Part shown: positions 1 through 64,000 of the stretch, one piece after another | How the letters are laid out: every line of letters begins with the position of its first letter | Numbering within the stretch: position 1 is the first letter of the stretch | From: an uncultured delta proteobacterium | Lineage (GTDB): Bacteria > Desulfobacterota > Syntrophia > Syntrophales > Smithellaceae | NCBI GenBank assembly: GCA_963710995.1 | Contig: CAVQCU010000212.1 | Location: forward strand, 32,084-96,083 | DNA: 64,000 nt | Direction: 5' to 3' | The notes under the pieces: model-generated | What the model was told of the DNA's origin: nothing | Database searches by the model: none | Seen by the model: the letters and a program-made list of their open reading frames with translations, nothing else | Made by a program: the position numbers and the translations under genes

Positions 1-1
1 T

Positions 2-502
2 ACTTCTTTTTTGGATTTTACTTTTATGAAAATTTTCCTGGGCATTGCGGGAAGCTTTATTTTGATTTATTTAGGAGTGATGAGCGCAAAAGATTTCTTT
101 CGTAAATATGCCGTCGGTGAAAATCAGCAAAGACGAATATTTAAAAGCCCGTTTATCACCGGCTATGTCCTGGCTATTTCCAGCCCGATGACAATTGTCT
201 GGTGGACAGGCGTCTTCGGTGCTCTGTTGGCTTCGCAAACCAATACGCAAACAAGTCTATCAGCATTCTTATCCTGTCTTTCCATCTTACTGGGATGTTT
301 TATATGGGTGTTTTTTCTGGCCGCCGCTCTGCACTGGGGCAAGAAAATAATCAACGAAAAAATAGTGGGATTTGTTTCTCTGGTCGCCGGAATTTTTCTT
401 ATTGCATTCGGAATTTATTTTTTATACCGGACAGTATTTTTGATTATAAGTCAACTACCACCACCAGAGGTTGTGGCTTGTTGCGGCTGGCTACTCTTAT
501 AA
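2..502 (+). CDS. LysE/RhtB-family exporter, 5' end cut by window edge
   Basis: The frame is open from the window start. Multi-TM profile with LysE-like segments (SPMTIVWWTGVFG). The last ~15 codons (from ~458) lie in hairpin repeat DNA and may not be native. Confidence 0.55.
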   Translation, partial: TSFLDFTFMKIFLGIAGSFILIYLGVMSAKDFFRKYAVGENQQRRIFKSPFITGYVLAISSPMTIVWWTGVFGALLASQTNTQTSLSAFLSCLSILLGCFIWVFFLAAALHWGKKIINEKIVGFVSLVAGIFLIAFGIYFLYRTVFLIISQLPPPEVVACCGWLLL

Positions 503-642
503 AGGGGACAACCGCCCGCCTTTAAAGAAATGATTCAGTTGATTACAACTGGTAGAACCGTTTTTATTACTCTTATGTTACCACCACCAAAGGTGGTGGT
601 TTCAACCGATGAATTAATAGCCCGGGACTTTGCCCGGGCTAT
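458..642. repeat. Cluster of three hairpin modules (CCACCACC-AGA-GGTTGTGG 458-476; CCACCACC-AAA-GGTGGTGG 581-599; ATAGCCCGGG-N6-CCCGGGCTAT 617-642)
   Basis: Inverted repeats read directly; 8-10 bp stems. Confidence 0.8.
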
Positions 643-652
643 CCGGATTAAA

Positions 653-2059
653 TTATTTTTTAGAAAGGTATTCGTGTATCGCATTGGCCGCCTTACGTCC
701 CGCGCCCATTGCCAGAATAACCGTTGCCGCACCAGTAACAATATCGCCTCCGGCATAAATGCCTTCACGACTGGTCAGGCCGGATTCATCTTTTGCCACA
801 ATATAACCCCACTTGTTGGTTTCCAGTCCCGTGGTCGTTGCGGGAACAATGGGATTGGCTACTGTGCCTACGGCCACGACAACTGTATCAACATCGATCA
901 CATACTCGGAACCTTTGATGGGCTTCGGACTTCTTCTTCCCGAAGCATCGGGCTCGCCCAATTCCATTTTAATACATTTCATGCCGGTTACCCAGCCGTC
1001 TTTGTTCCCGATATATTCTACAGGAGCAGTCAACATTAAAAACTCGACGCCTTCTTCCTGAGCGTGATGGACTTCTTCTTTTCTTGCCGGCATTTCCACT
1101 TCGGTACGGCGATAGATAATCATTGCTCTTTCAGCGCCCAGTCTCAAGGCGGTGCGCACCGAATCCATAGCCACGTTGCCGCCGCCGATAACCGCCACTC
1201 TCTTGCCGCGAACGATGGGCGTATCATATTCGGGAAACCGATAAGCTTTCATCAAATTGGAACGGGTCAGATATTCGTTGGCGGAATAAATACCGATCAA
1301 GTTTTCTCCGGGAATATTCATGAATACAGGAGCTCCGGCGCCCACACCGATGAAAACAGCCTTAAAGCCTTCTTCAAAAAGCTCGTCAATTGTTTTCGTC
1401 CGGCCAATGACATAATTGGTCTCAATCTTTACCCCTAAATTTCTCAGACCGTCCACTTCCGCTTCCACGATAGCTTTAGGCAGACGAAATTCCGGAATGC
1501 CGTAAACAAGCACGCCACCGGATTTATGCAACGCTTCAAAAATGGTCACATCATATCCCAGCTTGACGAGGTCTCCGGCAATGGTGAGTCCAGATGGTCC
1601 GGCGCCCACAATGGCTACTTTCTTACCGTTGGATTTAGCAACTGCAGGGACGGAAACTTTACCGCTATTGCGTTCATAATCTGCAGCGAATCGCTCCAGC
1701 CGGCCAATGGCAACGGGTTCGCCTTTTTTACCTAAAATACATGTTTTTTCACATTGATCTTCCTGGGGACAAACGCGGCCGCAAACCGCAGGAAGACTGT
1801 TGGTTTCTTTCAGAACTTTTGCCGACTCGATAAAATTGCCTTCGGCAATCTCTTTGATGAATTCCGGGATTTTGACGTCAACCGGACAGCCAGCGATACA
1901 AGCAGGCTTTTTGCATTGAATGCAACGCTTTGCTTCAATGATCGCTGTTTCCTCGGTATAACCGAATGGAACTTCCTCAAAGTTCTGAATCCTTTTCTTA
2001 GGATCTTGCTCCGGCATCTTCTGCCGCGGTACTTTTTCTTTTTTTTCTTTAGTTTCCAT
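653..2059 (-). CDS. nfnB: NfnB/GltD-like NADPH-dependent oxidoreductase (glutamate synthase small-subunit family)
   Basis: Two Cys clusters (CIQCKKPACIAGCP; CGRVCPQEDQCEKTC) and two Rossmann motifs (VAIVGAGPSGL; VAVIGGGNVAMD). Start taken at METKEKK (2059), overlapping the upstream gene end. The ORF is open to 2104. Confidence 0.85.
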   Translation of the reverse strand: METKEKKEKVPRQKMPEQDPKKRIQNFEEVPFGYTEETAIIEAKRCIQCKKPACIAGCPVDVKIPEFIKEIAEGNFIESAKVLKETNSLPAVCGRVCPQEDQCEKTCILGKKGEPVAIGRLERFAADYERNSGKVSVPAVAKSNGKKVAIVGAGPSGLTIAGDLVKLGYDVTIFEALHKSGGVLVYGIPEFRLPKAIVEAEVDGLRNLGVKIETNYVIGRTKTIDELFEEGFKAVFIGVGAGAPVFMNIPGENLIGIYSANEYLTRSNLMKAYRFPEYDTPIVRGKRVAVIGGGNVAMDSVRTALRLGAERAMIIYRRTEVEMPARKEEVHHAQEEGVEFLMLTAPVEYIGNKDGWVTGMKCIKMELGEPDASGRRSPKPIKGSEYVIDVDTVVVAVGTVANPIVPATTTGLETNKWGYIVAKDESGLTSREGIYAGGDIVTGAATVILAMGAGRKAANAIHEYLSKK

Positions 2060-2885
2060 CACATCCACACCTATGTTTTTCATAAGCCTCGCGCTCTGAT
2101 TCACAATACGTCTTCAGGCGGTCGGACAGTAATTTAAAGTCAACTTCATGTCCGTCAAATTCAGGACCATCCACGCAGGTAAACTTTGTTTTTCCGCCCA
2201 CAAATACACGGCATGCGCCGCACATCCCGGTTGCATCCACCATGATTGAATTTAAGCTGACAATGGTTTTTATACCGTGCGGCTTGGTAACGTCACAAAG
2301 AACCCTCATCATAGGGACAGGACCAATGGCGAAGACATGGTTGATCTTTTTACCTTCATCAATAACCTGCTGCAATGCGACGCTGACAAAACCATGGAAG
2401 CCGTAACTTCCGTCATCGGTACATACGATTAGGCGGTCGGACGTTTTCTTCATCTCTTCTTCCAAAATGAGCAGTTCTTTTGTCCGCGAACCAATGATGG
2501 TAATCACTTCATTGCCCGCTTTTTTCAGAGCCACGGCAAGAGGATAAACAACACCGACGCCAACACCGCCGCCGACGCAGACCACGCGTCCGAAGTTTTC
2601 AATTTCCGTGGGATTGCCCAGTGGTCCCTGGACATCTTGAAGCGAATCACCCGTCTTCATCTGTGATAATTTAGCCGTCGTTTTTCCAACAACTTGATAG
2701 ATAATGGTCAGGGTGCCTTTTTGCGCGTCGGAGTCCACGATGGTCAGGGGAATGCGTTCGCCCGTCTCATCTATTTTCAAAATGATAAACTGACCGGCTT
2801 TTCTCTTTTGCGCGATAACCGGAGCCTCAAATACCATTTTGACTACGTTCTCGGATAATTTCTTGTTCTCAACAATCTTGTTCAA
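2049..2885 (-). CDS. nfnA: NfnA/PyrK-like FAD/NAD-binding electron-transfer subunit
   Basis: Ferredoxin-NADP-reductase-like fold with C-terminal Cys motif (GMCGACRV..CVDGPEF). Immediately upstream of and overlapping the GltD-like gene. Confidence 0.8.
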   Translation of the reverse strand: MNKIVENKKLSENVVKMVFEAPVIAQKRKAGQFIILKIDETGERIPLTIVDSDAQKGTLTIIYQVVGKTTAKLSQMKTGDSLQDVQGPLGNPTEIENFGRVVCVGGGVGVGVVYPLAVALKKAGNEVITIIGSRTKELLILEEEMKKTSDRLIVCTDDGSYGFHGFVSVALQQVIDEGKKINHVFAIGPVPMMRVLCDVTKPHGIKTIVSLNSIMVDATGMCGACRVFVGGKTKFTCVDGPEFDGHEVDFKLLSDRLKTYCESEREAYEKHRCGCDGN

Positions 2886-2959
2886 CTTTCATTTCTCCTC
2901 TATTATAAAGAGTATACTTAATTATGATTTACCAAAACCAGGCAAACCTTTAATTATCG

Positions 2960-3820
2960 TTAAAAATCGCGGGGCAGTTGATCCAGTTGGGCCAGTGAAA
3001 ACACGGGGCCGTCCTTACAAACATACTGACTGCCGACATTGCAACGACCGCATTTGCCGATACCGCACTTCATGCGCATTTCCAAAGAAGTCAAAATATT
3101 CTCCTTGGAAAAACCCAAATCAAAAAATACCGGCAGCGTAAACTTGATCATAATGGGCGGACCACAGATTACGGCTACTGCATTCTTTGGTGATGGCGCG
3201 GTATCCTTGCAGACAGCAGGAACAAAACCTTCCCTGCCCTTCCAGGTTTCATTGCCCTTATCCACGGTGATGATTGTCTTGATATCATCTCTTTTTTCCC
3301 ATTCGGCAAGTTCATCCTTATAAAGGAGCAGACCGGGAGTCCTTGCGCCGTAGACAACGGTGATTTCACCAAATCGTTTACGGTTGTCCTTGTGCAGTAT
3401 GTAATTGATCAGCGAACGAAGGGTTGTAAATGCAAAACCGCCGCCAACCACAACGATATTCTTATTCTCCAGAAATTCAATCGGCCAGGAGTTGCCCAGA
3501 GGACCACGCAAACCGATTTGAGCGCCTTCATCCATGTCATGCAGAGCGGCAGTCACCAGACCCGGCACAATCGTTCCCGCTCTTTGAACGGTAAATTCAA
3601 CATAGCCCGGTTGGGTCGGTGAAGAGGCAATACCGATGGGCGATTCACCTTTGCCATAAATAGACAGTTCACCAAATTGTCCGGGCGTGTATTTAAATTT
3701 TTCTTCGTCTTCTTTGTTCAGAAATGAAAACCGAAATGTTTTGATATCGTTGGTATCAACTTCGTTGATGATTTTGGCAATCTGAACCGGCATAGGTATG
3801 TAAGGGTTGTTATTTGACAT
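2960..3820 (-). CDS. FlxA-like FAD/NAD(P)-binding oxidoreductase with C-terminal 2Fe-2S motif (HydG/AsrB-like)
   Basis: VVGGGFAFT nucleotide-binding motif and CGIGKCGRCNVG..CKDGPVF cluster motif. Confidence 0.75.
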   Translation of the reverse strand: MSNNNPYIPMPVQIAKIINEVDTNDIKTFRFSFLNKEDEEKFKYTPGQFGELSIYGKGESPIGIASSPTQPGYVEFTVQRAGTIVPGLVTAALHDMDEGAQIGLRGPLGNSWPIEFLENKNIVVVGGGFAFTTLRSLINYILHKDNRKRFGEITVVYGARTPGLLLYKDELAEWEKRDDIKTIITVDKGNETWKGREGFVPAVCKDTAPSPKNAVAVICGPPIMIKFTLPVFFDLGFSKENILTSLEMRMKCGIGKCGRCNVGSQYVCKDGPVFSLAQLDQLPRDF

Positions 3821-3857
3821 CTTTTTTCCTCAACAATGTTTTTTCAATACACGCAAC

Positions 3858-4895
3858 TTATACTTTTAGCGCTTCTTCGACAATCGAATATATATCGATG
3901 TTGACCGGACAAGAACGCGTGCAGCGTCCACAGCCAACACAAGAAATTACGCCGTATTTTTTCACATGATATGAATATTTGTGATTTATCTTCTGCCTTA
4001 ACCTCTGATAAACCTGTGTTCTGGGATTATGGCCGCTTGCTTCCAGTGTGAAATCGGTAAACATACAGGCATCCCACACTCTGCGTCTCGTTCCTTTGCC
4101 AAACATCGTATCATCACAAATGTCAAAGCAATAGCAGTTCGGACAGACAAACGTGCAAGTGCCACAGCTCAGGCACGCTGATGAAACTTTTGTCCAGAAA
4201 TCGTTGTTATTAAAAATGGCTTCCAGTTTCTTGGCAATGACATCCTGATCGATGCACAGGAAACGAGTTTTATATTCTTTACCCTTCTTAAGAGTTTCTT
4301 CATAATACTTCTCATCATCCGCTCCCGCATCAACAAGAGTACTCAGCTGGGCAAGAAGTTTCTCTCCCTTGGGGGTAATGCTTTTGAGCAGTAAATCTTT
4401 ATCTTTCTTCACCATAAAGATATCGCTGCCTTCCGGATCGGCGGCGTAAATTCCCAGCGAATTATAAAAATCGGCTGAATCAACAGGCTGATTCAAATCG
4501 TAGGCATAACCGAAAATGGTTGTTGCTTTTCTTCTTTGACTCCAATAGGGATCAACAATTCCCGCACCATTAAAGTGAATATCCATGATAGAGAAACTCT
4601 TGACATCGCAGGGACGTACGCCAAACAGAAACACGGGTTTGGAATCCACCTTTATCTGTTCGGCTTCCGACACTGGCTTGCCTACCTTATATTTAATATA
4701 ATCTTCCTTATGGGGAAAAAATGCTCCCTTCGGACTTATGATGGTATTGTAGAAATTCAGATCAACTTTTTGCGGATCTTTAATCTCTGCAAAGTTATGA
4801 CCGGGAACTTCTTTGACGGGGGCAAGAAGTGATCCCTTTCCCATCAACACCGCAGCCAGTTCGGATATTTTTTCTATTGCTGTTTTCTTCAACAC
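3858..4895 (-). CDS. FlxB-like 4Fe-4S dicluster protein (HydB/AsrA-like)
   Basis: CLSCGTCTFVCPNC and CVGCGRCTRSCP ferredoxin motifs. Confidence 0.75.
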   Translation of the reverse strand: MLKKTAIEKISELAAVLMGKGSLLAPVKEVPGHNFAEIKDPQKVDLNFYNTIISPKGAFFPHKEDYIKYKVGKPVSEAEQIKVDSKPVFLFGVRPCDVKSFSIMDIHFNGAGIVDPYWSQRRKATTIFGYAYDLNQPVDSADFYNSLGIYAADPEGSDIFMVKKDKDLLLKSITPKGEKLLAQLSTLVDAGADDEKYYEETLKKGKEYKTRFLCIDQDVIAKKLEAIFNNNDFWTKVSSACLSCGTCTFVCPNCYCFDICDDTMFGKGTRRRVWDACMFTDFTLEASGHNPRTQVYQRLRQKINHKYSYHVKKYGVISCVGCGRCTRSCPVNIDIYSIVEEALKV

Positions 4896-4905
4896 AAACC
4901 GCTCC

Positions 4906-5781
4906 TTACTCCAAAATTTTATCTGAATCTTCGACTCGGAAATTTACCAGCACGGGCTTGTCTTCTATGCTCATGCCGGACACCTGGTTAAACATTTCCT
5001 CGCACTCCTTGGCCACCTTTTTATGGAAAAGATACAAAGGAATATCCACCGGGCAAGCGCGTGAACACTCGCCGCAGTCGATACAGCGTCCTGCCAGATG
5101 ATGAAAACGTGTCAGATGATACATTATATTACCTGGAGACTGCGGCGCCTTGTCCGCCCATTTGGGCTTGTTCTGGTCAATAAAACAGGGATCACAATAA
5201 CACATCGGACAGGCTTTACGACACGCATAACAACGAATACATTTATCAAATTGATCCTTCCAGAATTGCCAGCGAGCGTCTTTGTCCATTGCTTCATACT
5301 CGGCCAGGACATCGTAGGGCGAAACAATCTTCTGTCCATGTACCTCTTCACCCAGTAAAACATCGTACAAAACAGGATTATGCATGCCGCATGTGGTCTT
5401 GCTGTCAATCACTTCGTCTGTTTTGGGATTTTTCATCCCGATGACGGGAATTCCCAGCAGCACCAGATTTTCTTTCTTGACTTTTTCTTCCTGAATTAAC
5501 TGAATGACCGCACGGCTGTCGGCTGCCTTAACGGCGATAGCAATTTTTGTCCCCTGCGGGTAACGAACAAGGTAGCGGGCCATGTTATAATTGCAGTATT
5601 TATTGAATACAATATTATCGACATCCGCAACGCTTTTCGCGGCATAGGGCATCGGATGCTTTTCATCGAAGCCTTTTCCATAAGCCAGTACCACGGTCAC
5701 TTCGCCGGACTCCAACAACCTTTTTGCTTCCTTCTTTAAATTTTCTTCGATTTTTTTAAAATCAGTCATATTTTCTCCCAA
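4906..5781 (-). CDS. FlxC-like 4Fe-4S dicluster protein
   Basis: CIRCYACRKACPMC and CIDCGECSRACP motifs. Sits between the MvhD-like and FlxB-like genes. Confidence 0.7.
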   Translation of the reverse strand: MGENMTDFKKIEENLKKEAKRLLESGEVTVVLAYGKGFDEKHPMPYAAKSVADVDNIVFNKYCNYNMARYLVRYPQGTKIAIAVKAADSRAVIQLIQEEKVKKENLVLLGIPVIGMKNPKTDEVIDSKTTCGMHNPVLYDVLLGEEVHGQKIVSPYDVLAEYEAMDKDARWQFWKDQFDKCIRCYACRKACPMCYCDPCFIDQNKPKWADKAPQSPGNIMYHLTRFHHLAGRCIDCGECSRACPVDIPLYLFHKKVAKECEEMFNQVSGMSIEDKPVLVNFRVEDSDKILE

Positions 5782-5783
5782 CC

Positions 5784-6200
5784 CTACTCTTGGATCTTCA
5801 ACTTCGTCTGGGGGCCAAGATTCTTAACTTGAGTTGTAAACTCCTCAACTACTTCGGCAAATCTATTGCCTTCGGAAGCGGAGATCCATTCCACGCGGAA
5901 TCTTCCCGGTTCAATTCCTGCAAATTCCAGAATCTTTTTAGTCGTGGCAAGCCTTCTTCTAGCATAGAGATTTCCGGTATTATAATGGCAATCGCCGGGA
6001 TGGCAACCGCCAACCAAAACTCCATCCGCACCCAACTGAAGAGCTCTAAATATAAAGGAAGGATTGATGCGGCTTGAGCACATAACCCGGACAACCCGGA
6101 CATTCTGCGGATACTGCAATCTGGTGGTGCCGGCAAGATCCGCCCCTGTATATGTACACCAGTTGCAGGCTATACCCAATATTTTTGGTTCAAATGACAT
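5784..6200 (-). CDS. MvhD/FlxD-like protein (methyl-viologen-reducing hydrogenase delta subunit family)
   Basis: CNWCTY..CSSR..GCHPGDCHY pattern typical of MvhD. Directly downstream of hdrA. Confidence 0.85.
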   Translation of the reverse strand: MSFEPKILGIACNWCTYTGADLAGTTRLQYPQNVRVVRVMCSSRINPSFIFRALQLGADGVLVGGCHPGDCHYNTGNLYARRRLATTKKILEFAGIEPGRFRVEWISASEGNRFAEVVEEFTTQVKNLGPQTKLKIQE

Positions 6201-6240
6201 AAATATTTCCTTTCCCTATAGAAAAACATACCTTTAAATA

Positions 6241-6367
6241 TATGCGGTTAAAAAATGTCCCATATGCGCGGCGCGCAAGGCCTTCGGAGTGAAGCATATA
6301 TTCTAATACGCCGCAGCGACGAAAGGCCGAAGCACAACAAAGCAGATGGGCGTTTTTCAACGGCATA
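6241..6367 (+). repeat. PAL-1 palindromic MITE-like element, copy 1
   Basis: Ends TATGCGGTTAAAAAA / TTTTTCAACGGCATA are mutually complementary. The interior aligns with the copy at 12121-12246. It ends 1-2 nt from the hdrA stop. Confidence 0.8.
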
Positions 6368-6368
6368 C

Positions 6369-8318
6369 CTAAAATTCCATTAAGCCTTCAATTTCCGCCA
6401 GTACCTGCTCGTTGGTAAAATGACGGGCAATAATCGCCGATGTCGGGCATACTGATGCACAAAGACCGCAGCCTTTACACAAAGCCTCATTAATTTCCGA
6501 AACTCGTTTATCAGCATTAAATGAAGGCGCGCTGTAAGGACATACACGCACACAATTCTGACAACCGCAGCACGACGCGGGATTAACCATCGCCGTGGTC
6601 GCATCAAGCTCCATTTTATCCTTGACGACAATCGTCAAAGCTTCCGCCGCCGCGCCGTTCGCTTGCGCTACGGTATCGGGAATATCTTTCGGACTTTGAC
6701 ATACGCCGGCAATGAAAACACCTTCTGTCATCGTAGCCAACGGCGCCAGTTTAGGATGACGCTCCATGAAAAAGCCCTGTTTGTCGGTGCTCAGATTAAA
6801 GAGTCTGGCGATGTCTTTGTAATCTTCACGAGGCACGATGGCTGGAGAAAGCACAACCATATCCACCGGCACTCTCATAAACTTACTGGTAATAGTATCT
6901 TCCGCCTCCAGAATCAGTCGCCCGGGCTCCTCTTCGCTTTCTGCAACACGAGCCGCCTTACCACGGATAAATTTTACATTTTCTTCTATCAAGCGGTTGT
7001 AAAATTCTTCATAACCCTTACCTGCCGCTCTCATATCAATATAAAACTGGTAGACTTCCGCGGATGTTTTTTCTTTGAAGAGATGCGCAAATTTAAGCGA
7101 ATACATACAGCACACGCGGCTGCAATGCTCACTATGATTCTTATCACGGCTGCCAATGCAATGCAGGATAGCGATAGATTTCGGTTCCGACCCATCTCTG
7201 AGCGTGACCTTGCCGCCGGTAGGACCCGCGGAATTGAACAGTCTTTCCACTTCCAGAGAACTGTAAACGCCCGGATATTTACCATAGCCGTATTGAACCA
7301 GCGGTTTCGTATCCATTAAATTATAGCCGGTCGCTATAATTACCGCTCCAACTTTCACAGTGGAGAAGGTATCCTGCTGCTCGTAATCAATAGCCTTTTG
7401 TTCGCAGACTTTCTGACAAAGTTTGCACTTGCCTTTGATAAAATAAGTACAAGACTCTCTGTCGATAATCGGTTTTTGCGGCACAGCCTGCGGGAAGGGA
7501 ATGTAAATGGCTTTTCTCTTCACCAAACCTTCATCCCACTCGGAAACACCTTTGCCGGGACATTTCTCCGTACAGGCAAGACAGGCATTACACTTGCTAT
7601 GATCGACATAACGCGCCTTCTGTTTAATGGTGATATCAAAGTTGCCCACATAACCTTTGACTTCTGTAACTTCACAGTAGGTGAGCATTTGAATGTTCTT
7701 GTGTTGCAAAACGGCGTCCATTTTAGGGGTCAGAATACAGGCGGAACAATCCAGCGTGGGGAATGTTTTGTCAAACTGGGCCATATGGCCGCCGATCGTA
7801 GAATTTTTTTCCACGAGATAAACTTTTTTGCCGGTATTGGCAAGTTCCAAAGCTGCCTGAATTCCGGCGATACCGCCGCCGACAACCATCACATCGGGAT
7901 TGACGTCGATGATACGCGCGGTCAGCGGCGCCAAAAGCCGTGCGCGATAGACCGCACCATTTAAGAGCGCTTTGGCTTTTGATGTTCCTTCTTCGATATC
8001 ATGGGTTACCCAGGAAAGCTGCTCACGGATGTTAACGATAGTCAGCAGGTATTGATTCAAACCTGCGTTTTCAATAACTTTGCGGAAGGTTTTCTCATGC
8101 ATAAGAGGCGAACAGGCCGTTACAATTACGCGATCCAGTCTGTATTGTTTGATATCGTTGGCAATCATTTCCTGCCCGGGCGTAGAACACATGAACTTGT
8201 AGTCTCTTGCTATAACAACATCCGAAAGTGTGGCTGCAAATTCCGCCAGTTCACTTACACGAATCGTCTTGGCTATATTCAAACCGCAGTGGCAAACAAA
8301 AACACCAATTCTGCTCAT
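6369..8318 (-). CDS. hdrA: Heterodisulfide reductase subunit A-like flavoprotein
   Basis: FAD motif VVGGGIAGIQAAL plus several 4Fe-4S motifs (CNACLACTEKCP; CCGCQNCVRVCP; CKGCGLCASVCP). Confidence 0.9.
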   Translation of the reverse strand: MSRIGVFVCHCGLNIAKTIRVSELAEFAATLSDVVIARDYKFMCSTPGQEMIANDIKQYRLDRVIVTACSPLMHEKTFRKVIENAGLNQYLLTIVNIREQLSWVTHDIEEGTSKAKALLNGAVYRARLLAPLTARIIDVNPDVMVVGGGIAGIQAALELANTGKKVYLVEKNSTIGGHMAQFDKTFPTLDCSACILTPKMDAVLQHKNIQMLTYCEVTEVKGYVGNFDITIKQKARYVDHSKCNACLACTEKCPGKGVSEWDEGLVKRKAIYIPFPQAVPQKPIIDRESCTYFIKGKCKLCQKVCEQKAIDYEQQDTFSTVKVGAVIIATGYNLMDTKPLVQYGYGKYPGVYSSLEVERLFNSAGPTGGKVTLRDGSEPKSIAILHCIGSRDKNHSEHCSRVCCMYSLKFAHLFKEKTSAEVYQFYIDMRAAGKGYEEFYNRLIEENVKFIRGKAARVAESEEEPGRLILEAEDTITSKFMRVPVDMVVLSPAIVPREDYKDIARLFNLSTDKQGFFMERHPKLAPLATMTEGVFIAGVCQSPKDIPDTVAQANGAAAEALTIVVKDKMELDATTAMVNPASCCGCQNCVRVCPYSAPSFNADKRVSEINEALCKGCGLCASVCPTSAIIARHFTNEQVLAEIEGLMEF

Positions 8319-8379
8319 AATTTCTCCCTACTTTTTTTCCTTCAGAATCATCATTCTATCTTTTTTATTCTCAACTGCA

Positions 8380-9555
8380 TTACACGCTGCAGACATCCAT
8401 AACCGACTCGTCAATATTAATTTCCAGGCTTTCCAGAACAAGTTCTGTGACATCCTTCACTGAAATTTTATCATCAGCATTGAGTGTCCGGATACTGTCT
8501 TCAAACATGGTAATGCAATAAGGACACGATGTAGCCAAAATAGATGCTCCCGTTGATAACGCCTCTTCTATCCTCAGATCGCTTAAACGTTCTCCCTTGA
8601 GTTTCTCCATCCACAATCCGCCGCCGCCGCCGCCGCAGCACATGCTTTGTTCACGGCTGCGCTTCATCTCGACAAAATCAAGACCAGGTATGGATTTCAG
8701 AACATCGCGCGGTGCGTCATAAACACCGCTGTGCCGTCCCAAATAGCAAGGATCATGATAAGTGACCTTGACGCCGCCAAAATCTTTCTTGGGGGTCAGC
8801 TTGCCTTCTTTTATCATTTTGTCTATCAATTGGCTGAGATGGATGACTTCATAATCCTCTCCGTAATCTTTTTTGAATGACGCCAGGCAGTGGGGTGATA
8901 CGGTAATTATTTTGCTGACGCCGGAAGACTTGAAGAAGTTCAAATTATTGCTTTTCAGCCTTTCGAACAACTCCAGATCACCGACCTTTTTTAAGCTCTC
9001 GCCACAGCAGTTGACATCTACTGACGGCAACCCCCAGTTCAAACCGGACTGATTCAAGACCTCAGCGGCGGCCTTGGCCAGTTTAACATTGCGGGGATCA
9101 TAACAAACGGTGCAACAACTAAAGAATAAATACTCCGTATCTTTGGTGTAAAGAGGATATTTCCCCTTAGTCCAGTCGTTTCGATTGGCCTGATCGCCGG
9201 ACCAGGGATTTCCTCTAGCCGACATGGAACCGACAAAAGCGCGCAGACTCTGCGGCAGCATACCACCACCGCTGTAAACATTACGGATGGCCATAACCAC
9301 ATCAATAAGTTCTACACCACGAGGGCATCTATCCACACAGAATTTGCATGTGGAACAGCCCCACATAAAATCTTCAATTCCGTCCAAACCCAACTGGCCG
9401 TAGCGGACAAGCTTGCGAATATTGAAATGGGTAATTGGCGTCCATGGACAAGTGCCGCTGCAAGTTCCGCACTGATAACATTTTTTCAGTGCCTCACCAC
9501 CGGCATCCATTATCGCCTGGGACATTTCCAGGTAAGGCGTAACTGCTTGTGACAT
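8380..9555 (-). CDS. HdrD-like (HdrC+HdrB fusion type) Fe-S/CCG-domain protein
   Basis: CYQCGTCSGTCP and CSTCKFCVDRCP motifs followed by two CCG motifs (NCCGESL; MCCGGGGG). Confidence 0.8.
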   Translation of the reverse strand: MSQAVTPYLEMSQAIMDAGGEALKKCYQCGTCSGTCPWTPITHFNIRKLVRYGQLGLDGIEDFMWGCSTCKFCVDRCPRGVELIDVVMAIRNVYSGGGMLPQSLRAFVGSMSARGNPWSGDQANRNDWTKGKYPLYTKDTEYLFFSCCTVCYDPRNVKLAKAAAEVLNQSGLNWGLPSVDVNCCGESLKKVGDLELFERLKSNNLNFFKSSGVSKIITVSPHCLASFKKDYGEDYEVIHLSQLIDKMIKEGKLTPKKDFGGVKVTYHDPCYLGRHSGVYDAPRDVLKSIPGLDFVEMKRSREQSMCCGGGGGGLWMEKLKGERLSDLRIEEALSTGASILATSCPYCITMFEDSIRTLNADDKISVKDVTELVLESLEINIDESVMDVCSV

Positions 9556-9983
9556 TCAACATCTCCTGTTATTTAGAAGCGTAATTTAAAATACTACCGA
9601 ATTTATAATCTGAAAGAGAAAAATTTTTTAGTGGAAGTCTGTCTGGAAAAGCCGGCTTTGATTGTAAAGTTATTTATCCAAATTTGCTTTTCTTCATTTT
9701 ACCGCACTAAATTTTTAGGTACCTCTCAGCTCTTGATTACAACTCGTTTTTCTATGTAAAGAGCTTGTCTCAGCTACCGAATTAGACGAGGTCCAATCGG
9801 CACGGGTCTGCTAACATAATTTGATTAACCTGTCAAGAGCATAAGCTTATTTTTTTTAATTTTTTCCGCTAAATTATTGATATAAAATCACTAAAAAATG
9901 ACCGCCGTTCAGTGACCGGCGTCCATTCACAAGGTAATCATTTTTACAGATATCCATGCTTTTCACAAAATGCTTGTTTGACT

Positions 9984-10595
9984 TTAATAAATTGATAATG
10001 TTTCTGGAAGCGAGCTTAAATGATCTTCCATGAATTGCCAGATATCATCCCTGCCCTTTTGCGTTATTGTTGAAAAAAGGATGGGTTTTTTATCAGCCGA
10101 TACGCGCAGAATTCGTTCAATTGCGCGCTGGCGGGCGATAGCCTGATTATTGGATAATTTGTCGGTCTTGGTCAAAATATATAAATAAGGTATGCGGTAA
10201 TTTTCCAACCAGTCACGTAAAGACAAATCATCTTCACTGGGATCGCGCCGGATATCCAAAATTAAAACTACCAAAGCAAGGCTCAGCCTCTCCCGCAGAT
10301 AAGCTTCAATCATATCTCCCCAGTCTTTTTTCACCGACTGAGCAACCTTGGCAAAACCATAGCCGGGAAGATCAACAAACGACATCTTTTCGTTAATCGT
10401 GAAAAAATTGATCAACTGCGTACGCCCCGGAATATTGCTCGTCTTGGCTAATTTTTTGCGCCCGACAAGCGTGTTGATCAAAGATGATTTGCCGACGTTG
10501 GAACGTCCGACAAAAGCGATCTCCGGCAGTGTCGCCGGTGGATATTGAGGCGGCCAAACCGCGCTCTTTATAAATTCTGCACTGGTAATTTTCAT
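9984..10595 (-). CDS. engB: Ribosome-biogenesis GTPase YihA/EngB
   Basis: G1 GRSNVGKSS, G3 DLPGYG, G4 TKTD. Confidence 0.9.
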   Translation of the reverse strand: MKITSAEFIKSAVWPPQYPPATLPEIAFVGRSNVGKSSLINTLVGRKKLAKTSNIPGRTQLINFFTINEKMSFVDLPGYGFAKVAQSVKKDWGDMIEAYLRERLSLALVVLILDIRRDPSEDDLSLRDWLENYRIPYLYILTKTDKLSNNQAIARQRAIERILRVSADKKPILFSTITQKGRDDIWQFMEDHLSSLPETLSIY

Positions 10596-10612
10596 GTTCT
10601 AATACAACCGTC

Positions 10613-10632
10613 ATACCGGCGAAGGCCGGTAT
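10613..10632. repeat. Isolated perfect hairpin ATACCGGC-GAAG-GCCGGTAT
   Basis: 8-bp perfect stem read directly. The apex resembles the GCGAAGC-type apices of the arrays. Confidence 0.75.
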
Positions 10633-10647
10633 CCAATCCTTTCTTTC

Positions 10648-11208
10648 CTAATATGAGCCAAGAGGAGTCTTGACCTCTTCACGACCTTTAATTTCTGTAT
10701 TTTCTATTTTAGGTGGTTCTTCTTTAGCCGGTGTTACAACAGCAAATATTGGGAAAAGTTTATTATTTTTAAAAATATCAACAAGACCTTTTCTTACAAT
10801 CATTGCATCTTCTTCAATATCATTAAAAGCTTTTGACCGATAAAAGTCTCTTTTAATATCCGCTTTATTGAATTTATAGCCCAATGTATTTGCCATTTCG
10901 TATAATAAATCGCATAAAAACTCACTCTTCTTATCTTGCCATATCTTGTCATCATATTCAGTTTTTTGCCCTGGAGTATTGTAACTATAAAGATGGTTCA
11001 AATATGTTTTCCAACTACCTATTACTTTTTCATCACCATAAAATTCAATATCAATTTTATTGAGTGCCTCGACATGTAGCCTGGATAAGCCCTCTGCTCT
11101 TGTCGTCATTAATGTTCTAAAGATTTCTATCTTACGTTTTTTTACTTCCTGTTTATTGTTCCACCAGATATTTAATGAGAAGGCTAAAACTGAAATTAGA
11201 ATATTCAT
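10648..11208 (-). CDS. Hypothetical protein, N-terminal TM helix, in an AT-rich islet
   Basis: Long ORF with coherent composition and no recognisable catalytic motif. Visibly more AT-rich than its neighbours. Confidence 0.55.
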   Translation of the reverse strand: MNILISVLAFSLNIWWNNKQEVKKRKIEIFRTLMTTRAEGLSRLHVEALNKIDIEFYGDEKVIGSWKTYLNHLYSYNTPGQKTEYDDKIWQDKKSEFLCDLLYEMANTLGYKFNKADIKRDFYRSKAFNDIEEDAMIVRKGLVDIFKNNKLFPIFAVVTPAKEEPPKIENTEIKGREEVKTPLGSY

Positions 11209-11476
11209 CTTAGCCTCCTTGATTGGGATGCTAAAATCAGTATCATTAAACGTAGGAAAAATTAAGATAATTTTTATTTCTCGCTACGATTTCGCTACGG
11301 AAAAATATTAAAAGTATGGTTTTTTAGTGCCAAACATTCCTAAGGAGGATCATGGGGTCAAGTCTCTTCTTCGCTCATGTTTAAAACTACTCTGCTGGAA
11401 GAAATGGTGTCAGGTCTTGAAATAACAGTTTTCTTTCTTTTTCCATTGGCTATTTTCTCTCGTGGTAAATTTTCAC

Positions 11477-12013
11477 CTAAAAAAACAGAAGAAAACCATT
11501 GACAAAATAAACCACTCCTACCACTCCTGCGCCCATCCCGATTACCCAGACAATTTTCTTTTTCATTAAAGCGGCAATTGATGAAAGCAGGATAGCTATC
11601 TGCAAAAAGATAACAGCAAGGCCGAATACTCCGGAGTGCTTCTGGGCGTCATCTCTGAGCCCCTCCAACCTTTTCGCTTCTTTTGATATTTCCGCTTTTT
11701 CTCCATCATATTTTTTAATCTTTTGTGCGTACAGATCAATTTTCTTTTCGTATTCTTCTTGAAGAGTCTTGGCGCCTCTTATTTTATCCTTCTTAAATTC
11801 CAATTCCAAAGCTTCTTTTTGGATTTCATATAAGTAACCTTTTATACCCTTTGCCTGATAATAAGCCCATTGGTTCGTTGCCTGAGACTGAGAAAGCACG
11901 GCGCGTGTGGAATAGCCGGCCCCTTTAAAAGTTGAAAGTGTCGCGCAGACGGCAAGGATAACTGTTGTTAAGGCGAGATAATTTAGCCATTTTTCCTTTG
12001 GTTCTTCTGACAT
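11477..12013 (-). CDS. DUF4337-like membrane protein
   Basis: N-terminal TM, central coiled-coil-like K/E-rich region and C-terminal TMs. The pattern resembles DUF4337 as I remember it. Confidence 0.6.
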   Translation of the reverse strand: MSEEPKEKWLNYLALTTVILAVCATLSTFKGAGYSTRAVLSQSQATNQWAYYQAKGIKGYLYEIQKEALELEFKKDKIRGAKTLQEEYEKKIDLYAQKIKKYDGEKAEISKEAKRLEGLRDDAQKHSGVFGLAVIFLQIAILLSSIAALMKKKIVWVIGMGAGVVGVVYFVNGFLLFF

Positions 12014-12120
12014 AAAAAAATTTTACCTCCTTTTTTATTTGTTTCAATTGTTTCCTGGATTCCCTTGTCTCGCCCATGCTCGCATAACCTAAAGATCACA
12101 AGCGGGAATTACAACTTTTA

Positions 12121-12246
12121 GGGGCTTTTCAAAAATGCTTAGATGCGAGGCGCGCAAGCCTTGAGGAATGAGGCGTATTTATTCATACGCCGCAATGACG
12201 AAAGGCGTAGCGCAACGCAGCAGATGAGCGTTTTTCAAAAGCCCCC
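12121..12246 (+). repeat. PAL-1 element, copy 2
   Basis: GGGGCTTTTCAAAAA ... TTTTTCAAAAGCCCC ends. It abuts the regulator stop codon at 12247. The outer inverted pair AGCGGGAAT (12101-12109) / ATTCCCGCT (12249-12257) extends the palindrome into the CDS. Confidence 0.85.
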
Positions 12247-13647
12247 CTATTCCCGCTCAAAGGTAATCCCATACTTCTCCAACTTCCGTTCGAAGGTGGG
12301 CCGGGAAATCCCCAATACTTCGCAAATTTCCCCTTTATTTTTATCCGTCTCTTTGATGACTTTTCTTATGTAGCGGTCTTCCACTTCGTCCAGAGTTAAA
12401 AATTTGCCCGGCTCCACCTGTTTAAATAAATCCGCAGATGCCTCGCCCGGCAATTTAGAATTATCTTCTTTGCCCAATTCCGGAAAATCACTAACTCCCA
12501 AAACCTGCCCTTTGGCCACAACACAGGCGCGCACAAGCAGATTTTCCAGTTCCCGGATATTGCCCGGCCAATTATAATTCATGAAAATTTCCATCATTTC
12601 GTCGGAAATGCCGATGACCTTTTTGTGCAGATCCAAATTAATTTTTGCCAGTAAGTAGTCGATCAACGAAGGAATATCCTGGATGCGCGCGCGCAGCGGC
12701 GGTAAGTTAATGGCTACGATATTCAGACGATAATACAAATCATCGCGAAATTTTCCTTCATTAACCAAAGTCTTTAAATCTTTGTTGGTCGCGGCCATAA
12801 TCCGGGCGTTAACCTTGACCTTATCTTTCCCCCCCACTCTGTCGAATTCCATTTCCTGCAAAACTCGCAAAAGTTTCGCCTGCAGGTTGACGGACATTTC
12901 GCTGATTTCATCCAGAAAGACTGTGCCGAAACGAGCCAGTTCAAACTTGCCCAGTTTTCGGGCGATAGCGCCGGTGAAGGATCCCTTTTCATGACCGAAT
13001 AATTCCGATTCCAGCAGGGTTTCGACAATGGCCGAACAGTTGACCGCGATAAAGGGTTCGTCGGGTGACGTATTATGATGAATGACTTTGGCGATCAACT
13101 CCTTGCCTGTGCCGCTCTCACCCTGAATCAGCACAGTGGTGCGGCTCTGAGAAACAGTGCCGATAGTTTTAAATATATCCCGCATTTCGTTGCCGGTGCC
13201 GATTATATCTCCAACCCGGAAACTCCGTGACGGCTCCATTAAAAGTCCATCAATCTTTTTTTCCATTTCCAGAGATTTCAAGGCTTTTTTAATCGCCAGG
13301 TCCAGCTCATCGACATTTATAGGTTTATGAATATAATCAAACGCACCGCTCTTCATCGCGTTAATGGTTGTCTCCATATCGTGAAAAGCGGTGATCATGA
13401 TGACCTTGATGTTTTCATTTTCTTCTTTGAGATCTTCCAGAACAGTGAATCCGTCAACATCCGGCAGACGGATATCCAGAATGACAACATCAGAGGGGTC
13501 CTGTATATAATTATTCAAGCCTTCCGTGCCGGTCAGCGCGGTGCTAACTTTGTAACCTTCTTCAGTGAGATATAAATCAAGCGTTTCCACAATCGAAGCA
13601 TCATCATCAATAACAAGAATACTCGGCATAACCTTAACCTTCGCCAT
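12247..13647 (-). CDS. Sigma-54-dependent response regulator (NtrC family)
   Basis: REC domain, AAA+ Walker A GESGTGKE, GSFTGA sigma-54 contact loop, C-terminal Fis-type HTH. Confidence 0.9.
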   Translation of the reverse strand: MAKVKVMPSILVIDDDASIVETLDLYLTEEGYKVSTALTGTEGLNNYIQDPSDVVILDIRLPDVDGFTVLEDLKEENENIKVIMITAFHDMETTINAMKSGAFDYIHKPINVDELDLAIKKALKSLEMEKKIDGLLMEPSRSFRVGDIIGTGNEMRDIFKTIGTVSQSRTTVLIQGESGTGKELIAKVIHHNTSPDEPFIAVNCSAIVETLLESELFGHEKGSFTGAIARKLGKFELARFGTVFLDEISEMSVNLQAKLLRVLQEMEFDRVGGKDKVKVNARIMAATNKDLKTLVNEGKFRDDLYYRLNIVAINLPPLRARIQDIPSLIDYLLAKINLDLHKKVIGISDEMMEIFMNYNWPGNIRELENLLVRACVVAKGQVLGVSDFPELGKEDNSKLPGEASADLFKQVEPGKFLTLDEVEDRYIRKVIKETDKNKGEICEVLGISRPTFERKLEKYGITFERE

Positions 13648-13724
13648 TCAACGGATTTCTCAAACTTCGTGATCCGTTTTTATAATTTTAGTGGAGCCCC
13701 CTCTGGTAGGAGCCGGAGGCTCCC

Positions 13725-13802
13725 TATAATAACGCGACCTCCCGCGGGTTGCGGCTCATTCCTCTCCCGACTGGAGCCAATGGATTCCAAGTCGCGGGAT
13801 TA
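13725..13802 (+). repeat. R4 repeat, copy 1 (TATAATAACGCGACCTCC...GGATTCCAAGTCGCGGGATT)
   Basis: Aligns with 50092-50170 over its full length and with 23824-23873 over the 3' half. Confidence 0.8.
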
Positions 13803-16403
13803 ATCTCTTGGAATATGACGCCTTTCATTACTAGGCAATGTAACACAAACTTTCGTTCCTTTGTCCTTTTCACTGATAATTTCTATTTTACCTTGATGGA
13901 GGTCAACTATTTTTTTTACCAGGGAAAGGCCTAAACCAGTACCATAATTTTTCCGCGTAAAGAAAGGATTAAATATATGCGGCATGTCTGCCTCATCGAT
14001 GCCGCTGCCATTGTCTTTAATCTCCACGACCGCTGCCTGATGAGTTTCATCAAAATAACGCAACGAAACTAGAACTTTTCCATGTTCCTCTACTGCTTCT
14101 ACGGCATTACGGATAACATTTAAAAAAGCTCCAGCCATCATTGCCGCGTCAACTACTATGGGAGGAATATTGCCAAAATTTGTTTGCATCTCAATTTGTT
14201 TATCGGCAATTCCTTTTTCGGCCATAGCTATAGCCTGTTCCAACACTTTGGACAAATCCACAGGAATTTTTTTTGGTTCCACCGGTTTGGCAAAAGCTAA
14301 AACATTATTGACCAGCACCTCCAAATGGTCTACTTCTTTTTCAGCAATCTTAAATCTCTTCAAATCGTTTCCTTCAGGATTCATGCGTTTTGCCAATATT
14401 TGCAAACTCATTTTAATCGACGAAAGAGGATTGCGTACTTCATGAGCTATACCCGCCGAAAGCTGCCCCAAAGCCGACAACTTTTGACTTTCGTAAAGCT
14501 TTTTTTCCAGATTCTTGAATTCCGTAATATCGCGTTGAACCAGTATGTAATGATTGGTTCCGGTAACAGGAGAGGTGGTAATCAGAAGATTATGTTTGCG
14601 GCCGTCCTTGCTCGTTGCTTCAATTTCATAAGGGTCATAAACACCTTTTTTCGCAGCTTCCCATTTGGACAAAACGAAATCTTCGTATCCGGGCGCAACA
14701 AAATCCAAAAAGTATTTCCCTTTGAACTCACGGTTATGAATTATCCCTCCCTTTCTTAAACCAAGGCTCATATAGTTGATGATGCCGTTTTCATCCATCT
14801 CATAAATTTTATCCGGCAAACTATTTATTATCGACTGTAAATAGCTGTAAAGGTCTTCAATCTGTCGCCGCAGTTCAATATTCTCAACCAATTCATTATG
14901 CAATGTCTCGGCGTACTCGCTTAAACTTTTAGTCATTTCTCTTTCGCGCGAAACATCCTGCAGTGTTTCGATTGCCGCTATAATTTCCCTTTTTTCATCA
15001 TAAATAGGCGCCGCCAAAAAATACAAAATCCGGTTGCGGCCACCAAGATTTTCAAAATAATCTGTTGCTTCATAGGCGCCTAATACTTTGTCCGTTTTTT
15101 TTACTTTCTTTGTACCATAATATTTATTCAAATCTTCTATCTCGCTGTCGATAATTAAATCCGCAATAAGCGGCCTTTTGACTGAATAAAAAGGAACGTA
15201 ATGTTTATCAGTGCCAACCATATCTTCAGTCGAATAACCGGTAAGCTCCATGCAAGCGTGGTTCCATAAGATAACTTTGTGTTCCTTGTTGATAACAAAA
15301 GTGGGAATTGGCGAACCTTCAATAATGCCGTCTATAGTTTTCTTTTCCAGGAGCAGTTTTTCCTGCCAGTCCTCCCGCTCTTTTAATCTTTTCTTCTCTT
15401 CCTTGATGCGCAGTCTTTTACCCTCTTTATAGGCAAAAGACATACTGGCAATTATAACTACCCCTATGAGCAATAATGAAATAAAAAGCGTATAAACAAA
15501 AGTTTTACGAACGGGTGAAATTACCAGATTGTACGGAGCAACAACGAAAAGAACCCATTTTTTATCTCCCGCCTGCAACGGATAAAAAGCAACTACACTG
15601 CGCTGCTGTTTTTTATCACTCAGGCGCACCACTGCTTCAAAGTAATTACCATTAGCTGATGAAAAATCAATTTGCGCTCCTTTACCGTTGATCAATAGAT
15701 CTTTTATGTTTTTTCCGACAAATGCTGAATCGGGATGAATAATTATCTGTTGTTTTTCATCCATTAACCAGAGGTCTCCCAATTCATTATTTCTGGTTTG
15801 TTTTTCATATTTATCCACAACTGCCGATAGAGAAAAGGAGACTATCCATGCTCCGGCGAATTTGCCGTCCTGACGCCTCAGAGGGCAGCCGACCACCAGA
15901 TACCGATCCATTTTTTGTTTTAAACTGACTGCACGTGATCGTTCCGGTAAAGCCAAACCTAAATATTGTTTTTGTTCTTTCTGGAGAATCTTAAAGTGAT
16001 CAGACAAATTTATTGCCGGATAGATATTCTGCGGGTAAACGCTCCTTATCTTGCCTGCGGCATCAAACAGGACAATTGTATTAAAAGTGCTTTCCCAGCC
16101 GGAAGACAATATTTTGTAATAACTATCAATTTCTTCGGAAGATATTTTTAGCTGAGGATCAAAATGAGAAAATAAAGCAATATTTTTCCCGACCTGTGAA
16201 AAAATATCGGCCATTCTTGTTGCAGTATTTTGTACATTGGCAAGCTGCTGCCGACTGAACAGATCAACCATATCCTTTTCTCTGGCGCTGTTCACTGTCA
16301 AAGATAAAAGTAGAATCAGGATGATCACCGCTACACTGGCTAACCAGATGCGTACTTTTATAGCCTTATAGAAGAGTTTATTAATTTTACTGAATAAGGT
16401 CAC
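13800..16403 (-). CDS. Sensor histidine kinase with periplasmic Cache-like and cytoplasmic PAS domains
   Basis: H-box HEVRNPL, N-box NVIRNAVEA, DNGSGI, GTGLGLS. Two TM segments flank a ~290-aa extracytoplasmic region. GTG start. Confidence 0.9.
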   Translation of the reverse strand: MTLFSKINKLFYKAIKVRIWLASVAVIILILLLSLTVNSAREKDMVDLFSRQQLANVQNTATRMADIFSQVGKNIALFSHFDPQLKISSEEIDSYYKILSSGWESTFNTIVLFDAAGKIRSVYPQNIYPAINLSDHFKILQKEQKQYLGLALPERSRAVSLKQKMDRYLVVGCPLRRQDGKFAGAWIVSFSLSAVVDKYEKQTRNNELGDLWLMDEKQQIIIHPDSAFVGKNIKDLLINGKGAQIDFSSANGNYFEAVVRLSDKKQQRSVVAFYPLQAGDKKWVLFVVAPYNLVISPVRKTFVYTLFISLLLIGVVIIASMSFAYKEGKRLRIKEEKKRLKEREDWQEKLLLEKKTIDGIIEGSPIPTFVINKEHKVILWNHACMELTGYSTEDMVGTDKHYVPFYSVKRPLIADLIIDSEIEDLNKYYGTKKVKKTDKVLGAYEATDYFENLGGRNRILYFLAAPIYDEKREIIAAIETLQDVSREREMTKSLSEYAETLHNELVENIELRRQIEDLYSYLQSIINSLPDKIYEMDENGIINYMSLGLRKGGIIHNREFKGKYFLDFVAPGYEDFVLSKWEAAKKGVYDPYEIEATSKDGRKHNLLITTSPVTGTNHYILVQRDITEFKNLEKKLYESQKLSALGQLSAGIAHEVRNPLSSIKMSLQILAKRMNPEGNDLKRFKIAEKEVDHLEVLVNNVLAFAKPVEPKKIPVDLSKVLEQAIAMAEKGIADKQIEMQTNFGNIPPIVVDAAMMAGAFLNVIRNAVEAVEEHGKVLVSLRYFDETHQAAVVEIKDNGSGIDEADMPHIFNPFFTRKNYGTGLGLSLVKKIVDLHQGKIEIISEKDKGTKVCVTLPSNERRHIPRD

Positions 16404-16589
16404 CTAATCCTCTTTGTCCTTTTTATTTTCTTTTTGGGAGAGCTTAATCCCGATTAAGACATAAACCAGGATTGCTGCTGTCAGTGAAATAAGAAGTTTG
16501 GCCAAACCACTTTCAATTTTTAAAATATAAGAACAAATAAGCCATACGATGGGGTAAGTAACTGCCGTCAAAAGCTCCTGCATGATCAT
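16404..16589 (-). CDS. Small two-TM membrane protein (hypothetical)
   Basis: Its stop abuts the kinase start and there is an SD-like AAGGA before the second ATG. No homology recognised. Confidence 0.35.
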   Translation of the reverse strand: MIMQELLTAVTYPIVWLICSYILKIESGLAKLLISLTAAILVYVLIGIKLSQKENKKDKED

Positions 16590-16679
16590 CCTTTAATTAA
16601 AGCTACTCATAGTGTTTTATTTTAACAAAACCGATTTTTATGATACTAACGATCTTAGCGGAAAATTTCAATAAAAATA

Positions 16680-17131
16680 TAATGAGACTCGCTGAAAATG
16701 AGTCCCTAGTTTCGGAAGTATAACGCGCTGAAACTAGTTGGACGTAATGAGACTCAAATATTACAAATGCAGTGCAGTGATATTTGTAAGTCGAATTATC
16801 CAATAGCCAAAGGCTATTGGGAATTATACCAGGCGCTTAGCGCCGTGGTAAAACGAACGAAGTGAATAACCTAAAGGTCACTATAGATTTGAAGCGTTAG
16901 TCGTAATGAGGCTAAAACTTCAAAAACAAATCGCATTGAAGTTTTTAAGCCGAATTTTCCAATAGCCAAAGGCTATTGGAAATTAATGAAACTAAAATAT
17001 TACAGGCGTAGCGCAGTAATATTTGTTAGTTAAATTATCCCGCCGCAGGCGGAGGATATCGAAGATATCTGTGGTATCCCCGAAGCGAAGCGGGATTTAC
17101 GCCCCAAATTGTTTTGAAGCTCCTACACGTG
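16680..17131 (+). repeat. Hairpin-module array A
   Basis: Tandem TAATGAGNCT..AGNCG-framed hairpins, CCAATAGCC-AAA-GGCTATTGG twice (16800-16820, 16959-16979), and CCCGCC-GCA-GGCGGA. Modules are shared with arrays B-E. Confidence 0.85.
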
Positions 17132-17356
17132 ATTTGAATGTTTTATAGTAACCCATTTAACAAAACATTAAATCCGGTTTCAAATTGTCAGGGTTTTCCG
17201 TTTGTTAAATAACTTGCAGATATTTTCACATATGAAATTTTTTTATTTTTATTTTATTGTGAAGTGAAATAATCTCAATAAATTAGATCGACATTTTTTT
17301 CATAGCCGCGCTATTCAAATGAAATATTTAGAAATAATTTTTTCATACTAAAGTCA

Positions 17357-17372
17357 TGGCATAAGTCATGCA
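17357..17372 (+). promoter_or_regulatory. Sigma-54 (-24/-12) promoter TGGCATaagtcATGCA
   Basis: GG and GC are spaced exactly as in consensus TGGCAC-N5-TTGCW. It lies 112 nt upstream of the atpE ATG, with an NtrC-type activator gene adjacent and an AT-rich tract and palindrome (17132-17186) upstream. Confidence 0.65.
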
Positions 17373-17483
17373 ATAAGCCCAAGCAGACTAAAGTTTAAAT
17401 TATTTCTCTTTCCTTCGACTGCTCATTTATGTTATGGAAACAGGAAGTAATAATAAATAATTTATTAGGAAAGGAGACAAACA

Positions 17484-17858
17484 ATGTCACACAAATTTGG
17501 TAAAAGAATTTTAACAGCATTAACATCCGTTGCAGTTCTGCTAGTAGCGAGCCCGGTTGTTTTTGCCGCGGAAGCTATCCCGACAGGTGATCTTTACTCC
17601 AAAGCTATTTTTGCTGTGGGAGCAATGATTGCCGCAGGTATTGCTATTGGCGTGGGCGCCGTCGGCGCAGGTTTGGGTATTGGAACAGCAGCCAGTGGAG
17701 CATGCTCCGCAGTGGGAAGAAATCCAGGTGTTCAGGGAAAAATCATGATGACCATGCTGGTCGGTATGGCCATGGCTGAATCCATCGCGATTTATGCGCT
17801 GGTCGTTTCTCTGGTTCTTCTCTATGCCAACCCTTACATGCGTTATTTTTTGGGTTAA
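17484..17858 (+). CDS. atpE: F-type ATP synthase c subunit with signal-peptide-like N-terminal extension
   Basis: GRNPG loop, ion-binding helix MAESIAIYALVV, C-terminal LLYANPY. N-terminal KR-rich/hydrophobic/VFA-AE segment. Confidence 0.85.
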   Translation: MSHKFGKRILTALTSVAVLLVASPVVFAAEAIPTGDLYSKAIFAVGAMIAAGIAIGVGAVGAGLGIGTAASGACSAVGRNPGVQGKIMMTMLVGMAMAESIAIYALVVSLVLLYANPYMRYFLG

Positions 17859-17909
17859 TATTTAAAACAAGTTAACTACAAAATTAACAAAGGTTAGGGG
17901 GAAATAGTA

Positions 17910-19223
17910 ATGTCAAAAACTAAAAAAGGTAAGCAGTTTTTTAATATAGGAGGCGTGTTCTTCCTGCTTATCGTAATCCCCTTATCATTAATGGCTTTCT
18001 TAATTGCCAACGGCATGTTTAAGCTGGGGGTTACCATAAAGCAGAGTACAATATCTGCTATAGACCAAAAATCTCAGGAAGATATAAGAGCTAGAGCCGT
18101 CAATACAGCAAACGAAGTTGCCAGTTTCCTCATGGAAAGCAATAAAGATTTACAAGTCGCAACAATCATTCCCTCAACAGAAGCTGTATACAAACAGTTT
18201 ATTTCTGAAAATAAAAAACCGGTCTGGGTCAAACATGACGGTAAAATACAGCAGGTATTGATCCCGCTGTACAAAGAAATGGCTCTGATTGATAAAAACG
18301 GCAACGAACAAATTAAAGTCGTTGACGGTCAGGCGATGCCGGCGAAAAAACTGGTTAATGTCAGCAATCCGGCCAATACAACATATAAAACTGAAGATTA
18401 TTTTGCTAAGACAAAAAATCTGAATAAAGGCGAAGTTTATGTTTCCCCGGTAACAGGGTTCTATGTCGATAAGGCAGCGTTTGAAAAGGGACAAAGATTT
18501 TCCGGAATCGTCCGTTTTGCGACACCGGTATTCAATAAAGATGGCTTCGCGGGTATAATTACACTGGCCTTGGATTATCGTCATCTGGCCGAGTTTACCC
18601 ATCACCTTGTTCCTACGCAGGCGGAAAAGGTATTTGAAACACAGAGTTCTGGCGGTAATTACGCTTATATGGTCGACCATCGCGGTTTTGTCATTTCCCA
18701 TCCTAGTGATTTTCATATTGTTGGACTCAACCCTAACGGAACAATTGTTCCAACTGTTACGGCTCAGAACGCAACAGAACTGGCAAAGAAAGGCGCAGAA
18801 GCGTTGAACCTCTTCCAGTTGGGTTTTATGGATCCCAATTTATTTACTATCGCGAAAGAAGCTGTACAAGGAAAATCAGGAGTTTTAATGTACAAATTTG
18901 GTGGATACAACAAGTTCGTCGCCTATGCGCCGATCAAGTTTTATGCGTCAAACCTTCCTGCACCTACCGGTTTTGGCTGGATCGGCCTGGGACTGGAAAT
19001 TGAGAAATATAACGAAGCGGCACTAAAGGTATCGCAAAATATTGAAAAGGAATCAAAAGCATGGACTGCGACAATCATCTTTATTCTTATCGCTTCCATG
19101 ATTATTCTGTTCTTCATTATGCTGCTTTTGGTTCGTGGAGTCAGCCGTTCATTAGAGGCGGAAATCCCAAAAGGTTCAGAAGGTCAATCATCATTTGATG
19201 ATGATGATGATGATGATAAATAA
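17910..19223 (+). CDS. Cache-like extracytoplasmic sensor domain protein without output domain
   Basis: TM1 - ~330 aa extracytoplasmic region with a Cache-like pattern - TM2 - ~35-aa tail ending DDDDDDDK. No kinase, MCP or GGDEF module. Confidence 0.7.
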   Translation: MSKTKKGKQFFNIGGVFFLLIVIPLSLMAFLIANGMFKLGVTIKQSTISAIDQKSQEDIRARAVNTANEVASFLMESNKDLQVATIIPSTEAVYKQFISENKKPVWVKHDGKIQQVLIPLYKEMALIDKNGNEQIKVVDGQAMPAKKLVNVSNPANTTYKTEDYFAKTKNLNKGEVYVSPVTGFYVDKAAFEKGQRFSGIVRFATPVFNKDGFAGIITLALDYRHLAEFTHHLVPTQAEKVFETQSSGGNYAYMVDHRGFVISHPSDFHIVGLNPNGTIVPTVTAQNATELAKKGAEALNLFQLGFMDPNLFTIAKEAVQGKSGVLMYKFGGYNKFVAYAPIKFYASNLPAPTGFGWIGLGLEIEKYNEAALKVSQNIEKESKAWTATIIFILIASMIILFFIMLLLVRGVSRSLEAEIPKGSEGQSSFDDDDDDDK

Positions 19224-19253
19224 GTAAACTTAATTTAATCAATTAATCAAAAG

Positions 19254-19280
19254 GCCGAATTTCGATTCGGCTTTTTTTTT
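19254..19280 (+). terminator. Rho-independent terminator GCCGAAT-TTCG-ATTCGGC + T9
   Basis: 7-bp GC-containing stem followed by nine T, 30 nt after the Cache gene stop. Confidence 0.8.
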
Positions 19281-19525
19281 AATGAGACTCGCTGAAAACG
19301 AACGAAGTGAAGTTTGAAGCGTTAATCGAATTATTTATTCCGCAAGTGAAGCACAGCGGAATTGGCAAGTTGAACAATCCCGCACAGCGGCGGTTATGAG
19401 ACTCCAACATGACAAGCGAAGCGTAGTCAGATTGGCTAGTCGAATTATCCCGCAAAGCGGAGGGTATGATACCCGGAAGCTTGCTGCGAAACGTTCCCAA
19501 AGCTTGATTTGGGATTCATACCCAC
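19281..19525 (+). repeat. Hairpin-module array B
   Basis: Starts (T)AATGAGACTCGCTGAAAACGAA. Contains ATTCCGC-N12-GCGGAAT, GGCAAGTTGAAC and AATCCCGC-ACA-GCGGCGG, and ends TTCATACCCAC. Confidence 0.85.
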
Positions 19526-19669
19526 AATTTCCGTTATTATTATTTTTAAAAATAGCATGGACTTTAATCAAATACAATATACATAATACTTTTTATACTT
19601 ATTTAAATGTAAACTACAAAAACTTGTATTATATTAATTGTATTTTGCTACAAAGAAAAGGAGATCAAA

Positions 19670-19861
19670 ATGAACTATTTTCCGCATCTGATCGCGTTGG
19701 TCTTAGGTGGCATTATTCTTTGGATAATAAAAAGAAAATATAAGAAAATGCGCAACCGCGAATTGATCATAATATTCATTCTCTTTGTTATATTAGTTGC
19801 CCTCTTTACAGCTCCCGGAATGGACTTGATAAAAAGATTTATAAATTTTATCCAAGTATAG
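19670..19861 (+). CDS. Small two-TM membrane protein (hypothetical)
   Basis: Good SD (AAGGAG, 7 nt spacing) and two hydrophobic helices. Confidence 0.45.
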   Translation: MNYFPHLIALVLGGIILWIIKRKYKKMRNRELIIIFILFVILVALFTAPGMDLIKRFINFIQV

Positions 19862-20282
19862 TAAGATTATCAAGTTCTATCAATAAGCGGCAGCAATTTT
19901 TAAAACACGCTTTAAGGTTCATACCAGCGATCGCGTTTTGCTCAAGATTGGTGAACTAACTGATTTTAAGCAGTTGATTATCATCTGCATAAAAACATTC
20001 TTCTTTTTTTCTCTATCTTTAACTAAAAGTTCTTTTATCCTTTTGACCACATCTCAAACAGAATCTTTTTTCACTTTTCGTTCACTATGTTTAATATTTC
20101 ATTTAAAAGAACAGGTAAAAGGCAGAGTCTTGATAAAGGAATATAAAGGGAAGATTATTGTATTATGTTGTTATTTCTTGTGTTACAATAATAAGCAATT
20201 CTAATCTTAAATTTGGCATGATAATTCCATTAATATAAGTAAAACAAAATTATCAAAGCAGAAGGGAAAACTAAAACAGACC

Positions 20283-20525
20283 ATGCCGTCAGAAAAACCC
20301 AATTTAAACCTTAAGCAATTCAACTCGATTGGCGGTATACTGATGTTATCGGCATGGGGACTGGCTATGGTAGTATCTTCTTTCCTGTTCCTATATATAG
20401 GTTATCTCGTGGATGAAATCCTCGGAACTACACCAAACTTTATGCTGTGTTCCTTCTTTCTGGCAATAGGTCTCTGCGTCTGGAGGCTTTATCAGGAGGC
20501 ACGGGACAAAGGAAAAAATTTATAA
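20283..20525 (+). CDS. AtpZ/AtpI-like small membrane protein (ATP synthase gene-1 family)
   Basis: Two TM helices around GYLVDEILGTTPNFML, matching the lD..lgT.P.f signature I associate with this family. Confidence 0.5.
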   Translation: MPSEKPNLNLKQFNSIGGILMLSAWGLAMVVSSFLFLYIGYLVDEILGTTPNFMLCSFFLAIGLCVWRLYQEARDKGKNL

Positions 20526-20598
20526 CAAACCTATTCTCTAAACAAACACGATCTATCTTATTAAAGGCGTTAAAGCGAAAGAAGTTCTTTAATTTATA

Positions 20599-20800
20599 AT
20601 CACGGGTATGAACCCCAAAGCAAGCTTTGGAAACAGATTCCGCAGTAAGCTGCGGGGTTTTAAACCCTCCACTGCGCGGGATAATTCGACCAGCAAGCTT
20701 CAGTGCACTTTGTTTCTGAAGCTTGGGTTTCATTACAACTTACCAATTCCGCTACGCCTACAGTGACCTTTAGGTTATTCGCTTTCGGAATTGGAGTTTC
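20599..20800 (-). repeat. Hairpin-module array C (reverse orientation)
   Basis: The reverse complement starts GAAACTCCAATTCCG and ends TTCATACCCGTGAT. It shares its module order with arrays E and B. Confidence 0.85.
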
Positions 20801-20816
20801 AACAATAACAGGCACT

Positions 20817-21189
20817 GGAGAAGATCATAAGCCGAGTCTTGTCCCGCGTTTCGGTTACCCTACATGTGGTGATGATCATTCATCTGGGACAGCAGTTACC
20901 TGCAGCCTCTAGCGACACTACCCGAGAACATCAGGCGGGCCACCTTTAAACGTTCTCCTATTTGGTCTTGCTCCGGATGGGGTTTACCATGCCTTTCCTG
21001 TCGCCAGGAAAGCGGTGAGCTCTTACCTCGCCTTTTCACCCTTACTCAAGGCTTTCGCCCTGGGCGGTATGTTTTCTGTGGCACTTTCCTTAGGGTCGCC
21101 CCCAGTCGCCGTTAGCGACCATCCTGCCCTGTGGAGCTCGGACTTTCCTCCGGCAGATAAATTCTGCCGACGATCATCTGATCTTCTCC
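20817..21189 (-). ncRNA. rnpB: RNase P RNA, bacterial type A
   Basis: The reverse strand has GGAGGAAAGTCCGAGCTCCACAGGGCAGG, AGGGTGAAAAGGCGAGGTAAGAGCTCACC, ACAAGACTCGGCTTATGATC and a P1 pairing GGAGAAGATCA/TGATCTTCTCC. Confidence 0.93.
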
Positions 21190-21347
21190 GGCCTGGGTTT
21201 TGAGTGTACACTTGATTGATTTTTCTTTCAAGATATCTTCATTATAAATAGGCGAACATTTAAAATTCCCCTGTTCATCAATTTCATCTTGACAAATAAA
21301 TGCTACTATGATTTATAAATTACTTTATTACTTTTAGAGGATTAACT

Positions 21348-21485
21348 ATGAAAAAGACTTTGACCAATAAAACAAATACCAAAAGAAAAAGGACCCACGG
21401 TTTTCTCGTCCGGATGGCTTCAAAATCCGGAAGGCAGGTTTTAAGCCGCCGAAGAGCTAAAGGCAGAAAACGTTTAGCCGTATAA
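21348..21485 (+). CDS. rpmH: 50S ribosomal protein L34
   Basis: [45 protein letters not shown]. Not in the ORF track because it is under 60 aa. Confidence 0.95.
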
Positions 21486-21526
21486 ATTCTGTACTTTAGT
21501 AACTTAAGGATGGTCGGTCGACATGC

Positions 21527-21874
21527 ATGAAAGAACAATCTTACAGGAAATCGGAAAGGATAACTAATCACAGCAGATATAGAACCATTTACAGCCAGGG
21601 GGTGTGGAGGAGTTCTCAACACTTTACAACTATAACATGCGGTAATGCCCAAGGGACTAAAAGACTGGGAATTACCGTAACCAAGAAAACGGGAAACGCC
21701 GTAAGAAGAAACAGAATCAAACGGTTGATCAGAGAATTTTTCCGCCTCAATAAAACTTTGTTTCCCGCTGAGCATGATGTTGTTGTCATGGCTAAAAGAA
21801 TTATGCCACCCCTTACTTATCAAGAAGCATGTAAGGAATTGACGGAACTCTTCACGCGGAAAGCTAATATATAA
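21527..21874 (+). CDS. rnpA: RNase P protein component
   Basis: [24 protein letters not shown] motif; follows rpmH. Confidence 0.9.
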
Positions 21875-21877
21875 TTT

Positions 21878-22105
21878 ATGCTCAGGACAATTTTGGTAAA
21901 AATTTTTGTTTCCATAATTCGTTCATATCAAATTTGTGTATCACCTTTCTTTTTTGCTCCATGTTGCCGCTTCTATCCCTCATGCTCCGAATATGCAATT
22001 GAGGCGATCAAGCTGTATGGTCCGGCAAAAGGTTCATTCATGGGCATAAAAAGGATTCTGCTCTGCCATCCTTTGCATCCCGGCGGTTACGATCCCGTCA
22101 AGTAA
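21878..22105 (+). CDS. yidD: Membrane protein insertion efficiency factor YidD
   Basis: YQ..SP....CRF.PSCSEY..EA....G pattern. Confidence 0.9.
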
Positions 22106-22124
22106 AAAATAGGGAGGTTTTTTA

Positions 22125-23823
22125 ATGGATAAAAGGACAATTCTAGCTTTCGTCCTGTCACTTGCCGTATTGCTGATATATCAGATGTTTTTTGCCAAAT
22201 CGCCGGTGTCAAGACAAGCCGCGCCAGTTCAGGTATCAATTCAGGCAAGTAAAAAAGAGGAGGCAAAACCATACGCAGCTACGGCAAAGGCGGCAACGCC
22301 AAAGTTAGCAGCTAAACAAACCTCCTCTAAAAAAGAATCTGCGCCGAAAAATATCAAGGTAGAAACTGAAAATTACACGGCGATATTTTCCACCAGAGGC
22401 GCCGCCTTGAAATCATTTCAGCTCAAAAGATATCAAAAAGAATGTACTAAATGTGCCGCTGATATTTATCCTGTAATTAAGAATTCCATAACCGGCACGA
22501 AGCAACCGGCCAAAGCAAAAAGCAAGGAACTCATAGAGATTGTCGCGGTTAATGAGAACCATGCCTTATCCGTTGGCGATTACCTTTCCCGAATCATCCC
22601 CTGAGATTGCCGCCGATTCAGTTTATGATGCCGATGTAACCAAATTGGACTTGATCAGCGCTAAAGAAAAACAGCGTTTAGTATTTTCCCGGACGTTTAA
22701 TGGAATTAAAATAGAAAAGATTTTTACTTTCAATCCCAATAATTATTCAATCGCGCTGGATGTAAAAGTATCTAACCTTACAGACACATCTCTGACCCAG
22801 ATACCGCATCTTAACTGGTATGAGTATATGGATTCGAAACAGGAAGTAGATAGGTACAGCAAGGAAGGTCCTGTCGCCTATGTGTCCAAGTCCATCAAGC
22901 GTAAGAAAGTATCGGATATATCGACTGATACTAGTCTTGGTCCTGATGTTTCCTGGGGTGGATTTGAAAAGAAATATTTCATGGCCGTAATAATACCGCA
23001 AGATCCGTCTCTGACCAGCATCAACATGTCCAAAGACAGCAATAACATGGTCTCTGTAGAGATTAAAGGAACTAAAAGTATAATCCCGCCAAACCAGTCT
23101 GATTCATTGAACTACGAACTGTTTATCGGCCCAAAGGATTATACTCTCCTCAAGAAACAGGGTATATCGCTGGAAGAGGCTATTGAGTTTGACTCATTTA
23201 TACCGGGATTAAAATGGCTTTCCATTGCCTTGCTTATTTTCATCAAATTTTTGTATCAATATATTAGCAATTACGGAGTTGCCATTATTATACTGACAAT
23301 CCTGATCAAACTTATCTTCTGGCCGCTGGGTAATATAAGCTATAGATCCATGAAGGAAATGCAAAAACTTCAGCCTAAATTAGCCGAGTTAAAAGAGAAA
23401 TACAAAAATGATCAGGCCAAAATCGGTCAGGAAACCATGGCTCTTTACCGTGCCCATAAAGTTAACCCCCTTAGTGGCTGCCTGCCGATATTAATTCAGA
23501 TTCCTGTGTTTATCGGCCTGTACAATACACTTCTTTATGCCATTGAACTGCGCCACTCGCCATTTTTCTGGTGGATTCAGGATTTATCGGCAAAAGACCC
23601 TTATTACATTACGCCGGTCATCATGGGTGCAACGCAATTTATTCAACAGAAAATGACCCCCTCTACAGGTGATCCAAATATGGCAAAGATGATGTTGATT
23701 ATGCCCATTGTGTTTACCTTTATCTTTTTAAATTTTCCGGCAGGGCTGGTCATTTACTGGTTATTAAATAATATTTTAAGCATCGGTCAGCAAATTTACA
23801 TTAATAACAAATTATCTGATTGA
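22125..23823 (+). CDS. yidC: Membrane insertase YidC, reading frame changes near 22557-22561
   Basis: The N-terminal TM and periplasmic start are in the frame of 22125-22604. The rest (PYPLAITF... to the conserved C-terminal TMs) is in the frame of 22540-23823. One extra base at AACC-ATG would explain it. Confidence 0.8.
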
Positions 23824-23873
23824 TATAGTGGGGTCCCGGCTGGAGTTGGGGGATTCCAAGTCACGGGATTGAC
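23824..23873 (+). repeat. R4 repeat, copy 2 (3' half only)
   Basis: CCCGGCTGGAGTTGGGGGATTCCAAGTCACGGGATTGA aligns with the 3' parts of copies 1 and 3. It starts right after the yidC stop. Confidence 0.75.
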
Positions 23874-23885
23874 ATGAGGTTAAAA

Positions 23886-24851
23886 ATGAGTTCAAGAATT
23901 TTAGAGATAGAAGAAAAATCGATTGACGAAGCCATTGAAAAGGCTTGCCTCGAATTTGGCGTACCACGGGAGAAATTAAATATCGAAATTATCTCTGGAG
24001 AATCTGGAGGTTTTTTGGGATTATTTTCCAAAAAAGCAAAAATAAAAGCATCTCTGGTTTCTCTGGACATGGATTTTAGCTTCACGGATCATCCAAAAGC
24101 TAAAAGCGAATCAAAAACAGAACATCGAGAAAAGCCGGCAAAAAATGTTATACCTGAAAAAAAAATTTTAACGGAAAAACCGGGAAAGAAGACAGAGCCT
24201 GTAGTTTCCAGCTCCAACACTATACCAGTGTCAAAGGCAAGTGAATCAAAAATAAAAATAGAACCACGGGTAAAGCCGGCAAAAAATGTTATACCTGAAA
24301 AAAAAATTATAACAGAAAAACATGGAAAGCAGACAGAGCCCGTAGTTTCCATCTCCAGCGCTGTGCTGGCGTCAAACGCAAAGGATCTGCTGGAAGGCAT
24401 TTTGCAGAGGATATCATTGGAATGTAAGGTGACTGTTAATGAAACGCCGGAAAAAATAATTCTCGACATTGAAGGCGATAACAGCGGTTTGCTTATCGGC
24501 AAACGCGGACAGAATATAGATGCTCTTCAGTATATATTGAACAAAGCAATCAATAAATTTGATAATGGACACAAAATGATCCTGATCGATTCGGGAGAGT
24601 ACAGAAAAAGAAGAGAAGAATTCCTGCTTGGTTTAGCGGAAAAAATAAGGGAAAGAGTAAAAAAGACCATGAAACCAGTATCGCTTGCCCACATGAATGC
24701 CCATGACCGGCGTATTATCCATATGGTGCTGCAAGAAGATGAATCGCTAATCACGCAAAGCCGCGGCGAAGGTAAATACAGAAAGATCGTCATTCTTCCC
24801 GCGAAAGCAGGCAATACCAAGCATGTCAGAGAAAAAAAATCACGGGTATAA
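23886..24851 (+). CDS. jag: Jag-like KH/R3H RNA-binding protein
   Basis: N-terminal Jag_N-like segment, C-terminal KH (GKRGQNIDALQYI) and R3H (HDRRIIH) motifs. Contains an internal 141-nt tandem duplication. Start chosen at the ATG with a GAGG SD. Confidence 0.85.
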   Translation: MSSRILEIEEKSIDEAIEKACLEFGVPREKLNIEIISGESGGFLGLFSKKAKIKASLVSLDMDFSFTDHPKAKSESKTEHREKPAKNVIPEKKILTEKPGKKTEPVVSSSNTIPVSKASESKIKIEPRVKPAKNVIPEKKIITEKHGKQTEPVVSISSAVLASNAKDLLEGILQRISLECKVTVNETPEKIILDIEGDNSGLLIGKRGQNIDALQYILNKAINKFDNGHKMILIDSGEYRKRREEFLLGLAEKIRERVKKTMKPVSLAHMNAHDRRIIHMVLQEDESLITQSRGEGKYRKIVILPAKAGNTKHVREKKSRV

Positions 24852-25063
24852 ACCCAAAGCAAGTGGTTGCGTATCATGTATAGTCCCACTTAGCTTCGCA
24901 TGTGGGATAATTTCCAATAGCGTTTAGCTATTGGATAATTCGTCTAAAAAACTTCAACGCGCTTTGCTTTTGAAGTTTAAGACTCATTACGACTAACGCT
25001 TCAAACTTCATCCCGACGAGTCTGGATTCGTTTTCAGCGAGTCTCATTAAATTGGAGTTTCAC
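24841..25063 (-). repeat. Hairpin-module array D (reverse orientation)
   Basis: The reverse complement starts GTGAAACTCCAATT and ends TTTATACCCGTG. It overlaps the last 3 codons and the stop of jag. Confidence 0.85.
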
Positions 25064-25118
25064 GAACAAGAATAGTTTTTAGTCAATTTAACTATATATA
25101 AAGGGGAAGTGTCCAACT

Positions 25119-26498
25119 GTGCTTCACCAAGATACTATAGCCGCTATAGCAACTCCTTTCGGTATGGCCGGAGTCGGGATCATTCGGATCAGCGGTCTCG
25201 AAGCTCTCAAAATTGCGCGACGTATTTTTCAACCTGCCCATGCAAATTGCCCATGGGAAACCCACCATTTATATCATGGCGATATTACCTCAGCCGACGG
25301 AAATACAATCCTCGATGAAGTTTTAATATCTTTCATGCGCAAACCTCACTCTTTCACGGGAGAGGATATTATAGAAATCAACTGCCATGGCAACCCGCTC
25401 ATCATCGGGTCTATTCTGACACAATTACTGGAATTGGGTTGCCGTCTTGCCCGGCCCGGCGAATTCTCCCAACGCGCTTTTTTCAATAACCGGATTGATT
25501 TATCGCAAGCGGAAGCGCTTGCCGCAATGGTTGCCGCCAAATCGGCAAAAGCTTACGCCATCGGTCTTGCTCAGTTAAAGGGATCTCTAAGCAACGAAAT
25601 AGAAAATCTGCGCTCTCTGGTGATTGATGCGCTGGCTGGACTTGAGGCGGCCATTGATTTTACCGAAGATACATTCACAGAAGAAATTCCTCTATTGCCG
25701 CCGCAAATTGATCCGGCATTAGAACATATCCAATCGCTTCTGTCATCATATCGCACGGCAAAAGCATACACAGAAGGTATCAATGTCGTCATCACGGGCA
25801 AACCCAATGTGGGGAAATCAAGCTTAATCAATACCCTTACGGGCAAGAAAAAAGCGATTGTTACCGATATCCCTGGTACAACACGCGATTTAATCACGGA
25901 TACGATTAACATCAGCGGCATTCCTGTAAATCTGACGGATACCGCCGGGATTAGAGAACCGCAAAACGTCATCGAAAAAAAAGGAATCGATCTGGTTTGG
26001 GAAAGTCTGACCAATGCTGATGTTGTGATTATAATTTTGGACGGCAGCAAACCGTTAACGAATGAAGATAAAGTTATTATTGATAAGAATAGAGATGGCA
26101 ATATTATTGCCGCGATCAATAAAATTGATCTGCCGCCTGCCTGGGAGATAAACACAATCGAACACTTATTTTCTCGAGATAAAAAAATTCTTAAAATCTC
26201 GGCCAAATTCGGCGCCGGACTGGAAGAATTAAAAAACACCATCATGGATTTATCCGGCGGCAACGATGACAAAGATATCGGCGGCGCGATAATCATTAAT
26301 ATGCGCCATAAACTGGCCATGGAAAAAACTCTTAAAAATATTCAGGCAGCAAAGGAAAGTATCGTAGGTGGCATGTCTTCGGAATTCGCCGCTTTCGACC
26401 TGCGCGAAGCCTTGGATAATCTGGATGAAATAACCGGTAAAAAAATCAATGATGAAATATTGGATAAGATTTTTTCCAGTTTTTGCATCGGCAAGTGA
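25119..26498 (+). CDS. mnmE: tRNA modification GTPase MnmE
   Basis: GKPNVGKSSL G1 motif, DTAG, C-terminal FCIGK. GTG start. Confidence 0.93.
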   Translation: MLHQDTIAAIATPFGMAGVGIIRISGLEALKIARRIFQPAHANCPWETHHLYHGDITSADGNTILDEVLISFMRKPHSFTGEDIIEINCHGNPLIIGSILTQLLELGCRLARPGEFSQRAFFNNRIDLSQAEALAAMVAAKSAKAYAIGLAQLKGSLSNEIENLRSLVIDALAGLEAAIDFTEDTFTEEIPLLPPQIDPALEHIQSLLSSYRTAKAYTEGINVVITGKPNVGKSSLINTLTGKKKAIVTDIPGTTRDLITDTINISGIPVNLTDTAGIREPQNVIEKKGIDLVWESLTNADVVIIILDGSKPLTNEDKVIIDKNRDGNIIAAINKIDLPPAWEINTIEHLFSRDKKILKISAKFGAGLEELKNTIMDLSGGNDDKDIGGAIIINMRHKLAMEKTLKNIQAAKESIVGGMSSEFAAFDLREALDNLDEITGKKINDEILDKIFSSFCIGK

Positions 26499-26633
26499 TA
26501 CCAATCCGCTTTCATCGGCTAACTTTGTTGGTAGCGTTGTCGGCTTCCTCAACGTATAACCTGAAGGTCACGCGTGTTTAAAATACGTCTCGTCGCCTCC
26601 TCCTCGCCGCCGCATTATCCTTTGACCGGGAGC
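26498..26633 (-). repeat. PAL-2 element copy (reverse orientation, with ~21-nt insert)
   Basis: ATACCAAT...TTTGTTGGTAGCGTTGTCGGCTTCCTCAACG matches the right arm of 62492-62616. It begins at the last base of the mnmE stop. Confidence 0.75.
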
Positions 26634-26798
26634 GCAATATAAAAATATTTTTTCTTACTATACAGGGAAATGACGCCGAACAGGCAGCAACTTCCAATCG
26701 AAATGGTATAAATTTGAATATCCCATAACTTTGTGCTAGCATTGCATCATATTTTTAGTATGGTTTTTATCGTTGGTGACATAAAATCAGGTAATATT

Positions 26799-27929
26799 AT
26801 GAAGAAATTTTATTTTTTACTTTGTCTGACGGTGATTTTTTGCTGGGAAATAAACGACGCCCTTAGCCAGGAAAAATGCGTTAATGCGGAGGCGGAATCA
26901 GCCATTGTTAATGACGATATTCCCTCCGCCAAACTCGCAGCCATCGCCAGCGCCAAATGGTCGGCAATTGAAGAAGTTGTCGATACCGAAATCAAACTAC
27001 GGAGCTTTGTGCAAAATTTCACGCTGCTGGAAGATATTATTAAAACAAAAGCGGGCGGTGCAGTTAAAAGTTATAAAGTAATCAATCAGAAAAACGACAA
27101 AGATAGTGTCAATGTCAAGATTAACGTTTGCGTGGAACCTGTCAGTGCCAGAGAAGCCGTTTATCAGTTAGGATTAAATAATTCTATTGCTGTTTTTATT
27201 CCCGTGCGCAAACCCGGCCACAGCGGCGATGAATTCGAGGAAACAAATATTCTTTCCGAAACCCTCATTGACATTCTCACCGAACAAAACTATACCGTTG
27301 TCGATGTCGCTCCGACACAAGCCATTGACGCCGCGGAAATAGAAAAAGCTATCCGCAGCGGCAACACTTTAAATCTGCGTACTATGATGTATAAATTTTT
27401 ATCCAGCTTGATTATCATCGGCAAAGTTGATTACACGATTTCCACGAAAAAAGGAGAAAACACCGGCCACGGTATTTCCATGCCTTTCAATAATGTGACA
27501 GTGCGCCTGACTTATCGGATCATTGCCAAAAACAATAAGACTGGCAATATGGAAATTTTGACCATGGGTACTGAAGAAGCTAAAGGAGTGGCAAATGACA
27601 TGGAAACTGCGGCCGGGGAAGCAATGAAAGAATTGGCTCAAAATCTGGCACCCGCCATTCTGGATAAGGTCAGCCAATACATCATTGGCAATACGAAGAA
27701 AGTTGCCATTAAGGTTAATGACGTAAATGATATAGATACCGTCAGGGAAATTAAAGAAATACTGCAAAGTATCACCTGGGTTTCTGATGTTGAAGAAAAA
27801 CAGATGGGTGATTTTGTTGTCAGCTATCCGGAAAACACATTTTACCTGGCCAACAGTATTGAACAAAAAAGTGATTTAAAAGTTCTAAATTTTTCGCCTT
27901 CTTCTATTGTTCTGGAGTATCAAGAATAA
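26799..27929 (+). CDS. Secreted/lipoprotein-like hypothetical protein
   Basis: The MKKFYFLLCLTVIFC signal-like N-terminus at the internal ATG 26799 was preferred over the upstream alternative start. No family recognised with confidence. Confidence 0.6.
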   Translation: MKKFYFLLCLTVIFCWEINDALSQEKCVNAEAESAIVNDDIPSAKLAAIASAKWSAIEEVVDTEIKLRSFVQNFTLLEDIIKTKAGGAVKSYKVINQKNDKDSVNVKINVCVEPVSAREAVYQLGLNNSIAVFIPVRKPGHSGDEFEETNILSETLIDILTEQNYTVVDVAPTQAIDAAEIEKAIRSGNTLNLRTMMYKFLSSLIIIGKVDYTISTKKGENTGHGISMPFNNVTVRLTYRIIAKNNKTGNMEILTMGTEEAKGVANDMETAAGEAMKELAQNLAPAILDKVSQYIIGNTKKVAIKVNDVNDIDTVREIKEILQSITWVSDVEEKQMGDFVVSYPENTFYLANSIEQKSDLKVLNFSPSSIVLEYQE

Positions 27930-28175
27930 GGCGATACAATTTTATATTAAAATTTCTGCTAACATGCCCAAACACAGGTAGATGAAATGTATGAACGACT
28001 CTGGCTGGAGCACACTCTTCCGAACCATGACGCGCCCTGCACAGTCTTGCCCTGAAGATAACCGGTGGACGCGCCGTGCTTCTCTTTTAACGAGTATACC
28101 TACTACTGTTCAGTTCTGGACATCTGTCAAAATCAAGGATTACTATTTGTAATCTTCAATATGATAGTATTTTAT

Positions 28176-28949
28176 TTAAGTATGTTTTACTACAAAATTC
28201 TCAATTGCCGATGCTATAAAAACAGGGGTATCATCGGTTATGTTATGGGTTGTATTTTTACACATTATGATCTCACAGTTAGGATACCATTTCTCCCAGA
28301 AAGGTTTCACTTTCTGGTTAAATATGGGGTCATCTTCAGCCAAAACCACCAACATTGGCGTATTAAGACCTTTTGACTCCTGAGAAAAGTCTTTGTTGTT
28401 CCACATTTTAATATAAGTCTTTTTTACATCAGAGGTAGCGCTTTCCCAAGCCCTGTTCGTTCTGAATTCGGAATACATTTTCGAATACATTGGCAAGGAC
28501 ATTCTGAAATAATCGAACATGGTTTTTCGATCGGAAACTACACTGGCAAAATAACCACAGGTTGGTTCGTCAAATTGCAGCCCCATTGCAGACACAGGGG
28601 TGAGTGCGATGATAGACTTTATTCGTTCCTTTGCATCAACTGCCACCCGCTGAACAATCATGCCAGACATGGAATGACCAACAAGATGAAACTGTTTCCA
28701 TTCCAGATAATCCGCCAAGTTAATGACATCTTCAGCAGCTTCTTTTGCAGTGAATTCTTCTTTTATGTCCTTTGATTGGCCATATCCTCTAACATCCGCT
28801 AATACATAGGTAAAAGCATCCGTATCCAGATATGCCTTAATTGGATCGTATTGCTTCTTGTTATCCCAAAAATTATGGATAGCAATAATTTTTTCAGGAC
28901 CATTCCCCAGTTTTGAATATTTCAGAATTTCTTTATTAGATGCTGACAT
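28176..28949 (-). CDS. Alpha/beta-fold hydrolase
   Basis: Nucleophile elbow GHSMSG; length and pattern typical of the fold. Confidence 0.8.
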   Translation of the reverse strand: MSASNKEILKYSKLGNGPEKIIAIHNFWDNKKQYDPIKAYLDTDAFTYVLADVRGYGQSKDIKEEFTAKEAAEDVINLADYLEWKQFHLVGHSMSGMIVQRVAVDAKERIKSIIALTPVSAMGLQFDEPTCGYFASVVSDRKTMFDYFRMSLPMYSKMYSEFRTNRAWESATSDVKKTYIKMWNNKDFSQESKGLNTPMLVVLAEDDPIFNQKVKPFWEKWYPNCEIIMCKNTTHNITDDTPVFIASAIENFVVKHT

Positions 28950-29212
28950 AGTTATGGTCTCCTTTTATATTTTAACAATTAATATGTGAGATTAGCTTTT
29001 CCTATGATTTGAATATCAATATAGCACAATTTTCTTTTTTTAAAAAAGAAATTACACGATCTTATTGATAACGGATTGAAATCTTGCATATTCGTTACGT
29101 TTGATGATTTGTTTCTTACAGCTTACTATAAGGAAGATAGTAGCGGACATGGTATTTTCGATCTGTTAAAGTTGAATAGCCAAAACAACGAAAGGAGAAA
29201 GGAGAAAAGACC

Positions 29213-30498
29213 ATGTCCAAGAATGATTATAACAAGCAGGCGTTACGTCGTCAAAGGATTAAGAAAACAACTTTCATCGTTGGGGTTGACATCGGCAATG
29301 CTTTCAATGCGTTGGGATTTATGGACAAGGAAGGCAACGTTTTAGGAAGCTGTACGAAGCTCTATAACAGTCGCGAAGGATTTGAGCAATTTGTAGATAT
29401 GATTGAAGGGCTAAAAGCGAAGCATCATTTGAGGGATGTTCTCATCGGGATGGAACCAACGGGACATTACTGGAGGAAGCTGGCCTATTTTGCAAAAGAG
29501 CATGGCTATGAAGTTCGTTTTGTGAGGACTACAGCACTGAAGCATCACCGGGAGTTGGATGAGAGTTCATCAGCTAAGAGTGACCAAAGAGATGCGTTAA
29601 CCATAGCGAATATAACCCGAGAAGGTAAATATATTGACACCGTCATCAAGGATGGAGTGCTGCGGCAGTTGCGGACGCTATCGAAAGCCAGGGAGAGACT
29701 TTTCCGATACAGCGTGAGTGCAAAAAACTCATTACATGCCGCCCTGGACGATTATTTTCCCGAATTGCATGAGATATTCTGGTCAAGGGGATCACGGAGT
29801 CTGTGGATTATTCTTGAGCAATGTCCTTTCCCCAGGACGTTGTGTTGATGAAGGTATCGACTCTCCGAGACTTGATTGTACAAAGTTCAAGAAAGAAAGC
29901 GGGCTTTGCCGTTAAGGCAGAAAAACTTATTGAATCTGCTCAAAAAAGTATTGGAATAAAACAGATTGGCAACGCTGACCGATACCGGGTTCAAATGTGC
30001 CTGGAAGAAGTGAAACGGACAGTCCTGTTGCTCAATAATCTGGATAAACAGTTGAAGCTCCTACTTAAGGAGACAACCGCAGCATCCTATCTGATGAGCA
30101 TACCGGGCGTAGGCCCTCTTTCTGCCGCTGTGTTTTTGGGAGAACTGGGAGATCCTACCCATTTTCATAATGCCCGTCAGATCGTGAAGTACGCCGGATA
30201 TGATCCCCAGGAGAGTGATTCAGGTTCGCGTATTGGTCGGAAGTTCATATCCAAGAAGGGAAGATGGCTCTTACGAAAATATCTTTTCTTTATGAGTATG
30301 AGAGTGGTGTTTCTGAGTAACTATTTTCAGGAATACTACCTTCGGAAATTGGAAACAAAGAACAGGGTTGGTCAACAGCCCAGGCGCAAAGAGATGCTCT
30401 GTGCAGTGGCTATTAAGCTGATCAAAGTAATCTTTGCCTTACTGCGGGATAAGCGGGAATTTGAAGATTTAGCGCCTGCTGCTGCGGCATGTGCATAA
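29213..30498 (+). pseudogene. IS110-family transposase, split by a -1 frame change at a C4 run (29830-29833)
   Basis: ORFs 29213-29848 and 29821-30498 join as ..ILEQCPFP|QDVVLMKV.. if one C is added. Confidence 0.75.
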
Positions 30499-30516
30499 AC
30501 ACATAAAAAATAAAGC

Positions 30517-30694
30517 ATGGTTGTGGCGGAAGGAAGGACCGTGTTACTTCGTAGGCTAAAAGGCTTGCGCGATTCAGCTTGGTCAACTTCCACCACCCTT
30601 TTCGTCCTGTATAAGGTAAGTTGGGCACAGAAGGCCCGCAGAATAAAAGAGGTTAGGTGAAAAGGAAAAAAGGTCGAAGTACCACCACAACCAT
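30517..30694 (+). ncRNA. Candidate IS110/IS1111-type guide (bridge/seek) RNA region
   Basis: ATGGTTGTGGCGG (30517-30529) pairs with CCACCACAACCAT (30682-30694), enclosing ~150 nt with several sub-hairpins immediately 3' of the transposase. Assignment is by analogy only. Confidence 0.3.
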
Positions 30695-30802
30695 TTTCAA
30701 CTTTAAAGATCTTTACAAGGAAAATACTTGACATCTTCCTTAGAAGAGGAAGTAAGATTTACAGTCCGTATCATCTGCTAATTCACCACAGCTCCATCTA
30801 TA

Positions 30803-31549
30803 TTATTTTTCTTCCAGCCCTTCAATAAACGCCAGGACATTTTTACCCAGAACGCTGTGGTTGTAGCCCCCTTCTAAAATGCCGAAGCAGCCGCCTTTGT
30901 TGCGCCAGGCTGCATCTCGCACCAGCTTGCCCATATATTTGTAGTCTTCGGTTTTCAAAAGGCCGCCCCAATCGGCTTCATGATTATCAAATCCGGCCGA
31001 TACGGCGATCATATCAGCCTTTGTTTGCGCTAAATCATTCTGCACATTTTTCAAATATTCATTACGATTAGATGATGTAGGATTAAGTATGGTCACATAT
31101 CCCTTGCCGCCCAGGATATTCACATTGCCGTCACCGAAATGCAGATCGAAATCCAGAATGAATGCTTTTTTAATTTTATCCTCACACTTTAGTTTTTCCA
31201 ACGCTATCGCCATATTGTTAAAATAGCAAAACCCCCACGCGCTTCCCGCTGAAGCATGGTGGCCGGGCGGACGAATTACAGCAAAGCAAGGATCTGTCAA
31301 TCCGATTTGTATCGCTTTAATCGCGCCGCCGGCGGCGAGCGCCGCAATGTCGTATACGCCTTCACGTTCGACCGACTTTACATGCTCGGCAGTGTGTACT
31401 CGGAGAATATCTTCTTGGGAAGCCGGAAGAGGTGTGACAAAATTTACCTTGCCGCGCAGTGCCATTTCAATGGCTTGAATTCTTCCGGCAGCGGAAGCGG
31501 GATCAGACGAATAAATTTCGTTATAATCTTCATGATAAACAACCTTCAT
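30803..31549 (-). CDS. Histone-deacetylase-family (HDAC/AcuC-like) deacetylase, short form
   Basis: RPPGHHA, DFDLHFGDG, SAGFD, LEGGY motifs. Confidence 0.85.
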   Translation of the reverse strand: MKVVYHEDYNEIYSSDPASAAGRIQAIEMALRGKVNFVTPLPASQEDILRVHTAEHVKSVEREGVYDIAALAAGGAIKAIQIGLTDPCFAVIRPPGHHASAGSAWGFCYFNNMAIALEKLKCEDKIKKAFILDFDLHFGDGNVNILGGKGYVTILNPTSSNRNEYLKNVQNDLAQTKADMIAVSAGFDNHEADWGGLLKTEDYKYMGKLVRDAAWRNKGGCFGILEGGYNHSVLGKNVLAFIEGLEEK

Positions 31550-32324
31550 TTAATCCTCCTTTTCCCAGTTTAAAGGAAAATCGGCTGGTAACCCACGGTT
31601 CAGGGTTTCCATCAAAAACTTTTTCCACGAATTTTACGCGATTATTTTTTCCTATAAGCAAAATTGTCGAAGAACGGGTGCCGTAAACAGGGCTAGTAAT
31701 AAATATAGACGACAATACCCGCTCCCATTCCAAGCCTATGCCTGTTGCGGGCAGTTTACTGTCCGGCGGAATGTGACGATCAGCCAGCAGGGCAAACAAC
31801 GCTTCTTCAAGATCGGCGCCTTTTTTATCCAACGCGGCCTTCAAGAGCCTCTTACCCCTTGATACTTTTGGCCAAGGCGTATTCAGGAAATGATTGCTTA
31901 AGCCATAGATTCCGGATTTTAGTTTTTGTTTTTCTCCGCGATTGGAAAAAACAAAAAGTTCACTGCCCTCCCCCAGGATCAAATTAAAGCCATTGTATTT
32001 ATCTGCCTGCGGGGAAATCTCTTCCAGATAATGACTTGGGTTTTGTTTTCCGGAAATGTAACGGCTGACAAGCCCTCCGCGCGAAAGAGCATTACTTTTT
32101 AAAGCGGAAGGATCGCGATAATTAGTGATGGCGGCAAATTTCCCCTCTCTGGTAAAGCCCAGCCACGTACCGCCTTCTTTTAAGTCTCGTCCGGCAAGCA
32201 CTTGTGGTTGATCCTCCCAAAAGTCCGCCGGGGCCGATGGCCGCTCATAAAATTCATCGCGGTTAGCCGCGAGAATTAACCGGCATGATGGATGAACATC
32301 ATAAGCGAATACTATCAGGCACAT
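31530..32324 (-). CDS. NRDE-family (TANGO2-like) protein
   Basis: N-terminal MCLIVFAY..., NRDE motif (LAANRDEFYERPS). Confidence 0.8.
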   Translation of the reverse strand: MCLIVFAYDVHPSCRLILAANRDEFYERPSAPADFWEDQPQVLAGRDLKEGGTWLGFTREGKFAAITNYRDPSALKSNALSRGGLVSRYISGKQNPSHYLEEISPQADKYNGFNLILGEGSELFVFSNRGEKQKLKSGIYGLSNHFLNTPWPKVSRGKRLLKAALDKKGADLEEALFALLADRHIPPDSKLPATGIGLEWERVLSSIFITSPVYGTRSSTILLIGKNNRVKFVEKVFDGNPEPWVTSRFSFKLGKGGLNEGCLS

Positions 32325-32364
32325 TATCTTTTATCCAATAAACCGAAATCATTCAGAAGGTTTT

Positions 32365-33132
32365 TTATTTAATAATTTCCTTCAATCTGGTCATAATTCT
32401 CGTCATTGTTTCTCCCGCCGGAGCGTTTATAAATACATCGGCTATATCATCATGCCCTGTATCTCCCATGTTAATGATAACAATCTTCGCGCCGGAGCGC
32501 TTAGCGTAGAGAGGCATATAAGCGGCGGGATAAACAACCAGTGAAGAACCTATCACAATAAGCAAATCGCATTCTTCGGATTCCCGCTCCGCCGACATCA
32601 AAGTTTCTGGCGGAAGCATTTCACCAAAAAATACAACATCAGGTTTCAGAATACCTTGGCATTTTTCACATACCGGAAAATGATCAGGTGATGGATGTTT
32701 TTGCCTCATCAGTTCTAAATCATAACGCTCACCGCAATCGAGGCAAACCAGCCATTCCATATTGCCGTGCAGTTCATGAACTTTTTTCGGATTATTACCG
32801 GCTCTTTGATGCAGGTTATCAATGTTCTGCGTAATGACCGAACTTAATTTGTTCATTTTTTCCAGTTCGGCTATCGCCAAATGAGCCTGATTGGGATTGG
32901 CCTTAGTCATCAATCCGCCTTCCACAAGGTAATACCAAACTTTTGTGCGTGTCTCGCCGGAACGCAGAAATCTGTCAATCGTGAAATCTTCGGGATCAAC
33001 TTTGGTCCAGAGCCCGGCCGGCCCACGGAAATCAGGAATGCCGGATTCCGTGCTGATGCCGGCTCCGGTAAAAATAACTAGTTTTTTCGAAGCCGCTATC
33101 ATTTCCGCAGTCTTATTTATTTTTGATTCCAT
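32365..33132 (-). CDS. cobB: NAD-dependent protein deacylase (sirtuin)
   Basis: GAGISTESGIPDFRG, HG..., zinc ribbon CLDCG..CEKCQG. Confidence 0.9.
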   Translation of the reverse strand: MESKINKTAEMIAASKKLVIFTGAGISTESGIPDFRGPAGLWTKVDPEDFTIDRFLRSGETRTKVWYYLVEGGLMTKANPNQAHLAIAELEKMNKLSSVITQNIDNLHQRAGNNPKKVHELHGNMEWLVCLDCGERYDLELMRQKHPSPDHFPVCEKCQGILKPDVVFFGEMLPPETLMSAERESEECDLLIVIGSSLVVYPAAYMPLYAKRSGAKIVIINMGDTGHDDIADVFINAPAGETMTRIMTRLKEIIK

Positions 33133-33901
33133 ATAATTTCTTTGCAGTCTTCGTTACAGTTTCTTTAAATTTAGCCTTTTCGCCGGATTTAATTTTACCG
33201 CGAACATCTTTTAGCGCTTTTTCATATATATCCAGCATTTTTCCTGTCTTAAGGTTTCCCGTGATTATATCAATATACATGTCAGGAGTTTCCGTAAACA
33301 CTTTTTTTATTATATCAAGTTTTGCACGTAAGATCGGCGTGGAAAATTTGTTTATTTCCGTAAGCTCAATATTTGTTTGAGCGAGCGCCATTCCTAGAGT
33401 AATTGTATTGAAGTGATTGAGCGCCTGAACAATCGCCATCATTTTATCGTGCTTTTCGGAAGTTGCTTCCAGGACATTCATTTTATTTTTTATAAAGACG
33501 CCTTTGAGCCAGCCCATCCACTTTTTCCCGCGCGCCGGACATAAAATAATATTCTGTCCGGAGGCATCTTTTAACTGTGGTCCGAAAAGCGGATGACAGC
33601 CGATGACTTCAGCCTTGGAATTAGCCAGCATCAGTTTAACCGGTTCATATTTGAGCGAAGTCAAATCCATCAAAAGAACCTCTTTGGACAGAAGAGGGCC
33701 AACCTGTTTGATAATTTCAGCGGTAGCAGAAATGGGCACAGCAACGACAACCACGTTACAGAGCCTGTCCAAATCGTTTATTTGCAGCTTTGTTTTTCTG
33801 CCGCAGACATGAACGGTGCAGCCTTCTTTTCTCAGCAAACCGGCAAACCAGCGCCCCATGCCTTTTGTGCCGCCAATTATGCCTACATTAATATGTTCCA
33901 T
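33113..33901 (-). CDS. tyrA: Prephenate dehydrogenase
   Basis: GIIGGTKGMGRWFA Rossmann motif. Start chosen at MEHINVG, whose ATG overlaps the aroC stop (TGATG). The ORF is open to 33964. Confidence 0.8.
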   Translation of the reverse strand: MEHINVGIIGGTKGMGRWFAGLLRKEGCTVHVCGRKTKLQINDLDRLCNVVVVAVPISATAEIIKQVGPLLSKEVLLMDLTSLKYEPVKLMLANSKAEVIGCHPLFGPQLKDASGQNIILCPARGKKWMGWLKGVFIKNKMNVLEATSEKHDKMMAIVQALNHFNTITLGMALAQTNIELTEINKFSTPILRAKLDIIKKVFTETPDMYIDIITGNLKTGKMLDIYEKALKDVRGKIKSGEKAKFKETVTKTAKKLYGIKNK

Positions 33902-34974
33902 CAACTGATCGCCTTTTGTCTCAATAAGTGATCTGCTAAAACAATCATGACCATTGCTTCGCAAACCGGCACGACCCTAGGCAACACACAAATATCATGT
34001 CTTCCCTGAATTTTAATTATCTGCTCTTTCCCCTTGAAATCTACAGTCTGCTGCGGTTTCGCTATTGATGGAACAGGTTTGCAATAAACCCGCAGAACAA
34101 TTTTTTCCCCGCTTGTTATGCCCGCGAGCATTCCTCCGGCGTGATTTGTTCTAAATCCTTTTTTATTCATTTGATCATTGACTTCCGAGCCCATTCTTCG
34201 AGCGGCTTCAATGCCATCGCCGATTTCCACCGCTTTTACCGAACCGATGCTCATTAAAGCCTTGGCCAAGTCAGCGTCCATTTTGTCAAAAACGGGCTCG
34301 CCTAACCCGGCGGGACAACCGTGCACAATAATTTCCACAACCCCGCCCAGCGAATCTCCCTTTTTGCGGACTGCCATAATCTTTTTTTCCATAGCTGTAG
34401 CGGCCTGCTGGTCGGGACAGAAAAGAGCACTATTGCGCACAATTCTTTTCAAATTTTTGTCTGATGGCATTTTATCGCGGTCGATTGCAATTGTTCCGAT
34501 GGCCTGCGTGTAAGCGATCACATCCATACCCGCCTGAACAATCACTTTTTCGGCAATAGCTCCAGCGGCAACGCGCGATGCAGTCTCTCTGCCGGATGAG
34601 CGTCCTCCGCCGCGCCAATCACGGATACCATATTTTTGCAGATAAGAAAAATCTCCCTGACCGGGACGGAATATATTTTTTAATTCATCGTAGGAGGAAG
34701 ATTTCGCATCAGCGTTTTTGATGATCAGCGAAACAGGAGTGCCCGTGGTCTTTCCCTCAAAAACACCGGAGAGAATCTCGACTTTGTCACTCTCCTGCCT
34801 TGTCGTTGAAGAAACCGACATCGATGGTCTTCTTCTGTCCAGAGCTTGCTGAATATCAGATTCATCCAAGTCAAGCCCCGGTGGACAACCATCGACAACC
34901 GCTCCTAAAACCTTACCGTGTGACTCTCCCCAGGTTGTAACGCGAAAAACGCTGCCAATTGTATTTCCGGACAT
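33901..34974 (-). CDS. aroC: Chorismate synthase
   Basis: GESHG..., RPGHAD-like region, GGRSSGRETA motif. Confidence 0.93.
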   Translation of the reverse strand: MSGNTIGSVFRVTTWGESHGKVLGAVVDGCPPGLDLDESDIQQALDRRRPSMSVSSTTRQESDKVEILSGVFEGKTTGTPVSLIIKNADAKSSSYDELKNIFRPGQGDFSYLQKYGIRDWRGGGRSSGRETASRVAAGAIAEKVIVQAGMDVIAYTQAIGTIAIDRDKMPSDKNLKRIVRNSALFCPDQQAATAMEKKIMAVRKKGDSLGGVVEIIVHGCPAGLGEPVFDKMDADLAKALMSIGSVKAVEIGDGIEAARRMGSEVNDQMNKKGFRTNHAGGMLAGITSGEKIVLRVYCKPVPSIAKPQQTVDFKGKEQIIKIQGRHDICVLPRVVPVCEAMVMIVLADHLLRQKAIS

Positions 34975-34986
34975 AGATATTACCTT

Positions 34987-35538
34987 TTAATTTTTGCTTT
35001 CTTTAATCTTATCCAAATTTCCTGATTTACGCAAATACTGATAAATTTCTTCCGCGACCTGCGTGGCGCTTTTACCCACCGTATCCACGGTATAATCCGC
35101 GGCGCTTTCATATAAAGGAAGCCTCAGTCTCATCATATCTGCAGTTTCCTGATCAATATTCCCGGATGTAAACTGTGGCCGTATATCCTTGTTACAGGCA
35201 TCTCTCTTGAGCCGGTCAATAATATCATGCCCCGGAGCATTGAGCCATATAATCAAGCCTGTCTGTTTCAACAAATCGACGTTTTCTCTGTCCAGAACAA
35301 CTCCACCGCCGGTGGCAATAACACACGCTCCTTTTTGTAGCAGAAATTTAATTCTATCTTTTTCCTTCTCGCGAAAAATCTCCCATCCATGCAACGCCAC
35401 AATTTCTTTGATCGGCATCGCCATGCTTTTTTCTACCATCACGTCGGAATCCCAAAAAGCAATTTTCAGCTTAGCGGAAAGAATTCTGCCCACTGTGGAT
35501 TTTCCTGTCGCCCGATAACCGATTAAGACAACATTCAT
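34987..35538 (-). CDS. aroK: Shikimate kinase
   Basis: Walker A GYRATGKST. The start ATG overlaps the aroA stop (ATGA). Confidence 0.9.
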   Translation of the reverse strand: MNVVLIGYRATGKSTVGRILSAKLKIAFWDSDVMVEKSMAMPIKEIVALHGWEIFREKEKDRIKFLLQKGACVIATGGGVVLDRENVDLLKQTGLIIWLNAPGHDIIDRLKRDACNKDIRPQFTSGNIDQETADMMRLRLPLYESAADYTVDTVGKSATQVAEEIYQYLRKSGNLDKIKESKN

Positions 35539-36791
35539 ATCTTCTTTAATTCCTTCCAAAACTGAGGAAATGATTTATCAACACATTTTTTGTCGCTGAT
35601 TTCTATACCGCGGACAACCAGACCGGCAATGGCAAAGCTCATGGCCATGCGGTGGTCGTTATAAGTCTCAATTTTTGCCGGCCGCATTTTCCCTCCTTGA
35701 ATAACAAGACCTTCCGGCATCTCCCGGGCTTCAATGCCAGCCCGATTAAGTTCAGCAACCACGGCCTCAAGCCGGTTGCTTTCCTTTATTCTTAAATGAG
35801 CCACATTGCTGATAACCGTTTGGCCATTGCGGAAGGCCGCCATCACCGCTAAAGTCGGCACCATATCCGGCATATCGTTGAGGTCGAAAGTAAAATCACC
35901 TTCCGCCAGATTATTTCCGGAAACTTCCACCCAATTTTCTCCTGAGCTTACTTTACATCCCAGTTCTTCCAGAACACTCAGCAATCGGATATCTCCCTGT
36001 TTGCTTTGCCGGTTAATTCCGGTAACTCTAACTGTTTTTTTTAAAAGCGCCGCGGCCAGAAAAAAATAGGAAGCGCTGGAAGCATCTCCTTCTACGCGGT
36101 ATTCACGCCCTTGATAAATTTCACCGGCGACAACATGATATTCATATTTTCCTGTTCGGGTAATTTTCGCGCCGAAATCGCTCATTACGGCAATCGTTAA
36201 ATCAATATAAGGAGTGGAAACAACTCCGCCCTGCAAAGTTAAATCCATGTCTTTTTGCATGTAAGGCGCGCAAAGAAGCAGCGCTGACACATACTGCGAA
36301 CTTTCGATATCCTGCAGAGTTATTTTTCCTCCGGTTAAACCATTGGCGTTTATTTCCACCGGAGGACAATTATTATGAGTAATAATATCAGCTCTCATTT
36401 CCCTCAGCGCATCCACTAAAGCACCCACCGGCCTTTCACAAAGTCGCCTTTCTCCGGTTAAAACATATTTACCTTTGCCTAAACACACCAGTGCCGTAAG
36501 AAATCGCAGCGCGGTGCCGTTATTTCCCAAAAATAATTTTCCCCCGCTGTTTATTATTTTACCCGCTGTGCCGGAAATAAAAAAACCGTCTTCCACGGAA
36601 ACAATTTGCGTGCCCAATGATCGCAAGCCGTCAATCAAATACAGTGCATCCTGAGCAATCAGGGCGTTGCTGATGAAAGAGTTATTCTGCGCCAAAGCGG
36701 CAACCACCAAGGCCCGCTGGGTCAGGCTCTTGGAACCGGGAACACGAACAGTCGCGGGCACTTCCTTAAAGTGATCATCATCGTTATTCAA
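35535..36791 (-). CDS. aroA: 3-phosphoshikimate 1-carboxyvinyltransferase (EPSP synthase)
   Basis: PGSKSLTQRAL, LGNNGTALRFL, and DHRMAMSFA near the C-terminus. Confidence 0.93.
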   Translation of the reverse strand: MNNDDDHFKEVPATVRVPGSKSLTQRALVVAALAQNNSFISNALIAQDALYLIDGLRSLGTQIVSVEDGFFISGTAGKIINSGGKLFLGNNGTALRFLTALVCLGKGKYVLTGERRLCERPVGALVDALREMRADIITHNNCPPVEINANGLTGGKITLQDIESSQYVSALLLCAPYMQKDMDLTLQGGVVSTPYIDLTIAVMSDFGAKITRTGKYEYHVVAGEIYQGREYRVEGDASSASYFFLAAALLKKTVRVTGINRQSKQGDIRLLSVLEELGCKVSSGENWVEVSGNNLAEGDFTFDLNDMPDMVPTLAVMAAFRNGQTVISNVAHLRIKESNRLEAVVAELNRAGIEAREMPEGLVIQGGKMRPAKIETYNDHRMAMSFAIAGLVVRGIEISDKKCVDKSFPQFWKELKKI

Positions 36792-38361
36792 TCTTAGTTA
36801 ACCTCTCTAATATTACTTTTTTCATCAGCGCGCGGGGCGGTTCGACGCCCATCCACAGTCTGATTTGCTCAGCTCCCTGATGAACAAACATGTCCAATCC
36901 CAAAAAAATATGACAGCCCTGCTTTTCGGCATCCTTAAGCAATTTTGTCTTCAGCGGATTGTAGATAACATCCATCACATATTTATAACCGCCCAGCGCC
37001 AACGCTTTCACCGGCGATTTATCTTTATGGGGATACATGCCCACAGGCGTTGTATTGATCAGACAGTCAGCCTTGATCTTGCCGATTTCGGCAATAGAAT
37101 AAAATGGGCAGTTTAGTGTGCCAGAAAGAATCTTTCCTTTTTCCGGCGTGCGATTAGCAATAATCGGAAATCCGCCCTCCTTCATTATTCCATATGCCGC
37201 CGCTCGCGCTGTTCCGCCCGCGCCAATAATTACAATAGTTTTACCTTTAATCGGCATTGCTTCCTGGAGCGTAAGAATCAGTCCCAGCCAATCGGTATTG
37301 TAACCTGTTAGGCTGCCTTTGCTGTTGATAATTGTATTTACCGCTCCGATTATCAGCGCATCGTCGTCAATGTCATCCAGATACTCCATAACCTCGACTT
37401 TAAAGGGTATGGTTACACTGGCGCCGCGGATATTCATTGCCCTCATGCCCTGTATTGCGCCGACCAAATCATGAACGCAAAACGCACTGTAGTTTCCTTC
37501 AATTCCCATTTCTTTCAAAGCCGCGTTGTGCATCAATGGAGAGAGACTTTGTCTCACCGGATCGCCCAGCAAAATATAATTCTGCGGAGGTGTCCGTATA
37601 GATAAAACCGGAGCTGAAGGCGAAGTCCGTTCCCCTTTAAACAATTCATTAATTTGTTTCATCTCGTAAACGGTGAACTGTCCCGGCGCTGATTTTCCTT
37701 CTGGCTCCATCGTGACAAAGCTCAAATAATTTCCCAAAAGAGGCGCTATGGCACGACTGACGCGGCCTTTATCTCCCATGCATAAGGAAATGATTTCTGG
37801 AGAATGCTTCCGCGCATAGGGAATCAAGCTGAGAGTCACTAGATTATCTTCGGCAGTGTTAGCAAGAGTAACTATTTTCACAACGGCTGGTTTGACTTTC
37901 GCGCATTGATGAAATATTTCTTTTAATTTTGTCAGCACGGGAGTCTTTTTGAGATTATGGTAAGAAACAATAATTTTTGTTTTCCCCCCGTGTTTTGCGC
38001 AAAAAGCCTGAAGTTCTTTAATTGCCGCGCGTCCTTCCGTAAGTTCGATATCAACAAAATCAGCACCCAGTTCGATTGCCTCTTTGAGCAAAGCTATTTT
38101 CCGGTCTATTGTTTTTTCCCCGGCGCCTTTTATACCCATACCCGCTGACTCTCTGGCAGGAGTCGCCTCCTCTTTTTTACGGCACGTAACAATTATTTTA
38201 ATTAAACTGGAACTGTTGCGAGCGGTAGAAATCAATTCCGTAAGCCTTCCACCCCCGATCAAATCCATTCTCAGTTCGATAAAATCAGCAATCTGACAAC
38301 TTCTTTCTATGGCATGCAAAGCTTCTTTTTTTTTACCGGCCGTAATGGGAACACAAATCAT
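36784..38361 (-). CDS. aroDE: Bifunctional 3-dehydroquinate dehydratase (type I) / shikimate dehydrogenase
   Basis: The N-terminal half is AroD-like (ICVPI..ELRMD). The C-terminal half is AroE-like (SLSPLMHNAA, GAGGTARAA, NTTPVGM). Confidence 0.88.
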   Translation of the reverse strand: MICVPITAGKKKEALHAIERSCQIADFIELRMDLIGGGRLTELISTARNSSSLIKIIVTCRKKEEATPARESAGMGIKGAGEKTIDRKIALLKEAIELGADFVDIELTEGRAAIKELQAFCAKHGGKTKIIVSYHNLKKTPVLTKLKEIFHQCAKVKPAVVKIVTLANTAEDNLVTLSLIPYARKHSPEIISLCMGDKGRVSRAIAPLLGNYLSFVTMEPEGKSAPGQFTVYEMKQINELFKGERTSPSAPVLSIRTPPQNYILLGDPVRQSLSPLMHNAALKEMGIEGNYSAFCVHDLVGAIQGMRAMNIRGASVTIPFKVEVMEYLDDIDDDALIIGAVNTIINSKGSLTGYNTDWLGLILTLQEAMPIKGKTIVIIGAGGTARAAAYGIMKEGGFPIIANRTPEKGKILSGTLNCPFYSIAEIGKIKADCLINTTPVGMYPHKDKSPVKALALGGYKYVMDVIYNPLKTKLLKDAEKQGCHIFLGLDMFVHQGAEQIRLWMGVEPPRALMKKVILERLTKIE

Positions 38362-39440
38362 AATCTGCCTTCATTTTTCGGGTATGAACCCAATATTTTC
38401 AGAAAAGTTGTTTTTCCCTTCAATTCCTGCAAACAGCTCTTTACCTGTTCGTCTTCTATATGACCTATTATATCCACGAAAAAGCTGTATTCCCATAATT
38501 TCTCTTTTACAGGATGCGATTCTATTTTTGCCAGATTAATTTTTCGCCGCGCAAAAGAAGACAGAGATCTGTGAAGTGAACCGGGGGAATGAGGCGTAGC
38601 AAAAATCAGGGAAGTCTTATCATTACCCGTAGCTATATTTTCTCCCCTGCCGATAACCAAAAAACGCGTCATATTGGAAGAATTATCTTCAATGCCTTCA
38701 GCCAACAGATTCAGCCCGTACATTTGGCCGGCAAGAGAACTGCCTATCGCCGCTTCATTCTTTTTCCCCCGCACCATTTGAACCGCCGCGGCTGTGCTTT
38801 CCGCTTCGCTCAGTATGCAATTGGGCAGATTGGTTTTTAACCATATTTGACACTGAGCCAAGGCTTGCGGGTGAGAATAAATTTTCTTAATATCCTTCAT
38901 ACTCTTGGTCGAAGAAATAAGGCACTGGCTGATCCGCAGAAAAATCTCCGCCCTGATTTTCAGCGAAGTCGTAATCAGCCGGTCGAGCGTAATGTTCACC
39001 GATCCTTCCAACGAATTTTCTATGGGAACAACACCCCAATTTACGGAACCTTTTTCCACTTCATCAAATACACGATCAATCCTCGGCTGAGGAAAAAAAC
39101 GGCTGGAATCACCAAAGTGCAAACGCGCCGCTAAATGCGTAAAAGATCCTTCCGCACCAAAAAAGGCAATGGTCATTGGTTTTTGCAATTCACGCGAAGC
39201 GGAAATAATTTCCCGGAAAATCGATGTTACCGCTTCACGCGGCAAAGGACCGGAATTTAGTTCCTGCAGATAGCCGTGAACCCTTGCTTCCTGAGAGGGA
39301 TCGTATACGTCAATTCCGCCTTCGCCTTTAACCTTGCCGATCTGGACGGATATTTGCGCCCTTTCATTCAACAAATGGATAATCCCCCGGTCTTTCTCCT
39401 TCATGTTTTCCCTTAAGTCTTCCAACTTTCGCGGTTTCAT
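38358..39440 (-). CDS. pheA: Chorismate mutase / prephenate dehydratase (P-protein)
   Basis: N-terminal CM helix bundle (LRENMKEKDRGIIHLLNERA), PDT domain, and C-terminal ACT with ESHP. Confidence 0.9.
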   Translation of the reverse strand: MKPRKLEDLRENMKEKDRGIIHLLNERAQISVQIGKVKGEGGIDVYDPSQEARVHGYLQELNSGPLPREAVTSIFREIISASRELQKPMTIAFFGAEGSFTHLAARLHFGDSSRFFPQPRIDRVFDEVEKGSVNWGVVPIENSLEGSVNITLDRLITTSLKIRAEIFLRISQCLISSTKSMKDIKKIYSHPQALAQCQIWLKTNLPNCILSEAESTAAAVQMVRGKKNEAAIGSSLAGQMYGLNLLAEGIEDNSSNMTRFLVIGRGENIATGNDKTSLIFATPHSPGSLHRSLSSFARRKINLAKIESHPVKEKLWEYSFFVDIIGHIEDEQVKSCLQELKGKTTFLKILGSYPKNEGRL

Positions 39441-40531
39441 TTTTTCATCTCCTCAAGCACTGCCGTGATCAGTTTCGGTTCAATGTTTCCATTGATAAAA
39501 GGCATTCCTATTTTCTTTAACAAAACAAAATGGATTATGTCACCTTTTTTCTTCTTATCCATCTGTAACAGGGGGATAATACTATCGCAGGCAAAAGACT
39601 CCGGTATTTTCCCGGGCAGGCCCGCACTGCGGATAAGCACTTCGATGCGTTTGGTTTCATTGCCTTCGAGGTAACCCATTTTTTCGGAAAGACGCGCCGC
39701 AGCGATCATCCCCAGAGCTACGCCTTCGCCATGCGTTATTGTATATTGGGAAATTGTTTCCAACGCATGCCCCAGCGTGTGGCCGAAATTAAGAATACGC
39801 CGCAAGCCCTGCTCTCTTTCATCAATTTCAACAATTGATTTTTTGATGCGGCAACAGGTTTCCACAAGATTCAGCAAGAGTTTCGAATCTTTTAATTTTA
39901 CCGCTTCCATATGACTTTCCAGAGTATGAAACATTTTTTCATCGTCAATAATACTGTATTTAATAATTTCCGCCAGCCCATTGTTAAATTCTTTTTCCGC
40001 CAACGTTTCTAAAAATATCAAATCAGCAAATACTGCGCACGGCTGGTAAAATGTTCCCAGCAGATTTTTTCCGTAGGGAAGATCAACGGCTGTTTTTCCG
40101 CCGATGCTGCTGTCCACTTGCGCAATGAGCGTGGTTGGAATCTGAATATAAGGTACAGAACGCATAAATATAGAAGCAATAAAACCGGCAATGTCGCCGA
40201 CAACTCCGCCGCCTAAGGCAATCAGACAAGTCTCGCGGTCAGCCCCTAATTTAAGTAATTTCCCCGCAATATCCAGCACGGTGTTGATATTTTTGGAAGC
40301 CTCGCCGGCAGGAAATTCGATCAAGTGTACACTTAACCCGACATCTTTTAAACTGGAGAGAAACTTTTGCCCGTAAAGACTGCCGACATAGTTATCAGTA
40401 ATCACCGCATAATGCCCCGCTTTATGGTTTTTGGCAATGATTAGCGCAACCCTGTCGATTATGTCTTTACCAATACGAATTTCATAAGATGATAGAGACT
40501 TTTTATCGAGATTAACTTTTATCGATCGCAT
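39437..40531 (-). CDS. aroB: 3-dehydroquinate synthase
   Basis: GGGVVGDIAGF, and metal ligands in the NFGHTLGHALE context. Confidence 0.92.
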   Translation of the reverse strand: MRSIKVNLDKKSLSSYEIRIGKDIIDRVALIIAKNHKAGHYAVITDNYVGSLYGQKFLSSLKDVGLSVHLIEFPAGEASKNINTVLDIAGKLLKLGADRETCLIALGGGVVGDIAGFIASIFMRSVPYIQIPTTLIAQVDSSIGGKTAVDLPYGKNLLGTFYQPCAVFADLIFLETLAEKEFNNGLAEIIKYSIIDDEKMFHTLESHMEAVKLKDSKLLLNLVETCCRIKKSIVEIDEREQGLRRILNFGHTLGHALETISQYTITHGEGVALGMIAAARLSEKMGYLEGNETKRIEVLIRSAGLPGKIPESFACDSIIPLLQMDKKKKGDIIHFVLLKKIGMPFINGNIEPKLITAVLEEMKK

Positions 40532-40556
40532 ATATTCACTCCGCTAATTTATTGTT

Positions 40557-40663
40557 GAAACTCCAATTCCGAAAGCGCAGCGCAACGGAATTGGTAAGTT
40601 GAACAATCCCGCAAAGCGGAGGGTATAATACCCCGCAGCTTGCTTTGGGGTATTATACCCGTG
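40557..40663 (+). repeat. Hairpin-module array E (minimal 107-nt version)
   Basis: GAAACTCCAATTCCG-N14-CGGAATTGGTAAGTTGAACAATCCCGC-AAA-GCGGAGGGTATAATACCCC-N12-GGGGTATTATACCCGTG. It overlaps the last 3 codons and the stop of aroF. Confidence 0.88.
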
Positions 40664-41672
40664 AATGTCTCATCGCCGCGGCGATTGCCTTTAATTCGTC
40701 CATCAATTGATAAAACTTCTCCGGTTTCAGAGACTGCGCTCCATCGGAGACGGCTTTTTCCGGTTCCGGATGAACTTCCACGATAAGACCATCAGCGCCA
40801 ACAGCAACCGCGGCACGGGACAGCGGAATTACATATTTCCAATGACCGGCAGCATGACTGGGATCGACAATAACCGGCAGATGCGTCAAACCCTTCAACA
40901 CCGGAACAGCGCTTAAATCCAGAGTGTTTCTTGTGGCCGTTTCAAACGTCCTGATGCCGCGTTCGCATAGAATAACATTAGGGTTACCTGAAGAAAGAAT
41001 ATATTCCGCCGACATGAGTAACTCTTCGATGGTGGTCATCATCCCTCTTTTTAAAAGCACCGGCTTTTTCGAACGACCGACTTCTTTGAGCAGGGCAAAA
41101 TTCTGGGTATTGCGCGCGCCGATTTGCAGCATGTCGGCATAAGATTCCACAAGATCAACATCAGCGGGATTGACCACTTCAGTGACCGTCGGCAGACCCG
41201 TTCTCACACTAACCTGATTTAATACTTTCAAGCCTTCTTCTTCCATACCCTGGAAGCTGTATGGCGAAGTGCGCGGTTTGTAGGCGCCGCCTCTAAGAAT
41301 CTGGGCACCGCCCTTTTTGGCGACATAGGCGGACTCTAGTAATTGCTCTTCGCTTTCAATCGCACAGGGACCGGCTATTACCACGAATTCCGGGCCGCCG
41401 ATTTTAATCAGACCTACGGAAACCACGGTATTACCTTCGTGCGATTCACGACTTGCCAACTTGTATGGTTTTAAAATCGGCATGGTTTTTTCTACCCCCG
41501 GCAAGGATTCCGCGTATTTAAGGATCCCCTTGTCGCGATTGTCACCGACTGCCCCGATAATTGTCCGTTCAACACCGATTGAAGGATGCGCTTTGTATCC
41601 GACAGATTCAATCCAGTGAATCACATCTTCAATTTGCTTTTCTGTAGCTTGATTCTTCATTACAATGATCAT
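40653..41672 (-). CDS. aroF: 3-deoxy-7-phosphoheptulonate (DAHP) synthase, class I-beta with N-terminal regulatory domain
   Basis: KDO8PS-like core ([25 protein letters not shown]) after a ~70-aa ferredoxin-like N-terminal domain. Confidence 0.9.
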
Positions 41673-41692
41673 GATTTTCCCCTCCTGAAATT

Positions 41693-41768
41693 AAAAAAGG
41701 CCATGACTTTTGCCGCCATGGCCTTAAAAAAGAAAAGCCATGGGAGCTCTTTCGATCTACCCATGGCT
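41693..41768 (-). terminator. Two tandem intrinsic-terminator-like hairpins in the aro leader (attenuator candidate)
   Basis: Minus strand: AGCCATGGG-N14-TCCCATGGCT+TTTCTTTTTT, then AAGGCCATG-N11-CATGGCCTT+TTTT. All four arms share a CCATGG core, which allows alternative pairings. Confidence 0.6.
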
Positions 41769-41786
41769 GTTTTGGTTTATTCAACC

Positions 41787-41885
41787 TTAACAAGTCCTCC
41801 TCAGCGACGGGCAGACCAATGCAAAATAGGTATAAAACCAATAACCATAAATATTGTTGTTTGCAGTCAGTTTTCTGTCCATCAT
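41787..41885 (-). CDS. Candidate aro-operon leader peptide MMDRKLTANNNIYGYWFYTYFALVCPSLRRTC
   Basis: 7 aromatic residues in a 9-residue run (Y,Y,W,F,Y,Y,F). It lies between a consensus-like promoter and the tandem terminators, with a GAGGA SD ~10 nt upstream. Confidence 0.55.
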   Translation of the reverse strand: MMDRKLTANNNIYGYWFYTYFALVCPSLRRTC

Positions 41886-41911
41886 GAAAAACCTGTCCTC
41901 TATTGGAATGT

Positions 41912-41940
41912 TATATAATCAAACTAAAAATATTTGTCAA
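41912..41940 (-). promoter_or_regulatory. Sigma-70-type promoter of the aro operon (TTGACA-17-TATATA)
   Basis: Minus strand TTGACA (41940-41935), 17-nt spacer, TATATA (41917-41912). Confidence 0.6.
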
Positions 41941-41958
41941 GAGAAAATTTAAAGAGCG

Positions 41959-42318
41959 TTAATTTAAAAGAATGCGCTTTTTCTTAAAAATATTCTTCAG
42001 CGATGGACGACCCGAAAATGTGCGCACCAAGTTGCGTATGACGAGCGCGCCGGTCGAATGTACGATCACGTTGAACCCGCTTATCAGAATCTGCTGGTGG
42101 TCTCTTTTTAACGCGCGATCCAGGGCGTGCGAAATATCGTCGATCGTAAGCCCGTCTTCCAACGAAATGTAACGCGAGACATCAATCTCAATGACATTCG
42201 CGGAACCGTAGTTTTCTCGTAGAGCATCCGGAAATGTTCCGTAAATATTTCGCACCGCTTCCGGAGTGGTTTCACTGCTCTCGGCGCTATATCCGTGGAT
42301 GAGAACAATCGGTTCCAT
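41959..42318 (-). pseudogene. Truncated lipase/esterase-like alpha/beta hydrolase remnant
   Basis: N-terminal IVLIHGY and nucleophile elbow HSTGA are present. The ORF stops ~15 aa later, with no continuation in other frames. Confidence 0.4.
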
Positions 42319-42591
42319 ATGACCATCCCGCGTGAGTAGTTTGCTTAACGCAAACTAATTTTTATTTGACTGCGTATCGGTTTGTCAACGACCCGAACGA
42401 CCAATGACAGGCGAATAATTTCTCACCAATCCGTCGTGGATTGAATTTTTTTTTGATAAGAACTTGCTTTTATGGGAAAGGAGTATAGGAAAAATATTCC
42501 TGTATGTCAAAGGAATATTGCAGGCTTCAAAGCATGGGATGCGATCGCAATGTTTATCAGCAGCCATTCACCCCTTGACAATGAATATCTC

Positions 42592-42653
42592 ATACCATTT
42601 CTAAATCAAAGATGGCATTGAGGTGGTTAAGCGAAAGCAACGAGGCGTACATG
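42592..42653 (+). repeat. PAL-2 element, left half only
   Basis: ATACCATTTCTAAATCAAAGATGGCATTGAGGTGG...CAACGAGGCGTA aligns with 62492-62550. Confidence 0.8.
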
Positions 42654-42815
42654 AAAAAAATAGCTGAACTATATCTTAATATGTGTTAGAATTATCATAG
42701 ACAGGCAATCTTGGTTAATAAGCGATCGGGTATTATGGTGGGCAATTTTTGACTTCAATAAGACTTGACGAAAGGTAATCGTAAATCGGTATCTTAAACA
42801 GTTACTAAGGAGAGT

Positions 42816-43724
42816 ATGGCACATAGATATGTTTTAGGAATGGTAATCTTTTTGAGTGGTGCGATAATGACGGTTCCGGGGGTTGTAGGATTTTCAGATG
42901 CGTCGAGAATCCCGGCTAACCATGTAAACTATTCGCAAACCAAGGCCGTCCGGGCTCCCCGAAATCTCGTTCTGCGCTCAGCCTCCGCATTGGTGGAGGA
43001 TCAAATGACAGGAGAATGTTTGGTTCAGAAACAGGCAGAAGCAATAATGCCCATTGCCTCCATCACCAAACTCATGACCGCCATGGTAGTGCTGGATGCC
43101 AAAATGGACCTCGAAGAATCGATCATCATCGCATCTGAAGACGTGGACACTATTCGCCACAGCCACTCTCGCCTTCCTGTTAATACCAGCCTTACACGCG
43201 GAAATACCCTGCTGCTGGCTTTAATGGCTTCCGAGAACCGCGCCGCTCATGCTTTGGGACGGACGTATCCCGGCGGTCTCGGCTCTTTCGTTGCTGCCAT
43301 GAATGCCAAGGCCAGGTCACTGGGACTCGTCGAGACACACTTCATAGATCCCGCCGGTATTCACTGCGGCAACGTCTCCTCTGCCAGAGACTTGGCGCGT
43401 ATGGTGGACGCCGCCTACCAATATAGTATTATCCGGGAATACACCACATGCAAAAAAGCCACAATCCGTTCAAGTAGTCGAACAATGCAATTTCATAACA
43501 CCAATCACCTGATCGGAAATCCTCGATGGCAGATCGGACTCTCTAAGACTGGCTTCATCGATGAGGCCGGCCGGTGCCTGGTAATGCAGTCACAGTTGGC
43601 CAAACGCCCTGTTCTGATCGTGCTGCTCGATTCTCAAGGCAAACTGACCCGTTACGGAGATGCCAATCGCATCAAACAATGGATGGAGGGTTCACAGACG
43701 GTGCGGCAAAAACATAGAGGCTGA
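42816..43724 (+). CDS. D-alanyl-D-alanine endopeptidase/carboxypeptidase (peptidase S11, PBP7-like)
   Basis: SITKLMTA (SxxK), SEN, KTG motifs and a signal-like N-terminus. Confidence 0.85.
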   Translation: MAHRYVLGMVIFLSGAIMTVPGVVGFSDASRIPANHVNYSQTKAVRAPRNLVLRSASALVEDQMTGECLVQKQAEAIMPIASITKLMTAMVVLDAKMDLEESIIIASEDVDTIRHSHSRLPVNTSLTRGNTLLLALMASENRAAHALGRTYPGGLGSFVAAMNAKARSLGLVETHFIDPAGIHCGNVSSARDLARMVDAAYQYSIIREYTTCKKATIRSSSRTMQFHNTNHLIGNPRWQIGLSKTGFIDEAGRCLVMQSQLAKRPVLIVLLDSQGKLTRYGDANRIKQWMEGSQTVRQKHRG

Positions 43725-43849
43725 GGGACTATTGAAAAACTCTCATCTGCTGCCTTGCGCTGCAATCCGCGCCGCTCAATGTATATCCATATACGCCTCG
43801 CGGTTCGGTTTTTTGCGCGCCTTGCATCTGAACATTTTTGAACAGCCCC
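43725..43849 (-). repeat. PAL-1 element, copy 3 (reverse orientation)
   Basis: The reverse complement GGGGCTGTTCAAAAATGTTCAGATGCAAGGCGCGCAA... aligns with copy 2. It starts on the base after the stop codon. Confidence 0.85.
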
Positions 43850-43853
43850 GCAT

Positions 43854-43880
43854 ATACCATTTCTAAGTCAAGCTACGGGA
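43854..43880 (+). repeat. PAL-2 left-end fragment
   Basis: ATACCATTTCTAAGTCAAGC matches the PAL-2 terminus. Confidence 0.6.
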
Positions 43881-43899
43881 AATGTGATCGCTGCCGAAT

Positions 43900-44745
43900 T
43901 CAAATTATGTCTTCATTTTTGAAACGCCAAAATAGCAACGCGCCGAGGATAAGGCCGTAGATAAGGATGTTGATGAGCGGATATATAGATCCGAATCCGT
44001 GTAACCCTTCACTGCCGCCGATAAACGAAGACGCAAAATGTTGTGTGCCGGAAAGTTTCGGCCATAAATAGTAGACAACCCTCCACCCTGTCCAGTCCGA
44101 CGGCGAACCCGGTTGCTGTACCATCGCCTGCGCCATTTGACTATGGCTTATAGCGAATATCACGTCGGCCACAAAATTAATGATACCAATACCCAGAACA
44201 CAAAGAAAAGCGACTATGTCGGGCATCATCAGCGATAAAAGGAGCACGGCAACAACCACAAAGAACAGGTTGAAAGAGCATAGTAGTGATGCAGCAAGGT
44301 ATCCGGGCATGACAACATTCAAATTTATGGAGACAGTCAAGAATATAATGACGTGGAGAATGAACATAAAGAAAGTCGACAAAGCCCACAATCCGAGCAC
44401 TTTGCCCATAACATACTGCCGTCTGGTTATCGGTTTGGAAAGAATAGCCGATTGCATCCCCTCATCCCGGTCGCGCTTGAACACGCGCATGGAAAGCAAT
44501 GCCGCTATGAGCATTACGACCACAGCAATGAAATGAAAGGTCATTTTTGACACTGTCCCCACAACGGTTCCGGCATCGAGCTCCTGCCCGTTCATCATGT
44601 AATTACCATGATAACAACCGCGCATAAGAAAGACGAATATGACACACATAACAAACATAACAACAAAGCTCCTCTGACGAACCTCATCAGTAAGGGTATA
44701 TTTCGCAATTTTAATGATGGGAAAAAGCGCTTTCTGCATTTTCAT
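43900..44745 (-). CDS. ABC-2-type transporter permease
   Basis: Six predicted TM segments; immediately downstream of the ATPase gene. Confidence 0.7.
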   Translation of the reverse strand: MKMQKALFPIIKIAKYTLTDEVRQRSFVVMFVMCVIFVFLMRGCYHGNYMMNGQELDAGTVVGTVSKMTFHFIAVVVMLIAALLSMRVFKRDRDEGMQSAILSKPITRRQYVMGKVLGLWALSTFFMFILHVIIFLTVSINLNVVMPGYLAASLLCSFNLFFVVVAVLLLSLMMPDIVAFLCVLGIGIINFVADVIFAISHSQMAQAMVQQPGSPSDWTGWRVVYYLWPKLSGTQHFASSFIGGSEGLHGFGSIYPLINILIYGLILGALLFWRFKNEDII

Positions 44746-44746
44746 T

Positions 44747-45451
44747 TCAACCTTTCACAAACCTGACAAACACATCTTCTAGAGTATCACCGTCTTTGAC
44801 CAGGGTGGAAATTTTATCTTTCACCAAAAGCCTGCCGCGATTGATGATTGCAGCGTTATCGCATATTTTTTCAACTTCCGACAGCAGATGGGAATTAAGG
44901 AAGATAGTCATACCTTGCTTTTTAAGCGATTCCAAAAGCTGGCGTATTTCCCTAATCCCGATGGGATCAAGGCCGGAGGTGGGCTCATCGAGAATTAACA
45001 GTTTCGGATTTCCTATGAGCGCAGCGCCGATTCCGAACCGTTGAATCATGCCCTTGGAATAAGTGCCCGTTTTTGTATGTTCTCTTCCCTGCATGCCGAC
45101 AAGCTCGACGATGCGCCCGCATTGATTAGTCGCATCGGATCGACTCATATCCAATAGTTCCGCACAGCGTTGCAGATACTGCCATCCGGAAAGATATGGA
45201 GGAATATGATAGTTCTCGGCCAAATAACCGACCGCCATGCGGCTTGCCGCATGTTTGCTGGGAAGACCGTTTACCGACAAGCTTCCCGATGTCGGCTGTG
45301 TAAAGTCTAGCAGCATCTTAACAATTGTCGTCTTTCCCGCGCCGTTGGGTCCAAGAAGTGCAAAATACTCACCTGCCTTGACGGAAAAGGAGACATTGTC
45401 AACGGCGGCAAGAGAACCATATCTTTTGGTTACGGCGTTCAATTCAATCAT
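44747..45451 (-). CDS. ABC transporter ATP-binding protein
   Basis: Walker A GPNGAGKTT, signature YSKGMIQR, Walker B LLILDEP. Confidence 0.9.
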   Translation of the reverse strand: MIELNAVTKRYGSLAAVDNVSFSVKAGEYFALLGPNGAGKTTIVKMLLDFTQPTSGSLSVNGLPSKHAASRMAVGYLAENYHIPPYLSGWQYLQRCAELLDMSRSDATNQCGRIVELVGMQGREHTKTGTYSKGMIQRFGIGAALIGNPKLLILDEPTSGLDPIGIREIRQLLESLKKQGMTIFLNSHLLSEVEKICDNAAIINRGRLLVKDKISTLVKDGDTLEDVFVRFVKG

Positions 45452-45570
45452 AAAAGAAGTATATGTATCCCGATCAGGTATGTCAATTAAATATTAAACA
45501 CAAAATGCGATGTGTGGTGTCTATCTTGGTCATAGGACTTAAATTGTATTTATCGTGAAAACCTGAACTT

Positions 45571-45665
45571 CAGCAATCACTTCTTCCTGAACTGTTGTTT
45601 TTCTTATTTTCCAATTCACTCAACATTTTAATCAGAAATAATTAAAAATGGCTGAACTCTAGATT
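45571..45665 (+). repeat. Left inverted repeat flanking cstA
   Basis: Its reverse complement aligns with 47629-47780 apart from a ~55-nt insert there. Confidence 0.85.
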
Positions 45666-45721
45666 AACATATGGTAAAATTAAAAAACACATGCTTTTTC
45701 TGAGAAAGGGAGAAATGTTTC

Positions 45722-47563
45722 ATGAGTGCATTATATTTGATGATTGGTGCTTTATGTTGTTTTGTTTTGGCATATCGCTATTACGCTGCGTTCATCGCAG
45801 CAAAGGTTCTTATGCTAGACGACAGGAATATCTCACCGTCCATTTCCTGCAATGACGGCCAGAATTATGTCCCCACAAATAAGTGGATCGTTTTCGGCCA
45901 TCATTTTGCCGCCATCGCCGGTGCGGGGCCACTAATCGGACCGGTTCTGGCCGCCCAGTATGGCTGGGGACCAGGCTTTTTCTGGATTCTGCTGGGCAGC
46001 GTCTTTGCCGGTTGCGTCCATGACATGATCATTCTTTTCGCATCCTATCGCCACCAGGGGCAATCTCTGTCTGTCATCGCTGAAAAGGACGTCGGTAAGA
46101 TCACTGGCGGCGTTACGGCGGTCGTGATCCTCTTCATCATCATCGTCGCCCTGGCTGGTCTAGGTGTAGCCGTGGTCAACGCCCTGTTCAACAATCCCTG
46201 GGGCGTCTTCTCCATTGCTATGACGATTCCCATCGCAATGTGCATCGGTGTTTATATGTTCAAGATCAAACCGGGAGCGATTCTTTCCGGATCTATCGCC
46301 GGATTCATTCTGGTCTGTGCCGCTGTACTTGTTGGCCCCTATGTTGCCGACTCCGGCCTTGCCTCCTTTTTTACCTTCAGTAAAAAGGAGGTGTCAATCC
46401 TCCTGCCTCTCTATGGCTTCTGTGCAGCAGCCATTCCCGTCTGGCTCCTCCTCGCCCCGCGGGACTATCTCAGCACCTTTATGAAGATCGGCGTCATCGC
46501 CGCCCTGGCGGTTGGCCTTCTCTTCGTGAACCCGACGATAAAGATGCCCTTCACCACACAGTTCCTATCTGGCGGCGGTCCGATCATCTCCGGCCCCTGG
46601 TGGCCCTATGTGTTCATTACCATCGCCTGCGGTGCTATTTCGGGATTCCACTCCCTCATCGGCTCGGGAACGACGCCGAAGATGATCGAACATGAAACGG
46701 AGATCACTTTTATTGGCTACGGCGCCATGTTGACAGAGGCTTTCGTAAGCATCATGGCCCTGCTCTCCGCCATCACCCTCAATCCGAGCGACTATTACGC
46801 CATCAATACCTCTGCCGACGTCTATGCGAAACTGAAGATGAGTGTCGTCGATTTGCCGGTCCTCAGTCAGTTGGTCGGATTAAACATTGCTCATCGCCCG
46901 GGTGGCGGTATCTCCCTTGCCGTTGGCATGGCCCATATCTTTGCCAATATCGGCGAGGGGCTCCGGCATACGATGAAGTACTGGTTCCAGTTCATAATCA
47001 TGTTCGAGGCGTTGTTCATCCTGACGACCATCGACGCCGGAACGCGTGTGGCCCGCTATATCCTCCAGGATATTCTCGGCTATGCCTTCAAGCCCCTCAG
47101 CCGGAAAGACTGGATTCCCGGCACGGTGTTGTGCAGCGCCCTTGTTTCCTTAGCCTGGGGTTATTTGCTATACACAGGTGACATTTCTTCCATATGGCCG
47201 ATGTTTGGCGCCACGAATCAGACCTTGTCCGCCCTGGCGCTGGCCATCGGCACGACCATCATTTTAAGGATCGGGCAGAAAAAGATCTATGCGCTGATCA
47301 CCTTTATTCCCTGTGCCTTTGTGACAGTCACCACGTTTGCAGCTGGGATCATGAACATCCAGATGTACCTTGCCAAGAATCAAATGCTGAACGCTTGGCT
47401 GAGCATCGGCATTATCGTACTCGTGGTCATCATCATTGTAGACAACGTCCATGTCTGGATGAAGCTGCTCAAGACCGACACGCCCATAGGCATGAATATT
47501 GAGCGTGAAACTGTTTACTGTCCGACAATTTCCTCTGATATGCCGCCCGACGCGAGGCCATGA
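45722..47563 (+). CDS. cstA: Carbon starvation protein A (peptide/pyruvate transporter family)
   Basis: Typical CstA N-terminus (FGHHFAAIAGAGPLIGPVLAAQ), ~16 TM segments, ~610 aa. Confidence 0.92.
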   Translation: MSALYLMIGALCCFVLAYRYYAAFIAAKVLMLDDRNISPSISCNDGQNYVPTNKWIVFGHHFAAIAGAGPLIGPVLAAQYGWGPGFFWILLGSVFAGCVHDMIILFASYRHQGQSLSVIAEKDVGKITGGVTAVVILFIIIVALAGLGVAVVNALFNNPWGVFSIAMTIPIAMCIGVYMFKIKPGAILSGSIAGFILVCAAVLVGPYVADSGLASFFTFSKKEVSILLPLYGFCAAAIPVWLLLAPRDYLSTFMKIGVIAALAVGLLFVNPTIKMPFTTQFLSGGGPIISGPWWPYVFITIACGAISGFHSLIGSGTTPKMIEHETEITFIGYGAMLTEAFVSIMALLSAITLNPSDYYAINTSADVYAKLKMSVVDLPVLSQLVGLNIAHRPGGGISLAVGMAHIFANIGEGLRHTMKYWFQFIIMFEALFILTTIDAGTRVARYILQDILGYAFKPLSRKDWIPGTVLCSALVSLAWGYLLYTGDISSIWPMFGATNQTLSALALAIGTTIILRIGQKKIYALITFIPCAFVTVTTFAAGIMNIQMYLAKNQMLNAWLSIGIIVLVVIIIVDNVHVWMKLLKTDTPIGMNIERETVYCPTISSDMPPDARP

Positions 47564-47628
47564 TTTCATAACTTAATCGCTTTTTTTAATCGAAGAGAGG
47601 ACTATTGATCCTCCCTTAAACATTTAAA

Positions 47629-47780
47629 AATTAGATTCAGCCATTTTTTGATTATTTCTGATTGAAACTCCTATGCCGACCTGTCGGCACAAATTCGAAT
47701 GTAAATAGATTTATTTATAGGGGAAATGTTGTGTGAATTAAGAAAATAAGAAAAACAACATTTGGAAGAAGTGATTGCTG
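47629..47780 (-). repeat. Right inverted repeat flanking cstA (with ~55-nt insert at 47668-47722)
   Basis: TCAGCCATTTTTTGATTATTTCTGATTGAAA ... AAATGTTGTGTGAATTAAGAAAATAAGAAAAACAACATTTGGAAGAAGTGATTGCTG is the reverse complement of the left repeat. Confidence 0.85.
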
Positions 47781-47877
47781 AAAACATCTTGTGTTCAGGG
47801 TGGCTGATTGTGATAAATCATTTAATGCGGGTTGAAATGTGCGTGCTCTTAGCTGCTTATCATCCGGGGTCATGCGA

Positions 47878-50019
47878 TCAACGTCCGGGCATACCCGCCT
47901 CGGCGTACAGAGCCGGCGGCGCAGGCAGGGCTGACCCCAGCGTCACCATATCGAGGAGAACATTGACGCTCTCATTCACGAACGGAACATACTGGTCTCG
48001 GGCTTTCTTCTTAAGCTCTGTCGGCGTTTCCTTCTTCTTGACGCGGCCTTCCTTCTCCATCTCCTTGCGTAAGTCGGCAAGCCGGATGACGCCCTTCTTG
48101 CCGGCGGCCTCTTTGTTGTTCTTGATAATCTCGGCAAACTTTGCGTCTTTGGCGACCCGGGCCTGGGACCTTACCGCCAGCTTCGAGAGCAGGGGCTGCT
48201 CCACAGGTTTCCAGAGTGGCGCGGCGTCTCCCGGCATGCCGCGGAAGGGTGTGATCGCCTGGACCGGAAGCGGGTAATCCAACGCCGTTTCACCAACATC
48301 TTCAAGAATGAACCAAATAGGCAGACGCACATTCGCTTCCACGCCAATTTTCTGCGTAGACTTACCGCCGGGCAAAAAGTACAGACTCGTGGTGACTTTC
48401 ATGGCGCCCAGTTCCCAGGGCAGAGGCGTCAGTTCCTGCACGGACCCCTTGCCGAAGGTATGATCCGATCCGACGATCACAGCGCGATGGTAGTCTTTGA
48501 GAGCACCCGCCACGATCTCGCTGGCTGATGCGCTCAAGCGGCTAGTCAACACGACGAGGGGGCCCGTGTAGACCGCGCGGGGATCTTCCGCGGGAAGCGT
48601 AATCACTTTGCGCTTGTCGCCTCCCGTCCCTGAAGCGGCTGAACCATTGGCAAGAATCGTCACCTGCTCGCTGTTGTCCTTGGTCGCCACGACTCCGCCC
48701 TTACCAAGAAAAAGGCCGGCAAGGCGCACCGCCTCCGTGAGCAGGCCTCCCCCATTGCGCGACAGGTCCAGCACGATCCCATCGACATGCTGACGTTTAG
48801 CCTCAGCAAGAAGGCGTTTCACGTCTTCATAGCAGGACTTATTTTCCTTCTCGTCGCCATAGAAGGAAGGAAGATCGATCACGCCGAAATGATACTGTCT
48901 GCCGTCCACCGTCCGTATCTCGTAGGCGATCTTAGCCTCCTGCTCCTTGATGTCGATCTTGTCGCGCGTGATCGTGGCGGTAAAGCGGTTCGTGTGTTCC
49001 GCCTGCCGCAGGATTGTCAGGGTTACCTTCGTGCCTTTCTTGCCGCGGATCATCTTGATAATGTCGCGCAGGTCCATGTCGATGACGTTAACGGGCTTTT
49101 CCCCTTCCTGGGCCACGGCGATAATCTTGTCCTTCGGCTTCAGCAGGCCCGAGCGTTCGGCGCCTCCCCCGGGAATCAACTCCTCAATGACAGTAAAGCC
49201 ATTGTCACTGCTGAGGACTGCCCCGACCCCCTCCAAGGAAAGCTGCATCTGAATCCGGAAGTCCTCAAAGTCTTCGGGAAACAGATAGCCCGTGTGCGGA
49301 TCCAGAGCCAGGGCAAAGGCCTCGGCGAAGCTCGTAATGAGCTTTTCAGGATTGCGCTCGACCACCCGCATCGTCTGCAGCTCATAGCGGTGAATCTGCT
49401 GCTTCCTGGCCTCCGCCAAGTCGACGCCTGCCAATAGGGTATTTTCAATCTGGAATTGCACGACCTTTTTCAGGAGTTCACGCTTTTCTGCTGTCGTCTT
49501 CACATAGGGGCGCTTCTTCACGTTGATGTTCAGCTCCACCGCACTGTCGAGACGGTAGTCCGGCCCCAGAATCTTTTTGACAATGGCCTCGGTCTCCCGC
49601 GCCCGTGCGACGAGCACATCGTATACCTGAATAAGCAAAGCACAATCGCCGGCTTGTACGCTTGCAAACACGCCTTGCAGAACCGGCTTTAGCCTTTCCA
49701 AATCGGATTCGTACAGCAGCGTTTTAGAGGGGTCCAGACTTTTGATCATCTGGTCGACGGCGTGAGTCTCGATCTCCCCGGTCATATTCTTCATCGCGTA
49801 GTGGTTGTCCAGGAAGCTTTCCATCAGCATGGGCAGGCGACGGCACGTAAGGTTTTCAGCCACTGAGGAAATAGGCAACAGCAAGATCAGCAGCAGAATC
49901 AGCAGCAGCCTCCGAAAACATAACCCGCGCTTGCTACCAAAGGCCGCTCTGCGGCTACAGTGATTGTCCCGGAGAGTGTTTCCGGAGATGTTTTCGACGC
50001 TTCTATCGCACATGCTCAT
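47878..50019 (-). CDS. prc: Carboxy-terminal processing (tail-specific) protease, peptidase S41
   Basis: PDZ region, S41 catalytic region (TSRLSASASEI... K) and a long C-terminal extension. The exact start is uncertain. Confidence 0.85.
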   Translation of the reverse strand: MSMCDRSVENISGNTLRDNHCSRRAAFGSKRGLCFRRLLLILLLILLLPISSVAENLTCRRLPMLMESFLDNHYAMKNMTGEIETHAVDQMIKSLDPSKTLLYESDLERLKPVLQGVFASVQAGDCALLIQVYDVLVARARETEAIVKKILGPDYRLDSAVELNINVKKRPYVKTTAEKRELLKKVVQFQIENTLLAGVDLAEARKQQIHRYELQTMRVVERNPEKLITSFAEAFALALDPHTGYLFPEDFEDFRIQMQLSLEGVGAVLSSDNGFTVIEELIPGGGAERSGLLKPKDKIIAVAQEGEKPVNVIDMDLRDIIKMIRGKKGTKVTLTILRQAEHTNRFTATITRDKIDIKEQEAKIAYEIRTVDGRQYHFGVIDLPSFYGDEKENKSCYEDVKRLLAEAKRQHVDGIVLDLSRNGGGLLTEAVRLAGLFLGKGGVVATKDNSEQVTILANGSAASGTGGDKRKVITLPAEDPRAVYTGPLVVLTSRLSASASEIVAGALKDYHRAVIVGSDHTFGKGSVQELTPLPWELGAMKVTTSLYFLPGGKSTQKIGVEANVRLPIWFILEDVGETALDYPLPVQAITPFRGMPGDAAPLWKPVEQPLLSKLAVRSQARVAKDAKFAEIIKNNKEAAGKKGVIRLADLRKEMEKEGRVKKKETPTELKKKARDQYVPFVNESVNVLLDMVTLGSALPAPPALYAEAGMPGR

Positions 50020-50091
50020 GCTCTCTGTTCTTCCCGCCGTACCGGGGCACGGCTGTCCATTCTTTTTTGCTCTGTATGAGAAATCATACGA

Positions 50092-50170
50092 TATAATAAC
50101 GCGACCTCCGCGATTTATGGCGCATTCATCCGCCGGCTGGAGACGGGGGATTCCAAGTCGCAGGATTGAT
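50092..50170 (+). repeat. R4 repeat, copy 3
   Basis: TATAATAACGCGACCTCCGCG...GGGGATTCCAAGTCGCAGGATTGA aligns with copy 1. Confidence 0.8.
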
Positions 50171-50226
50171 AAGGAAGAAAGATACAGAATTTCACTCCGT
50201 TATCATTCAACTGGACGGAAAAGGAA

Positions 50227-50652
50227 TTACAATCGGGAAGTCTCTTCGTCCTGAGATTCTTTCTCCTTACCGATTATATAGGCATCTATGACAGCAAATA
50301 TCCAAAAGCAAACAATAAGGTAGAAAACAGCGTTATGATAGGGGTCTGTGGTTAATATTTTTGAGCCGGCAAGGTTTGATAACTCTTGCAGGTTATCGGT
50401 GCCATTCTGTAACATAACCACAGCGTCGTCAACAACACTGAATGCGGATATCGCGACTGGCCAGATGATATAGCCTAATCCGGCAAAGAAAAAAAGCATG
50501 ATTAACAGACCCCTCCAATGTCTTTTCAAATAGAACTGGCCAACGCCGGGAAAAACGAATGCGGATAGAAGTGCGGCTTTACAGGATACTTTCATTTCGA
50601 TGCTCGCTACCGTTTTGTTTGCATCCCCGATTAGGTCGAGGATAAGATTCAC
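50227..50652 (-). CDS. Hypothetical membrane protein
   Basis: Three or four TM segments and a GVGQFYLKRHWRG motif. Family not recognised. Confidence 0.55.
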   Translation of the reverse strand: MNLILDLIGDANKTVASIEMKVSCKAALLSAFVFPGVGQFYLKRHWRGLLIMLFFFAGLGYIIWPVAISAFSVVDDAVVMLQNGTDNLQELSNLAGSKILTTDPYHNAVFYLIVCFWIFAVIDAYIIGKEKESQDEETSRL

Positions 50653-50672
50653 ACGGGAAAACCTTCCCCCTT

Positions 50673-50912
50673 CTACTTCTGCGTATCTTCACTTACTTTT
50701 TTAGCCGCTTCTTCAGTAACTTTATTGGCTCGGCTCACCGCGTCACTGGCCTGTTTGGCTTTTTCTATAGCCGGCTGGGCCTGCTCCGCACCGCCCATCA
50801 TAACTGTGGCCATCGGTTTGGCGAAATACCTGGCCCAATAAATAGCAGCAACTATGATTAGCGCGATTATCACAACCAAAACTAATTTCGAAATGCCTTT
50901 TTCTTTTTCCAT
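50673..50912 (-). CDS. Small membrane-anchored hypothetical protein
   Basis: Single N-terminal TM, A/K/E-rich tail. Confidence 0.45.
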   Translation of the reverse strand: MEKEKGISKLVLVVIIALIIVAAIYWARYFAKPMATVMMGGAEQAQPAIEKAKQASDAVSRANKVTEEAAKKVSEDTQK

Positions 50913-51058
50913 TTTTTGGTCCTCCGTTAGAACAAGTATATCCCTTTGCAGTATTTTTTAGTTAAAATTTGCTTTCGTTAAGGTGAAGCATAGGAAAAAA
51001 TATATTGTCTGTCAATGAAATTCGGTGTTTCATTCCCTATTTTATATCCAAGATTTTC

Positions 51059-51087
51059 TTGACATACAGGATCGATTTTCTTATAGT
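51059..51087 (+). promoter_or_regulatory. P5 promoter cassette copy 1 (TTGACA-17-TATAGT)
   Basis: The -35, spacer length, -10 and ~30-nt downstream leader are conserved with copies at 59221 and 62626. Confidence 0.7.
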
Positions 51088-51135
51088 TCGAGCATAAAGA
51101 AGTAATATCTTATCAAAATAAGGAGGGTGCTTGAG

Positions 51136-51627
51136 ATGGCGAATTTAAGCAAAGACCGACTGATTTTTGGAGTGTTCTTGATTATTGTAGTGGCACTGGG
51201 AGAGATCATTTTAGGGCAATTAAAATATCCAGCCTGGCCGGCCTTTATGGTCATGATATTTTTCTTTGAAGCGCATATGGACATCAAGAAGGCCCCCCAC
51301 ATTCTGGTGGGAGGTTTGTTCGGCATCGCAAATATAATCCTTATCAAGATATTTCTGGGAGCTGCGGCTGCCTCTATGGGACTGGAACTAGCGATGTTGG
51401 TGTATGTTGTCGTTTTTGTGTACCTGATTGTAGCTCTCGGGGAAGTAGTGCCCGTAATTTTTAATAACTACGCATTCATGTACTTTTTGGTAGCGGGCGT
51501 GGCCGCCAAAGGCCCGGCACCCAATGTATTCGTCTGGATGGGGGTGGAAGTCGTAGGTGGAGCAATATTCATTGCCGCCATATTGGGTATTATGAAAATA
51601 ATGGGCTTCCTGGCAACAAAAAAATAA
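51136..51627 (+). CDS. Hypothetical integral membrane protein
   Basis: Five TM segments. ATG at 51136 has an AAGGAGG SD at 9 nt. The track start at 51127 is a GTG inside the SD. Confidence 0.6.
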   Translation: MANLSKDRLIFGVFLIIVVALGEIILGQLKYPAWPAFMVMIFFFEAHMDIKKAPHILVGGLFGIANIILIKIFLGAAAASMGLELAMLVYVVVFVYLIVALGEVVPVIFNNYAFMYFLVAGVAAKGPAPNVFVWMGVEVVGGAIFIAAILGIMKIMGFLATKK

Positions 51628-51710
51628 TCTTAAAACAGATCGAGGCGGCCTCGCTTTATGGCCGCCGCCGATTATTGCCTGATTTAAGTTCTACAGATTT
51701 GTCCGAATAT

Positions 51711-52928
51711 TTAATCTACGCGGATGACAATGGCGTTACCCTGGGCCAGACCGCCGCAGATGCCGCATACCCCGTAACCGCCGCCCCGGCGTTTAAGCTC
51801 GTACATCATGGTCATCAAAATGCGTCCGCCGCTGGCGCCTACCGGGTGGCCGATAGCGATGGCCCCGCCGTTGGGGTTGGTCTTTTTTAACATCTCGCGC
51901 CACTTGGTTTCATCGCCGCCGGCCAGAATCTTGGTGGATACAAGGGTTACTGCAGCAAAGGCTTCGTTGATTTCAATTATTTTCATATCATCTATCGTAA
52001 GCGAAGCGCACTCCAGCGCCCTGCCGATTACTTTTGCCGGCAATTCGGCCATCCTTCTAGGTTCACCCGCTCCGCTGGCCACCGCAACAATCGTGGCAAA
52101 TGGTTTGATACCCAAGGATTCGGCTTTGGAGCGGCGCATGACAATTACGGCCGTCGCTCCGGCATCCAGACCGGGAGCGTTCCCTGCTTTCACGGTGGAA
52201 CTGCCGTAAATGGTTTTCAATTTGGCCAAAGCGTCCATTGTGGTATCCGGTCTGGGAAGTTCATCTTTGCCGAATATGACATGCACACCTTTCTTGGACG
52301 GACGTTCGACGCTCACCAATTCATCCGTGAACTTTCCGGCCTTGTCGGCTGCAGCCCATTTCTGATGTGAACTCAACGCCCATGCGTCCTGCTCCTCGCG
52401 CGAGATGCCGTGTTCAATGGCGATTTCGCCAGCATCGCGTCCCAATGGTGTATATTCCCGGTAGGTGATAGGATTGAGATAATTCTGTACCACAAGCGGC
52501 TTCATACCAGTGCCCCGGCGATGTCCATTGATTAATAGCGGGGTATTGCTCATGTTCTCGGCTCCCACGGCCATGCAGGTATCGGCTTCGGAAAGCAAAA
52601 TAGCCCGGCGGCCCAATTGCACCGCGCACAGCGATGAACAGCAGGCTCTGTCCAGAGTAAGCGATACCAGAGTATTCGGAAGACCGGCGCGCAGAATAGC
52701 CTGACGCGCGTTAACGTTGTCGTAAAGGGCGGCCTCGGCCTGATCGCACATACCGTAATAAACCTCATCCAGTTCTTCGCCTTTGAGACCTGCTCGTTTC
52801 AAGCTCTCTTTGATGACAATCACGCCCAGATCCGTGCTGTGGATTTCTTTCAGCGCGCCGCCGAATTTACTGAAAGGGGTGCGTACTCCGCTAACAATGA
52901 CCACATCGTCTTTGTGTTTTGTATTCAT
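51711..52928 (-). CDS. Thiolase-family acetyl-CoA acetyltransferase
   Basis: Active-site region LDRACCSSL and C-terminal GICGGLAQGNA. Confidence 0.88.
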   Translation of the reverse strand: MNTKHKDDVVIVSGVRTPFSKFGGALKEIHSTDLGVIVIKESLKRAGLKGEELDEVYYGMCDQAEAALYDNVNARQAILRAGLPNTLVSLTLDRACCSSLCAVQLGRRAILLSEADTCMAVGAENMSNTPLLINGHRRGTGMKPLVVQNYLNPITYREYTPLGRDAGEIAIEHGISREEQDAWALSSHQKWAAADKAGKFTDELVSVERPSKKGVHVIFGKDELPRPDTTMDALAKLKTIYGSSTVKAGNAPGLDAGATAVIVMRRSKAESLGIKPFATIVAVASGAGEPRRMAELPAKVIGRALECASLTIDDMKIIEINEAFAAVTLVSTKILAGGDETKWREMLKKTNPNGGAIAIGHPVGASGGRILMTMMYELKRRGGGYGVCGICGGLAQGNAIVIRVD

Positions 52929-52931
52929 AGA

Positions 52932-53072
52932 CTACTCCTTATCGACTCCGCAGAGAAATTTGGCGGACTTCTGTATTTGTTTCATGTCGGCCAGTCTGCC
53001 TTTTTCCGAGCGATGAATGGTGACGGTGGCAACCTTGTCTTCGATTTTCTTTAACAGATACTGCCATGCCAT
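52932..53072 (-). CDS. 46-aa ORF resembling a crotonase N-terminus (possible remnant)
   Basis: MAWQYLLKKIEDKVATVTIHRSEKG.. resembles the start of enoyl-CoA hydratases. It ends 4 nt before the thiolase start. Confidence 0.2.
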   Translation of the reverse strand: MAWQYLLKKIEDKVATVTIHRSEKGRLADMKQIQKSAKFLCGVDKE

Positions 53073-53110
53073 TTTTCGATTCTCCTTATGTTAATGGTCG
53101 CAAACTGTAA

Positions 53111-54273
53111 TCAGCGATTCCTGCCCATCTTCTCATGACTAGACACCAAATCACGCGCCAGGATGGCGCTCAATAATGAAAGCTCGCCGCACAACACGGT
53201 GGCGGCCACAATCTCGGCTAGTTTGCGCACCTTGCCAACGCCATAGCAATCCATGATTTCCAGACATTCTCATTGTGTGGCCAGCGCCGTGCCCCCGCCA
53301 TAGGTCCCTACAATCAGGGATGGGATGGTAATCGAAAAGTAATAACTGTTGTCGGGTTGTTGATCGGCAAAAACAATCGCCGGCGAAGACTCGGCTACAT
53401 TGGCCGCATCCTGACCCGTGGCGATAAAGATGGCTGTGATCCCGTTGGCCGAGTGCATGCCGTTATTGCTTGATCCGGCCAGCATGGCGCCAGTATTGGT
53501 TATATTGCGCAGTCGTAAGAGTTCGCCAGGCGGAAACTTGGCGATATTGGTGATGAGATCACCGGGAATGGCTGCCTCGGCAATGACCCGCTTGCCGCGC
53601 GCGTGTAGGCTGTTGAGGGAAGAACTTTTCTTGTCCATATCCATATTGCCGGAGAGAGTATAGTGCCGGATGGCGGGGTGATTGGCCCGCAGCCATTCGC
53701 AGGCGGCAAAAGTGGTCTTGCCGACCATATTCTGTCCAGCGGCATCGCCAGTAGTAAAATTGAAGCGCAAAAATAAAAGCTTGCCTGCCGTGTAGTGTTC
53801 GATATTCCTAAGCCTGCCGATGAAAGTGGTCTTGTAGGTCACCTCCTTGATCTCGGCGAAATGCTGAGTAACCCAGTGCGAAAAATTCCTGGCCTCTCTC
53901 GCGTTGTCGAAAACAAATACCGGGGCGCGCTGCATGGCGTCATCCACGATTGTGGTCGTTACTCCGCCGCATTCATACACGAGTTTCATGCCGCGGTTAT
54001 AGCTGGCCACGAGGGTACCTTCAGTGGTGGCCATGGGCATGTAAAATTCTCCCTGGGCATGTTCGCCATTCATCAGCAAAGGCCCGGCTATTCCGATAGG
54101 CACTTGGGCCACACCGATAAAGCTTTCGATATTGCCTTGAGCATGGACGGGTCGAAGGAATGGCGGCCGACATGATTCACAGCCACGCCGGTTTTTTTCT
54201 TGATAAAGTCGTGGCGGGCAACGATAGAATCCGGTGTGTAGTCATCTTTCGAGCGAGGAATCTTGTCTTCCAT
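53111..54273 (-). pseudogene. HMG-CoA reductase (class I-like), with one frame change and one in-frame TGA
   Basis: GNIESFIGVAQVPIGIAGPL, TTEGTLVAS, GDAAGQNM, GGGTALATQ-TGA-ECLEIM..LCGELSLLSA. Frame change at the GG run 54135-54136; TGA at 53270-53272. Confidence 0.75.
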
Positions 54274-54514
54274 ATTCTTACTCCTTTAACTTTTATTCAT
54301 TATAGAGCGCGTTTAGTTTTTCGCCATATTATAAGAATCCAGGTTCGTTGCCGAAACGACTCTTCTTTCATTTGCTATTGGTGTATCTCCTTTTTTTGTC
54401 TGAAATTACAAATCAATAATGATCATCATTGCAAAATATTTTCATTTATTATAGGCATGAAAATATAAATAGTGTCAATTAATTATTCGTATGAAATAAG
54501 GAGCAAAAGGCGAC

Positions 54515-54970
54515 ATGTCACAAATCTATCGATATGAATTAACGGTGCCTAAAGATGCTTTAGATGTGAACGGCCACGTAAACAATATTGAGTATTTACG
54601 CTGGATGCAAGAAGCCGCCATTCTTCATTCTGATAGTCAAGGCTGCACTAAGGTAACGACGGCAGCCGGCGCGACATGGGTTGTCCGGATGCATCGTGTC
54701 GAATACTTACGCCCAGCGTTCACCGGTGAACAAATTATCGTTTTGACGTGGGTATCCACCTTTCGCCGGGTACAATCTCTCCGCAAATACAGGATCATTC
54801 GTGCCAAAGACAATGCCGTTCTTGTCGAAGGCGAAACCGACTGGGTTTTCGTCGATGCCCAAACCGGCCGGCTGCGCTCAATACCAAAAAATGTTATAGC
54901 CGCTTTTGAAGTACTGCCCAAAGAGAAGGAATCAGAAATTCTCAATCACGTAAAACCAATAGTTAGATAA
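54515..54970 (+). CDS. Hotdog-fold acyl-CoA thioesterase (4HBT/YbgC-like)
   Basis: DVNGHVNN motif at the N-terminus, ~150 aa. Confidence 0.8.
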   Translation: MSQIYRYELTVPKDALDVNGHVNNIEYLRWMQEAAILHSDSQGCTKVTTAAGATWVVRMHRVEYLRPAFTGEQIIVLTWVSTFRRVQSLRKYRIIRAKDNAVLVEGETDWVFVDAQTGRLRSIPKNVIAAFEVLPKEKESEILNHVKPIVR

Positions 54971-55123
54971 GTCATTCAACGACAACCATTATATTTTGCT
55001 GGTAATTTCCCTTGACACGCAACTCAGTAAAAAGTTAAATTATACGCGGTCCCGGGCAATTCCGGAATAAAGGCAGAAAGACAAAGAACGCCTACAATTT
55101 TTATCGAAAGAAAATGATGGCAG

Positions 55124-57349
55124 ATGATAGATATAAGACTGAAAGCCTTGGATGCACTTGTCATTATGAACACGGCCATAAAAAATGTGCGTCTCTATCC
55201 TCCTACCAGCGCCACGATTACGAATACCATCAAAAAGCTTCATCTGATCTTTCTGGACATCCTTGAACAGGAGGCACCTATAATCTTTGCAGAATCAGAA
55301 AAAAACATCCTGATCTGCGGGAAACCTTTAGAACAGAAAGATCAAGAAAGAACCCCGGTTGCGGCATTACTGAACATCATTCTCAATTTCGGCATCAGGA
55401 GCATTTCTTTCAATAAGGGTCTGGAAAAGGAAGAGCTCTTTGCTTTCATGGAACTGCTTTCGAAAAAGTCTGAGGGTGTAAGAAATGAGGGTGGCCTGCC
55501 CAAGATCATGGCAGAAAAAAATATACTGCATATTTATCTGGATGAAAAAGTTTATGTGCCCCTGGATAAAGATCAAAAAATCATTTCCAGTCTTGATATT
55601 ACCGATGATCAGGTCACTCAATTTCTTATGAGTGCTCATCCGGAATTGGCGTCTGATTCTCAAAAACTTCAAGAAATGTTTAAGGATAAGGATCCGAAAT
55701 GGTTATTAGAAACATTCCAGGCTGGTTTGTCGCAGCTGGCGGCACAAAAAGAAACATCGTCAAGTGCTCAACTTTCTGAAAAGTTGCAAAACATGCTCGT
55801 TCTTTTGGATAAGGTTACCGCCTCCCTCAATCAGAATGATCGGAACAATATATCACAGCACATCGGGGAAACAATCGTTACTAGTAATATTACCCAGGAG
55901 TTGACAGCTCAGACTATAGAACAACTTTTCGGCGGCGTGCTTCTGCAATTTCTTATCGGCAAACTCACAGATATTAAATATGCCGAAGCACAAAAAACAG
56001 GAGAAGGAGGAACCGCAGATGGTCGGAGCAAAGCAGGTACAGGTGGTACCGGCCGCGGTCAGAGTGACGGAGGCATTGGTATAAGCGGCAGAGGGGGAAC
56101 TCAAAGCGATGCTGATAGACAGGAAAAGACCGACTTTAAAACCAACTTAATTCAGGTTTCCGAAAAACTAAGCTTAAGCCTGAAGAATAATGAAAATACT
56201 TTGCTCGATGAATCGTTAATATCGGTCCTGCCCAAGATTATTGAACAGCTCATTGCCCAAAAAGAACAAGAAGCTATGGAAAAGGTCATCGACAATCTGC
56301 TTGATAATCTATTCAGCTTGAATACCGATGTGCGTGCTCACGCTGCCAAAGCATTGACCGATATAATTGACAACCTTCCACCTGAGCGTAAAATAGAAAT
56401 GATCGAAAGCGTGTCCGGACTATTGATCGAATGGATCAAAATTGAAACATTGGTAACGCCAGCCTACAAGATTATTTGTAACTACTTACAGAATAGCGTA
56501 CAGGATTCTATTAAAAAACTTCGCTTTGCCGAAACAGTTCCGATCCTGGATGTTTTCAATGACATTAATTCCCACATTCTGAAGAAAAATGATGAAATAT
56601 GTGATGTATCTTCGGAGATCATCCAAAATCTGACATCAGAAGAGTATCTCTCCATACTCTTTAAAGAACTCCATACCAATGAAAGAAATAAACGGGATGA
56701 GGCCGGCCAAATATTGATTAGATTTGGCGACGTTGTATTGAGCCGATTGCTCGATATTGTCCAGGAAGCCAGCGATAGCAACGAACGTATAAATGTTATC
56801 TATCTTATTATCGCCATGGGACAGAAGGCAATACCGGCCATCAAGGATCGGATTAATAATAAAAATGTGGTATGGCATTATTTGCGTAATCTGGCCTACC
56901 TGCTCGGCCATATTGGCAATGAAACGAATGTCCATCTGCTTCAGCCTCTTTTGCTCCATGAAAACAACCGGGTTCGGCTGGAGGCCTTAAGAAGTATTTT
57001 TCAAATCGGGGGAAATCTTAGAGGAACATTACTCCTGTCTGTTCTGCCTAAAGCAGATGATAAATTCAAACTTAACATCATTGAAACTCTCGGTAATTTG
57101 AAATGTGCCGACGCAGTGCCAATTTTTTTGGATGCGCTCAAAAAACGGTCATTACTGGTCTCGCAGTCGCAGATTGATCTGCAAGAAAAAATCTGTATAG
57201 CTTTAGGATTAATCGGATCTCCCGAGGCAATGTCTGCCCTTTCAGAAATTGCTGAATCAAAATCATTTTTGGTCATCCGCGCTTATCCGGAAAAAGTTAA
57301 ACATGCCGCCACAAGGGCATTGGAATCAATTAAAAGAAGGCAGCAATAG
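55124..57349 (+). CDS. HEAT-repeat protein with Gly-rich low-complexity insert
   Basis: C-terminal PBS-lyase/HEAT-like repeats (RVRLEALRSI, AVPIFLDALK) and a G/T/S-rich stretch near residues 295-340. Confidence 0.65.
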   Translation: MIDIRLKALDALVIMNTAIKNVRLYPPTSATITNTIKKLHLIFLDILEQEAPIIFAESEKNILICGKPLEQKDQERTPVAALLNIILNFGIRSISFNKGLEKEELFAFMELLSKKSEGVRNEGGLPKIMAEKNILHIYLDEKVYVPLDKDQKIISSLDITDDQVTQFLMSAHPELASDSQKLQEMFKDKDPKWLLETFQAGLSQLAAQKETSSSAQLSEKLQNMLVLLDKVTASLNQNDRNNISQHIGETIVTSNITQELTAQTIEQLFGGVLLQFLIGKLTDIKYAEAQKTGEGGTADGRSKAGTGGTGRGQSDGGIGISGRGGTQSDADRQEKTDFKTNLIQVSEKLSLSLKNNENTLLDESLISVLPKIIEQLIAQKEQEAMEKVIDNLLDNLFSLNTDVRAHAAKALTDIIDNLPPERKIEMIESVSGLLIEWIKIETLVTPAYKIICNYLQNSVQDSIKKLRFAETVPILDVFNDINSHILKKNDEICDVSSEIIQNLTSEEYLSILFKELHTNERNKRDEAGQILIRFGDVVLSRLLDIVQEASDSNERINVIYLIIAMGQKAIPAIKDRINNKNVVWHYLRNLAYLLGHIGNETNVHLLQPLLLHENNRVRLEALRSIFQIGGNLRGTLLLSVLPKADDKFKLNIIETLGNLKCADAVPIFLDALKKRSLLVSQSQIDLQEKICIALGLIGSPEAMSALSEIAESKSFLVIRAYPEKVKHAATRALESIKRRQQ

Positions 57350-57399
57350 GCGGGTGATGCCGAATGATGCGCTCAAATCTCTACGCTCGATCTAGTTGA

Positions 57400-58035
57400 T
57401 CAAATATTCTGAACTGTTAAAGCTGAATAGATTATATCATTGATTCTGCGGGCGGCGGCTTCGGGATCGTGAGCCACGCAAATTGCCGATACAACGGCAA
57501 TGCAATCAGTGCCTGCCATTACAACTTCTCTGACATTAGATTCATTAATCCCGCCGATTGCAACTAAAGGATGACGGCTAAAGGCTTTGATTTTCACGAG
57601 GCCGTCTAAACCCCAGACGTTTTTTGTATCCGTTTTGGTTGGCGTGGAAAAAACCGGACTGACACCGATATAATTTACATCCACTTTTTGGCTTACCTCG
57701 ACATCTTCCCATGTTTCCACCGATAGACCGATTATTGCTTTTTGCCCCATAAGTTTGCGAACAATTTCATAAGGCATATCTTCCTGACCGATATGCACGC
57801 CTTCGGCGCCACAGGCCAAAGCCACATCAACGCGGTCATTTATTATCAGCGGCACTTTATACGGTTCCAAAAGTTTTTTAATCCTCACGGCTTCTTCCAC
57901 AAAAAAACGGGTAGACACATCTTTCTCGCGCAATTGCACATAAGATGCGCCACCTTTAACTGCCTGAATAACGACTTCTTCCAGAGGCTTCCCTCCGCAC
58001 AAACCGCGATCAGTCACGAAATATAATCCGCGCAT
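57400..58035 (-). CDS. thiE: Thiamine-phosphate synthase
   Basis: YVQLREKD, GVHIGQED, GVSPVFST, AIGGI motifs. Confidence 0.92.
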   Translation of the reverse strand: MRGLYFVTDRGLCGGKPLEEVVIQAVKGGASYVQLREKDVSTRFFVEEAVRIKKLLEPYKVPLIINDRVDVALACGAEGVHIGQEDMPYEIVRKLMGQKAIIGLSVETWEDVEVSQKVDVNYIGVSPVFSTPTKTDTKNVWGLDGLVKIKAFSRHPLVAIGGINESNVREVVMAGTDCIAVVSAICVAHDPEAAARRINDIIYSALTVQNI

Positions 58036-58052
58036 AACTAATCCTCAACTTT

Positions 58053-58285
58053 GGCGGCTTCGCAAAAAGTCCCTATGCTGAGTTACACTGCATCCTTCCC
58101 CGGCCTTCGCCGGGGCAGGCTACCTACGGCCTACGCAAAAGCAGGCCTTATTCCTCAGGCTCCGGGAGTGCTTCCCTGAGCATGAGGCGAAGGGGTACTA
58201 TGTAATAAATGCAGCACCTTGCCGGTATGCGCCGTCAGGCAAATACTTTGTTTGCCTTGCCTCTGTCGCATTTTACGAAGCCGCC
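58053..58285. repeat. PAL-1-like palindromic element, copy 4 (233 bp)
   Basis: Ends GGCGGCTTCGCAAAA / TTTTACGAAGCCGCC are complementary in 14 of 15 positions. It fills the thiM-thiE spacer and abuts the thiM stop. Confidence 0.75.
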
Positions 58286-59098
58286 CTAAATTTTGCATTT
58301 CTCAATTTTTAAATGTTGCTTAATATCATCCTCTGTCAGACGATAAAGTATATCCAGAAAATTGGTTTGGAGACTTCCTGGTCCTGCGGCAACTGAAGCG
58401 GCCATTTCTCCGGCAATTCCCATTACCGCCATAGCATTGACCGTTGCAACAAAAGGTAGTTTTTCCACTGCGGCAAAAGCGCCGCATAAAGCCGATGCCG
58501 TGCAACCTAATCCTGTAACTCTAGACATCAACTGATGACCATTTTTAATCTTTACAATTTTTTCTTTACCGACAATATAATCAGTTGCCCCGCTAATGCA
58601 GATGACGCATTTGTGAGTTTCACTTAATTTTTGCGCTACATCAATTGCCGCATCTGAAGACGCGGCGCTGTCCACACCCTTAGTTTTGGACTTATCATCG
58701 TAAAGAGTCATAATCTCCGAAGCATTACCCCGAATGATAGCCGGTGCTTCATTGTTAATCAGTTCTCTCGCTGTTTTCGTCCGGTAAACCGTAGCTCCGG
58801 CACCGACGGGATCCAAAATAACGGGAATGCCCTTTTTTCGGGCATGATGGGCAGCCTTAAACATTGAGGATATCCAGTGTTCGCTCAATGTGCCGATGTT
58901 GATCACTAAGGCCGAAGCGATATTCACCATTTCTTCGACTTCTTCTTCCGCATGTGCCATTACCGGAGAAGCTCCGATCGCCAGCAGCGCGTTAGCGGTG
59001 CTATTCATGACCACGTAATTGGTAATGTTATGCACAACCGGCGCTTGGTGACGAATTGCTTCTATTGATTTGTAAATTTCCTCTGCTGTTATCTTCAC
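58286..59098 (-). CDS. thiM: Hydroxyethylthiazole kinase
   Basis: PVVHNITNYVVMN, and ASPVMA near the N-terminus. GTG start at 59098 has an AAGGAG SD at 9 nt. The ORF is open to 59149. Confidence 0.9.
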   Translation of the reverse strand: MKITAEEIYKSIEAIRHQAPVVHNITNYVVMNSTANALLAIGASPVMAHAEEEVEEMVNIASALVINIGTLSEHWISSMFKAAHHARKKGIPVILDPVGAGATVYRTKTARELINNEAPAIIRGNASEIMTLYDDKSKTKGVDSAASSDAAIDVAQKLSETHKCVICISGATDYIVGKEKIVKIKNGHQLMSRVTGLGCTASALCGAFAAVEKLPFVATVNAMAVMGIAGEMAASVAAGPGSLQTNFLDILYRLTEDDIKQHLKIEKCKI

Positions 59099-59220
59099 GA
59101 TTTCCCACTCCTTGTTTTTTATTGTATGTAAATTGAATAAAACAATCAATTAATATTCTGAATAATAATTAAATGCCAACTCCTTTTGGCAAATAAACAG
59201 ACCATGTGGGCAAGATTTTC

Positions 59221-59249
59221 TTGACATACAAGACTGAGTTTCCTATAGT
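59221..59249 (+). promoter_or_regulatory. P5 promoter cassette copy 2 (TTGACA-17-TATAGT, leader module duplicated)
   Basis: Same -35/-10 as the other copies. The downstream TTCAACCATAAAAGAGCAATACCTTACCAA is repeated in tandem. Confidence 0.7.
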
Positions 59250-59485
59250 TCAACCATAAAAGAGCAATACCTTACCAATGTTCAACCATGAAAAAGTAAT
59301 ACCTTATCAATTATTAGTTTTCTGACAAGCATGGTAGACTCTGGCTGTCCTTGAAAAAGGATTATTACTTATAGTATTATAGATTTTTCTCGAAAAGTAT
59401 AATTAAATCGATTGATGAAATTGATAAAAATGGAACAGGAATTTCAACTATAATTATTTGTCAAAACCAATTGGGAAGGGAACCT

Positions 59486-61069
59486 ATGAAAAATAGAAAT
59501 TTACCGTATCTCTGCCTATGGTCTTTTAAGTACCGGTTTCTCTTGCGGTGGTATGCCGTGGTACTGATCTTTCTGTTTTGCATCTTTATCGGTAATGCCG
59601 GTGCCGCCAATGATTCTCCCGGAAAACAGAGTGGCAGCGACAGTATCCAGAACTCGGTGGTGAAGGTGTTCTCAACGGTCCGCATGCCCGATACTTTTCG
59701 GCCATGGGCAAAACAGGCGCCTCAGGAAATTTCGGGCAGCGGTGTTATCATCGAAGGGCATCGGATCCTGACCAACGCCCATGTGGTGCTTTATGCAAAC
59801 CAAATCCAGATTCAGGCAAACCAGAGCGGCGACAAGGTTTTCGCTACCATTGAGGCTATTGCGCCAGGCATTGACCTTGCGCTCCTAAAACTTGATGATG
59901 AATCTTTATTTTCCACGCACCCGCCACTTGCCCGCGCCAGCACGCTTCCGGACGTGAAGGACGCCGTGATGACCTACGGATTTCCCACCGGAGGCATGAA
60001 TTTGTCAATAACCAAAGGAATTGTTTCCCGGATCGAATTCGCGCATTATAATTACCCGGTTTCCGGTCTTCGAATCCAGATTGATGCGGCGATCAATCCC
60101 GGCAATAGCGGTGGACCTGCGGTTGTTGGCGACAAGATGATCGGGGTGGCGTTCAGCCGTCTTGGCGGAAACGCGGAAAACATTGGCTACATCATTCCAT
60201 GTGAAGAGGTCGAGTTGTTCCTTAAGGACATTGCCGACGGACATTATGACGGCAAACCATCAATGACCGATGAGTTGCAGACGTTTGAGAATCCCGCGCT
60301 CCGGCCTTATCTGAAGCTTGATAATTCGGTAACCGGCATTATTGTGCACCAACCCGCATCCACCGGAGCTTCATATCCGCTGAAGACGTGGGATATAATC
60401 ACGAAGATCGGCGACACAACCATCGATGATGAAGGCATGGTAAACATCGGAAATAATCTGCACATTGACTTCCGATATATTATCCAGAAAATTACCGCTA
60501 AGGGAAAGGTCCCCTTATCCATTGTCCGGAGCGGGAAGGCGTTGAAAATCGAACTCCCGGTTTCATCCGATCATCCGATGCTAATACCCGATTTACAGGG
60601 TTCGTACCCTGACTATTTTATCTACGGGCCGCTTGTTTTTTCGGTCGCGACGTCTCAGTTTATTTCCAATCTGAATAGAGGCAACCTACTTGGCGTTTAT
60701 GCATTTATGGGAAGTCCGCTTGCTGCTCGCATGGGCGACAATCCTGCATTCCCAGGTGAAGAGCTTGTTGTCGTTTCTTCTCCATTTTTTCCTCACGCAC
60801 TAGCAAAGGGGTACGGTAATCCTATCGCGCGAGTAGTGAAAACGGTCAATGGAATTTCCATCCGCAACCTGAACCATCTTGTGCAGGTGCTGCGGGACTC
60901 CCGTGACGAGTTCGACGTGATCACCTATTGGGGCAAGAGCGTCGAGACCATGGTCTTCCCTAGAAAAAAAATGCGGGACGTGACAGATGAAATTCTCACC
61001 GACAACGACATTCGTTCCCAGGGATCTCAGCAGGTGCTGGACGTATGGAGCGCCAAGAAAGGACGGTAG
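59486..61069 (+). CDS. Trypsin-like serine protease (S1C/Deg-like) with C-terminal PDZ-like region
   Basis: Catalytic H (TNAHVV), D (DLALLKL), S (GNSGGP) and an N-terminal TM/signal. Confidence 0.85.
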   Translation: MKNRNLPYLCLWSFKYRFLLRWYAVVLIFLFCIFIGNAGAANDSPGKQSGSDSIQNSVVKVFSTVRMPDTFRPWAKQAPQEISGSGVIIEGHRILTNAHVVLYANQIQIQANQSGDKVFATIEAIAPGIDLALLKLDDESLFSTHPPLARASTLPDVKDAVMTYGFPTGGMNLSITKGIVSRIEFAHYNYPVSGLRIQIDAAINPGNSGGPAVVGDKMIGVAFSRLGGNAENIGYIIPCEEVELFLKDIADGHYDGKPSMTDELQTFENPALRPYLKLDNSVTGIIVHQPASTGASYPLKTWDIITKIGDTTIDDEGMVNIGNNLHIDFRYIIQKITAKGKVPLSIVRSGKALKIELPVSSDHPMLIPDLQGSYPDYFIYGPLVFSVATSQFISNLNRGNLLGVYAFMGSPLAARMGDNPAFPGEELVVVSSPFFPHALAKGYGNPIARVVKTVNGISIRNLNHLVQVLRDSRDEFDVITYWGKSVETMVFPRKKMRDVTDEILTDNDIRSQGSQQVLDVWSAKKGR

Positions 61070-61244
61070 GGGTAGTACGCATTCTTTTTTATCAGCCAAT
61101 AGCCCTATGGTAATTTCACAATACCTTACAAGAGAAACTCGGAATGGCTTTGATATCGCTGTGATTAGAGTGGTCAGAACGGGGATGCTTAATTGCTTTT
61201 TACTTTTATCTTTTCAATCTTTCTAACCGCAGGATGTTGAACTT

Positions 61245-62426
61245 ATGAAAATAAAAATATCTACAGCTTTATTTCTTGTCCTTTGCTTACTCTTTCTAAT
61301 CTCCGTTATAGAAAAGGAGGTAGGAGCGACTGAACCGCAACCGAAACAATTTCATTCTTATCTCCGACAGGGAATTGACAAAGCTTTTAATCTGGACACA
61401 GCCAGCGCTAATGTCTATCTAAAAAAGGCTGTGGAACTTGATCCCGAAAATCCCACCGGATATGCTTACATGGCGGTGCTTAGTTTGTTTTCCTACGAGA
61501 TAAGCTTTGAATCGAAGGATAGAGACACGAATCAAGAGGCCTTGCTAAGTTACGTCAAAGAAACCATCACCAAGGGAGAAAAAAGAATTGAGTATAATCC
61601 TCACGATAGTCAGGCTTACTTTGCCATGGCATTGGCGAAAATCTCCAAAATTCAATGGGCGATTCATCAAAAGCATTATTTAATTATCGCGCAGGAAACA
61701 TCGAATATATGGGATTATCTGGAAAAAGCTAAGGCGGGGGATCCACAAAATCATGATGTATATTTTCTCATGGGTCTGCTGCATTATCACCTCGATCATC
61801 TCTCCGGCATTACCCGCTTCTTGTCTTCGGCTTTTGTTACTTCCGGAAACAGTCAAAAAGGTATTCAGGAACTGGATTTGGCGGCGCAAAAAGGCGACCT
61901 GCTCAAGGAACTTGCTCAGGTCGAACTTTCTTCGAATTATTTGAATTTTGAAAAACAATCGGCAAGGGCTTTGCCCCTTGTCTGGGAATTAAATAAAAGA
62001 TTTCCCAATAATTATAATTTTTTATTTGCGATGGGAAACGCTTTTTCCGACCTTCATCGATTCGAGGAAGCTTTTGATATAGCCAGGAAGATTGAAAATA
62101 ATATTCAGGCAGGCATTCCTCCCTTTGTTCCCCAACTCCAACCTCGTTATAATCAATTAATGGGGAGAATCCTTTTCAGCCAAGGAGAATATGACCTATC
62201 CATGGAATATTTCCAAAATGCTTTAAAGGATACATCATTTTATAATGCCCGGGTTCGAGTCCGGGCATTTGTGCGTCTGGGGATGATTAACGACATTCGC
62301 AAAAAAAGGAAGCAGGCTGAAGAGTATTACTCCAAGGCATTGGAAGTAGAAGGTGGAGAAGGCGCCGCTCAGATAGAAGCCAGAAATTATCTTAATAATC
62401 CCTACGTGCCCCCGGCTAAATTTTAA
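61245..62426 (+). CDS. TPR-repeat protein with signal peptide
   Basis: Signal-like N-terminus and repeated A..Y...A/L TPR-type patterns. Confidence 0.7.
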   Translation: MKIKISTALFLVLCLLFLISVIEKEVGATEPQPKQFHSYLRQGIDKAFNLDTASANVYLKKAVELDPENPTGYAYMAVLSLFSYEISFESKDRDTNQEALLSYVKETITKGEKRIEYNPHDSQAYFAMALAKISKIQWAIHQKHYLIIAQETSNIWDYLEKAKAGDPQNHDVYFLMGLLHYHLDHLSGITRFLSSAFVTSGNSQKGIQELDLAAQKGDLLKELAQVELSSNYLNFEKQSARALPLVWELNKRFPNNYNFLFAMGNAFSDLHRFEEAFDIARKIENNIQAGIPPFVPQLQPRYNQLMGRILFSQGEYDLSMEYFQNALKDTSFYNARVRVRAFVRLGMINDIRKKRKQAEEYYSKALEVEGGEGAAQIEARNYLNNPYVPPAKF

Positions 62427-62491
62427 ATCTCCGTGATTAGACATATAACTTCTGATGGGTAATCGGTGCCGCACCCTTCATTTTGAAATTA

Positions 62492-62616
62492 ATACCAATT
62501 CTAAATCAAAGATGATATTGAGGCGGCTAGGCGGAGGCAACGAGGCGTATTATACATGCGTTGAGGAAGCCGACAACGACGCCAACAAAAATAGCGCTTT
62601 GATTTAGAATTGGTAT
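62492..62616. repeat. PAL-2 element, full-length copy with perfect 20-bp terminal inverted repeats
   Basis: ATACCAATTCTAAATCAAAG (62492-62511) and CTTTGATTTAGAATTGGTAT (62597-62616). Confidence 0.9.
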
Positions 62617-62625
62617 AAGATTTCT

Positions 62626-62654
62626 TTGACATACAAGATTGAATTTCCTATAGT
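62626..62654 (+). promoter_or_regulatory. P5 promoter cassette copy 3 (TTGACA-17-TATAGT)
   Basis: Identical hexamers and spacing; leader TTCAACCTTGAAAAAGCAATACATTATCAA. Confidence 0.7.
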
Positions 62655-62704
62655 TCAACCTTGAAAAAGCAATACATTATCAAGAATATTGTAGACTGAA
62701 GATC

Positions 62705-63568
62705 ATGATGAGATGGATTATACACGCCTTTATCTTGAACCGGCTTCACATTATAGTAAGCGCACCGGCGGTCATGTGGTGCTGGTCCGAGTTTTTAAAA
62801 ATACGTTTTCGCAGCATCGATTATCTGATCATCACCCTGGCGGTGGCTTGCATCTGTCAGTGGAACCGGCTTACCGACGTGGAAGAGGATGCGCTGAACT
62901 GCCCGGCCGATCTGAAGGACGCGCAAGCCAAAAGCCGCGCCATCAAGGGTTTCTGCTATGCGGGCGGAACAATCTCCGTCGTGCTGGCGATTTTCACTGA
63001 ACGCACATGGGGACTTGCGGGGCTGGTCGCCTTCGGTGCTGCTGTCGGGTACTTCTATAACAGTCCTCTGCTGCCCTCTCAATCGCATCTGCGACTTAAA
63101 AACATGTTCATAATTAAAAACGTAAGTTCGGGCGCGGGGTGGTCTGCGGGTCTGCTGGTTTTTCCGATGCTGCGTGCGCATACACAACCGGATGGGCACT
63201 TCTTCACGGCGTTTATCTATATGTTCGCCATGGTTATGACCTATGAAATCATGTGGGACATGCGCGATGCAGTAGGCGATGCCCAGGCCGGCATCCGGAC
63301 ATTGCCGGTTGTGCTCGGAATAAACAGCGCCAGGGTTTATACAGCTTTACTCCAATTCGTCTGCCTTGGCATTATCATCAGCGGCCTTGCGAACGCCCGC
63401 TTGACGCCCGTATGGTCATTTTATCTTCTTCCAAGCATAATGCTTTTGACGTTGATCATCTTTTTCCCGCGAATGATCAGATACAACCGCGGCCTTTCGC
63501 ATATGCTGGTCATGGCGCTGACCGGTTTTGCATGTCTGGGAGGTTTTCTGGCGGCCCAATTCGGGTGA
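62705..63568 (+). CDS. UbiA-family prenyltransferase
   Basis: NRLTDVEEDALN (first Asp-rich motif), WDMRDAVGD (second), ~8 TM segments. Confidence 0.85.
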   Translation: MMRWIIHAFILNRLHIIVSAPAVMWCWSEFLKIRFRSIDYLIITLAVACICQWNRLTDVEEDALNCPADLKDAQAKSRAIKGFCYAGGTISVVLAIFTERTWGLAGLVAFGAAVGYFYNSPLLPSQSHLRLKNMFIIKNVSSGAGWSAGLLVFPMLRAHTQPDGHFFTAFIYMFAMVMTYEIMWDMRDAVGDAQAGIRTLPVVLGINSARVYTALLQFVCLGIIISGLANARLTPVWSFYLLPSIMLLTLIIFFPRMIRYNRGLSHMLVMALTGFACLGGFLAAQFG

Positions 63569-63608
63569 GAATTTAAATACTTTATTATATATCGCCAAGT
63601 ACAATCTT

Positions 63609-63645
63609 ATACCATTTCTAAATCAAAGATGATATTTAGGCGACC
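63609..63645 (+). repeat. PAL-2 left-end fragment abutting a start codon
   Basis: ATACCATTTCTAAATCAAAGATGATATTTAGG matches the PAL-2 left end. Confidence 0.75.
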
Positions 63646-64000
63646 ATGAAAAAATATGTCATTTTGATAGTCGCTGTTTTAATTCAAATCTGTATAGGCG
63701 TTGGTTATTCCTGGAGCACCTTTGTCCCCGCTTTAAAACAGACCTTTGGTCTTTCTATTACCCAGACACAGACAATTTTTGGCATCGGTTCACTTATATA
63801 ATTACGTTGTTTATTTTTGTCGGAGGCCGCATTCAGGATCGTCTGGGGCCGCGAATTCCTGTTGTAGTCGGCGGTATTATCCTGGGCAGCAGTTATATGT
63901 TGGCTGGATGTTCCAACGGATCATATCTCACCCTGCTTTTACTTATCGGCGTCTGCGCCGCCATTGGTGTGGGGCTCTGCTATATCTGCCCCATCGCCTG
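63646..64000 (+). CDS. MFS transporter (oxalate/formate-antiporter-like), frame change near 63794-63800, 3' end beyond window
   Basis: MKKYVILIVAVLIQICIGVGYSWSTF... stops at 63799. The -1 frame continues YIITLFIFVGGRIQDRLGPR..., and restoring one T in the TT run joins them. Confidence 0.7.

Follow-up and report, generated by a model that had tools for sequence, protein, structure and literature searches.

A large, old family of probable sigma-70-type promoters with a shared leader in Desulfobacterota

Putative mobile promoters (PMPs) are similar upstream sequences that stand before non-homologous genes of one genome, and some of their families are common to genera or to groups as broad as phyla (Matus-Garcia, Nijveen, van Passel 2012; PMC3575422). 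By that account they are not linked to any known mobile element, what they do and how they spread have not been established, and most families are pairs of about 92% identity, taken from -150 to -50 of the start codon and usually without a -10 box (PMC3575422). The same text describes Correia elements of Neisseria, ERIC and REPIN-type repeats as short, abundant intergenic sequences that can supply promoters (PMC3575422).

Here we describe a 69-nt module found six times in a 64-kb window, the whole stretch of DNA analyzed, from an uncultured Smithellaceae bacterium. Three of these copies resemble PMPs (identity of 80% or more across 50 nt or more, non-homologous genes, one genome): over 69 nt copies 2 and 3 share 84% identity, and copies 1 and 2 share 81%. 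In contrast to the mostly paired PMPs so described, the module has more than 100 copies per genome at a mean identity of 55%. What defines it are motifs, among them the -10 box and a transcribed element locked in position, and these bear signs of purifying selection. The module also differs from the Correia, ERIC and REPIN-type repeats, which have terminal inverted repeats and target duplications and insert in either orientation; it shows none of the three, and 90% of its copies are oriented toward genes.

The lambdoid late promoters PR' have a Q-binding element between the -35 and -10 boxes and, in the first bases transcribed, a sigma-dependent pause element. The layout of the module is similar, with consensus hexamers, a spacer motif by the -35 box and an early transcribed element at a fixed distance; however, its only candidate hexamer, TATCAA, has A, not T, at position 6, unlike a -10-like pause element (A2, T6), and the module is not phage-borne. 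The likeness concerns a possible way of working and not membership. The RpoS-type -10 element of E. coli stationary-phase promoters is CTATACT, and the module often has TATACT after a C, but its -35 box is full consensus and it lacks the TAA discriminator. Like the cassettes of integron arrays, module units are self-expressed gene units that vary between related genomes and have repeats at their joints; unlike them, they contain no palindrome resembling attC and show no connection to an integrase. On the evidence at hand, the module is best seen as the promoter of a gene unit, not as a site of recombination.

Six copies in the window

Counted from the first T of TTGACA, the module runs from index -10 to +58, with sharp edges 10 nt 5' of TTGACA and at the end of TCTTATCAAA. 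Its 5' part reads CAAnATTTCC, TTGACA, TACAAGAcc, N, TTCC, TATA(C/G)T, and the -10 box is followed by about 9 pyrimidine-rich bases and then AAAAAG.AA..TCTTATCAAA. TACAAGA adjoins the -35 box, and the leader core TCTTATCAA starts exactly 21 nt after the -10 box. The initial annotation had described three sites, each with TTGACA, a 17-nt spacer, TATAGT and a common leader. All three are real: the pattern TTGACATACARGA-N5-TTTCYTATAGTTCRANC matches copies 1, 2 and 3 with 0 mismatches and has no match in 100 dinucleotide shuffles, even at 3 mismatches. Each has a sigma-70 hexamer score of 11/12 with a 17-nt spacer, and a leader finishing in CTTATCAA or a one-base variant that starts exactly 21 nt 3' of TATAGT. 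The doubled leader noted in copy 2 is a tandem with a 32-nt period. Copies 1-3 lie on the plus strand and copies 4-6 on the minus strand; the features are as follows.

51049-51117, plus strand: copy 1, family member at E=4e-20; -35 box 51059-51064, 17-nt spacer with TACAGGA, -10 box TATAGT 51082-51087, predicted start about 51094-51097, leader core CTTATCAA 51109-51116, SD AAGGAGG 51120-51126
51136-51627, plus strand: gene of copy 1, 163-aa multi-pass membrane protein
59211-59279, plus strand: copy 2; -35 box 59221-59226, spacer beginning TACAAGA, -10 box TATAGT 59244-59249, first leader unit with core CTTACCAA 59271-59278
59281-59312, plus strand: second, tandem 32-nt leader unit of copy 2 (TTCAACCATGAAAAAGTAATACCTTATCAATT), core CTTATCAA 59303-59310
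59486-61069, plus strand: gene of copy 2, Deg/HtrA-like protease with Trypsin_2 and PDZ_3
61245-62426, plus strand: TPR protein after the protease gene
62492-62616: PAL-2, MITE-like element of 125 bp; inverted ends of 20 nt, perfectly matched, 62492-62511 and 62597-62616
62616-62684, plus strand: copy 3; -35 box 62626-62631, spacer beginning TACAAGA, -10 box TATAGT 62649-62654, leader core ATTATCAA 62676-62683
62705-63568, plus strand: gene of copy 3, UbiA-family prenyltransferase
50957-51025, minus strand: copy 4; TTGACA 51015-51010, -10 box TATGCT 50992-50987, degenerate leader
50912-50673 and 50652-50227, minus strand: genes of copy 4, a 79-aa ORF and a DUF5683/TM2 ORF
45458-45496, minus strand: copy 5, promoter part only (CATTTTGTG...TAATATTTAA); TTGACA 45486-45481, TATACT 45463-45458
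42452-42520, minus strand: copy 6 with full leader (AAAAGCAAGTTCTTATCAAAAA); -35 box 42510-42505, -10 box TATACT 42487-42482
42318-41959, minus strand: gene of copy 6, 119-aa hydrolase-like ORF

The three minus-strand copies (-35 to -10 at 51015-50987, 45486-45458 and 42510-42482) had not been annotated before. Copy 5 has no leader because an ATG lies 6 nt after its -10 box, and copies 4 and 1 stand back to back with 43 nt between their -35 boxes. PAL-2 abuts copy 3 in full, as annotated; it is flanked by TAA on each side and inserted 9-10 nt 5' of the -35 box, and when it is bridged the sequence reads CATTTTGAAATTAAGATTTCTTTGACA, as the upstream portion of the module usually does. An IS110 element in the window was rejected as the source of the module: its outward TTGACA has none of the family features.

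Domains confirmed the Deg-like protease (Deg-like because of its Trypsin_2 and PDZ domains), the TPR protein and the UbiA prenyltransferase, though not the MFS transporter assigned to the partial ORF at 63746. The membrane protein at 51136 matched no Pfam family, and paralogues of it stand behind other module copies on contig C15; the protease has no orthologue at E<=1e-40 among 30 relatives; the UbiA gene is found in 8 of 18 same-genus genomes.

Copy number, placement and taxonomic spread

An nhmmer profile search converged at 146 matches in the 3.5-Mb genome, six in the window and about 140 elsewhere. The spacer is 17 nt in 139 of the 146, and among 183 sites picked by hexamers only it is 17 nt in 151, 16 nt in 18 and 18 nt in 14. 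TATACT is the commonest -10 box, often with C before it (55 of about 130 copies), while TATAAT occurs in 11. Copies lie mostly outside long ORFs (119/136, against 102/500 random points). The predicted start precedes the start codon by a median of 68 nt, and 114 of 127 copies (90%) face the following ORF from its 5' side (p=2.5e-21). Many copies in random orientation to genes would have spoken for a plain repeat, a possibility raised at the outset; because 114/127 face a gene start, this does not refute the promoter reading. Only 7/146 copies lie within 300 nt of a contig end, and we rejected an assembly artifact at contig ends.

The genome-wide catalogue of downstream genes that the initial annotation had proposed comprises 123 proteins in 95 clusters with diverse Pfam families, and pooling from many genomes gave 260 proteins in 216 clusters. 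This bears out the suggestion of a promoter-type cassette before unrelated genes; no shared function unites these genes, and other genomes show no preference for the same families. We found no enrichment before accessory genes (an orthologue exists for 37% of module genes and for 48% of randomly drawn ones; p=0.47) and no clustering in islands, densities being 26-52 per Mb in all contig size classes; in genome G006 there were 9 gaps below 5 kb where 6.3 were expected (p=0.14).

The three loci had also been read as a small regulon with a shared leader RNA, which could take the form of a local regulon with a structured leader RNA, a riboswitch or a leader peptide. Copies 1-3 are indeed unusually alike: they are mutual nearest relatives at 81-84% identity, where the 99th percentile of the family is 77%, and some class-A leaders have an ATG at the predicted start. 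However, a family that numbers about 146 copies in this genome and reaches across many genera and several families is no three-member set. Nor is the leader RNA structured: its mean MFE is -1.3 kcal/mol with z ~0 (-0.05), it shows no covariation (the top mutual-information pairs are all neighboring columns, none long-range), and it has no Rfam match at E<=1. A leader peptide was rejected, as most copies lack the ATG, which only some class-A members have, and TAA often ends the frame, as in the AAGTAA variants, the second unit of copy 2 among them. We consider a local regulon of this kind extremely unlikely.

Matches were found in 28 of 31 relatives, with 24 to at least 115 copies in each of 18 same-genus genomes and none in three same-order genomes (G022, G024, G027). 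In a phylum-wide sample 19/121 genomes matched at E<=1e-6, other families having fewer copies; families sampled more than once were mostly concordant in carrying the module, one (f19) being split. The core pattern TTGACA-NN-CAA-N12-TATANT had 104 matches in 20 distant genomes and 0 in a reversed control, and the full pattern occurs at no fewer than 118 loci across 185,579 species, almost all of them Desulfobacterota MAGs. Phage and plasmid collections gave no BLAST match, and 2.9 million viral contigs gave 1; the module is not phage- or plasmid-borne. We conclude that copies 1-3 are members of an extensive and old family of promoter-plus-leader modules of sigma-70 type.

Constraint on the spacer motif and the leader

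The leader is coupled to the promoter by position. Among sites chosen by their hexamers without regard to the leader, so as to avoid ascertainment bias, 55/150 had CTTATCAA (<=1 mismatch) exactly at index 50, against 7 in total in a same-size upstream control; 14 of 24 distant-genome sites picked without the leader still have it, mostly at index 50; and the 21-nt gap is held in 67/80 (84%) cross-taxon copies, with the intervening bases free to vary. As a cis-motif that is conserved and stands at a set distance from the promoter, TCTTATCAA has one of the properties expected of a classical regulon with a shared operator; another, a functionally coherent set of targets conserved across genomes, was not seen. 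Promoter activity, the start site and the placement of the core are predicted from consensus rules: primary-sigma RNA polymerase would bind the consensus -35 box, 17-nt spacer and -10 box, transcription would start 7-10 nt 3' of the -10 box, and the leader would form the first ~22 nt of each mRNA, with its core TCTTATCAA fixed at +13 to +22. The module would then be a portable expression unit for any following gene.

At orthologous genes the two motifs and the hexamers change slowly. Across 18 orthologous pairs (about 11 independent, since some repeat the same genome) the mismatch per site was 0.00 in the -35 box, 0.05 in the -10 box and 0.12 in both TACAAGA and the leader core, compared with 0.44 at index 29-40, 0.41 at 59-65 and 0.45 at -25 to -11; TACAAGA and the leader core thus change about 3.5 times more slowly than neighboring bases. 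In the family alignment zero-information columns adjoin conserved ones, and the spacer and leader motifs are also kept in other families of the phylum.

Such motifs could persist by ancestry, or as generic good context for initiation, mRNA stability or translation, if promoters had simply been duplicated and the extra parts had hitch-hiked along, with no dedicated factor and no common regulation. The module parts are only loosely coupled (spacer motif with leader, odds ratio 2.8; all four parts in 5/152 sites), so each extra part is dispensable; the leader is A-rich and unstructured like a generic good 5' end, and an SD follows it directly in about a third of copies; our comparisons of NusG and of a second sigma factor gave no reader; and copies 1-3 look like recent local copies. 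Against this, the unconstrained columns are saturated while the motifs are kept, the slow change of the leader core at orthologous genes and the constancy of the 21-nt distance hold despite freely varying bases nearby, and other families retain the same motifs. In 16S rRNA, moreover, no site complementary to the 11-mer leader core was found with one mismatch allowed; the 8-mer finds only single one-mismatch sites, in differing places in three genomes. We regard plain duplication as unlikely, though it deserves serious weight; on the comparative sequence evidence, TACAAGA and the position-locked TCTTATCAA are kept by selection, beyond shared ancestry.

The features might instead be the look of every strong primary-sigma promoter in the lineage, a polymerase preference with nothing gene-specific about it. 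The usual polymerase footprint, from E. coli open complexes, is about -56 to +22, matching the extent of the conserved block, and 108/152 near-consensus TTGACA-17-TATAnT sites have at least one extra part. Yet the rRNA promoters of two same-genus genomes, strong and with good hexamers, lack both TACAAGA and the leader, which counts equally against hitch-hiking of generic context; same-order G025 has no full module before its 16S gene, where there is a degenerate leader-like run (AAAAAGACAAGTTCTTTTCAG); none of 39 tRNA genes is preceded by a copy within 300 nt; and the three module-free genomes belong to the same order. A mere polymerase preference is therefore very improbable. Because they are selected and missing from rRNA promoters, the motifs most probably mark out a class of promoters that share an input.

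Edges, inheritance and a putative reader

Of 327 similar non-paralogous pairs, 138 cease to be alike at index 57-59 and 92 do so at -10/-11. Modular upstream repeats precede the module in about 56 copies, and at three orthologous loci three different upstream sequences are joined at index -10. At the UbiA locus the module is present or absent between genomes and the break falls exactly at the leader end: similarity to module-less orthologues begins at AATATTGTAGACTGAAGATCATG, directly 3' of the leader core. In the module-less state, here and in three G006/G000 orthologue pairs, the upstream context is wholly different, and we therefore read the module-less UbiA locus as gene relocation and not as an empty site. 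The sharp edges could also be limits of selection instead of recombination joints.

High copy number, sharp 5' and 3' edges, presence or absence before orthologous genes, tandem partial duplications, and a genome rich in MITE-like elements, one of them abutting copy 3, are all reminiscent of a non-autonomous transposable element (MITE or Correia-like) with an outward promoter, mobilized by a transposase in trans. But no terminal inverted repeats were found, by-eye comparison of the module ends giving only a gapped, weak likeness; there is no mutual information between the left end (index 0-13) and the right end (index 47-58); and no target-site duplication was seen. Relocation in place of empty sites, the consistent orientation toward gene starts, and the near absence from phage, plasmid and viral collections all speak against it, and the patchwork of saturated columns beside conserved ones indicates old copies that selection has maintained. 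We hold transposition to be improbable, and the module does not appear to transpose. For the mobile promoter cassette first proposed, presence and absence at the UbiA gene speaks in favor; mobility in the sense of a transposing element is not supported.

We suggest that the module is a lineage-wide, reusable sigma-70-type promoter class with a position-locked early-transcribed element, whose edges mark where it has been gained and lost by recombination, and we give this reading a probability of roughly 0.55. Inheritance would be vertical with some genes, with gain, loss and exchange by recombination at the sharp edges elsewhere, a form of promoter capture; this route, like the existence and nature of a reader of the motifs, is what we infer from the patterns above. 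The common input of the class would come from a putative factor, or from some step of the polymerase, that works on the promoter DNA or on the first ~20 nt of the transcript as initiation gives way to elongation. The shared operator or leader signal originally considered for three loci is possible, and favored, as an operator or early-transcript signal at genome scale.

More tentatively, Syntrophales, Desulfatiglandales and Desulfobacterales may have a new form of global control, in which a dedicated factor reads TACAAGA together with TCTTATCAA at +13 to +22 and governs more than 100 unrelated units per genome. The factor might be a repressor that bridges the two sites, a protein associated with sigma, or a loader of the Q type at promoter escape. 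Several specific candidates gained no support. For an ops/RfaH-like loading site, NusG paralogue number does not track module counts: G006 has more than 100 copies and one NusG, and the module-free G022, G024 and G027 have two. A second region-1.2 sigma (~285 aa) occurs throughout the order, module-free genomes included, so that its distribution points neither to a group-2 sigma as reader nor to a link with the RpoS-type -10 element. The two motifs are not palindromic, and a palindromic operator at the -35 box (TCTTG-N5-CAAGA) is perfect in some copies, including copies 1-3, but not family-wide. In the literature we found nothing on the motif or on Smithella or Syntrophus promoters.

Smithella are key syntrophic degraders of alkanes and fatty acids, known almost only from MAGs. 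If our reading is correct, about 1 in 10 Smithella transcription units starts from the same 69-nt module, which lets promoters and 5' ends be located by a simple sequence rule where transcript maps are lacking and is a candidate strong promoter for Desulfobacterota genetic tools. It is also a large natural case of promoter reuse, with gain and loss measurable at orthologous genes. Because the module is portable, a newly captured gene would, if the global control proves true, be wired into it at once.

Copies 1 to 3 and their neighbours in the window

Three plus-strand sites in the window, at 51050-51118, 59212-59310 and 62618-62690 (copies 1, 2 and 3), had been read in the initial annotation as TTGACA, a 17-nt spacer and TATAGT followed by a common leader, and both parts of that reading hold. 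Each site scores 11/12 in a consensus scan, and a 35-nt degenerate pattern running from the -35 box to just beyond the -10 box matches with 0 mismatches at exactly these three places and nowhere in 100 shuffles. The spacers open with TACA(A/G)GA, and the leaders end in CTTATCAA (the leader core) or a one-base variant, which begins 21 nt past TATAGT; in copy 2 the leader is indeed doubled in tandem, as a 32-nt unit with cores at 59271-59278 and 59303-59310. Copy 1 precedes a membrane protein gene at 51136 for which Pfam gave no family. Of the genes named behind copies 2 and 3, Pfam supported the Deg-like protease (Trypsin_2 plus PDZ), the TPR protein and UbiA, leaving the MFS transporter (partial ORF, 63746) unconfirmed. 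In 30 relatives the protease gene behind copy 2 has no orthologue, and the UbiA gene of copy 3 was found in only 8/18 congeners. PAL-2, a MITE-like element abutting copy 3, was recovered (125 bp, 20-nt perfect inverted ends, TAA either side); it has split off the upstream part of copy 3, and reading over it gives back CATTTTGAAATTAAGATTTC. Copies 1 to 3 are one another's nearest relatives in the family, which suggests that copying local to this 12-kb stretch gave rise to them.

Three additional copies bring the window total to six (-35 to -10 box):

51015-50987, minus strand: copy 4, back to back with copy 1
45486-45458, minus strand: extra copy
42510-42482, minus strand: extra copy

Copies 1 and 4 (50987-51087) are divergent, with -35 boxes 43 nt apart and one upstream region in common. 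At 45458-45496 (minus strand) an ATG stands just 6 nt past the -10 box and the conserved leader is absent; the ORF reads MIELNAVTKRYGSLAAVDNVS... and resembles an ABC-type ATPase, and the predicted transcript is a candidate leaderless mRNA. The cassette at 42510-42482 lies before a 119-aa ORF (41959-42318, minus strand) with only a weak Palm_thioest/hydrolase match, which may be a truncated gene.

Module anatomy and evidence for selection

Iterated nhmmer searches, begun with a profile of the first fuzzy matches, converged on 146 copies distributed evenly over the host assembly (3.53 Mb, 248 contigs, 43.6% G+C), in which the window spans C212:32084-96083. The spacer is 17 nt in 139/146 copies; among sites picked solely as TTGAC[AT]-N16-18-TA[TC]ANT it is 17 nt in 151/183, and 103/183 carry a TACAAGA-like extension.

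Parts of the module (index 0, first T of TTGACA)
-10 to -1: upstream block CAAnATTTCC
0 to 5: -35 box TTGACA
6 to 12: TACAAGA
16 to 18: free positions
19 to 22: TTCC
23 to 28: -10 box
29 to 37: pyrimidine-rich, G-poor stretch
39 to 46: AAAAAG.AA
49 to 58: TCTTATCAAA

As -10 box, 55 copies have TATACT, 26 TATAGT, 13 TATATT and 11 TATAAT. An upstream motif CCACATTTTGTGG, at about -23 to -11, is confined to some copies, as are longer modular repeats. Among 327 similar non-paralogous pairs, 138 lose their similarity at index 57-59 and 92 at -10/-11, giving a module of 69 nt, near the length first estimated. Standard spacing predicts a transcription start at about index 35-38, so that the conserved leader would be the first ~22 nt of the RNA, with its core at ~+13 to +22.

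About 56 copies (contigs C13, C56, C59, C242 and others) are preceded by a modular composite repeat in the order ...CTTCCTGTAA, ~50 nt, TTTCAATCnGTAAT, an optional AAACACAATTCACGCC, an optional CGACGACAAACATCGACAC..CACC, and TCACATTTTGTGGCC. Tandem doubling was also seen at single loci of four distant genomes (L050 in G074, L032 in G076, L038 in G138 and L037 in G148), affecting either the leader by itself or the leader together with the -10 box; examples are TATACTCCCACCACGAAAAAGGAAGTTCTTATCAATCCCCA twice, and CTTATCAATCAATTCTTATCAA.

Three lines of comparative evidence argue that the conservation of the module reflects selection, and not descent alone. Within the family, columns of zero information adjoin columns of 1-2 bits, so unconstrained positions are saturated. 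At 150 hexamer-defined sites of this genome, picked without use of the leader, the core (at most 1 mismatch) falls exactly at index 50 in 55, against 7 matches in total in an upstream control stretch of equal size. In 20 genomes of other families TTGACA-NN-CAA-N12-TATANT matched 104 times and its reversed control 0 times, and of 24 sites fetched from other-family genomes 14 bear the core, in most cases at index 50. Orthologous pairs differ little in the motifs and widely between and beside them:

Mismatches per site in orthologous pairs (18 pairs across genomes, ~11 of them independent)
-35 box: 0.00
-10 box: 0.05
TACAAGA: 0.12
Leader core: 0.12
Index 29-40: 0.44
Index 59-65: 0.41
Index -25 to -11: 0.45

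The 21-nt gap is constant in 67/80 cross-taxon copies while the bases between vary freely, and this fixed distance argues that the position of the core relative to polymerase or to the RNA 5' end matters.

Placement, taxonomic range and spread

Copies lie outside long ORFs in 119/136 cases, versus 102/500 random points, and the median distance to the next ORF on the same strand is 68 nt. Random orientation relative to genes, which the initial annotation had set against a promoter, was not what we found, as 114/127 copies face a 5' end (p=2.5e-21). The 123 downstream proteins form 95 clusters; a sample of 20 comprised DUF1499, SPOR, ankyrin, GGDEF, radical SAM, ABC-2, GNAT, NTP transferase and CMD proteins, and several with no family. 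Pooled over many genomes, 260 downstream proteins fall into 216 clusters, so the module does not favour any one gene family; enrichment of copies ahead of accessory genes was not demonstrable.

A sequence-only covariance model detected the family in 28/31 relatives and gave zero copies in three genomes of the order. Same-genus genomes (n=18) have 24 to at least 115 matches each and other families of the order 0-35 per genome, the best 139 candidates being scored. Across the phylum, 19/121 sampled genomes match at E<=1e-6, and families sampled repeatedly are mostly concordant, with one (f19) split between a genome with and a genome without. A scan of 185,579 species, one genome each, for TTGACAYACAA-N12-TATANT-N19-23-CTTATCAA returned at least 118 loci, where we estimate a chance expectation well below one. 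By record title, the matches listed are MAGs of Smithella, Smithellaceae, Syntrophaceae, Syntrophales, Desulfatiglandales and Desulfobacterales, together with Thermodesulfobacteriota and unclassified "delta proteobacterium" MAGs. Full Smithella-type cassettes also stand on short contigs labelled Chlamydiae, Bacteroidales and Eubacteriales (L116, L171, L180), probably misbinned in public MAGs; L116 is orthologous to contig C221 of the window's own genome. An Intestinibacter match was rejected as a chance match at the start of an apparent SAM riboswitch.

That these motifs are a general property of strong promoters was rejected on evidence from rRNA, tRNA and copy-free genomes. In two same-genus genomes, the promoters of the rRNA operons combine good hexamers with neither TACAAGA nor the leader motif; before the 16S gene of G025, from the same order, there is a degenerate leader-like run and no full cassette; and 0/39 tRNA genes have a copy <=300 nt upstream. 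The rRNA operons of the same-genus genomes G006 and G002 (L236, L237) show 2-3 tandem promoter-like sites 160-330 nt before 16S (e.g. TTGACACAATCGTGAAGAGAGGGTAGATA), conserved between the two and free of the family motifs.

Gains and losses are visible at single genes. The UbiA gene has the cassette in the window's genome (two paralogues) and in G006; in four further genomes (G004, G007, G010, G017) another gene precedes it, and homology begins at AATATTGTAGACTGAAGATCATG, directly 3' of the leader core. Ten cassette genes of G006 have a clear orthologue in the window's genome; six of these orthologues retain the cassette, and the other four lack it, homology then beginning near the RBS or start codon. 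One orthologous gene in three genomes has the module in common from index -10 on, and upstream of that three versions: one has the motif CCACATTTTGTGG, one the end of a GC-rich hairpin and one unrelated DNA. Recombination at the module edges, by promoter capture or gene relocation, would fit better than transposition, because we found neither terminal inverted repeats nor covariation between module ends, nor an empty site flanked by identical sequence.

Some copies are broken: at C114:10066-10140 the -35 box is fused straight to the leader (TTCCTTGACTAGCTCTCAAAAGTAAGTTCTTATCAA), and at C58:25109-25168 a PAL-2-type insertion directly follows the -10 box. On the minus strand of C242, near 4990, a paralogue of one of the cassette-served genes is preceded by a copy that consists of the leader only, ATGAACAAGCAAGGACTTATCAAAATT, with unrelated sequence in place of the promoter part and the break at the predicted start site.

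Possible readers and related systems

A structured leader RNA, as had been suggested, is not what the sequence offers: the leader is A-rich, unstructured on folding and without an Rfam match. The 11-nt leader core has no complement in 16S rRNA, neither NusG paralogues nor a second region-1.2 sigma factor track the cassette distribution, the extra motifs lack palindromy, and module parts co-occur loosely. As a tag at the 5' end of the mRNA, the conserved leader may serve stability or translation; because the distance is locked, we favour a DNA-level or nascent-RNA-level signal near promoter escape. Lambdoid late promoters are alike in layout, combining a spacer motif beside the -35 box with a position-locked early-transcribed element; their sigma-dependent pause element, however, requires a T that the module's TATCAA does not have. 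Carriage of the module by phage or plasmid was not found.

Full-text searches of the literature turned up no paper on the motif, nor on promoters of Smithella or Syntrophus. Among published concepts the putative mobile promoter (Matus-Garcia, Nijveen and van Passel; PMC3575422) comes closest, and copies 2 and 3 qualify as such. The module family is set apart by its size, its age and its spread at phylum level, by inclusion of the -10 box and by a selected transcribed element. The proposal of a reused promoter cassette stands, and that of a three-locus regulon falls, with 146 copies here and the family in 28/31 relatives. We conclude that the module is a genome-wide, lineage-wide predicted promoter class with a selected, position-locked leader element.
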